Shown: positions 1 through 20,800 of the stretch, in pieces | Layout of the letters: each line of letters opens with the position of its first letter | Position numbering within the stretch: the first letter of the stretch is position 1 | Source of the DNA: a virus | Taxonomy: Duplodnaviria; Heunggongvirae; Uroviricota; Caudoviricetes | Strand: one strand, 5' to 3' | IMG/VR virus record: IMGVR_UViG_3300002641_000714 | Length of the DNA: 20,800 nt | Translations under genes and position numbers: made by a program | The notes under the pieces: generated by a model | What the model was told of the DNA's origin: nothing | What the model saw: the letters and a program-made list of their open reading frames with translations, nothing else | The model's database searches: none

Positions 1-38
1 CTAATGCAACTTGGCCTACCGGAGCTAGCGGAATACCA
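1..38 (+). repeat. 38-nt exact direct repeat, copy 1 (copy 2 at 1159-1196)
   Basis: CTAATGCAACTTGGCCTACCGGAGCTAGCGGAATACCA occurs at 1-38 and 1159-1196, in the same reading frame. Confidence 0.95.
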
Positions 39-1226
39 ACAAATTGGACTACTATTTCAACAGCAAATATTATTCAATATAATCCAACTATGTCATTTAC
101 CTCATTAGGATATGTTACATTTACTGCATATGAAAATGATGTATGGTTCGGTTTAATTAATAAATCTACAGATTAGACATTATATTTAAGTAAAGATGGT
201 TTAAACTGGATGACAATACAAGCTCAATAGTTTATTATACTAAATAAAAATGAATCTATTTATGTTTGTGGTATATTAAGTAATAACTAGTCATCAAGTA
301 ATTATACACAATTTGGTATATTTGGCAAAACTAGTGCATCAGGAAATTGTAATACATTATGGAATTATAATGATTTAAATGCAAGTTTAAAACAATATTG
401 TGGATATAAGTTGTTTTATAATTGTTCTAGTTTGACTAGTGCGCCTGAATTACCAGCAACTACATTAACTACTTAGTGTTACTTATAGATGTTTTATAAT
501 TGTTCTAGTTTGACTAGTGCGCCAGCATTGCCAGCAACTACTTTAGCTAGTAGTTGTTACTATGGTATGTTCTGGGGTTGTTCTAGTTTGACTAGTGCAC
601 CTGAATTACCAGCAACTACAATAGCTGAAGGTTGTTACTCTAGTATGTTTTCTAGGTGTTCTAGTTTAACTAGTGCGCCTGAATTACCTGCAACTACTTT
701 AGCTAATAGTTGTTACTATAGTATGTTCTAGAATTGTTCTGGTTTAACTAGTGCGCCTGAATTACCTGCAACTACATTAGCTAGTAGTTGTTACTTATAG
801 ATGTTCTAGAATTGTTCTGGTTTAACTAGTGCGCCTGAATTACCTGCAACTACATTAGCTAGTAGTTGTTACTTATAGATGTTCTAGAATTGTTCTGGTT
901 TAACTAGTGCGCCTGAATTACCTGCAACCAGTTTAGCCATATATTGTTACAACAGTATGTTCCTTGGTTGTTCTAGTTTAACTAGTGCGCCTGAATTACC
1001 TGCAACTACATTAGCTAGTAGTTGTTACTCATAGATGTTCTATGGTTGTTCTAAACTTAGTTATATTAAATGTTTAGCTACTACAGGAATTAATCAAAAT
1101 AATTCAACTGCGAAGTGGGTTTCTGGTGTTGCTTCAACTGGAACATTTGTTAAAGACTCTAATGCAACTTGGCCTACCGGAGCTAGCGGAATACCAGCTA
1201 ACTGGACAGTTCAACCAGCCGCATAA
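1..1226 (+). CDS. BspA-like leucine-rich-repeat surface/virion protein, 5' partial, TAG read as Gln (about 407 aa in window)
   Basis: Frame 3 is open from 3 to TAA at 1224-1226 except for 11 in-frame TAGs (174, 228, 288, 474, 486, 729, 798, 807, 876, 885, 1032). It contains 26-aa repeats CSSLTSAPELPATTLAxxCYxxMFxx. A capping segment (NATWPTGASGIP) occurs at both ends. It joins track ORFs 489-731 and 1035-1226. Confidence 0.88.
423..1058 (+). repeat. 78-bp coding tandem repeat, 8 full units plus a partial ninth
   Basis: Units start at TGTTCT at 423, 501, 579, 657, 735, 813, 891, 969 and 1047. Units 735-812 and 813-890 are identical. Confidence 0.95.
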
Positions 1227-1232
1227 TATAAA

Positions 1233-1272
1233 AATTAAAAGAAGTTTCATTTATATGAGACTTCTTTTAATT
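1233..1272. terminator. Bidirectional terminator-like hairpin between convergent genes
   Basis: AATTAAAAGAAGTTTCAT-ttat-ATGAGACTTCTTTTAATT forms an 18-bp stem with one G-T pair. It overlaps the 3' end of the minus-strand gene. Confidence 0.75.
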
Positions 1273-2756
1273 CCTTCTTGAATACTTATATAATCCATTT
1301 TAATTAAAGGAATACTTTTATTTACTTCCTGCAGCAAATTATCTTTATTTCTTATTTCTGGAATGCATCTATATTTAATATTCTCATTATATTTGCATGC
1401 TTCTTTAGAAAACTCTTCAGTTGTCCATGTTTCTAAATTAACACAATTATATATTCCTCCTTTTAAATTATATCCAAACAACAATCCATTTACTGCATCA
1501 TCTATATATGTAAATGAACTTTTGTTTTGTCCATTATTATACAAAATAGTTTCTTTATCATTTAATAAATGCCATAATAATGTTCCTTCTCTAGGATTTT
1601 TTCCATATACATTATGCAATCTGATGCCTACTGCATCAGGATAATATAATTTTGCATACTCTTCATCAAATTTTTTGCTTAGACCATATAATGAAGTCGT
1701 GTTTGAATCATTTGCAGTGCTTGATGATGCATATACTAATTTTGTTCCATATTTAGAACATAAATCAACAATCTTAACAAAATCTGCAATATTATCTGAC
1801 ACTATTTGCTGATTATCTTCATTAAATACGCTTGTTTGTGCAGCTAAATGATATACACAATCAATTTCTTTCATTGCAAATAAAAATTCAACATATTTTA
1901 CTTCTAATCCTCGTTTTCTGTCAACTTCATAAACAACATTGTTTTGGTCATATTTAAGTTTATTTACTAATTCTTTTCCAATAAATCCATCGCTTCCAGT
2001 TACAATAATATGCTTTTTTGGAATTTTATTAGGAATCATTTTAATAGTTCCATTATTATAAATGTTACAATCTAAAACACCCATTGACTGGAATATTTTA
2101 CAGTCATGATCAATTCCTACAAATCTTTGTTTTGGATCTTTTGAATACTTTGCAAATGCATGACGCAATATAAATTGTTCAGAATTTAACGGATTTGCAA
2201 TATCAATATACTCTAAAGCTTCTTTATAAAACTTAATTAAAGCTTCTCTTTTTCCAATACAACATCCGGCATTAAAATATCGATATACTCCTTTTTGTGT
2301 TCTATTAGGAATAATGTCAATTAATACATCCGGATAGTTGTTACAAGATGGGTTAAACAATATGTCGTAATTAAATCCTTTAAACTTATCTAAAATATCA
2401 TCTAGATGGGTCAATAAAACATCATACCCATCTAAAAATAATATATATGGATGTTTAATCTTTTCTAATAAATTTAAGAAAAATTTAATTTTATTTGGCA
2501 TATACCACTCTTGTGTAGTATCATAATTGTCTGGAACACAATTATATATTGATATATTATTTTTTAAGCATTGTTGCAATAAGCAGCAACTCTGCACATC
2601 GGTCCATGTAGAAATTATTGCAAGCTGATCAAAATCTGCTGGTGTAATTTGTGCATTCTCAAAAATATATTCAAATGTTCTCGGAAGTTGAGATTTATTC
2701 TGTCCATGAAAATGAAGAACATTTGGATAAAAATTATTAAAATTAGTTATTTTCAT
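1251..2756 (-). CDS. Fusion of a PLOD/LH3-type glycosyltransferase domain and an NAD-dependent epimerase/dehydratase (extended SDR), 501 aa
   Basis: The N-half has ILFLDGYDV, YRYFNAGCCIG, EQ and IDHDCKIFQ, like the PLOD GT domain. The C-half has IIVTGSDGFIG (GxxGxxG), HLAA, YASSS, YGLSK (YxxxK) and RLHNVYG. No TAG; ends in TAA. Confidence 0.85.
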   Translation of the reverse strand: MKITNFNNFYPNVLHFHGQNKSQLPRTFEYIFENAQITPADFDQLAIISTWTDVQSCCLLQQCLKNNISIYNCVPDNYDTTQEWYMPNKIKFFLNLLEKIKHPYILFLDGYDVLLTHLDDILDKFKGFNYDILFNPSCNNYPDVLIDIIPNRTQKGVYRYFNAGCCIGKREALIKFYKEALEYIDIANPLNSEQFILRHAFAKYSKDPKQRFVGIDHDCKIFQSMGVLDCNIYNNGTIKMIPNKIPKKHIIVTGSDGFIGKELVNKLKYDQNNVVYEVDRKRGLEVKYVEFLFAMKEIDCVYHLAAQTSVFNEDNQQIVSDNIADFVKIVDLCSKYGTKLVYASSSTANDSNTTSLYGLSKKFDEEYAKLYYPDAVGIRLHNVYGKNPREGTLLWHLLNDKETILYNNGQNKSSFTYIDDAVNGLLFGYNLKGGIYNCVNLETWTTEEFSKEACKYNENIKYRCIPEIRNKDNLLQEVNKSIPLIKMDYISIQEGIKRSLI

Positions 2757-2878
2757 TATTATTTTTACATAATATTTTAAAATTATATGTTATTTATAAT
2801 TAAAGGTTTTTAATAAATATATTGAAAACAATAATTGATAAAACGAGCAATAATATAAAAAATATTATTGTTTTAATT

Positions 2879-3253
2879 ATGGCAAAGAGAAAGAAAAGAA
2901 AAAACTGGTTATCACGTTTATTTGATATGGATGATTAGACTGTATCAGCTTCAACAGTCTTTTTATTTTTAACATCGTTTATCGCATTATTTCTTTTATT
3001 AGTTCCAGCAATTGCAATGCTGATTGAAGTTTATTTTAATCATACTATTGCATCTGATATTTCAGGAATGGCAGAATATATTGCAGCCGTTTGCGGAATA
3101 TTTGCATCAGGTGGAATTCTAAAAGGCTGGACAAATTATACAAATTATAGATTCAATAAAAAATCTCCAGAGGAAATTGCACATAAATTGGAAAAAGAAA
3201 TAAAAGAAGAGCTTGAAGATGAAAATGATTCAGATAATGAATTGGATGCATAA
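2879..3253 (+). CDS. Holin-like small membrane protein, 124 aa, one TAG read as Gln
   Basis: ATG at 2879 is in frame with track ORF 3017-3253 through TAG at 2936. It has a basic N-terminus (MAKRKKRK), hydrophobic segments (VFLFLTSFIALFLLLVPAIAMLI; YIAAVCGIFASGGIL) and an acidic C-tail. The holin call rests on topology only. Confidence 0.55.
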
Positions 3254-3256
3254 TAA

Positions 3257-3289
3257 AAAGGAACCTAAACTAAGGTTCCTTTAATTTTT
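3257..3289. terminator. Bidirectional intrinsic terminator between the holin-like gene and the tmRNA
   Basis: AAAGGAACCT-aaacta-AGGTTCCTTT is a perfect 10-bp stem with an A-run before and a T-rich run after. Confidence 0.8.
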
Positions 3290-3290
3290 G

Positions 3291-3686
3291 TGGACTCAGT
3301 GGGGATTGAACCCACGTGTTGCATATGTTCCAATCTGCTTTCTACATGTTTAGTTTGATTTGATTTTCGTATATTGCTAAACCTCAAACTGGCCAACAAT
3401 ATCTTAAGCTATTATAGTTTCGAATTTGTTTAATAGCATCACAAATTCTAATATCCAATATTTCTGCACCACTATATCAATTCACCCTTGGATTACGGGA
3501 TTGAGTGATGTATGGAGATTCCGCCTTGCAGAATCTTAAGCTGCCTTACTATACTTCAGATCAAGCTGCCATAGCGTAATTTTCTTCGCCATTTAAATTA
3601 ATTCAAAGAACATTTATTAGACGCATATCTTTATCGCGTCACATGCTTACAAACCAAAATCAATGCAGTCAAAGCCAAATGAGCCC
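3291..3686 (-). ncRNA. ssrA: tmRNA (transfer-messenger RNA), about 396 nt
   Basis: On the minus strand the 5' GGGCTCA pairs with the 3' TGAGTCC, giving a G3-U alanyl determinant and discriminator A. The T-arm is GTGGGTTCAATCCCCAC. The internal tag ORF GGC GAA GAA AAT TAC GCT ATG GCA GCT TGA gives GEENYAMAA. The CCA end is not fully encoded. Confidence 0.93.
3561..3590 (-). other. tmRNA proteolysis-tag reading frame (A)GEENYAMAA-stop
   Basis: Direct translation. It resembles Bacteroidota tags of the GExNYALAA type and ends in TGA. Confidence 0.88.
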
Positions 3687-3690
3687 ATTG

Positions 3691-3704
3691 ATTTTATTAT
3701 TTAT
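3691..3704 (-). promoter_or_regulatory. Putative late-promoter motif upstream of the tmRNA
   Basis: The minus strand reads ATAAATAATAAAAT, ending 4 nt before the mature 5' G. It matches the motif at 6905-6922 and 20601-20618. Confidence 0.45.
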
Positions 3705-3732
3705 TATATTCGAAAATAATAAAAAGTTTCTC

Positions 3733-3749
3733 AAAATAAATATAAAAAT
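3733..3749 (+). promoter_or_regulatory. Putative late-promoter motif AAAATAAATATAAAAAT
   Basis: The identical 17-mer occurs at 3733, 14652 and 17598, each intergenic and 24-39 nt upstream of a + strand start codon. Confidence 0.55.
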
Positions 3750-3772
3750 AATAAAATATATTGATAGAATTT

Positions 3773-5845
3773 ATGGATATCTCAACAAGAACAGTTTTAA
3801 GAAGAACATTAGCAACTACCCATGACCATCTTGAATTAGATCATTTAGTTGATTATGAAGAAAAGTTTGTCGATGTTTCTATAGAATATAAAGCATATAA
3901 TGATTATGATACAACAGAAGTTCCGATTTTTGATCCGGAAAAAGCTGAAGAATTTAATAAAGAAAATTCAGCTAAAATGCGTCATACTCATTTACCATTT
4001 ACTGATTCAACTACAGAATTTAAAGAGAAAATGGAAAATATATTAAAATTTTATATAGATAATAATTTATGGCCGGCTAGTAATTTCTTTAAAGGTCCTA
4101 AAAAAGAGCCGGAACCGGAGCTTCCAACATATGATATTTCTGATAGTATAGATTCTGTTGATGCGGAATATTACGAAGAAAACAATCAAAAATATTATAA
4201 ATTACATATTGGTGAAGGTGATTCATATCCTCAAATTACTTTAGTTACCATTACAGATTCTAAGAATAATATAAATCCTGATAATATTGTTGAAGGAAAA
4301 TGCACTATTGTAGAAGAATCTGGAAGGCCTTCCAAGATTCTTAAATCTGCCGATATTAATCTTGATTATATTAGTAATGACGAATATCATGTATCAGGTT
4401 CTGTTAAAACAGAAGATGCTGAATATATATTTGACACGAATGTTCCATTGGTTGCGCATGAATAGGGCGGTGAACCAATTAATCCTTCTGATATTGAAGT
4501 TTATGAACCTACAGAGGAAGAAGCTAAATTAGCAGATGCTATTGTAGAAGCTTTAAAAAACGGTGAAGTTCCGGAAGGTGAAACCAGATTTGAATTAACT
4601 ACAACAAACACTACATATACACTTAATATAAACAACAGTGAAACATTGACTAATATTGTAATACCTGATATCAATAAAACATTAAAAATTAACGGTAATA
4701 TTAAATCCGGAACAAAAATAAATTATGTCACCGCGGCTAAAAAGACAATCTATTTGAATTCAACAAATGAACAACCTATTGATATTAATATTAATACAAA
4801 TGGTACAGTTTATGCTACCGGTAAGTATGATGATGTTCTTTTAAAAGGCCCGTCATTTACATCAAGCGGTCCTGCTTATGCAGAAATTTGTGGTAATGTA
4901 ATTATCGCGGATGATGTTGAAAAATCCGTATCAGTTCAGGCTAAATTTGTCGGTAATCCTAATACTATTATTTCTAATACAGAACAATCTATTACAGTTA
5001 CCGCTAGAAATGAAAATGCAAATATTGATATTGAATGTCCTAATTCAACAGTTACATTAGGCGGAGGTAATTACAATAATGTAGAAGCAAATGTTTCTGA
5101 AAATACGTTAAAGCTTACAACTTCTACATTTATTAAGAAATTAAAACTTAAACAAGGCAATATTCATATTAATAACGGTAAAAATATCATTAATGAACTT
5201 GTTGAAAATATTGAGTGCGATTATCAATATGCAGTTACATATAATACTGCTACTACTCTTCCATCACAACCTTCAGCATGTGAATACACAATGGAATCTG
5301 ATAGAACCGGTATTTGTGCATGGAGTCCGGCTGCATCAGGAGATACGGTAATCAATTTAAATAATCATAATATTATAGGAAATACTAATAGAACCGCAGC
5401 ATTATATCCTCGTTATAAAGCACATGTTGAAATTAATGCGGGTGACAGTGATGATCCGTCATTGAATGTTATTTCAAATAATCAAGCATATGCAGTATGG
5501 GGTAATGATCAAACTGTTATCACTATTAATGGCGGACATTTTATTGGTAATACTCACGTAATTTATTCATATAAAGGTGAAATTTATATTAATGGCGGTG
5601 AATTTGAATTAACCGGTGAATATGATAAAGATACTAAAGGACATGCTAAATTCTTATTAAATTGCTATGATCAAAACTTTACTGCCGGAACTGCAAAGAT
5701 TATTGTTAAAGGCGGTAAATTCCATAATTTTAATCCGGCAGAAGCATATAGTGAACCAACACAACCATATAACTATGTTGCAGAAGGTTATGAATCTGTT
5801 TGCATTGACGAAGCAAACCAAATTTTTGAAGTTAGAAAATTATAA
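3773..5845 (+). CDS. Large probable virion/surface protein with beta-rich, beta-helix-like C-terminal region, 690 aa, one TAG read as Gln
   Basis: Track ORFs 3761-4465 and 4646-5845 share a frame, and the gap has no stop other than TAG 4463-4465. There is a Pro/Glu linker (PKKEPEPELP) and INGG(H/E)F / VKGGKF strand repeats. ATG 3773 is preferred over TTG 3761. Confidence 0.7.
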
Positions 5846-5855
5846 TTAAAAACTA

Positions 5856-6809
5856 ATGGCGAAATATACAAATAAAAGTAAATTATTGGGCAAGATTGGC
5901 ACTGAAAATTATAGAGTGTCAAATTGCCCAGTACATTTACCTAAAGAAAATATTAAATTCTTTATGGCAATGCAAGATGCCGGAAACAAAGATCCGTTTT
6001 CTTCTGATACATGGGGAAACCAAATTACGCCTGATTGGAAAAAATCTATATATGAATCTATTATGAATAATGTTTCTAAAGAACTTAGAAAAACATTAAA
6101 TGAATCAGAAACATTTGATTTTAATTCAAATAATGCATTAAATGAAGGTTCTTGGGGTTATGAGCCGAATGAAGGAGATAGTGGATTAGATTGCATTGGT
6201 GAAACTAATGATTCTATTTGTGAATTAATTTATGACAAATGTAAAAGAATTTTAAATGGTCGTGGTGATAAATCACAAAAAGCCTGGGATGCAATTGCAG
6301 TTATAGAACATTTCTTTGATAAAATTCCAGATTTGAATACAATTGGCCGTGATAGAAATCCATATTACAAATATTATAGTTGGTGGCAACTTAAACAAGA
6401 TAAAGGAAAAGACATTGTTGATTTGTATCGTCAATGCATTGAAATATGCGAAAATGATCAATGGTATAATGAATGGGATAGTCCAGAAAAAATGGAAGAA
6501 TCTCTCCAAAAACGTCATGAAAATTTAAATAGATATTTAAGATTGAGAAAACGCGCTATTAATGAAGGAGAATGCGGTGGAGAATGCGGCGGTGTCGGAG
6601 GATCATATAATACTCCAATGAATACTGTTGGTATTGGTAATGTAGTTCCAGCACAAGGGGCAGCAATGACAGGTGCTCAATAGGCCTCTGATATGTTTAA
6701 TGGTTCTGGAGATCTTACCATCCCTAAATCTCAGAAGAAATCTAATAAAAAGAAATCTAAAAATTCAGGAATAATTTATTTTCCTTTAGCTACCAAGAAA
6801 GGTATTTAA
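5856..6809 (+). CDS. Hypothetical protein, probable head-associated, 317 aa, one TAG read as Gln
   Basis: Reading through TAG 6681-6683 adds ASDMFNGSGDL...KKGI up to TAA 6807-6809. It contains KKSIYESIM...TLNES, ALNEG and AINEG. Confidence 0.75.
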
Positions 6810-6842
6810 TAAATTAATAATTAAAATAAATTTATTAACCGG

Positions 6843-6864
6843 AATAACTAACATTAGTTATTTT
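6843..6864 (+). terminator. Weak possible terminator hairpin
   Basis: AATAACTA-acat-TAGTTATT followed by TT. The stem is short and AT-rich. Confidence 0.3.
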
Positions 6865-6904
6865 ATGGCAGGTTGAGAAAAAAGTTTTTTGAGTGTTTTT
6901 AATA

Positions 6905-6922
6905 TAAAATAAATAATAAAAT
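6905..6922 (+). promoter_or_regulatory. Putative late-promoter motif variant TAAAATAAATAATAAAAT
   Basis: Identical 18-mer at 6905 and 20601, upstream of ATGs at 6939 and 20654. Confidence 0.5.
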
Positions 6923-6938
6923 TATATTTTTAAACATA

Positions 6939-7289
6939 ATGGAACCAAGAGAAAGAAAAGAAAGAAGTGCATATCCAAATGGTCCAAAAGTCAGTGTAGC
7001 ATCAGTCGATGATGATAGCAATGCAATTGGTCAAGAATTTAATTTGGATAGTGATAATAATGATGAAGATTCTTATTTTGAAGGTGGTGGTTTGCAATTT
7101 GATGATGACGAAGCACCATCTACAGAAGATATCGAAAATGAAAAGAAAGAAGTTGAAAAAATGACAGATGAGGAAATTAAAGTTAAAGCACTTGGTCAGG
7201 CTGTCAATGTAGCAAAGTTAATGTCAAATGTTGGTGTTGACGATGTTATTGAAATCGCTAAGAAACTCGCAAAATTTATTAAAGGATAA
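6939..7289 (+). CDS. Acidic hypothetical protein with a C-terminal 43-aa domain paralogous to 7698-8108, 116 aa
   Basis: Clean ATG-TAA ORF with a D/E-rich tract. C-terminal KMTDEEIK...AKLMS...FIKG. Confidence 0.8.
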   Translation: MEPRERKERSAYPNGPKVSVASVDDDSNAIGQEFNLDSDNNDEDSYFEGGGLQFDDDEAPSTEDIENEKKEVEKMTDEEIKVKALGQAVNVAKLMSNVGVDDVIEIAKKLAKFIKG

Positions 7290-7290
7290 T

Positions 7291-7674
7291 ATGAAAAGTG
7301 ATAACAAAAAAGCTTTATATGAAAGTATTATGACTTCTGTAGCTAAAGAAGTCAAGAAAGCTTTAAATGAAGGTGAAGATAATAATTTTTATGTTGTTAC
7401 ATTCTGGACCGAACCAGAAACTTTAAATATTGAAAATGCTGTATGTGAATTTAGTGGTACATTAGATGAATGTAAAGAAAAAATTAATATACGTCTCAAT
7501 AATTTTAAAAAGCGTGGACTTAAATGTTATGAATTTGATAATAATTTAGGTTTTTATGGAATTTCTTATGGGGTTGGTGATAAATTGCATATAACATTAA
7601 ATAAAATAATGAGTAGCAAGCAGATGAAAAATTTCAATTATTTACGCAATGGAAAAATTAAAAATATCAGATAA
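7291..7674 (+). CDS. Hypothetical protein with N-terminal KKALYESIM...LNEG leader, 127 aa
   Basis: ATG at 7291 lies 1 nt after the upstream TAA, so it is preferred over the track start at 7228. Ends in TAA. Confidence 0.8.
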   Translation: MKSDNKKALYESIMTSVAKEVKKALNEGEDNNFYVVTFWTEPETLNIENAVCEFSGTLDECKEKINIRLNNFKKRGLKCYEFDNNLGFYGISYGVGDKLHITLNKIMSSKQMKNFNYLRNGKIKNIR

Positions 7675-7697
7675 TTAAAATATAATATATTAAAATC

Positions 7698-8108
7698 ATG
7701 AATATTAATTTAAAGAAGTTTATAGAAAAACAAATGCTTCCACAAAAGCCTGTAAATGAAGGTGAAGACCTTAATGAAGATGATGCATTATTGGAAGATA
7801 TTCTTAATGAAGATGATGATGTTAATGAATCTACTGAAGACAAAAAGATGACGGAAGAAGAACTCAAAATCGAGTCTTTGAAAATTGCAACTAATATTGC
7901 AAAGTTGATGTCAGATGTTACTACAGATGATATTATTACTATTGCAGACAAAGTTTCTGGTTTTATTCGTGATCATCAAATTGATTCTGAAGAAACTAAA
8001 TCAGAAGACTCTGATATTGCAACAGATTTAGAATTACCATCTGATGAAGAAAGTTCTGAAGAAAAACCAGAAGAATCATCTGAAGAAAATAAAGAAGAAA
8101 CTAAATAA
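7698..8108 (+). CDS. Acidic hypothetical protein, paralog of 6939-7289, with multiple xNE motifs, 136 aa
   Basis: Clean ORF. It has VNEG, LNED, LNED and VNES, then KMTEEELK...AKLMS...FIRD. Confidence 0.8.
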   Translation: MNINLKKFIEKQMLPQKPVNEGEDLNEDDALLEDILNEDDDVNESTEDKKMTEEELKIESLKIATNIAKLMSDVTTDDIITIADKVSGFIRDHQIDSEETKSEDSDIATDLELPSDEESSEEKPEESSEENKEETK

Positions 8109-8112
8109 TTAA

Positions 8113-8772
8113 ATGGCTAAGAAAAAGAAAATAGAACATCCATTTACTGTTGTTTACGTCTATGCGCCTGAACAATACAAAGCAGCTTATATGGCCGGAA
8201 AAACTATTCCACGTGTCAAAATTGGTGAAACATATGCAGATGCAGATGATTGTCAAACATGTATGGAAGCATCAATGAAGCGAATAAACCAATAGTCCAC
8301 ATCATTTGAGGAATATAATTATTTGCTTCAATGGTTTGTTTTTCCCTATAAAGAAGGGACAGATATCGCTATCAGAAAAATTCTCACAGAAAATATCTAT
8401 CATTTGTCTTCATCATCTAAAATAGATAATGTTAATAATCTAAAAAAGAAAAGATACGGCGAAGACAAACGCCAATCTAAAATTGGGCAAGAATTTGCAT
8501 ATCGTGTCAATATTGCTCAGGTTAATACTGCAGTTTCTGCATATAAACTAAAAGCAAAAATGGAAGAACTTATAAATGACAAAGGAATTGATCCGGCATT
8601 TAAAGTCAGACTTCGGGGAATTATAACAGATATGCTGGAGAATCTTGATGATGTCGTAAAAGAATCTAAGGATTATTATGTTGAATTGAATGATATTGAA
8701 GATAATCATATTATTCACAAAAAACGTTCCAGATTTAATTTTGAAGATGATAATATAGATTTTAATTATTAA
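8113..8772 (+). CDS. Possible T5orf172/GIY-YIG-like domain protein, 219 aa, one TAG read as Gln
   Basis: Track ORFs 8113-8295 and 8323-8772 join through TAG 8293-8295. The VYVY...VKIGET...RINQ(Q)ST pattern resembles T5orf172/MUG113 domains; the family call is from motif resemblance only. Confidence 0.55.
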
Positions 8773-8797
8773 GTAATTAAAGTGTCCCAGAATTAAA

Positions 8798-8834
8798 ATA
8801 AATGCTATTAGAATTGATTTCTAATAGCATTTAT
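8798..8834. terminator. Bidirectional terminator-like hairpin at the junction of convergent blocks
   Basis: ATAAATGCTATTAGAA-ttgat-TTCTAATAGCATTTAT is a perfect 16-bp stem. Confidence 0.8.
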
Positions 8835-8837
8835 AAT

Positions 8838-9836
8838 TTAAGTTTGATCCGTATGCAAATGTATATTGTGTTCTATCCAATATTTAGTTAACGGTTCGTA
8901 TATATGGACATATACGGTATCATATAATTTGTTTTTATAATTTTCAAAATTTTCATCTATTTTATTCATCATATCTTTAATGACATCTTGTTTTTCTTTA
9001 AATGAAATGTTTTGGTAATTTAATACCTTTTCTTTATTAATATTTTTTATGTTAAGTTTTGCGTATTCTTTACAAAAATACGCGAAAAAATAATATTTGT
9101 TTATGAAACGATAATGTTCTTTTTGAATATTTTTTAATTCAATATAATAATATGTTTTTGTTTTTAATTCTTCAATGACTATATTAAATTTTTTAAGCAA
9201 ATTAACATCATATGAATATTCAATAATATTATTAAAATGTTTATATATCAAATCATTAAAATGTCGTTTAAGAAATTTTATAGTTCCATTTAAATGGCCA
9301 CGTTGTTCAGATGGCATTAAACAATATATTATGTCATTTAATTCTCCTAACGTTTTATTGTCTATCATTAATTTTTGAACAACATTATCATTAATATCTA
9401 TAACATTTTCATTAGCTATAATATTGAATTCTTTAATATACATATCAAACGCGTGGGAAAACTCATGTCCGAAACCATTAGCTAAATCACTTTCCCATGC
9501 ATTATTTATAGTCAATAGAATTTTATTTATATTATTATTTTTTTCAGACCTGTCTTTAACTGAATAATAATTGTTATCATTAAAATCTGTTATAATTCTA
9601 ATATAAATTGGATATTTTATATTTTCATCATTACAATTTATACATGTTTTCTCATTACTAATAAAATTCCAACCGCAATATTTATAATTAGTGTCAAATT
9701 TATCTATATTATTAATTAAAAATTCAGAACATTTATCAAATGTATCCATTATATGGAACATTTCATTTAAACATTCATTAACTAAATTTTTAGTAGTTAT
9801 ATTATAAATATGTGTAATATTTCCAAGTCTTGACAT
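8838..9836 (-). CDS. Hypothetical protein with HExxH zinc-binding motif (zincin-like), 332 aa
   Basis: GFGHEFSHAFD plus a downstream Glu (SEQRGH). The N-terminal leader ends KNLVNECLNE. Confidence 0.65.
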   Translation of the reverse strand: MSRLGNITHIYNITTKNLVNECLNEMFHIMDTFDKCSEFLINNIDKFDTNYKYCGWNFISNEKTCINCNDENIKYPIYIRIITDFNDNNYYSVKDRSEKNNNINKILLTINNAWESDLANGFGHEFSHAFDMYIKEFNIIANENVIDINDNVVQKLMIDNKTLGELNDIIYCLMPSEQRGHLNGTIKFLKRHFNDLIYKHFNNIIEYSYDVNLLKKFNIVIEELKTKTYYYIELKNIQKEHYRFINKYYFFAYFCKEYAKLNIKNINKEKVLNYQNISFKEKQDVIKDMMNKIDENFENYKNKLYDTVYVHIYEPLTKYWIEHNIHLHTDQT

Positions 9837-9851
9837 ATTTTAAAGTAATTT

Positions 9852-10676
9852 TTATAATTCGAATCCAATACCTAAATTCCATCCAAAGTTTTTCCCATAT
9901 GCAAATTTTTCACAACCAACATCAAATAAATTGAATCTGATTCCGGCTAAAACATATGCGTTTATAATATTATTATTAAAGAAAGAATAATTAACGGAAC
10001 ATGCTAAATTATTCAATGCAAAACTTTCATGTTTATTTTTTACTGGATCATAATATGTGTACATTGAAGGATTTGGAGAAAAACCTAATTCTGATTTTAT
10101 AGTCCAATTTTCAATCTCGTGAGTGTATCTAAAATAAACATAAGTTGAATATAACTTTTTATATGTATTTGCATCTTTTTCTATTTCTTCACCATTACCG
10201 GAAAAATAATCACCGCCGCCAATCATAACAGCTGCGCCGATTTCTAACCCATTATTTTCTTCCATAAACATTAATGGACGAACTATTAATTCAACTTCAT
10301 CTTGAGTTGTTCCAGCAAGTGATTTGTCATATGCAAAATTAAAATATTTTTCACCGCCAAAATAATAATAGTGAGTAACCATTGCAGTTGCCCAATCACC
10401 AGGAGTTGTATATGACAAATAAATATCAATCTCCGGAACTAATTTATAAAAATCTGAATAAACTCCTGAACCAACAGACGCCCAAGTTCCAACTGTTACA
10501 CCATAAGCAGAAAATTCTACCCAAGGTTGGAAACTTACACCGCCTTGCGCAAAACCACGCCAAGTATAATTAGCGATAATATCGCCACCACCACTTAAAG
10601 AAACATGTTCCCAATCATATGCATAAGATGATAAGGAACATATTAAACATAATAAACCTATTAAAAATTTTTTCAT
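9852..10676 (-). CDS. Outer-membrane beta-barrel protein (TorF/Gcw_chp-like putative porin), 274 aa
   Basis: Signal peptide MKKFLIGLLCLICSLSSYA. Motifs YTWRG...GVSFQP...GTWAS...EIDIYLSY. Alternating amphipathic strands and terminal WNLGIGFEL. Confidence 0.75.
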   Translation of the reverse strand: MKKFLIGLLCLICSLSSYAYDWEHVSLSGGGDIIANYTWRGFAQGGVSFQPWVEFSAYGVTVGTWASVGSGVYSDFYKLVPEIDIYLSYTTPGDWATAMVTHYYYFGGEKYFNFAYDKSLAGTTQDEVELIVRPLMFMEENNGLEIGAAVMIGGGDYFSGNGEEIEKDANTYKKLYSTYVYFRYTHEIENWTIKSELGFSPNPSMYTYYDPVKNKHESFALNNLACSVNYSFFNNNIINAYVLAGIRFNLFDVGCEKFAYGKNFGWNLGIGFEL

Positions 10677-10697
10677 TATTTTAATTATAATTTTTTT

Positions 10698-10988
10698 TTA
10701 AATATTTTTGAATGGTATAGTTAATGGAATAATAGTTTGTTCTATTTCTTTAGTTTCATCATCTTTTTTCATTGCTTGATTAGGGTTTCTTAATTCTTGT
10801 TTTATCCCGTTACACAATTTGTCTACTACCATTTCTGCCATAATGTTTTCATTTAGATATGACATTCTTAATTCATTTTCAGATTGCTTGAATTGACATA
10901 CAATCTGTGGTAGTTCTTTTACTACTGCTCCTTCATCTGTTACATCTTCCCTGATAAGAGTCAATGTATATCTTCTAGATAAACCCAT
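10698..10988 (-). CDS. Hypothetical protein, 96 aa
   Basis: Clean ATG-TAA ORF in a co-directional block. Confidence 0.7.
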   Translation of the reverse strand: MGLSRRYTLTLIREDVTDEGAVVKELPQIVCQFKQSENELRMSYLNENIMAEMVVDKLCNGIKQELRNPNQAMKKDDETKEIEQTIIPLTIPFKNI

Positions 10989-11003
10989 ATTTTTATTAAT
11001 TAA

Positions 11004-11138
11004 TTATTTTTTATAAAAACGTAAATGACCAATATAGAATAAACTATAATTCGGATCATAATAAAAATTATGTAGTTTGTATTTTGTCCAACCGATTTCT
11101 AAACCGAATATATTAATAGTCCATACAAGTTCTTCCAT
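11004..11138 (-). CDS. Small hypothetical protein not in the ORF track, 44 aa (MEELVWTINIFGLEIGWTKYKLHNFYYDPNYSLFYIGHLRFYKK)
   Basis: Read by hand, ATG 11138 to TAA 11004. It fills the gap between neighbours with 5-nt and 15-nt spacing. Confidence 0.65.
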   Translation of the reverse strand: MEELVWTINIFGLEIGWTKYKLHNFYYDPNYSLFYIGHLRFYKK

Positions 11139-11143
11139 TTTAC

Positions 11144-11383
11144 TTAATACTTATTTAATTTTTGTTCTTTTATGTTTTCTATTGCCTGTTTATAATTTTT
11201 ACGCATTAAACAATCCATATTAAAGCAATCGATTAATGTACCTACCATTGGCACCATTGACCAATCTGCTGGATCATTTGTTTGTAATGCTTTTTTGTAT
11301 AGTTCTTCTCTACGCCGATTTGAATAACATTGCCAAGCGCAACCACATGTCAAATATGCATTTTCTTTATTTTCTTCCATCAT
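11144..11383 (-). CDS. Small Cys-containing hypothetical protein, 79 aa
   Basis: Clean ORF with CGCAWQC and CFNMDC. Confidence 0.7.
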   Translation of the reverse strand: MMEENKENAYLTCGCAWQCYSNRRREELYKKALQTNDPADWSMVPMVGTLIDCFNMDCLMRKNYKQAIENIKEQKLNKY

Positions 11384-11389
11384 AATTAA

Positions 11390-11578
11390 TTAACTAAATT
11401 TTCTCATTAAATACTCTTTATCTCGTTCTTGTTCTTTCCTAGCTTCTTCACATGCCCAATCTCTCATATTAAATGGGCATTCACACCCTCGAGGTTCATA
11501 ATACCAACAACAATAATCACATTGGTGTTTCAATAATTTGTTAACAATGTCTATTGTATTTTCTTTTTTCTTTTTCAT
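11390..11578 (-). CDS. Small Cys-rich hypothetical protein, possibly metal-binding, 62 aa
   Basis: ATG at 11578 follows the upstream stop at 11581. Contains CDYCC...GCECP...WAC. Confidence 0.65.
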   Translation of the reverse strand: MKKKKENTIDIVNKLLKHQCDYCCWYYEPRGCECPFNMRDWACEEARKEQERDKEYLMRKFS

Positions 11579-11580
11579 AA

Positions 11581-12123
11581 TTAACAAGCTTTTGTCATTT
11601 CACGGCCATAATACTCAATTTTCACTGTATGCGGCGCCCTTGTATTTCCACCAAAATATGGGCCAAGAGTTGTTACAAAGCATTTATTTGATTTTATTGT
11701 ATCATAAAAATTATCTGTTGGATATACTTTTTTATTATCAATTTTTAATGTAATGAAATATGTATCTTTATCATTATTTGCTTTATCTATTATTATCTCA
11801 TAGAAATGTGGTTCTCCAACCTCACATGCAAATATTTTTTCTTTTTCTAATTCTCCGTTAATATAAAAATATTTCCAAATATAAATTTGATTTGTTGGCG
11901 CATTGTATGTCCAACCAAATCTAATAGAATTTTTATGAACGCCAAATCCAAAACAAAATCCAAACAATTTATTCACACATGATGCCTCATCAATTTCATA
12001 TTTACAACTCTCATCAAACACAATACACCCATGTTGAGACAGATAATTAACTTGAGAAAGCAGTTGAATTCTTGGAAAGAAATTAGAGTAATGGCACCCT
12101 TTATGTATTGTATATGTTTTCAT
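11581..12123 (-). CDS. Conserved-looking phage hypothetical protein, beta-rich, 180 aa
   Basis: Clean ORF with NKLFGF...NSIRFGW and LGPYFGGNTRAP motifs. Function unknown. Confidence 0.75.
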   Translation of the reverse strand: MKTYTIHKGCHYSNFFPRIQLLSQVNYLSQHGCIVFDESCKYEIDEASCVNKLFGFCFGFGVHKNSIRFGWTYNAPTNQIYIWKYFYINGELEKEKIFACEVGEPHFYEIIIDKANNDKDTYFITLKIDNKKVYPTDNFYDTIKSNKCFVTTLGPYFGGNTRAPHTVKIEYYGREMTKAC

Positions 12124-12125
12124 AA

Positions 12126-12344
12126 TTATTTTTTTCTAATTAAACTAACAATAAACAAAATTAATTTAAGACCTGCATATGCAATGCCAAATAATAATGT
12201 ATAGAAAAACCATAGCCAAAATTTTCCATCTTTATACCATTTTATACTATGCTTTTCATGAATATATTCATGTAACCATAATCCGAAACCTATTAAGTTT
12301 CCAATACCAAATCCTAAAAGAATCCAAAAAAGTGTCCAATTCAT
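12126..12344 (-). CDS. Small two-TM membrane protein, 72 aa
   Basis: Two hydrophobic segments and a basic C-terminus (IRKK). Confidence 0.7.
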   Translation of the reverse strand: MNWTLFWILLGFGIGNLIGFGLWLHEYIHEKHSIKWYKDGKFWLWFFYTLLFGIAYAGLKLILFIVSLIRKK

Positions 12345-12379
12345 AATTATTTTTATTTTTAATTTTTATTAAATATTTT

Positions 12380-12652
12380 TTATTTGTTTTTTAATTTATT
12401 ATATATTTTTAAAAATTCATCTTGTCGTTCATTAGAATCTGCATTTTTTGCCATCAAATCATTAAATTTATTAAATGTTTCTTCATCAAATTTTGAATAT
12501 CTATCCATTAAATATTCTTTAACATCTTTTAACGACATAACCTTGATATTAGGATACATTTCTAAAATTTCAGAAACATTATCAACCATTTTTGCAATAT
12601 TTTGCATGATTGAAAACATTTCTTTTAAATTGTAATAATCTCTTTTGTCCAT
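12380..12652 (-). CDS. Hypothetical helical protein, 90 aa
   Basis: ATG 12652 is preferred over TTG 12658. Ends in TAA. Confidence 0.7.
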   Translation of the reverse strand: MDKRDYYNLKEMFSIMQNIAKMVDNVSEILEMYPNIKVMSLKDVKEYLMDRYSKFDEETFNKFNDLMAKNADSNERQDEFLKIYNKLKNK

Positions 12653-12676
12653 AATCAATTCATATTTAATTATTCA

Positions 12677-13036
12677 TTAATTATCTTTAAACTCTTCTAA
12701 AAATATTTGTACTGGAATTTCATATCCACAATATTTAGCATATACTCTTGCTTCCATTTTAATTATTCCATTTTCAATTTGGTCTGAAGAATTAATGCTT
12801 TCATCACATATAACTTCAACTCCAGCGACGTCGTTGCGATATTTATACTCACTAAGAAAATAATGTTCAATAATTGGTAATACATAATAGGCTAATTTAT
12901 TTCTGTCTGCCATTGTATTATGAATATTATCTTTTTTAATTTTCTTTTGAATAGTAGATATTAGATTAAAAGACGTTTTACGTATATAATCTTTTAATCT
13001 ATTGACTATTAAATTTTCATATTCTATTTTATCCAT
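12677..13036 (-). CDS. Hypothetical protein, 119 aa
   Basis: Clean ATG-TAA ORF. Confidence 0.72.
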   Translation of the reverse strand: MDKIEYENLIVNRLKDYIRKTSFNLISTIQKKIKKDNIHNTMADRNKLAYYVLPIIEHYFLSEYKYRNDVAGVEVICDESINSSDQIENGIIKMEARVYAKYCGYEIPVQIFLEEFKDN

Positions 13037-13055
13037 AATTTTTAAAATATAATTT

Positions 13056-13616
13056 TTAAATATAATCTTTTCCGTTTTCTACCATTTTGTATGGTATATG
13101 ATCCCACTTATTATATGGTTTAACACTTAATGCAAAATGATAATTATTATTTTCATCAATTAAATAATAATATATTTCATCTATAAAATGCGCAACACCT
13201 TTACAAATTCCGCATGTTTCAACTTCATGTTTATCTTGGAGCATCTTACCAATATCATTATTAATAATATTTAATACATGCGCATACCAAGATGATTTAC
13301 TATTTTTTGCTTCTTCATCATCACATATTTTATCTAGTTCTTCTTTAGTTGTAATTACACAATAATATGGACATTTAAAATAACTTGTATATATTCCATA
13401 TTCATCGTATAATGTTTTACAGCAATTTTTGTATTCTTTTACTTTTTCTGGATATTTTTCTTTAAATTCGTCCCAATTATTATTGCATAATTCTTTAATA
13501 TCTTTTTTCTCAGATATATTAATAGATACAAGTTTATCCATATACTCTGCATATTTTTTCAAAAAAGCTTCAGTTTTTTCTTGATATTCTTCTATGCTAA
13601 GTTTTGTAAATTTCAT
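13056..13616 (-). CDS. Hypothetical protein, 186 aa; first gene of the minus-strand block
   Basis: Clean ATG-TAA ORF. Confidence 0.72.
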   Translation of the reverse strand: MKFTKLSIEEYQEKTEAFLKKYAEYMDKLVSINISEKKDIKELCNNNWDEFKEKYPEKVKEYKNCCKTLYDEYGIYTSYFKCPYYCVITTKEELDKICDDEEAKNSKSSWYAHVLNIINNDIGKMLQDKHEVETCGICKGVAHFIDEIYYYLIDENNNYHFALSVKPYNKWDHIPYKMVENGKDYI

Positions 13617-13729
13617 TAATATTAACTATTATTTTTCTAATAATTATAAAATAAAATACGAAATAGTTTCACAAATAAACTAAATGATATATTTTTTTAA
13701 AATTATTAAAAATATATTTTATTTTATAT

Positions 13730-14575
13730 ATGCATTTTGTACACTCTTTATGGACTAAACCGCTAATAGTTAATAGGCGTAATGTGGAATTCAAAACCGC
13801 GTTATTGACTACTATATTATGCAATGCAACTTCTGTAGCATGGATTAATCACTTAGGCGGTAAAATCAATTTATATGCAGACGGATTCGGAAGAGATATG
13901 TTAGGATTTCTTCCATATGATAATATTTATGATTTGAAAGTTCCTGTTCATATTCCAACTTGCACATGGGCATGCGGAAAATTTTTAGTTTTAGAACAGA
14001 TGCCGTTAGGAGATGTTCATATTGACGGTGATGTTTTTCTCAAATCTAATAAATTATTGGAATTATGTGCAGATGATTCATATGATATGGTTGTCCAGTC
14101 TATTGAAAATGATAAAACTACATTAAAGAAATACTATTCTAATGTTCGTGACATATTAAAAAGAAATGGTATTAAAACCTATTCTTGTTCTTTAGATGAA
14201 TCACCTTCATATAATTGCGGAACTATCGGATTCTTTAATCAAGAATTAAAACAAAAATATTTAGTTGAATATTTTACAACATTGAATAATATAATTAATA
14301 ATAAAGCATGTTTATTAGAATTAAATAAAAATTTAAATGCTATTCCCGATTTAATATTAGAACAACAATTTCTTTATGAACTTGCTAAACCATATAAAGT
14401 TAATAATTTATTAGGTGATGCTGAAACTATGTATAACAATGCAATTGAATTAAATTACCAGCATATATTAGGCGGTTTTAAAGAACAACAATTAAATAAT
14501 ATAATGGAAGAATTAAAATATGTTGACGAAACTATATATAAAGATACGATAAAACATGTTAATTTTCTTTTATAA
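13730..14575 (+). CDS. DUF6734-like protein with DxD motif (possible glycosyltransferase), 281 aa
   Basis: HSLWTKP...INLYADGFG...LPYD...WACGK...HIDGDVFL matches the pattern I recall for DUF6734. YNCGTIG resembles a GT-A motif. Confidence 0.6.
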   Translation: MHFVHSLWTKPLIVNRRNVEFKTALLTTILCNATSVAWINHLGGKINLYADGFGRDMLGFLPYDNIYDLKVPVHIPTCTWACGKFLVLEQMPLGDVHIDGDVFLKSNKLLELCADDSYDMVVQSIENDKTTLKKYYSNVRDILKRNGIKTYSCSLDESPSYNCGTIGFFNQELKQKYLVEYFTTLNNIINNKACLLELNKNLNAIPDLILEQQFLYELAKPYKVNNLLGDAETMYNNAIELNYQHILGGFKEQQLNNIMEELKYVDETIYKDTIKHVNFLL

Positions 14576-14599
14576 TTTTTTATAATTTAATTAAACTAT

Positions 14600-14635
14600 A
14601 GAGACAATATTTTAATATATTGTCTCTTTTTGTTT
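14600..14635 (+). terminator. Intrinsic terminator
   Basis: AGAGACAATAT-tttaat-ATATTGTCTCT followed by TTTTGTTTT. Confidence 0.8.
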
Positions 14636-14651
14636 TTATTATGTTTTAATT

Positions 14652-14668
14652 AAAATAAATATAAAAAT
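14652..14668 (+). promoter_or_regulatory. Putative late-promoter motif AAAATAAATATAAAAAT
   Basis: Exact copy of the 17-mer, located between the terminator and the AAA gene ATG. Confidence 0.55.
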
Positions 14669-14706
14669 CGAAATGATAAAAATAAAAAATAATTTATATA
14701 TAAAGT

Positions 14707-17520
14707 ATGATTTATAACAACTTAAATTTGCCTGCAACTCTTGTGCACAGTGTTAACGGCAAGAAATATACTTTAAATGGAAAATTATTGTCTATTAATG
14801 AATCTACTAAATTAGCTACTATGCAATTTGGTGATAAAACTAATTCAAATATTCCATTAAATGAAGTATACTTGAATGAAGGCGCTCTTAAAGATATGAT
14901 TAGGAAAACCGGAAAGAAACTTAAAGATGCAGCTGTTGCTACATGGAATAAAATTAATGATATCATTAAAATTGTCGGTGGTTTTCTTATTCCGGTAGAT
15001 GAATTCGGCAAAGAATTACGTGAATTTATTAATGCACCTATTAATTTACCGATGATGACATTACCGAGTGCAGTTAAACTTGTTCCCGCAGATGGTGCAT
15101 TAGGTATATGTGATGAATATGGTGCAAGAGTAAGAAATAATTCAACTGTTGATGAAGCCTTTGCACAATCAATGAAGGATGAAAAAGATGAAATTGAAAC
15201 ATATTGGACACGTGTAATGCGTGAATATGCTAATCCTGAAAATGAAAGTTTAACACTTTCAGAAACTGTTAAAATGGTTAATGAAACTTATTATCATCAA
15301 ACAATTGACAGTAAAGTTTTAAATGAAGCTGCAATTCCGTCATTAAATTCTCCATCCGGTTTATATGGTGAAAAACTTGGAACAAAAACATTGGTAAGAA
15401 CACTTATTACAAACTTAAAACACCAATTAAATCCTATTGAAAACCATGAAAGAACCGATGAAGACCTTATTGATCAATTACGTAATGGTACTAATTATGT
15501 AAAACCATTATTGATTTGGGGTGCTCCTGGTATTGGTAAAACCGCTATTCTTAAACAAGCTGCCAAATTCTTAAAAGAAGATGAAGGAATGAATCTTGAT
15601 ATGGTAACAGTTTGTTGCGGCGGTATTAAAACCGATGACTTTGAATTACCAGATACAGCAAGAAATATTATTGGCCGTAAGGTTGCAATTTCAACACCTA
15701 AAACATGGTTGCCTGTAATTAATATTGCAAGTTTAACTGATGAACAATTACTTGAAGCTAATGAATTCTATAACAGTGGTAAATTCCGTATTTTGGCACC
15801 AAATGATGAAACATTAAATAGAACATATAATGATAACGGTGAAACTAAAAAGGCATTTGACTGGAAATCAGTTGGTACTGGTGAAACATTTGACGGCGGC
15901 ATTATTTTCTTTGATGAGTTTGCCCGTTTACGTAATCTTAAAACAATGGATACTATGATGACATTTGTCGGTGATAGAACATATGTTGATATGCCATTGG
16001 CTACTAATTGGGTAACAGTTGCAGCTGCAAACCGTTTATCTGATGACCTTTTAAGTGAGGCTGACCCCGCATTCCACAGTTTATGGGATACTGCAAAACA
16101 ATCACGTTTTACACACTATACATATGCACCGTCAAAAGAAGAATGGCTTGAATGGGCTAGAGATGTTGATGATGATAACTATCAAAATGTTGATGAATTA
16201 ATTTGTAAATTTATTGAAAAGGCGCCAGATGGTGTTTGGTATGATGCACTGGATCTTGGATCTCGTGGTGAAGATGCCATTGAAGGTAGAAATGCCGCAG
16301 TTATTAAAGATATTTTAGCTAAATGGAAGGCAGGTACACCATTAACCGCTAAAGAATTAAAATTATTCGGTACCTATATATCAAATCCTGGTAACTCTAT
16401 TGTAGGTATGACTAATTATACATGGAATGCTCGTACATGGCACCAAAAAATTAATAAAGTTATGTTATCATTATTATTAAATGACTTCTTTAAAGGTGAT
16501 TTTAAAAAGTATGAAGCATGTTTTGATGAAACTACACGTGTTAAGAGTTTATATGGCGGTAAAGGCGCTAAAGAATATACTGCTAAGAATTTAAATATGG
16601 ATAAACTTACAACACAATTAAATAGCATTCCAGATGTATATTGGGATAAAATAACTGATGGTTATTGGCAAAAATTTGATGAAGATCAAAATTTCAGAAA
16701 TAATGATCGTTTGGCATTTTTCTTAGAATGTGTTCAATGGCTTATTCAATCTGAAACCGGCGGTGAAAATAGTGTTCCGTCTCAAGCATGGCACCAATAT
16801 AGAAATATTGATTCAATTATTGAAGATGTTGATGTTCGTACAATTTATGAAAAGGGACAAATGCACTCGGCAAAAGCTGCAAAGCTAGATAATATTTTAT
16901 GTAGTCAATCATCTGGTTATAAAAAGTTTAATGAACTTTCTTGGAAATCTGATCCAACATTATGGGGGGTTGTAGTTGAACGTATTTTAAAATCATTTAA
17001 TGACTATATTACAGCAGAAGATTTATTAACTGATATAAATTCTATTAACCGCAATTTGAAAAATATTGAAAAGGATCCAGAAAAATTCAGTGTAACACAA
17101 AAAGAAATTGATGATTATATAAATGCATATACTATTCAGTTCCTTGATGAATCCAAAAAACCGTTAAAACAAGTTCCAACACTATTAAGTGAAGAACTTG
17201 ATGATGAAGATGATAGAGAAAGAATTATTATTGTATTAAGAAATTCTGGTTGTGCTAGAAAATTGGCAAATATTGCATGCTGGTTTGCTAAACTCGGTAT
17301 TCAAATTAATAATAATTCACCAGTTGATATCGCTTTAGGTACTGGAGAATTTGATAAAAAATTGTCACTTAGAGCACTTCTTGGCACAGTAATTCAAAGT
17401 AATCCGGAGACAAAGAAATACTGGTTTGATGCTGCCAATACAGATGTAGTACAATATGATATACTTAAACCTGCATTAAATATTCTCAATAGTATGAAGA
17501 AAATAAAAAATGAAATATAA
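14707..17520 (+). CDS. AAA+ ATPase (MoxR/AAA_5-like) with long N- and C-terminal extensions, 937 aa
   Basis: Walker A LIWGAPGIGKT, Walker B IIFFDEFAR, sensor-1 VAAANR, SRF and a NARTW motif. The N-terminal extension contains SINES, YLNEG, VNET and VLNEA. No TAG. Confidence 0.88.
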   Translation: MIYNNLNLPATLVHSVNGKKYTLNGKLLSINESTKLATMQFGDKTNSNIPLNEVYLNEGALKDMIRKTGKKLKDAAVATWNKINDIIKIVGGFLIPVDEFGKELREFINAPINLPMMTLPSAVKLVPADGALGICDEYGARVRNNSTVDEAFAQSMKDEKDEIETYWTRVMREYANPENESLTLSETVKMVNETYYHQTIDSKVLNEAAIPSLNSPSGLYGEKLGTKTLVRTLITNLKHQLNPIENHERTDEDLIDQLRNGTNYVKPLLIWGAPGIGKTAILKQAAKFLKEDEGMNLDMVTVCCGGIKTDDFELPDTARNIIGRKVAISTPKTWLPVINIASLTDEQLLEANEFYNSGKFRILAPNDETLNRTYNDNGETKKAFDWKSVGTGETFDGGIIFFDEFARLRNLKTMDTMMTFVGDRTYVDMPLATNWVTVAAANRLSDDLLSEADPAFHSLWDTAKQSRFTHYTYAPSKEEWLEWARDVDDDNYQNVDELICKFIEKAPDGVWYDALDLGSRGEDAIEGRNAAVIKDILAKWKAGTPLTAKELKLFGTYISNPGNSIVGMTNYTWNARTWHQKINKVMLSLLLNDFFKGDFKKYEACFDETTRVKSLYGGKGAKEYTAKNLNMDKLTTQLNSIPDVYWDKITDGYWQKFDEDQNFRNNDRLAFFLECVQWLIQSETGGENSVPSQAWHQYRNIDSIIEDVDVRTIYEKGQMHSAKAAKLDNILCSQSSGYKKFNELSWKSDPTLWGVVVERILKSFNDYITAEDLLTDINSINRNLKNIEKDPEKFSVTQKEIDDYINAYTIQFLDESKKPLKQVPTLLSEELDDEDDRERIIIVLRNSGCARKLANIACWFAKLGIQINNNSPVDIALGTGEFDKKLSLRALLGTVIQSNPETKKYWFDAANTDVVQYDILKPALNILNSMKKIKNEI

Positions 17521-17541
17521 TTTATAATTATATAATTTATG

Positions 17542-17580
17542 AAATAGTGGTAAACAAATTAATTTACCACTATTTTTATT
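17542..17580 (+). terminator. Intrinsic terminator between the AAA and peptidase genes
   Basis: AAATAGTGGTAAA-caaattaa-TTTACCACTATTT is a perfect 13-bp stem followed by TTATT. Confidence 0.8.
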
Positions 17581-17597
17581 TAATTACTTTATTTTAT

Positions 17598-17614
17598 AAA
17601 ATAAATATAAAAAT
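17598..17614 (+). promoter_or_regulatory. Putative late-promoter motif AAAATAAATATAAAAAT
   Basis: Third exact copy, 25 nt upstream of ATG 17640. Confidence 0.55.
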
Positions 17615-17639
17615 TAAAATTTTTATTTTTAATAATAAT

Positions 17640-18518
17640 ATGAATTCTATATTTAACAATAGTAATGATGAAATTGATCAAATAATGCGTGATTAGGCCG
17701 ATAAAACGGAGAAAGCAGTAAATAGCGGATTTGATGTAAGTAAAATTAAAGATGATTATGTTAAATTACGTAACGGCGGTATTGTACATCTTCGCCCGTC
17801 ATGGTTGGCAAACCAAGTTGCATATATGTTAAATGATATGCGAAGCGATGGCGCATATTCATTTATAAAACCGTTTATTATGAAACCTGTAATATGGACA
17901 TATGAAATAGACTCGGCATGTACAGACGGAATCCGTATTTATATGTCACCGTTATTTGCGCATAATATGTTTTTAGCTACTAGTAAAGCTGTTAAAGAAT
18001 ATGAAAATAATGTAACATATGATGAATTATAGGATGAAGAAAAATATACACAAACAAAAAATATTTTAAAAACAAAACTTGTTCGTTTTGTAATTGTTCA
18101 TGAAGTATATCATATTTTATATAATCATGTTAGACGCGGTATATTAAAATACGGTTCCAATGCACCTGCATCAGATCATACATTAGGTAATTATGCAATG
18201 GACCTTGAAATTAACCGTGATATTGAATCTTGTTTTCCGGAATTACGCGGTTCTACTGAAACAATTGACGGTGTTTGGTGGGAAAATGAAAAATTTTATA
18301 GTTCCAAAGGTGAAAAATTTATGCGTGAAATATGGGAAGATATATGGGATGATTGGAAAAATAGCGGTAAATCATTTAGGCAAGAAGATGTATTTAATGA
18401 AGGTGCAAATCCGACACAAAAAAGTAATGCACAAGCAGGCCCGTATGCAGACGGATGGCGTAAAGCTATTGATGCAATTAAAAACAAACAAATAGATCCT
18501 AGAACATTTAATATTTAA
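17640..18518 (+). CDS. Putative metallopeptidase (DUF2201 N-terminal-like), 292 aa, two TAGs read as Gln
   Basis: The frame is continuous through TAG 17694 and 18030. It has SACTDGIRIY, HEVYHILYNHVRR (HExxH...H) and NYAMDLEIN, joining track ORFs 17805-18032 and 18198-18518. Confidence 0.82.
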
Positions 18519-18543
18519 GAAAATATAAAATTTTAATAATTAT

Positions 18544-20559
18544 ATGAAAAATAATTTAACTAAAAGATTAATTGAAGCGAAAACCACTTAGTCTTCGATA
18601 TTATCTGATAAGTATTCAGCAGCATAGTTAAAAAATATTGAAGATATTGTTAAACCATTATTAGATGCAGCAGAATTAACTGCATATAATAATATGTCTG
18701 CTAATGAAAAAGGTGAATATTTATCAGGCTTTGCAGAGAATATTAAAGAATGGCAAAACGCTAAAGAACAAGCAAACAATCCTTAGCAAGGCGGCCAACA
18801 AGGCGGATAGCAAGGAGGCCAACAACCTGATGACGGTTTATCACATTGGAAACCAGCTACAAAATCGTAGGATAGCGATGCTCAAGAATTGGGCAAAAAT
18901 GACAATGCAGTTTTCTCTGATAGTGAAAAGGAACTAGATGATGCAGAAAAAGAAATGCAACAAGCATAGAAAAATGCAAATAATGCAGAAGATATTGCAG
19001 ATTCCGCGCAACAAATTGCTGATGCTGCTCAAAAGGCGGCAGATGCTGCACAGGCTGCGGCTGATCAAGCAAATGAAAATGCAGATAATTCTAAATCTAA
19101 TCAGGATATAGAAAATGCAGATAAAGCACAAGCTGCCGCAGATGCCGCTCAAAAATTAGCTGATGAAGCAAAACAAGCAGCTAATAAAGCTAAACAACTT
19201 GCAGATGAAGCACAAAAAGCTGCAAATGAAGGAAAAACAAAAGAAGCCGGTGGTAAAACACGGGAAGCTATTGAAGCAACCCAAAAAGCTGCAGATAAAG
19301 CAGCAGCTGCACAAATGAATGCAAAAAATGCAATATAGGCTGCTAAACAAACTCAACAAGGCCAACAATCTGGACAACAAGGTAGCCAACCAGGTCAACA
19401 AGGTGGTTAGCAATCTGGTTAGCAATCTGGTCAACAAGGTGGTCAACAGGGTAGTCAATCTGGACAATAGAGTGGTCAACCAGGTAGCCAACAAGGTGGA
19501 TAGCAAGGCAGTCAAGGCAATAATATTGATAATACACCTGATCCAGAATTATAGGAAGTTAATAGTCAATTTGATCCTAATGGTGAAGTTCAGCATGATA
19601 AACCATTTGATACTGAAATAAATTGGGGCGGTAATGATTTCTATGGTGACAGTGAAGAAGCCAGACAAAGATTCAGAGAAATCGCCGAACGTGCAGGTCA
19701 ACCATTAGATGCAGATGATTATTAGTCTCCACAGGAATATGCTGGAAAAAAATATCGTGAAGCAAAAGGTGCTTTATCAAAATGGAAACCTCATGGAAAT
19801 CCTGGAAATTTTGGTAATAAACCTGATGTGTTAGAAGAGGTATTTGCCAGATTATTTGATTCAACATTTGATTGGAAAACCATAGTAGCCAATTTTATGA
19901 CAGTTGAACATCCAGTAGATAAAGAAGATATTTGGGCGAAACGTCGTATGGGCGTTGATAACACACACCCGTTCTATATCGGTAGATATCAACATCCATA
20001 TGAAGAGGATATAGATAAACCTGTCGGATTAGCACAAGTATTTTTCTTAGTTGATGCTTCCGGATCTATGTGGACAGTGGCTGGAGATGGTATTAGTATA
20101 TTTGATCATATTATGTCAGATTTAATTCAAATTGAATTGGATGCTAAGGTACAACGATCTGCATACGCACCATTTACCACTGGCAGTATTTCACGTGATG
20201 ATGTAATAGTATGGACATGGGAAGATGCATAGGACGAAGAATCTCTTCTTGAACAATTTTTATTACCAAAAAATCCCGGAGGAACATCAGCACTTGATGC
20301 AATTAAATCAGTTTAGTCATTTGATGATGTATATAATATGGGAAATCCATAGACATTATTAATTGTTGTAACTGACGGTGAGGATCATTATAATGGATTA
20401 AATGAAATATGTGAAGATCCTAGTCAAGTTGATAATATGTTATGGATTATAACAAATGACAGTGAAAGCAAATTTAATGAAGCGTCAAAAGCATTATAGG
20501 AACAAGGTGTTCCTGATGATCATATTCTCTTTATTAATATTCTTAAAGAGTGGGGATAA
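18544..20559 (+). CDS. vWA-domain protein with Q/G low-complexity tracts and an Ala-rich coiled coil, 671 aa, 17 TAGs read as Gln
   Basis: One frame from ATG 18544 to TAA 20557-20559 interrupted only by TAGs (18589, 18625, 18784, 18808, 18868, 18967, 19336, 19408, 19420, 19468, 19501, 19552, 19723, 20230, 20314, 20350, 20497). MIDAS motifs VDASGS, GGTS and VTDGE. Confidence 0.88.
18784..19518 (+). repeat. Coding low-complexity region: QQGG tract, Ala/Gln/Asp/Lys helical repeat, QQ(G/S)G tract
   Basis: QQGG x3 at 18784-18825, AQKAADAA-like repeats at about 18930-19345, and a Q/G/S tract at 19348-19518. Confidence 0.85.
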
Positions 20560-20600
20560 TTTAAAAAATGTTAAAAATTATTATTTTAAGTTATTTTTAT

Positions 20601-20618
20601 TAAAATAAATAATAAAAT
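20601..20618 (+). promoter_or_regulatory. Putative late-promoter motif variant TAAAATAAATAATAAAAT
   Basis: Identical to 6905-6922, upstream of ATG 20654. Confidence 0.5.
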
Positions 20619-20653
20619 AGATAATACATAATAAAAATATATAATATTTTAAA

Positions 20654-20800
20654 ATGAGAAGAAAATTAAATGAAGGTGAGGAATTTAATGAAGAATTATT
20701 GGATGGTGTAAAAATTTGCGTATCTGATATTCGTAATGATGATTCCGAAATGGACTGCAATGAACTTAGAGATATCTTTGTTAATGCAGGTGCTGAAGTA
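20654..20800 (+). CDS. Hypothetical protein, 3' partial, beginning MRRKLNEGEEFNEE
   Basis: Open from ATG 20654 to the window end (49 codons), with an N-terminal LNE motif. Confidence 0.65.
   Translation, partial: MRRKLNEGEEFNEELLDGVKICVSDIRNDDSEMDCNELRDIFVNAGAEV

What the first reader, a model, noticed from the sequence alone, without database searches (positions are those of the whole stretch)
1251..2756. Apparently circularly permuted PLOD-type glycosyltransferase fused to a nucleotide-sugar epimerase
Seen: the order of motifs is N-terminal KITN..YPNVLHFHGQNKSQL, then FLDGYDV, YFNAG, EQ and IDHDCKIFQ. Known (from memory of human PLOD3/LH3): the order is FVDSYDV, FLNSG, DDQ, LDHKSRIFQ, and only then RIRN...PIVVHGNGPTKLQL, whose His is a Mn ligand alongside the DxxD aspartates. 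Inference: the metal-ligand His segment has moved from the domain's end to its start. An in-frame TAA lies just upstream of the ATG, so this is not a truncation of a longer frame. Fusion to an extended SDR suggests one enzyme that makes and transfers an unusual sugar to virion protein, host surface or DNA.
Basis: partly seen in the sequence, partly recalled or inferred. Interest (0 to 1): 0.72.

Follow-up and report, generated by a model that had tools for sequence, protein, structure and literature searches.

The report
Circularly permuted glycosyltransferase fused to epimerase
A giant gut phage encodes a sugar-transferring enzyme whose metal-binding histidine strand has moved from the end of the domain to its start, fused to an enzyme that probably prepares the sugar; the rearranged form turns out to be a large, unnamed protein family.

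Summary
Window 1251-2756, minus strand, is one intact 501-aa ORF. It has no in-frame TAG and a TAA 12 codons upstream of the ATG. Residues 1-247 form a GT-A glycosyltransferase homologous to the PLOD/LH3 and mimivirus R699 GT domain. Residues 248-501 form a compact extended SDR that resembles UDP-sugar 4-epimerases.

The permutation reading is supported at sequence level:
- A profile of residues 1-37 hits canonical relatives at their C-terminal His site in 112 of 121. Scores reach 22.5 bits, against 2.7 or less for controls.
- hhalign gives a main match (38-224 to 19-210) plus a second match (3-24 to 220-242).
- H15 is invariant together with D109 and D112.
- The model aligns to LH3 34-245 through residues 40-243, leaving complementary ends unmatched.

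The His-to-DxxD distance could not be measured, because the tools return no coordinates.

The rearrangement is not peculiar to this gene. At least 155 clusters, mostly stand-alone proteins of about 235 aa and all unnamed, share the order. They separate from canonical forms by one branch on a core-only tree. About 25 clusters share the GT-SDR fusion, and the reverse order also exists.

The host record is a Lak-like megaphage. The acceptor is unknown. This scan had not met the family before.

The parts
1251..2756 (-). Whole gene: 501-aa bifunctional protein (permuted GT-A domain plus extended SDR), stop TAA at 1251-1253
   Evidence: AF2 full-length model: pLDDT 96.4, pTM 0.92
2646..2756 (-). Residues 1-37: relocated 'C-His' segment (strand 13-15 with invariant H15, then helices 20-34). 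It is homologous to the C-terminal ...YP-x-F-x-H-F-N-G segment of canonical PLOD-type GTs
2712..2714 (-). Codon of H15, the predicted metal/donor-sugar ligand. It is equivalent to LH3 H253 and R699 H216
   Evidence: Invariant in A1 and in 26 fused homologues. Roles of the equivalents are taken from PMC6082870 and PMC12279948
2079..2645 (-). Residues 38-226: GT-A core collinear with LH3 34-~230. It carries K89, D109-G-Y111-D112 (2421-2432), N162/G164, E193-Q194 and D216...F222-Q223
2016..2078 (-). Residues 227-247: retained beta-hairpin (228-232, 237-242) and a very short linker into the SDR
1254..2015 (-). Residues 248-501: compact extended SDR resembling UDP-sugar 4-epimerases. Conserved features: T253-G-x-x-G-F-I-G260, D279, S344-S346, Y357-x-x-x-K361
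2757..2792 (-). 5' leader with an in-frame TAA at 2790-2792. A TATAAATA at 2791-2798 is no more frequent in the window than chance predicts

Best explanation
The gene encodes a two-domain enzyme.

Domain 1 (residues 1-247) is a Mn2+-dependent, probably retaining, UDP-sugar glycosyltransferase of the PLOD/LH3-R699 lineage of the GT-A fold. It is a natural circular permutant. The strand-helix unit carrying the metal- and donor-contacting histidine is called the 'C-His' in GT-A nomenclature, and in every canonical relative it follows the D-x-x-x-x-IFQ motif and a beta-hairpin. Here it is encoded at the N-terminus (H15). It is inferred to fold back beside the D109-x-Y-D112 motif.

Domain 2 (248-501) is an NAD+-type extended SDR with a complete Ser/Tyr/Lys catalytic set. 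It most resembles UDP-hexose, UDP-hexuronate and UDP-HexNAc C4-epimerases.

The most likely mechanism is that the SDR epimerises a common host UDP-sugar at C4 and the rigidly attached GT transfers the product to an acceptor.

Shown here: homology, motif order, residue conservation, the existence and size of the permuted clade, and recurrent GT-SDR fusion in both orders. Inferred: the 3-D position of H15, the donor identity, substrate hand-over between the domains, and the acceptor. The permutation itself is old and defines a clade. A duplication-then-trimming origin is plausible because tandem canonical forms exist, but it is not demonstrated.
For: Sequence evidence that the His segment moved:
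- An HMM of family residues 1-37 hits 112 of 121 canonical GT_PLOD proteins at their C-terminal ...PCFVHFNG... site. Best-domain scores have median 8.3 and maximum 22.5 bits, against maxima of 2.7 and 2.1 for reversed and shuffled sequences.
- hhalign of the permuted against the canonical alignment gives hit 1, 38-224 to 19-210, E 5.5e-28. Hit 2 is 3-24 to 220-242, E 1.3e-3, starting immediately after the end of hit 1 in the template.
- Tail lengths are reciprocal. Permuted stand-alone proteins have a median of 41 aa before the core and 16 after. Canonical ones have 0.5 before and 85 after.
- In R699 the printed segment NRIFNGYTNSYPVFA (chain 204-218) precedes H216. It matches KITNFNNFYPNVL-H15.

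Residue conservation:
- H15, K89, D109, D112 and G164 are invariant in 86 sequences.
- H15 is invariant in 26 fused homologues, while H249 is not.
- Residue mapping to R699 (with PMC12279948): K62 to K89, D83/Y85/D86 to D109/Y111/D112, N138 to N162, D163/Q164 to E193/Q194.
- The LH3 metal site is D112, D115 and H253 (PMC6082870).

Structure:
- AF2 gives pLDDT 96 and pTM 0.92 for the domain, with residues 1-40 at 93-96.
- VIA aligns the model to LH3 with Z 17, rmsd 3.2 over 195 residues, model 40-243 to LH3 34-245.

Family:
- Order classes: 114 permuted and 0 canonical-only among relatives of this domain; 65 canonical among relatives of P0135.
- On a core-only tree one change separates the two orders, branch support 97.

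SDR:
- Invariant TGxxGFIG, D279, SSS and YxxxK.
- Best structural matches are the UDP-sugar 4-epimerases MoeE5, TM0509, WbgU, WbpP and BcUGAepi, Z 28-30, rmsd about 2.0-2.3 over about 250 residues.

Fusion:
- About 25 clusters at 46-95% identity share the architecture.
- P0016 carries a different extended SDR N-terminal to a permuted GT.
- The full-length model has pTM 0.92 with a linker of about 5 residues.
Against: - No coordinates are available, so the predicted distance between H15 and D109/D112 was never measured. The 3-D equivalence of the N-terminal unit to LH3 246-270 is therefore inferred.
- The second hhalign hit is short (22 columns, probability 19%).
- No NCBIfam equivalog for any epimerase reaches its cut-off, and dehydratases score only 1-3 Z units lower. 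The SDR reaction is therefore not fixed.
- Stand-alone homologues of the SDR (43-50% identity) lie in small phage contigs with no PLOD-type GT within 6 kb. Most permuted GTs have no SDR. The two activities are therefore not obligatorily coupled.
- The tree uses FastTree and sequences gathered with two different queries, so the sampling is biased.
Confidence: 0.8

Rival explanations
1. The N-terminal His segment is an independently acquired extension that converged on an H-F-x-G motif after loss of the canonical C-His. It is not a relocated homologous segment.
For: The segment is short. The second hhalign hit has only 19% probability. GT-A families have lost the C-His repeatedly (PMC7185993). 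GT6 enzymes align to the model from residue 5, so a strand-helix unit N-terminal to the first Rossmann strand exists in other GT-A families.
Against: The similarity extends beyond the His to the flanking pattern [KR]-I-x-N-x(4-5)-Y-P-x-[VF]-x-H-F-x-G. That pattern is found in 112 of 121 canonical proteins at one site, far above the controls. The template position follows directly on the end of the main alignment. The permuted proteins lack precisely the C-terminal tail of about 70 aa that canonical ones have.
Confidence: 0.08
2. It is a gene-model artefact. The N-terminal segment is the tail of a destroyed upstream GT domain, left from a former tandem or longer gene, and is not functional in this protein.
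For: Tandem canonical GT_PLOD proteins exist (P0135, P0270-P0273).
Against: - There is an in-frame TAA 12 codons upstream and no upstream minus-strand ORF.
- In the order classification, 114 of 149 relatives carry the His segment upstream of the core; the printed sequences and the 86-sequence alignment, in which M1 is nearly invariant, begin with it within about 15 residues of the start codon.
- H15 is invariant.
- AF2 places residues 1-40 with pLDDT 93-97.
Confidence: 0.02
3. The fusion is a DNA-modifying enzyme. It glycosylates 5-hydroxymethylcytosine in phage DNA, and the SDR makes the donor.
For: The same record encodes a close homologue of T4 gp42 dCMP hydroxymethylase (E 1.7e-56 to 1B49), as does the 380-kb relative that carries the orthologous fusion. 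No GT2, GT4-type or GT8 gene was found in the 204-kb record. Stand-alone homologues of the SDR sit next to a C5-cytosine methylase in small phages.
Against: The record is only about 41% complete. The 380-kb relative has a GT2 cluster elsewhere. The gene lies about 28 kb from the gp42-like gene. All characterised relatives (LH3, R699) and the structurally next-nearest PBCV-1 A64R act on proteins. The T4 glucosyltransferase Pfam search had no valid positive control.
Confidence: 0.1

Closest known systems
Human LH3/PLOD3 N-terminal GT domain (PDB 6FXR, 6WFV) and Pfam PF25342 GT_PLOD
   Same: GT-A fold (Z 17, rmsd 3.2, 195 residues). D-x-Y-D metal and uridine motif. The LNSG-type Asn, acidic-Gln pair and D-H-x-x-x-IFQ motif. 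A His in a hydrophobic strand followed by G.
   Different: In LH3 the His (H253) follows the IFQ motif and hairpin. Here it is residue 15, before the first Rossmann strand. The 'glycoloop' is shorter. There are no accessory or lysyl-hydroxylase domains. The Pfam model covers only positions 55-189 of 246 when the domain is scanned alone.
Acanthamoeba polyphaga mimivirus R699 collagen glucosyltransferase (PDB 9DYT, 9E92)
   Same: Best sequence-profile hit in the PDB (E 1.1e-11) and Z 16. Equivalents of K62, D83/Y85/D86, N138, D163/Q164 and H216 are all present.
   Different: R699 has the canonical order and a second Rossmann-like domain, and it is a dimer. Its H216 segment lies C-terminal. It has no SDR.
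UDP-sugar C4-epimerases of the extended SDR family (MoeE5 6KVC, T. maritima TM0509 4ZRM, WbgU 3LU1, B. cereus UDP-GlcA 4-epimerase 6ZLK)
   Same: Whole-domain alignment at Z 28-30. TGxxGxxG, an Asp after beta-2, and the SSS...YxxxK catalytic set. No dehydratase Asp-Glu pair.
   Different: About 50-80 residues shorter (252 aa). Only about 13 residues separate the catalytic Ser and Tyr. It is below every NCBIfam equivalog cut-off. It is fused to a GT.
The 'C-His' element of the GT-A common core (Taujale et al. 2020, PMC7185993)
   Same: A metal-coordinating His in a terminal strand that complements the DxD motif.
   Different: It is described there only in the C-terminal tail, or as lost or substituted. 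The paper contains no mention of permutation. Here it is encoded at the N-terminus.

Membership tests
PLOD/LH3-type GT-A domain (Pfam PF25342) | Score above Pfam's gathering cut-off | tested here: met
   40.1 bits against 27. 70 of 86 family members match at E<1e-3.
PLOD/LH3-type GT-A domain (Pfam PF25342) | Non-canonical D-x-x-D metal motif with an embedded uridine-stacking Tyr | tested here: met
   D109-G-Y111-D112. Both Asp are invariant in 86 sequences, and the Tyr is invariant in 26 fused homologues.
PLOD/LH3-type GT-A domain (Pfam PF25342) | GT-A fold superposable on LH3 and R699 | tested here: met
   Z 17.0 to 6WFV and Z 16.0 to 9DYT.
PLOD/LH3-type GT-A domain (Pfam PF25342) | Metal-site His located C-terminal to the D-H-x-x-x-IFQ motif (canonical sequence order) | tested here: not met
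   The His is residue 15. The only His after IFQ (H249) is not conserved. Pfam positions 190-246 are unmatched when the domain is scanned alone.
PLOD/LH3-type GT-A domain (Pfam PF25342) | Mn2+-dependent retaining transfer from a UDP-sugar | not testable with these tools
   Requires an enzyme assay.
Circular permutant of that domain | Both pieces homologous to the parent fold, in swapped order | tested here: met
Circular permutant of that domain | The relocated piece occupies the same 3-D position, with the His beside DxxD | not testable with these tools
   Structure prediction returns no coordinates, and all available aligners are sequential. Indirect support: pLDDT 93-97 for residues 1-40 and complementary unaligned ends.
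Extended SDR, UDP-sugar 4-epimerase type | TGxxGxxG dinucleotide motif and an acidic residue after beta-2 | tested here: met
   T253-G260 and D279 are invariant in 26 homologues.
Extended SDR, UDP-sugar 4-epimerase type | Catalytic Ser/Thr plus YxxxK, without the dehydratase Asp-Glu | tested here: met
   S344-S346 and Y357/K361 are invariant. The sequence after the Ser run is T-A-N.
Extended SDR, UDP-sugar 4-epimerase type | Whole-domain structural match to characterised 4-epimerases | tested here: met
   Z 28-30 to MoeE5, TM0509, WbgU, WbpP and BcUGAepi. Dehydratases and decarboxylases score 26-27.4.
Extended SDR, UDP-sugar 4-epimerase type | Reaches a curated equivalog model (for example galE TIGR01179) | tested here: not met
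   No NCBIfam model reaches its cut-off. The best is heptose_epim at 59.8 against 274.6.

The most novel reading that the evidence does not exclude
The permuted GT-epimerase fusion is the enzyme that decorates the megaphage's hydroxymethylcytosine DNA with a sugar it epimerises itself. That would make it a GT-A DNA glycosyltransferase of a new kind. It would sit on top of what appears to be the first documented natural circular permutation of the GT-A fold.
Probability: 0.1. Interest if true: 0.85.

Novelty: new variant of a known kind. Interest (0 to 1): 0.6.

Why it matters
GT-A glycosyltransferases are among the most surveyed enzyme folds. Their metal-binding 'C-His' is treated as a C-terminal element, and a survey of half a million sequences does not mention permutation. 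This finding adds three things.

1. A large natural clade in which that element is encoded first shows that the fold tolerates re-threading of an active-site strand.
2. It explains why Pfam covers these proteins only partially and why they are all left as 'hypothetical'.
3. It gives protein engineers a natural template for permuted GT-A designs.

The recurrent fusion with nucleotide-sugar SDRs, in both orders, gives a testable handle on the donor sugar. Its presence in Lak-type megaphages that also make hydroxymethyl-dCMP points to an unstudied glycosylation step in these uncultured gut phages.

Tried and rejected
- The search for related loci with the 86-sequence alignment had no searchable stretch. 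Scans with P0094 in genome contigs and P0022 in viral contigs found nothing.
- megablast of the gene against GenBank phages gave no match.
- tblastn of P0001 found only a canonical GT (Roseobacter phage CRP-6 gp58, GT25 + GT_PLOD + 2OG oxygenase) and unrelated epimerases.
- tblastn of the typical family member P0022 against phages gave no match.
- BFVD holds only canonical PLOD-like giant-virus proteins, with TMq 0.59 or less.
- The giant-virus idea was rejected. There is no NCLDV capsid hit (though the control was silent). There are phage-type neighbours and TAG=Q recoding, and earlier notes identify a Lak-like megaphage.
- The idea that H249 in 'HIIVTG' is the real C-His was rejected, because H249 is not conserved. 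This resemblance is why Pfam's alignment runs to residue 257 in the full protein.
- The idea that tandem canonical proteins are the closest canonical relatives was rejected. Per-domain scores resemble those of other canonical groups.
- A second, remnant copy of the His segment at the C-terminus was not detected by the HMM.
- TATAAATA upstream of the gene has 7 sites in the window against 8.8 expected.
- No PLOD-type GT lies near stand-alone SDR homologues.
- Literature searches for a permuted GT-A or PLOD GT found nothing relevant.
Full report
OBSERVATION

The feature is one intact gene on the minus strand of 1251-2756 (501 codons, stop TAA).
- KITN 2-5
- YPNVLHFHGQNKSQL 10-24
- FLDGYDV 107-113
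- YFNAG 160-164
- SEQ 192-194
- IDHDCKIFQ 215-223

After these come the SDR motifs HIIVTGSDGFIG 249-260 and YGLSK 357-361.

An in-frame TAA lies 12 codons upstream of the ATG, and the open frame is 512 codons stop to stop. The record is a TAG-recoded phage (see the context section below). The upstream stop is TAA and the gene has no in-frame TAG, so the start is safe under either code.

Pfam sees GT_PLOD (PF25342) and Epimerase (PF01370). When the N-terminal domain is scanned alone, only profile positions 55-189 of 246 are matched.

IS THE DOMAIN PERMUTED?

An exhaustive HMMER search with residues 1-247 found 547 proteins at E<1e-3. Most of the best 150 are stand-alone proteins of about 230-250 aa that align end to end with residues 1-226. 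Nearly all carry an H-F-[QP]-G type motif at about residue 15. In an 86-sequence alignment the only invariant residues are H15, K89, D109, D112 and G164.

Canonical relatives were gathered with P0135. They begin directly with the first Rossmann strand and carry ...Y-P-C-F-[VI]-H-F-N-G... about 30-40 residues after the IFQ motif.

Four tests bear on homology of the moved segment.

1. An HMM built only from family residues 1-37 hits 112 of 121 canonical proteins at that C-terminal site. Best-domain scores have median 8.3 and maximum 22.5 bits. The maxima for reversed and shuffled versions of the same proteins are 2.7 and 2.1.
2. hhalign of the permuted alignment against a canonical stand-alone alignment gives a main hit, 38-224 to 19-210 (E 5.5e-28). 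A second hit, 3-24 to 220-242 (E 1.3e-3), lies directly after the end of the first in the template. This is the expected signature of a circular permutation.
3. Tail lengths are reciprocal. Permuted stand-alone proteins have a median of 41 aa before the core and 16 after. Canonical ones have 0.5 before and 85 after.
4. The mimivirus R699 chain segment printed (NRIFNGYTNSYPVFA, chain 204-218) precedes the His that the R699 paper numbers H216. It matches KITNFNNFYPNVL-H15 almost residue for residue.

The literature fixes the role of this His:
- In LH3 the metal site is formed by D112, D115 and H253 (PMC6082870).
- In R699, D83 and D86 bind Mn2+, Y85 stacks on uridine, and H216 contacts O2 of the glucose (PMC12279948).

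Using the alignment, these residues map onto this protein as follows: K62 to K89, D83/Y85/D86 to D109/Y111/D112, N138 to N162, D163/Q164 to E193/Q194, and H216 to H15.

STRUCTURE

AF2 with the family alignment gives pLDDT 96 and pTM 0.92. Residues 1-40 score 93-96 and form a strand (13-15) followed by helices (20-34).

The best solved matches are the LH3 GT domain (Z 17.0, rmsd 3.3, 195 residues) and R699 (Z 16.0). Model residues 40-243 align to LH3 34-245. Model residues 1-39 and the LH3 His segment beyond residue 245 are left as complementary unmatched ends.

I could not measure the H15 to D109/D112 distance. No coordinates are returned and all available aligners are sequential.

The alternative that H249 in 'HIIVTG' is the real C-His is excluded, because H249 varies in the 26 fused homologues while H15 is invariant. 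That resemblance is what makes Pfam's alignment run to residue 257 in the full protein.

A FAMILY, NOT A ONE-OFF

I classified sequences by whether the His-segment hit lies before or after the core hit:
- 155 permuted
- 65 canonical
- 6 tandem proteins

Among relatives of this domain there are 114 permuted and no canonical-only sequences.

A tree built from the core region only, with the His segment excluded, separates 51 permuted from 47 canonical rows by a single branch with support 97. This uses FastTree and sampling biased by the two queries. It is compatible with one old permutation event.

Tandem canonical proteins exist (P0135, P0270-P0273), as does a tandem of two permuted domains (P0024). 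Permutation by duplication and trimming is therefore plausible. The tandem forms are not specially close to the permuted clade, however.

All family members that could be looked up are unnamed or 'hypothetical protein' from metagenomes. None is in 50,697 GenBank phage records at tblastn sensitivity. BFVD holds only canonical forms. A survey of the GT-A core that defines the 'C-His' does not mention permutation, and three literature searches found no description of one.

THE SDR HALF

The following are invariant in the fused family:
- T253-G-x-x-G-F-I-G260
- D279 after beta-2
- S344-S346
- Y357-x-x-x-K361

There is no dehydratase Asp-Glu pair.

The full-length model has pLDDT 96.4 and pTM 0.92, with only about 5 residues between the last GT strand and the first SDR strand. 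Residues 248-501 align over their whole length with UDP-sugar C4-epimerases at Z 28-30 and rmsd 2.0-2.3. These are MoeE5, TM0509, T. thermophilus GalE, WbgU, WbpP and B. cereus UDP-GlcA 4-epimerase. Dehydratases and decarboxylases follow at 26-27.4.

No NCBIfam equivalog reaches its cut-off. The domain is about 50-80 residues shorter than those enzymes. 'C4-epimerase-like' is therefore the best label, not a proven activity.

FUSION AND COUPLING

About 25 clusters at 46-95% identity share the GT-SDR architecture. P0016 and its cluster, on contigs of about 397 kb, carry a different, full-size extended SDR in front of a permuted GT. Two independent fusions argue for a functional link between nucleotide-sugar tailoring and this GT.

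Three observations weigh against obligatory coupling:
- Most permuted GTs stand alone.
- Some close relatives carry a degenerate remnant in place of the SDR.
- Stand-alone homologues of the SDR lie in small phage contigs next to a C5-cytosine methylase, DUF4417 and terminase genes, with no PLOD-type GT within 6 kb.

CONTEXT

The window is the first 20.8 kb of a 204-kb IMG/VR record that is about 41% complete. Earlier notes of this scan call it a Lak-like megaphage that reads TAG as Gln. Three results here are consistent with that:
- The neighbouring plus-strand gene at 3-1226 is open only with 11 TAG read through. It encodes a BspA-type leucine-rich-repeat protein.
- The orthologous fusion gene (62% identity) in a 380-kb record contains two in-frame TAG.
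- The record encodes a close homologue of T4 dCMP hydroxymethylase (E 1.7e-56 to 1B49).

The GT gene is a lone minus-strand gene between plus-strand genes. The orthologue has the same inverted placement.

The acceptor is unknown. Candidates are a virion or secreted protein, a host envelope glycan, or hmC DNA.
- Protein: a stand-alone permuted GT in another contig is also tail-to-tail with a 47%-identical LRR protein.
- DNA: no GT2, GT4-type or GT8 gene is present in this partial record, but the 380-kb relative has a GT2 cluster.

VERDICT

The permutation reading is supported at sequence and family level and is consistent with the model, but the decisive distance measurement is missing.

This is a new variant of a known kind: a large, unannotated, circularly permuted clade of the PLOD/LH3-type GT-A domain. 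Here it is fused to a compact UDP-sugar-4-epimerase-like SDR in a Lak-like megaphage. The scan had not recorded this family before.

Noticed in passing
window 3-1226 (+), read with TAG=Q: BspA-type leucine-rich-repeat protein with 11 in-frame TAG codons, tail-to-tail with the GT-SDR gene. In L009 a stand-alone permuted GT (40% identity) is likewise tail-to-tail with a 47%-identical LRR homologue (L009:2962-4107, minus strand). This may point to an acceptor, or it may be coincidence, since such LRR genes are said to be abundant in these phages.
   Followed up: partly
G000:C1 about 30795-31496 (L005:1507-2208, minus): Close homologue of T4 gp42 dCMP hydroxymethylase (E 1.7e-56 to PDB 1B49). An 80%-identical copy is in the 380-kb relative (L019).
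   Followed up: yes
L010:6001-6837 and neighbours (contig labelled as a Lachnospiraceae MAG); also L011-L016: Stand-alone 278-aa homologues of the SDR half (43-50% identity). They sit between a C5-cytosine DNA methylase, DUF4417 and an LPD3-like gene on one side and small and large terminase plus portal on the other. The contigs are binned to MAGs of unrelated phyla, so they are probably phages. What a short epimerase-like SDR does in that position is unexplained.
   Followed up: partly
P0135, P0270-P0273 (canonical tandems); P0024 (tandem of two permuted domains): Natural two-domain tandem repeats of both the canonical and the permuted GT. The canonical tandems are the kind of intermediate that a duplication-and-trimming route to permutation requires.
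   Followed up: partly
P0078 (619 aa); P0153 (653 aa): P0078 has a borderline Pfam match to Mtd_N (phage tail-fibre N-terminal domain; 26.2 bits against a cut-off of 26.3), followed by a permuted GT at 376-596. P0153 combines a permuted GT with GT2 and Glyco_transf_7C modules.
   Followed up: no
P0177-P0179 (325-335 aa, on contigs of 133-393 kb): Close relatives of the GT half (47-56% identity). The SDR is replaced by a tail of about 100 aa whose start resembles a degenerate Rossmann strand (YVYLGVDG in place of IIVTGSDG). This may be decay of the fusion.
   Followed up: partly
window 2822-3253 (+), read with TAG=Q: Divergently oriented 143-aa protein with a basic N-terminus, predicted membrane helices and an acidic tail. 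It has only weak PgaD-like and DUF3899 matches.
   Followed up: no
window 13730-14575 (+): 281-aa protein matching Pfam DUF6734 (E 6e-14). Function unknown.
   Followed up: no
L004:4799-5962 (+): An IMPDH/GMP-reductase-like gene lies immediately upstream of, and overlaps by one base, a stand-alone permuted GT in an 11.9-kb viral contig.
   Followed up: no

What the first reader, a model, noticed from the sequence alone, without database searches (positions are those of the whole stretch)
6039..7374. Shared 23-aa segment ending in LNE in two otherwise unrelated proteins: candidate capsid-targeting and cleavage signal
Seen: KKSIYESIMNNVSKELRKTLNES (6039-6107) and KKALYESIMTSVAKEVKKALNEG (7306-7374) share 14 of 23 residues, with no evident similarity downstream. 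Known: T4 prohead protease gp21 cuts after (I/L)-x-E, and T4 internal proteins carry a short cleavable capsid-targeting sequence. Inference: this amphipathic helix is a portable tag that loads diverse cargo into the prohead and is then removed.
Basis: partly seen in the sequence, partly recalled or inferred. Interest (0 to 1): 0.72.

Follow-up and report, generated by a model that had tools for sequence, protein, structure and literature searches.

The report
Shared address-tag leader on megaphage proteins
The 23-residue match is one copy of a ~27-residue leader peptide, ending in Leu-Asn-Glu, that a Lak-type gut megaphage puts on many unrelated small proteins; it probably loads them into the phage head and is then cut off, as in phage T4, but this has not been shown experimentally.

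Summary
Observation confirmed. The two segments sit at the stated coordinates, share 14 of 23 residues (17/33 extended, pairwise E=6e-8), and nothing else in the two proteins is alike.

It is not a two-protein curiosity. 18 genes on this 204-kb contig carry the segment. In 16 it follows the start Met directly (M-K-[KR]-DNKKALYESIMTSVAKEVKKVLNE). The parts behind LNE are almost all unrelated.

A profile search finds 1,136 protein clusters with it, nearly always from residue 1. The phage is a Lak-type megaphage: T4-type capsid protein, TAG read as Gln.

Support for the capsid-targeting and cleavage reading:
- LNE is strictly conserved at the end of the capsid protein's N-terminal piece in 15 relatives.
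- Relatives encode a T4 gp21-type protease that is itself full of [LIV]NE sites, and a leader gene lies next to it.
- Leader genes look late-expressed.

Against it: no protease gene on this fragment, 7 of 24 orthologues of protein B have LNK or LHK, and there are no virion data.

Protein A is atypical. Its helix is internal, some orthologues lack it, and A ends in a copy of the capsid protein's N-terminal arm.

The scan found this leader before on other windows of this genome (e1-1837600, e1-1837599), and the capsid-like tail on another genome (e1-1680469).

The parts
5856..6809 (+). Gene of protein A (317 aa, one in-frame TAG at 6681-6683 read as Gln). It is composite: N-module, leader-like helix, helical middle domain, capsid-protein-like tail.
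5856..6038 (+). N-module of A (aa 1-61). It is conserved in orthologues and also found on proteins with other middle domains (DUF285/PF03382 and another type).
6039..6104 (+). Leader-like helix of A (aa 62-83, KKSIYESIMNNVSKELRKTLNE). Candidate cut after Glu83 (6104|6105). Absent from orthologues P0133 and P0134.
6138..6146 (+). Second candidate cut site in A, ALNE|G (Glu97). Stand-alone homologues of the middle domain start MK.LKEFINE|GSWGY at this point.
6147..6566 (+). Middle domain of A (aa 98-237). It is the only confidently folded part (helical, pLDDT 74-91 over about aa 120-235) and has no fold match in the PDB. It ends at the third candidate site AINE|G (Glu237).
6567..6806 (+). C-module of A (aa 238-317). 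It is homologous to the N-terminal arm of the phage's own major capsid protein and has the same in-frame TAG codon. It is predicted disordered.
6939..7289 (+). Small acidic protein g006 (116 aa), first gene of the pair with B. It is a paralogue of g008 and has a late-promoter-like AT word upstream.
7291..7371 (+). Canonical N-terminal leader of protein B (aa 1-27, MKSDNKKALYESIMTSVAKEVKKALNE). Candidate cut after Glu27 (7371|7372). Predicted as a detached helix (aa 3-21) followed by a linker.
7372..7674 (+). Cargo domain of B (aa 28-127, plus stop). Compact alpha/beta fold (pLDDT 80-93) with no Pfam, PHROG or PDB match. It has 24 orthologues but is absent from four related megaphage records, including the syntenic site.
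7698..8108 (+). Small acidic protein g008 (136 aa) with four [LV]NE sites in its first 45 residues. Paralogue of g006. Candidate prohead-core-type protease substrate.

Best explanation
The segment is a member of a ~24-27-residue leader family of Lak-type megaphages: M-K-[KR]-DNKKALYESIMTSVAKEVKKVLNE, a helix followed by a variable linker.

It most likely works like the T4 capsid-targeting sequence, in four steps:
1. The genes are expressed late.
2. The helix docks the protein onto the scaffolding core while the prohead assembles.
3. A T4 gp21-type (Peptidase S77) prohead protease then cuts after the Glu of LNE, the same site it uses on the major capsid protein.
4. The freed cargo stays in the head and is presumably delivered to the host with the DNA.

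Protein B is a plain example: leader, linker, then a 100-residue domain.

Protein A is a composite, polyprotein-like relative. It has an 83-residue N-terminal address that contains a diverged copy of the helix, a helical domain bracketed by LNE|G and INE|G, and a tail copied from the capsid protein's N-terminal arm.

Shown: the tag exists, is portable, is selected at the peptide level, ends in a motif shared with the capsid protein, and sits on late-type genes.

Inferred: docking, cleavage, packaging and delivery.
For: Portability:
- 18 leader genes lie on the contig, 16 of them strictly N-terminal.
- Among the 18 cargo parts only 3 pairs are related.
- A profile search of 1.84 billion representatives gives 1,136 clusters at E<=1e-3 and 170 at E<=1e-10. 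Nearly all matches start at residue 1.
- Of 214 database members in hand, 206 are N-terminal and 206 end in LNE. Their 153 cargos of 60 aa or more fall into 91 unlinked families.

Selection on the peptide:
- Nucleotide diversity is 0.067, 0.053 and 0.221 at codon positions 1, 2 and 3. It jumps to 0.64 right after LNE.

Same site on the capsid protein:
- The contig encodes a Pfam Gp23-type capsid protein.
- LNE is invariant at the end of its ~50-residue N-terminal piece in 15 relatives of 47-82% identity.
- This parallels T4 gp23, which is cut after LTE65, as read from the T4 record.

Protease:
- Peptidase_S77 scores over the Pfam cut-off in 3 of 4 large relatives.
- In the closest one (G003) the 593-aa protease-plus-acidic-tail protein carries many [LIV]NE sites, and the next gene starts with the leader.

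Motif enrichment:
- [LIV]NE is enriched in non-leader proteins, 115 observed against 72.6 expected, z=4.7.
- It is dense in the neighbours of A and B.

Late class:
- AATAAATA lies within 70 nt upstream of 11/18 leader genes, against 13/131 TAG-free genes. 11/18 leader genes carry in-frame TAG.

Structure and domain boundaries:
- In the B model the leader is a detached helix ahead of a well-folded domain.
- In A and in its 716-aa counterpart in G003, [LIV]NE falls at each module boundary.

T4 precedent:
- The CTS is a short N-terminal propeptide that binds the prohead core and is removed by gp21 (PMC7411985; PMC3012670).
Against: - No Peptidase_S77 match on this contig. It is a fragment (CheckV 41%), but this is still untested for this phage.
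- One complete relative that has the leader (G002) gave no S77 match.
- One relative with the protease and the LNE capsid site (G004) has no leader match.
- 7 of 24 orthologues of B have LNK or LHK in place of LNE, so cleavage is not obligatory for that protein.
- In A the helix is internal, and two orthologues lack it.
- There is no sequence similarity to the T4 CTS, and the leader is more than twice as long.
- The hydrophobic moment is not significantly above shuffles.
- The N-terminal piece of the capsid protein could not be aligned to T4 gp23 by profile methods, so the equivalence of the cut sites is positional only.
- No virion proteomics exists for any Lak-type phage that I could find.
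Confidence: 0.6

Rival explanations
1. The helix is an address or assembly tag for some destination other than the capsid interior. Candidates are another virion part, a phage-made complex such as the neighbouring MoxR/vWA/metallopeptidase set, or a host structure. Alternatively it is a common oligomerisation helix. LNE would then be just a conserved helix end, or a cut site used for activation rather than for packaging.
For: Portability, N-terminal position and peptide-level selection fit any protein-level address. The Glu is lost in 7 of 24 orthologues of B. The helix is dispensable in two A orthologues. There is no similarity to the T4 CTS.
Against: The same LNE is invariant at the end of the capsid protein's N-terminal piece. 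It is also dense in the protease-scaffold protein of a relative, whose next gene bears the leader. Late-gene features are shared with structural genes. A's tail copies the capsid protein's arm. All of this points to the head.
Confidence: 0.22
2. The shared stretch is a 5' gene cassette (late promoter, ribosome-binding region and first codons) kept alike by duplication and gene conversion because it eases expression or cassette exchange. The peptide itself would have no role.
For: Overall DNA similarity among the canonical copies is high: third-position diversity is only 0.22. Many copies share an upstream AAATAAATATATTG word. The genes cluster at 69-73 kb and 88-94 kb. B is present or absent as a unit between two paralogous genes.
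Against: Third positions vary about four times more than first and second positions. There are 701 synonymous codon differences between pairs. The peptide is kept in relatives whose capsid proteins are only about 58-60% identical and in over 1,000 clusters. Conservation stops exactly at LNE rather than at a DNA landmark.
Confidence: 0.08
3. The match between A and B is chance or low-complexity similarity between Lys/Glu-rich helices of an AT-rich genome.
For: The genome is 27.8% G+C and its proteins are rich in K, N, E and I.
Against: Pairwise E=6e-8 with composition adjustment. There are 18 hits at E<=2e-6 against a next-best of 0.13 on the same proteome. Register and N-terminal position are conserved.
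Confidence: 0.01

Closest known systems
T4 capsid-targeting sequence (CTS) of internal proteins IPI, IPII, IPIII and Alt, removed by prohead protease gp21
   Same: A short N-terminal peptide shared by otherwise unrelated, fast-evolving accessory proteins. It ends in a (L/I)-x-E motif that also ends the propeptide of a gp23-type capsid protein. Relatives encode a gp21-type (S77) protease. The genes sit in variable clusters and are of the late class.
   Different: There is no detectable sequence similarity: T4 has MKTYQEFIAE, about 10 residues, while this leader has 24-27 residues and a fixed LNE. The scale is about 18 genes on 40% of one genome and over 1,000 clusters overall, against four proteins in T4. 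It also occurs internally or in polyprotein-like proteins such as A. Function is untested here.
Propeptides of head and ejection proteins of phiKZ-like giant phages (SPN3US gp245, phiKZ gp175 proteases; A/S/G-x-E motif)
   Same: Many head-internal proteins of a giant phage are trimmed after a Glu-ending tripeptide by a T4-related prohead protease. Propeptides can be long, and proteins can be cut at several sites, as proposed for A.
   Different: Those propeptides share only the cut motif, not a common portable leader sequence. The motif there is AXE-like (PMC7411985), not LNE.
Encapsulation peptides of bacterial microcompartments and cargo-loading peptides of encapsulins
   Same: A short, portable helix plus a flexible linker directs unrelated cargo into a protein shell. 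Encapsulin shells have the same HK97 fold as phage capsids.
   Different: These are analogies of principle only. They are not cleaved, are not phage systems and have no sequence relation.
Lak-type megaphage DUF285/PF03382 repeat proteins ending in a copy of the capsid protein's N-terminal segment (earlier scan note e1-1680469)
   Same: Protein A has the same C-terminal module and the same N-terminal module as those proteins (P0135, P0137; G003 716-aa protein).
   Different: A carries a different, helical middle domain in place of the DUF285 repeats.

Membership tests
T4-type capsid-targeting sequence (functional class) | Lies at the extreme N-terminus of the precursor | tested here: met
   Met for B and for 16 of 18 copies on the contig, and for 206 of 214 database members. 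Not met for A, where the helix starts at residue 62, or for g107, where ATA replaces ATG.
T4-type capsid-targeting sequence (functional class) | Shared by proteins that are otherwise unrelated | tested here: met
   Only 3 related pairs among 18 cargos. 91 unlinked families among 153 database cargos. A against B: nothing beyond the leader.
T4-type capsid-targeting sequence (functional class) | Ends in the prohead protease's cut motif, (L/I)-x-E, which also ends the capsid protein's propeptide | tested here: met
   LNE in all 18 local copies and in 206 of 214 database copies. LNE is invariant at the end of the capsid protein's N-piece in 15 relatives. Exception: LNK or LHK in 7 of 24 orthologues of B.
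T4-type capsid-targeting sequence (functional class) | The same phage encodes a gp21-type (Peptidase S77) prohead protease | tested here: inconclusive
   No PF03420 match on this 204-kb fragment. Present over the cut-off in 3 of 4 large relatives, including the closest, G003.
T4-type capsid-targeting sequence (functional class) | Sequence similarity to the T4 CTS (MKTYQEFIAE) | tested here: not met
   T4 ipI, ipII and ipIII N-termini were read from the T4 record. They share neither length nor spacing with the leader. So it is not a homologue by sequence, at most a functional analogue.
T4-type capsid-targeting sequence (functional class) | The precursor is carried into the prohead, and the leader is removed there | not testable with these tools
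   Needs virion proteomics or a protease assay. No such data were found in the literature searches.
Lak-megaphage leader family 2 (as defined in this scan) | Matches the profile M-K-x-DNKKALYESIMTSVAKEVKK-x-LNE | tested here: met
   B: E=2.5e-18, a canonical member. A: E=2e-18 to the two-sequence HMM, but only 63% identical to the consensus peptide (E=7e-6), so a diverged member.
phiKZ-like head propeptides | Cut motif A/S/G-x-E without a shared leader sequence | tested here: not met
   The motif here is [LIV]-N-E, and a long shared leader exists.

The most novel reading that the evidence does not exclude
Lak-type megaphages load a very large, fast-changing set of effector proteins into the capsid by two combinable devices. 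There are hundreds of unrelated families across the clade and dozens per genome. The first device is the cleavable LNE leader. The second, in A-type proteins, is a polyprotein layout: several cargo domains separated by LNE sites, bracketed by an ~85-residue N-terminal address and a C-terminal copy of the capsid protein's own N-terminal arm. That copy would plug into the shell lattice or compete for the arm's binding partner. The leader would then be a sequence handle for listing the injected proteome of uncultivated megaphages.
Probability: 0.25. Interest if true: 0.85.

Novelty: new variant of a known kind. Interest (0 to 1): 0.68.

Why it matters
Lak megaphages are among the largest known phages. 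They are common in human and animal guts, are uncultivated, and most of their genes have no assigned function.

If the leader is a capsid address, a simple profile search names a large share of these orphan genes as packaged, probably injected, proteins. This would be the megaphage counterpart of T4's anti-restriction internal proteins, on a scale about two orders of magnitude larger.

It would also explain why such genes come and go as cassettes. Protein B, for example, is inserted between two paralogous genes here and is absent from close relatives.

The idea is directly testable. One can search gut metaproteomes for peptides that begin right after LNE, or run a protease co-expression assay.

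The capsid-arm copy at the end of protein A hints at a second way of tying cargo to the shell, one not described for T4.

Tried and rejected
- PHROG and Pfam scans of A, B and their neighbours gave nothing useful for A or B.
- Pfam on 80 leader-bearing database proteins: 78 without any family.
- phmmer of the capsid protein against PDB sequences: no hit.
- hhalign of the Lak capsid-protein alignment against T4 gp23 aligned only the C-terminal half, so the cut sites could not be put in register by alignment.
- AlphaFold models of B and A, then Foldseek against the PDB: no match at E<=0.001 for either cargo.
- Hydrophobic-moment test of amphipathicity: not significant.
- PF03420 on the window's own contig: absent.
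I used the syntenic block of relative G003 instead.
- Idea that A and B are full-length paralogues: rejected.
- Idea that the internal leaders of A or g107 are separate genes with their own ATG: rejected. There is no start codon: ATT in A, conserved across orthologues, and ATA in g107.
- Literature: no paper links a capsid-targeting sequence to Lak phages or megaphages.

Full report
**1. What is at the coordinates**

The window is the first 20.8 kb of a single 204,228-bp viral contig of 27.8% G+C. Reading TAG as a sense codon raises the coverage by ORFs of 100 aa or more from 143 kb to 193 kb.

Protein A is 5856-6809 (+), 317 aa, with one in-frame TAG. Protein B is 7291-7674 (+), 127 aa. B is the second gene of a pair with a 116-aa acidic protein at 6939-7289.

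BLASTP extends the match to 17/33 (E=6e-8) and finds nothing else of note between the proteins. In B the segment follows the start Met after four residues. In A it begins at residue 62.

**2. It is a family, not a pair**

An HMM of the two segments, run over all code-15 open frames of the contig, hits 18 frames (E 2e-6 to 1e-18). The next best hit has E=0.13.
- In 16 of the 18 the peptide is the N-terminus: M-K-[KR]-DNKKALYESIMTSVAKEVKKVLNE.
- The genes cluster at 69.4-73.2 kb and 88.2-93.8 kb, with singles elsewhere.
- Behind LNE the sequences diverge at once. All-against-all BLASTP of the 18 cargo parts links only three pairs.

The two internal cases are A and g107. In g107 the expected ATG reads ATA behind a 156-residue upstream part. 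In A the corresponding codon is ATT, and the arrangement is conserved in orthologues.

**3. Breadth**

The capsid protein's nearest named relatives are Prevotella phages Lak-A, Lak-B and Lak-C at 61% identity.

The consensus peptide finds 13, 12 and 7 copies in three related records of 380-673 kb, and none in a fourth.

A profile of 16 local leaders, run against 1.84 billion cluster representatives, finds 1,136 clusters at E<=1e-3 and 170 at E<=1e-10. Nearly all matches start at residue 1. The weak end includes at least one false positive, P0153.

Of 214 database members I could inspect:
- 206 are N-terminal and 206 end in LNE.
- 153 have cargos of 60 aa or more, which fall into 91 BLASTP-unlinked families.
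- Pfam recognises almost none of the 80 members scanned.

**4. The peptide, not just the DNA, is selected**

Among 12 canonical copies, nucleotide diversity is 0.067, 0.053 and 0.221 at codon positions 1, 2 and 3. It rises to 0.64 in the 15 nt after LNE. Pairs differ by 701 synonymous codon changes in all. Some recent duplication or gene conversion is still likely.

**5. Link to the head**

*Capsid protein.* The contig encodes a Pfam Gp23-type major capsid protein at 57,433-59,352 (-). In it and in 15 relatives of 47-82% identity, the N-terminal ~50 residues end in an invariant LNE. A variable linker and the conserved arm follow. A second [IL]-x-E-[AS]-W site lies near residue 17. T4 gp23 is cut after LTE65, as read from the T4 record. 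The parallel is positional only, because profile alignment covered just the C-terminal half.

*Protease.* No Peptidase_S77 gene lies on this fragment, which CheckV rates 41% complete. Three of four large relatives have one over Pfam's cut-off. In the closest, G003 (capsid protein 81% identical), the gene encodes 593 aa: a protease domain plus an acidic tail with many [LIV]NE sites. The very next gene starts MKQDNKKLYESIMSSVAKEVKKSINE.

*Motif enrichment.* [LIV]NE is enriched in the non-leader proteome, 115 observed against 72.6 expected, z=4.7. It is dense in neighbours of A and B: four sites in the first 45 residues of g008, five in the N-extension of the AAA+ ATPase, and six in the protein that starts at 20,654.

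*Timing.* The T4-late-promoter-like word AATAAATA lies within 70 nt upstream of 11/18 leader genes, 29/72 other TAG-bearing genes and 13/131 TAG-free genes. 11/18 leader genes contain TAG.

**6. Protein B**

With 24 orthologues as alignment, AlphaFold2 gives a low-confidence helix (residues 3-21), a coil to residue 32, and a confident alpha/beta domain at 33-125. That domain has no PDB match.

B's cargo is absent from four related records. At the syntenic site of G003, the orthologues of g006 and g008 are adjacent. g006 and g008 are paralogues (E=7e-16). So B is an accessory cassette lying between them.

Seven of B's 24 orthologues read LNK or LHK instead of LNE. If the protease needs Glu, those are not cut. 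This weakens 'obligatory removal' but not targeting.

**7. Protein A is a composite**

Alignment of homologues shows four parts:
- **N-module (aa 1-61).** It recurs on proteins with other middle domains.
- **Leader-like helix.** It ends in LNE|S, is diverged, and is missing in P0133 and P0134.
- **Helical domain.** It is preceded by ALNE|G. Stand-alone forms of this domain begin MK.LKEFINE|GSWGY.
- **Tail after AINE|G.**

Only aa ~110-239 fold confidently.

The tail (aa 210-317) is homologous to capsid-protein residues 34-141 (E=9e-12). The match includes the cut-site position and the same in-frame TAG. A is the only other protein on the contig that resembles the capsid protein.

In G003 the same slot holds a 716-aa protein with the same N-module, helix and tail. 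Its cargos differ, and they are joined by an FDFNSLLNE|S junction. [LIV]NE at every module boundary is what a polyprotein processed by the head protease would look like. This is inference.

**8. Comparison with the known**

The T4 CTS is a 10-20-residue N-terminal propeptide. It binds the prohead core and is removed by gp21 (PMC7411985). It is the only conserved part of otherwise diverse internal proteins (PMC3012670).

The present leader behaves the same in every respect that sequence can show. It is not similar in sequence (T4 has MKTYQEFIAE), it is longer, and it is used on a vastly larger scale. I therefore class it as a new variant of a known kind, and as a functional analogue whose mechanism is unproven.

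I found no paper that describes it.

**9. Earlier notes of this scan**

- e1-1837600 and e1-1837599 described this leader, and a second leader (MKNYKQILEAINRGIKFALDD...), on other windows of this genome.
- e1-5435112 noted the LNE clusters in this window.
- e1-1680469 noted the capsid-like tail on DUF285 proteins of another genome.

My tests reproduce these independently. They add the conservation of the capsid-protein site, the protease-adjacent leader gene, the codon-position test, the exhaustive count, the LNK orthologues, and the modular anatomy of A.

**10. Verdict**

- Observation: confirmed.
- Portable tag: shown.
- Capsid targeting and cleavage: the best explanation (about 0.6), but circumstantial.

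Noticed in passing
window 6939-7289 and 7698-8108: The two small acidic proteins flanking B are paralogues (45% identity over 77 aa, E=7e-16). They share a C-terminal helix-rich part. The second has four [LV]NE sites in its acidic N-terminal half. They may be prohead-core proteins in the manner of T4 gp67/gp68. In relative G003 they are adjacent, without B between them.
   Followed up: partly
window 6681-6683 and G000 59,059-59,061 (capsid gene, minus strand): The in-frame TAG of protein A and that of the capsid protein fall at the same aligned residue (AMTGAQ-Q-A). Several database orthologues of A are truncated exactly there, presumably by standard-code gene calling. Others have a normal sense codon at that position. 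This is direct support for TAG=Gln in late genes.
   Followed up: partly
alignment A1; G000 60,462-64,301: The helix variant in A's orthologues (..ESIVFAISKGIKNALNES) looks intermediate between this leader and the other leader family of the genome (MKNYKQILEAINRGIKFALDDF). The two families may therefore share an origin. Judged by eye only.
   Followed up: no
G000 88,241-89,062 (L034:42-863): g107 has a leader copy at residues 157-181 in which ATA stands where the other copies have ATG. It is in frame with a 156-residue upstream part. This is either a recent gene fusion or a decaying start codon.
   Followed up: partly
window 3773-5845 against L048:3439-3741: The 690-aa protein upstream of A has only a 100-aa counterpart (similar N-terminus) at the syntenic site of relative G003. 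This slot is also variable. The protein has no Pfam or PHROG match.
   Followed up: no
window 14707-17520 and G000 20,654-22,714: The N-terminal 210 residues of the MoxR-type AAA+ ATPase carry five [LIV]NE sites. The protein that starts at 20,654 begins MRRKLNE|G and has six sites. If LNE is the head-protease site, these would also be processed.
   Followed up: no
P0147, P0148: Some database proteins carry two leader copies in one chain, one at each end or in tandem. These may be gene-call read-throughs or true double-tagged or polyprotein forms.
   Followed up: no

Follow-up and report, generated by a model that had tools for sequence, protein, structure and literature searches.

What is the gene set that a Lak-like megaphage carries downstream of a DUF6734 gene, what might it do, and is its division into three genes natural? 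The window, that is, the whole stretch of 20,800 nucleotides analysed here, is part of a 204-kb fragment of such a phage. We find that the locus is the Lak-like megaphage version of the phage pair formed by a MoxR-type AAA+ ATPase and a metallopeptidase-vWA protein, and that a giant gut phage which reads TAG as glutamine carries this known phage gene set in a naturally split three-gene form. We are highly confident of the module's identity and of the natural split, and we judge the full explanation, which adds a ring-remodelling mechanism and a late, head-linked role, to have slightly better than even chances. A preliminary description made from the sequence alone, which had proposed an ATP-driven capture and proteolysis machine used in head assembly or injected into the host, is partly supported.

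Three genes read with TAG as glutamine

Under translation table 11 the ATPase gene is the only one of the three with an open frame, whereas table 15 (TAG=Gln) yields three adjacent plus-strand open reading frames in the order ATPase, peptidase, vWA (14707-17520, 17547/17640-18518 and 18544-20559; Table 1). The peptidase and vWA genes contain TAG codons and therefore cannot be translated unless TAG is read as glutamine; a tRNA with the anticodon CTA is encoded in the same genome (167827-167902). GTG 17547 was rejected as the peptidase start because it sits inside a terminator-like hairpin and all homologues begin M-(S/N)-S-I-F, which places the true start at ATG 17640.

Table 1. Features of the ATPase-peptidase-vWA locus (positions in the window).
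Feature	Position	Strand	Remarks
Terminator-like hairpin after DUF6734 gene	14600..14627	+	11-pair stem, then T run
Promoter-like 17-mer AAAATAAATATAAAAAT	14652..14668	+	38 nt upstream of ATPase start codon
MoxR-class AAA+ ATPase	14707..17520	+	937 aa, 0 in-frame TAG
ATPase N-terminal extension	14707..15327	+	residues 1-207
ATPase INE	14794-14802	+	residues 30-32
ATPase LNE	15319-15327	+	residues 205-207, in predicted disordered linker
ATPase AAA+ core and lid	15379..16386	+	about residues 225-560
ATPase Walker A	15520-15543	+	GAPGIGKT
ATPase Walker B	15901-15918	+	IIFFDE
ATPase C-terminal extension	16387..17517	+	residues 561-937, mostly helical
Terminator-like hairpin between ATPase and peptidase genes	17541..17576	+	
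Promoter-like 17-mer AAAATAAATATAAAAAT, second exact copy	17598..17614	+	25 nt upstream of peptidase start codon
Stand-alone zincin-like metallopeptidase, DUF2201_N type	17640..18518	+	292 aa, 2 TAG
Peptidase HEVYHILYNH	18099-18128	+	
Peptidase NYAMDLEINRD	18189-18221	+	
vWA adaptor protein	18544..20559	+	671 aa, 17 TAG
vWA basic N-terminal leader MKNNLTKRLIEA	18544..18579	+	ends hydrophobic-x-Glu
vWA N-terminal domain, split-clade-specific	18601..18858	+	about residues 20-105
vWA low-complexity and coiled-coil arm	18859..19560	+	(GQQ)n arrays, Ala/Gln heptads
vWA domain, complete MIDAS	20026..20556	+	
MIDAS DASGS	20053-20067	+	D504-x-S506-x-S508
MIDAS T581	20284-20286	+	Thr of GGT
MIDAS D611	20374-20376	+	Asp of TDG
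Promoter-like motif variant	20602..20618	+	2 mismatches; upstream of downstream gene
Downstream gene	start 20654, extends past window end	+	product begins MRRKLNEG; syntenic in relatives

Structural and profile matches agree with the earlier assignment of a MoxR-type ATPase, a zincin-like peptidase and a vWA protein, and the catalytic motifs claimed for them are all in place and invariant in homologues. In the AF2 model of the ATPase (mean pLDDT 77.6), the core is structurally nearest to MoxR-class CbbQ and NorQ: the best match is CbbQ2 (6l1q; Z 12.3, 244 residues aligned, rmsd 4.0), followed by NorQ (9qh8/9qh4; Z 11.2-12.0), against a Z of about 10.2 for unrelated AAA+ clades. Pfam AAA_5 matches 8/8 orthologues (best E 1.2e-7), although the window protein itself falls under the cut-off (19.7 vs 22 bits), and PHROG 1297 is matched with E 8.7e-21. 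Walker A, Walker B, which a long insert separates from it, and A-x-N-R (residues 440-443) are invariant across 29 homologues. The peptidase only just reaches Pfam DUF2201_N (23.6 bits, cut-off 23.2) but matches PHROG 1314 with E 2.5e-16, and its HExxH-x4-H and N-x3-D-x-E-I-N-R-D residues are invariant across 22 homologues. The C-terminal domain of the third protein is predicted to adopt a vWA fold, its model matching vWA/integrin I domains only (probability 1.0), with MIDAS residues that are invariant across 20 homologues.

Additions to these cores had also been described correctly, namely an unusually long ATPase with a leader rich in xNE motifs and a long coiled-coil/low-complexity arm on the vWA protein. 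The ATPase N-terminal extension comprises a small beta-rich domain, helices and a predicted disordered linker (residues 196-207), and holds five [LIV]NE motifs where about 0.5 would be expected per 207 residues (genome-wide rate 134 in about 60,700 residues); the remaining 730 residues hold 0. N206 and E207 are invariant across the 29 homologues, unlike VNE 191-193 and LNE 56-58, and an invariant LNE within the predicted disordered linker is a partly new observation. The C-terminal extension is family-conserved and confidently modelled; neither whole-model nor sequence-feature searches named a relative for it. In the vWA protein, the split-clade-specific N-terminal domain carries invariant Y-x-x-G-F and P-x-D-G-L-x-H-W, and no counterpart was detected in fused homologues. 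The DNA of the arm contains a 21-nt (heptad) repeat, and the arm's length differs among relatives.

The earlier statement that no functional description exists for this arrangement was wrong. Iyer et al. (2021; PMC7824862, section 3.4.5) describe a MoxR AAA+ and metallopeptidase-vWA pair in group 2.2 jumbo phages and propose that it helps to assemble the virion while processing structural proteins by proteolysis; both the module type and this proposed role are already published. The jumbo-phage pair shares with our locus the three domains, gene adjacency with the ATPase first, intact Walker, HExxH and MIDAS motifs and its occurrence in very large phages; the pair is also found in N4-like phages (PHROG 1297 and PHROG 1314; DUF2201_N and vWA). 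The window differs from both in that peptidase and vWA are encoded separately, the ATPase has 2-3 times the length (937 aa vs about 350-520 aa) and carries conserved extensions at its N- and C-termini, and the vWA protein adds its clade-specific N-terminal domain and a 230-residue arm. Similarity to cultured phages is visible with profiles only, and a tblastn search of 50,697 phage records returned Lak phages as the sole matches. In these Prevotella phages (Lak-A1, Lak-B2 and Lak-C1; MK250016, MK250021 and others), whose records are unannotated, the orthologous locus has a full-length ATPase orthologue (30-34% identical across all its domains, N-terminal motifs included), a shared downstream gene (start M-(K/R)-R-K-L-N-E), the upstream promoter-like motif, the hairpins and TAG=Gln. 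The Lak-A/B/C phages differ in that a single peptidase-linker-vWA protein of 851-855 aa follows the ATPase, as had been said of DUF2201-type proteins in general, and in that an additional 207-aa gene follows the fused gene. As proposed for checking, co-conservation was assessed, and the three genes occur together in every relative examined.

Promoter-like motifs and transcription units

The same 17-mer precedes the ATPase and the peptidase gene in exact copies, in agreement with the promoter motifs noted earlier for both units. With up to 2 mismatches allowed, it occurs 23 times in the genome, against 0-12 times (mean about 6) in simulated sequence; most of the genomic copies are correctly oriented and lie 13-40 nt upstream of a start codon. 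A close variant is found upstream of the ATPase gene in 6 of the 7 lineages shown, L004 being less clear, and hairpins like that at 17541-17576 occupy the same ATPase-peptidase site in relatives. The motifs divide the module into two promoter-led units, one with the ATPase gene alone and the other with the peptidase and vWA genes; the vWA gene is probably co-transcribed with the peptidase gene, since the 25-nt gap between them holds no motif. The major head gene is preceded, at a distance of 4 nt, by another variant with 2 mismatches. The motif is only modestly associated with TAG-containing genes (11/16 against 41% genome-wide, p = 0.03), and gene length confounds the comparison.

A possible late role at the phage head

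By analogy with CbbQ/CbbO and NorQ/NorD (6l1q, 9qh4-9qhg), to which the ATPase core is structurally most similar and which likewise have a MIDAS-bearing vWA protein as partner, the ATPase would form a ring on which the vWA domain docks, with the metal site of its MIDAS gripping a target protein. Using ATP, the ring would then pull on the vWA protein and its arm and so remodel the target, and the partner peptidase would cleave either the target or the adaptor; in NorQD, the remodelled element is a linker in the vWA partner (PMC13036017). These cellular systems differ in that they activate or metallate an enzyme without a peptidase and use ATPases of about 260 aa, and no relation is detectable at the sequence level. 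A viral MoxR-vWA pair, compared here at the family level, is known from the Acidianus two-tailed virus, an archaeal virus whose pair lacks a peptidase: its ATPase, p618, is abundant enough to count as a major component of the virion, has a role in morphogenesis and binds p892, the vWA protein (PMC4124505).

We believe that the module most likely acts late, in head morphogenesis or maturation, although we hold a head-linked role as such only tentatively, at somewhat less than an even chance. The sequence offers hints that the module is active in the phage head or is carried along with it. The major head protein has a 19-residue leader ending INE, and a leader ending LNE at residue 25-27 is common to >15 proteins of the window's genome. 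Among the vWA proteins, hydrophobic-x-Glu falls within the first 25 residues in 19 of 25 split forms and in 22 of 24 fused homologues (background about 0.3), several relatives having ...PLNET at the leader position, and [LIV]NE does so in 6 of 25 and 10 of 24, respectively (background 0.01-0.02), but in 0 of 26 split peptidases and 0 of 45 ATPases. That the leader is found on the vWA gene and not on the peptidase gene is partly new; if it is a targeting tag, the vWA protein is its sole carrier. In T4, capsid targeting sequences are also short N-terminal leaders ending hydrophobic-x-Glu, and propeptides with redundant protease sites have been described (PMC9026906). Lak-B2 and the L004 genome each encode a T4 gp21-type (S77) protease, whereas the 204-kb record that contains the window, at only 41% completeness, showed none. 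Candidate propeptides with several sites also occur in Lak-like phages, where the preferred motif differs from that of gp21 substrates in being [LIV]-N-E and where cleavage and targeting are putative. It may be that the prohead recruits the vWA protein and that a gp21-type prohead protease trims it, and perhaps the ATPase as well, and part of the machine may then remain in the virion. Packaging, and the delivery or injection proposed earlier, are putative and draw on sequence patterns, namely the vWA leader, the ATPase LNE motifs and the gp21-type protease of relatives.

A less likely reading is that the machine stays unpackaged in the cytoplasm and, while the phage is infecting, remodels and cleaves proteins of the host or of phage replication, as has been supposed for the N4 gp24/gp25-type pair among the middle genes. 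The homologous pair of N4-like phages is placed among genes for DNA metabolism and not among structural ones: in RG-2014, genes for dUTPase and thymidylate synthase are neighbours of the AAA gene (33) and the vWA/DUF2201_N gene (36). Among viral proteins, those structurally nearest to our ATPase include the RaK2 'Gp24-like protein' and the PBS1, G and phiRSL1 ATPases. No neighbouring gene in the window has a function recognisable as structural, and neither the ATPase nor the peptidase has the N-terminal leader. On this reading, the Lys-rich N-terminal leaders would be explained by translation or solubility in an AT-rich genome, and the conserved ATPase LNE motifs could be structural instead. 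However, [LIV]NE at the fused and vWA N-termini exceeds background at least about 20 times, for which Lys-rich codon bias gives no explanation, and N206 and E207 are invariant within a predicted disordered linker. The requirement for TAG=Gln in the peptidase and vWA genes also argues against it, as does the occurrence of a variant of the 17-mer ahead of the major head gene.

It is improbable that the locus is instead a counter-defence or superinfection exclusion system that senses a foreign protein via vWA/MIDAS and then destroys it. Ternary vWA-MoxR systems have been described as conflict systems (PMC7159879), the variable arm would fit such a use, and vWA residues 5-72 weakly match Pfam VMAP-M14 (E 0.037), but this match is far under the cut-off (14.3 vs 27 bits), a PADLOC search gave no meaningful match (best E about 0.009), and the peptidase is the sole effector domain present. 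Moreover, the module keeps a single conserved site and its neighbours across Lak-like genomes whose protein sequences diverge by 50-75%, which is the pattern of core equipment and not of a mobile defence island.

Separation of the peptidase and vWA genes

Comparative sequence data indicate that the fission of peptidase and vWA is natural, old and stable in a large Lak-like subclade. As first described, the two are separate genes in the window, with the peptidase stop TAA at 18516-18518 and the vWA ATG at 18544, in different frames and 25 nt apart. The order ATPase, peptidase, vWA-position gene recurs in 7 diverged relatives with flanking DNA (L004, L012, L014, L015, L016, L022 and L023, a contig end cutting the last gene in L023). 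The alternative is that a gene which is normally fused was broken by an assembly frameshift, a sequencing error or a recent nonsense mutation, the last two of which the preliminary description had named as possible refutations. The short gap, the frame difference and the fused form of Lak-A/B/C might suggest this, but it is refuted by these relatives and has a negligible probability: the split recurs in independent assemblies at 33-55% protein identity and in a curated 660-kb genome (L022), the gaps (25, 31, -14, 35 and 47 nt in the window and 4 measured relatives) and relative frames vary, every split vWA gene has its own Met, mostly with a basic leader, and an N-terminal domain that fused forms lack, a conserved motif closes the C-terminus of every split peptidase, and the stand-alone peptidases form one clade. 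In the tree, 17 stand-alone representatives fall on one side of a branch (UFboot 85, SH-aLRT 88), and their closest outgroups are fused forms. Which genes carry most TAG codons switches from one clade to the other, a partly new observation: in the split clade, the ATPase gene has 0-3, the peptidase gene 2-5 and the vWA gene 12-32 TAG codons, whereas in Lak-A/B/C the ATPase gene has 5-10 and the fused gene 0-1.

Source phage and setting of the module

The source phage is a Lak-like megaphage in which TAG has been recoded, because translation table 15 (TAG read as glutamine) opens many frames that are broken under table 11, because a tRNA with anticodon CTA is present, and because its only relatives are Lak phages. 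The window, with a GC content of ~29%, is the initial 20.8 kb of a 204-kb IMG/VR record (completeness 41% by CheckV), and the CTA tRNA, the sole tRNA that ARAGORN found, is a candidate amber suppressor which would support the reading of TAG as glutamine. In tblastn searches with the ATPase, the peptidase and a fused homologue, 15 Prevotella Lak megaphages were the sole relatives among 50,697 phage records, at 30-34% protein identity, and megablast of the 5.9-kb module stretch against these records gave no match. Related loci were recovered only with an alignment as query; a single ATPase protein returned nothing. The window also encodes a full-length tmRNA (Rfam RF00023, 79.8 bits; gathering cut-off 47), called by ARAGORN too with a tag peptide, a 5'-open ORF of ~23-residue Cys/Ser-rich repeats (...CSSLTSAPELPATTL...) which has 11 in-frame TAG codons and aligns with a portion of the long phage family phrog_9915 (E 2.9e-15), and a 501-aa gene without TAG whose C-terminal half resembles a nucleotide-sugar epimerase (phrog_540, E 3.4e-41).

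Coordinates of the features discussed (window numbering unless another record is named)
Feature	Sequence	Position	Strand	Remark
Repeat ORF, 5'-open	window	3-1226	+	
Epimerase-like gene	window	1251-2756	-	
tmRNA	window	3288-3686	-	
~27-residue leader	window	7291-7374		
Terminator-like hairpin	window	14600-14627	+	after upstream DUF6734 gene
ATPase gene	window	14707-17520	+	937 aa, 0 TAG
Terminator-like hairpin	window	17541-17576	+	after ATPase gene
Peptidase gene	window	17640-18518	+	292 aa, 2 TAG
vWA gene	window	18544-20559	+	671 aa, 17 TAG
Downstream gene	window	20654 onward		
Downstream gene	L004	13194-15227		
Downstream gene	L005	13165-15372		
Additional ORF	L004	6336-6953		205 aa, 5 TAG
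phiKZ_IP match	L004	7121-7264		ATPase residues 41-88
Additional gene	L005	12481-13104		207 aa; L008 and L010 likewise
Major head protein gene	204-kb record	57433-59352	-	
Other genes with ~27-residue leader (examples)	204-kb record	69420, 70051, 72757, 90050, 91982, 92695, 93158, 122247		
317-aa protein	204-kb record	89069-90022		
tRNA, anticodon CTA	204-kb record	167827-167902		

Each of the two hairpins is followed by an exact AAAATAAATATAAAAAT, which lies 38 nt before the ATPase start codon and 25 nt before the peptidase start codon, and no motif of this type precedes the vWA gene. Because hairpin and motif precede the first two genes and the third has no motif of its own, the module appears to form two transcription units, one with the ATPase and one with the peptidase and the vWA protein. 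GTG 17547 was rejected as a start codon for the peptidase, since it sits within the hairpin. The motif had been described as a late-type promoter. It is real and over-represented, with five exact genome copies and 23 with at most two mismatches, where simulated sequence gave 0-12 (mean ~6). Almost every copy is correctly oriented and has a start codon 13-40 nt downstream of it, and motif and hairpins recur at equivalent places in relatives, including the Lak-A/B phages. That it acts late is plausible. The major head gene has a variant with two mismatches 4 nt ahead of it, and 11 of the 16 genes behind the motif contain TAG, against 41% genome-wide, an association (p = 0.03) that is confounded by gene length.

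The distribution of TAG is reversed between the clades. Where peptidase and vWA protein are encoded separately, the ATPase gene holds 0-3 TAG codons, the peptidase gene 2-5 and the vWA gene 12-32, whereas in the three Lak-A/B-type genomes compared (L005, L008, L010) the ATPase gene holds 5-10 and the fused gene 0-1 despite ~76 glutamine codons. On these codon counts, every lineage requires TAG to be read as glutamine in at least one part of the module, and which part this is differs.

The module is always followed by a gene of ~610-735 aa (start M-(K/R)-R-K-L-N-E); this gene carries six [LIV]NE and a promoter-like motif of its own and matches nothing in Pfam or PHROG. In L004, which has the split and is the nearest of the large relatives, the additional ORF lies between the DUF6734 and ATPase genes, and in the Lak-A/B-type genomes the additional gene lies between the fused and downstream genes, with a weak cytidylyltransferase-like match (E 0.005) under the cut-off.

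Fission of the peptidase-vWA gene

To our knowledge, few unexplained gene sets are as common in large and N4-like phages as the MoxR-peptidase-vWA pair, whose function nobody has demonstrated. The Lak-like clade offers a natural dissection of this set, with the peptidase apart from the adaptor, the ATPase enlarged and a leader on one partner only, which makes both the target and the place of action concretely testable. The preliminary description knew of no functional account of such an arrangement; a MoxR and metallopeptidase-vWA pair has been described in group 2.2 jumbo phages, for which a role in virion assembly with proteolytic processing was proposed (Iyer et al., 2021; PMC7824862). The adjacent ATPase gene is common to that pair and to the module, whereas the peptidase-vWA fusion is absent in the clade of the window and present in Lak-A/B. 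N4-like phages have an equivalent MoxR and peptidase-vWA pair, which is located among DNA-metabolism genes. In the literature searched, we found no description of a fission shared by a whole clade in which the adaptor gene has the leader, of an ATPase with such large extensions and an invariant LNE in its predicted disordered linker, of the new N-terminal domain of the vWA adaptor, or of the reversed TAG load.

The particulars of the locus given in the preliminary description hold. The catalytic motifs lie where it placed them and are invariant in 29 ATPase, 22 peptidase and 20 vWA homologues; the peptidase ORF ends in TAA at 18516 and the vWA ORF begins with ATG at 18544, in a different frame; the ATPase has an [LIV]NE-rich leader, with five [LIV]NE within its first 207 residues; and the vWA protein has a long coiled-coil and low-complexity arm. 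That peptidase and vWA protein are separate genes is true of the window and its clade, and the Lak-A/B orthologues are fused: behind the ATPase gene, Lak-A1, Lak-B2 and related IMG/VR contigs carry one ORF of 851-855 aa, in which a Q/G/S-rich linker joins the peptidase to the vWA domain.

Seven diverged relatives, with 33-55% protein identity to the window, carry ATPase, peptidase and vWA-position genes in a row as the window does. They are L004 (a 263-kb IMG/VR contig), L012 (470 kb), L014 (491 kb), L015, L016, L022 (a curated 660-kb genome) and L023, in which the vWA gene is truncated at the contig end. The gap between peptidase and vWA genes is 25, 31, -14, 35 or 47 nt in the window and four measured relatives, and the relative frame varies by lineage. 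Because the split is kept in diverged relatives with differing gaps and frames, a sequencing error or a recent nonsense mutation, either of which would have made the two genes an artefact of a fused one, is excluded as its origin, and a conserved programmed frameshift across 18516-18544 is likewise rejected, one pair even overlapping by 14 nt. Co-conservation holds as well, in that a vWA gene adjoining the ATPase and peptidase genes is kept in all relatives.

A profile search of 1.84 billion representative proteins returned 326 members of the peptidase family, 53 of them at E <= 1e-30; about half are 230-365 aa long, and about half are 490-1133 aa long with a C-terminal D-x-S-G-S. When the peptidase domain is analysed by maximum likelihood, one branch (UFboot 85, SH-aLRT 88) sets the 17 stand-alone representatives around the window apart, and the next outgroups are fused proteins; in 88% of bootstrap trees a single change between fused and split states suffices. 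The short sequences scattered through the fused clades resemble truncated gene calls. The simplest reading of these sequences is that a fused ancestor underwent a single ancient fission, with moderate support from the tree.

Judged from the N-termini, this fission would be more than a simple cut, as the placement of the leader has changed and the split vWA protein has an extra N-terminal domain. Fused proteins begin with a basic leader and then a hydrophobic-x-Glu motif (often [LIV]NE) straight ahead of the peptidase domain; in the split clade such a leader is found on the vWA gene and is absent from the peptidase gene.

Leader motifs in the first 25 residues of module proteins
Group	Hydrophobic-x-Glu	[LIV]NE
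Fused proteins	22/24	10/24
Split vWA proteins	19/25	6/25
Split peptidases	5/26	0/26
ATPases	9/45	0/45
Background per window	0.30-0.47	0.00-0.02 (ATPases 0.10)

Architecture of the three proteins

The Walker A motif (GAPGIGKT), the Walker B pair D403-E404 and the sensor-1/arginine residues A440-x-N442-R443 of the ATPase are intact and invariant in the 29 homologues. The window protein falls below the gathering cut-off of Pfam AAA_5 (19.7 versus 22 bits) and has no hit to AAA_3; all eight orthologues match AAA_5 at E <= 0.01 (best 1.2e-7), and the window ATPase matches PHROG 1297 'ATPase' (E 8.7e-21). A sequence search of the PDB gave just generic P-loop matches. Plain Foldseek with the 937-residue AlphaFold2 model, built from 29 homologues (mean pLDDT 77.6), returned an unordered mix of AAA+ clades. 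Re-examination of that list by VIA-align, with the same predicted model as query, placed the MoxR-class CbbQ2 (6l1q) first (Z 12.3, 244 aligned residues, rmsd 4.0) along with NorQ (Z 11.2-12.0), and ClpB/ClpC/Rpt-type clades come next at Z ~10.2, about two units under CbbQ2 and NorQ. Checked by DSSP for the helix-2 insert and pre-sensor-1 beta-hairpin of MoxR-class ATPases, the ATPase model alone has a beta-hairpin (residues 313-331) behind strand 2, and two strands, 429-431 and 435-441, precede sensor 1. In a viral structure library the nearest proteins are the 'dynein-related' or MoxR-like ATPases of the large phages PBS1, G and phiRSL1 and the RaK2 'Gp24-like protein', all of 350-520 aa. 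Because the structure matches CbbQ2 and NorQ and the large-phage relatives reach only this length, the protein is, according to the model, a MoxR-class core with an N-terminal extension of ~207 residues and a helical C-terminal extension of ~380 residues.

Both extensions are conserved throughout the family, and searches with the whole-protein model, by sequence features and in a protein atlas named no relatives for either of them. Across the 29 homologues, whose identities go down to 24%, N31-E32 and N206-E207 vary little or not at all, and LNE 205-207 forms the end of a predicted disordered linker immediately ahead of the AAA+ core. A Pfam match to phiKZ_IP, the phiKZ-like internal head proteins, was set aside as evidence, since in the L004 ATPase it lies below the cut-off (20.7 versus 27 bits, E 2.7e-4); it is weaker at the equivalent place in the split relative L015 and not found in the window ATPase.

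The peptidase passes the cut-off of Pfam DUF2201_N (PF13203) marginally (23.6 versus 23.2 bits), and several homologues carry a precomputed PF13203 hit. It also matches PHROG 1314 (E 2.5e-16), whose label 'HNH endonuclease' is a misnomer, as the matched region is the HExxH peptidase domain. Residues H154, E155, H158, H163, N184, D188 and E190-D194 are invariant in 22 sequences. Sequence searches found no solved structure for the members of the family collected here, and a PDB sequence search with the fused peptidase-vWA protein returned nothing.

No vWA-type profile (Pfam VWA or DUF2201 PF09967, PHROG, NCBIfam) hit the window vWA protein or eight orthologues, and PADLOC and NCBIfam searches gave no meaningful hits. 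An AlphaFold2 model of residues 340-671 reaches a pLDDT of ~75-90 over model residues 160-332, and almost all PDB matches listed by Foldseek are vWA or integrin I domains (probability 1.0, TM ~0.5-0.56 by target). D504, S506, S508, T581 and D611 of the metal site (MIDAS) are invariant among the vWA homologues. Ahead of the vWA domain, the protein comprises a 12-residue basic leader (protein start MKNNLTKRLIEA), a conserved domain of ~85 residues with the motifs Y-x-x-G-F and P-x-D-G-L-x-H-W, a ~230-residue arm of (GQQ)n and Ala/Gln heptads, and a helical pre-vWA region. The N-terminal domain has no detectable counterpart in the fused proteins (hhalign probability ~1%).

Proposed working cycle and possible role in the head

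In the NorQ-NorD system, the vWA domain inserts a finger into the pore of the ATPase ring, and a linker in the vWA protein is remodelled by the ATPase (PMC13036017). Analogy with this system and with CbbQ-CbbO, and knowledge of the family, make a three-step cycle likely for the module, in which the vWA MIDAS would bind an acidic group of the target, the ATPase ring would pull the vWA protein together with its long arm, and the zincin peptidase, which since the fission would be held non-covalently, would cut the exposed substrate.

The distribution of leaders, LNE motifs and protease genes fits a module that would be recruited to the prohead and trimmed there. On a further-reaching reading, the short leader would carry the vWA protein with bound peptidase and ATPase into the prohead, where a T4 gp21-type protease would strip this leader and cut the ATPase at the invariant LNE(207) linker, thereby releasing its N-terminal domain. 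The matured complex would then remodel the head core or leave with the ejected DNA, in which case it could hit host proteins before translation of any TAG-recoded phage gene. The purpose of the fission would in that case be to place the adaptor alone under the targeting signal. Taken as a whole, a head-targeted and possibly injected ATP-dependent capture-and-cut machine seems to us rather unlikely. If packaging is true, the head of a giant phage would contain an ATP-driven protease system; if it is false, the module would be no more than a late chaperone and protease of the ordinary type that earlier publications have proposed.

A viral precedent exists in the Acidianus two-tailed virus, in which a viral MoxR protein, a major component of the virion, has a vWA protein as its binding partner (PMC4124505). 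In T4, gp21 removes short N-terminal capsid targeting sequences, and giant-phage proteases cut after a Glu that follows a short motif, with several sites common in propeptides (PMC9026906). An S77 prohead protease of the gp21 type scores above the Pfam cut-off in Lak-B2 (56 bits) and in the L004 genome (57.4 bits), and none was found in the 41%-complete record of the window. In this genome [LIV]NE is 1.7x over-represented, and its density peaks ~5-fold at protein residues 20-30. Leaders of the hydrophobic-x-Glu kind are found on the vWA protein and on the downstream gene (start MRRKLNEG), and the ATPase N-terminus is without one. Moreover, more than 15 otherwise unrelated proteins share a ~27-residue N-terminal leader, MK-x-DNKKALYESIMTSVAKEVKK-x-LNE, which by its sequence could serve as a portable propeptide for capsid targeting or cleavage. 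In the major head protein (phrog_138, E 1.3e-30) itself, the N-terminal leader is 19 residues long and ends in INE, with AWAP directly after it. A similar start, ...VNE AWAA, occurs in the 317-aa protein encoded elsewhere in the record.
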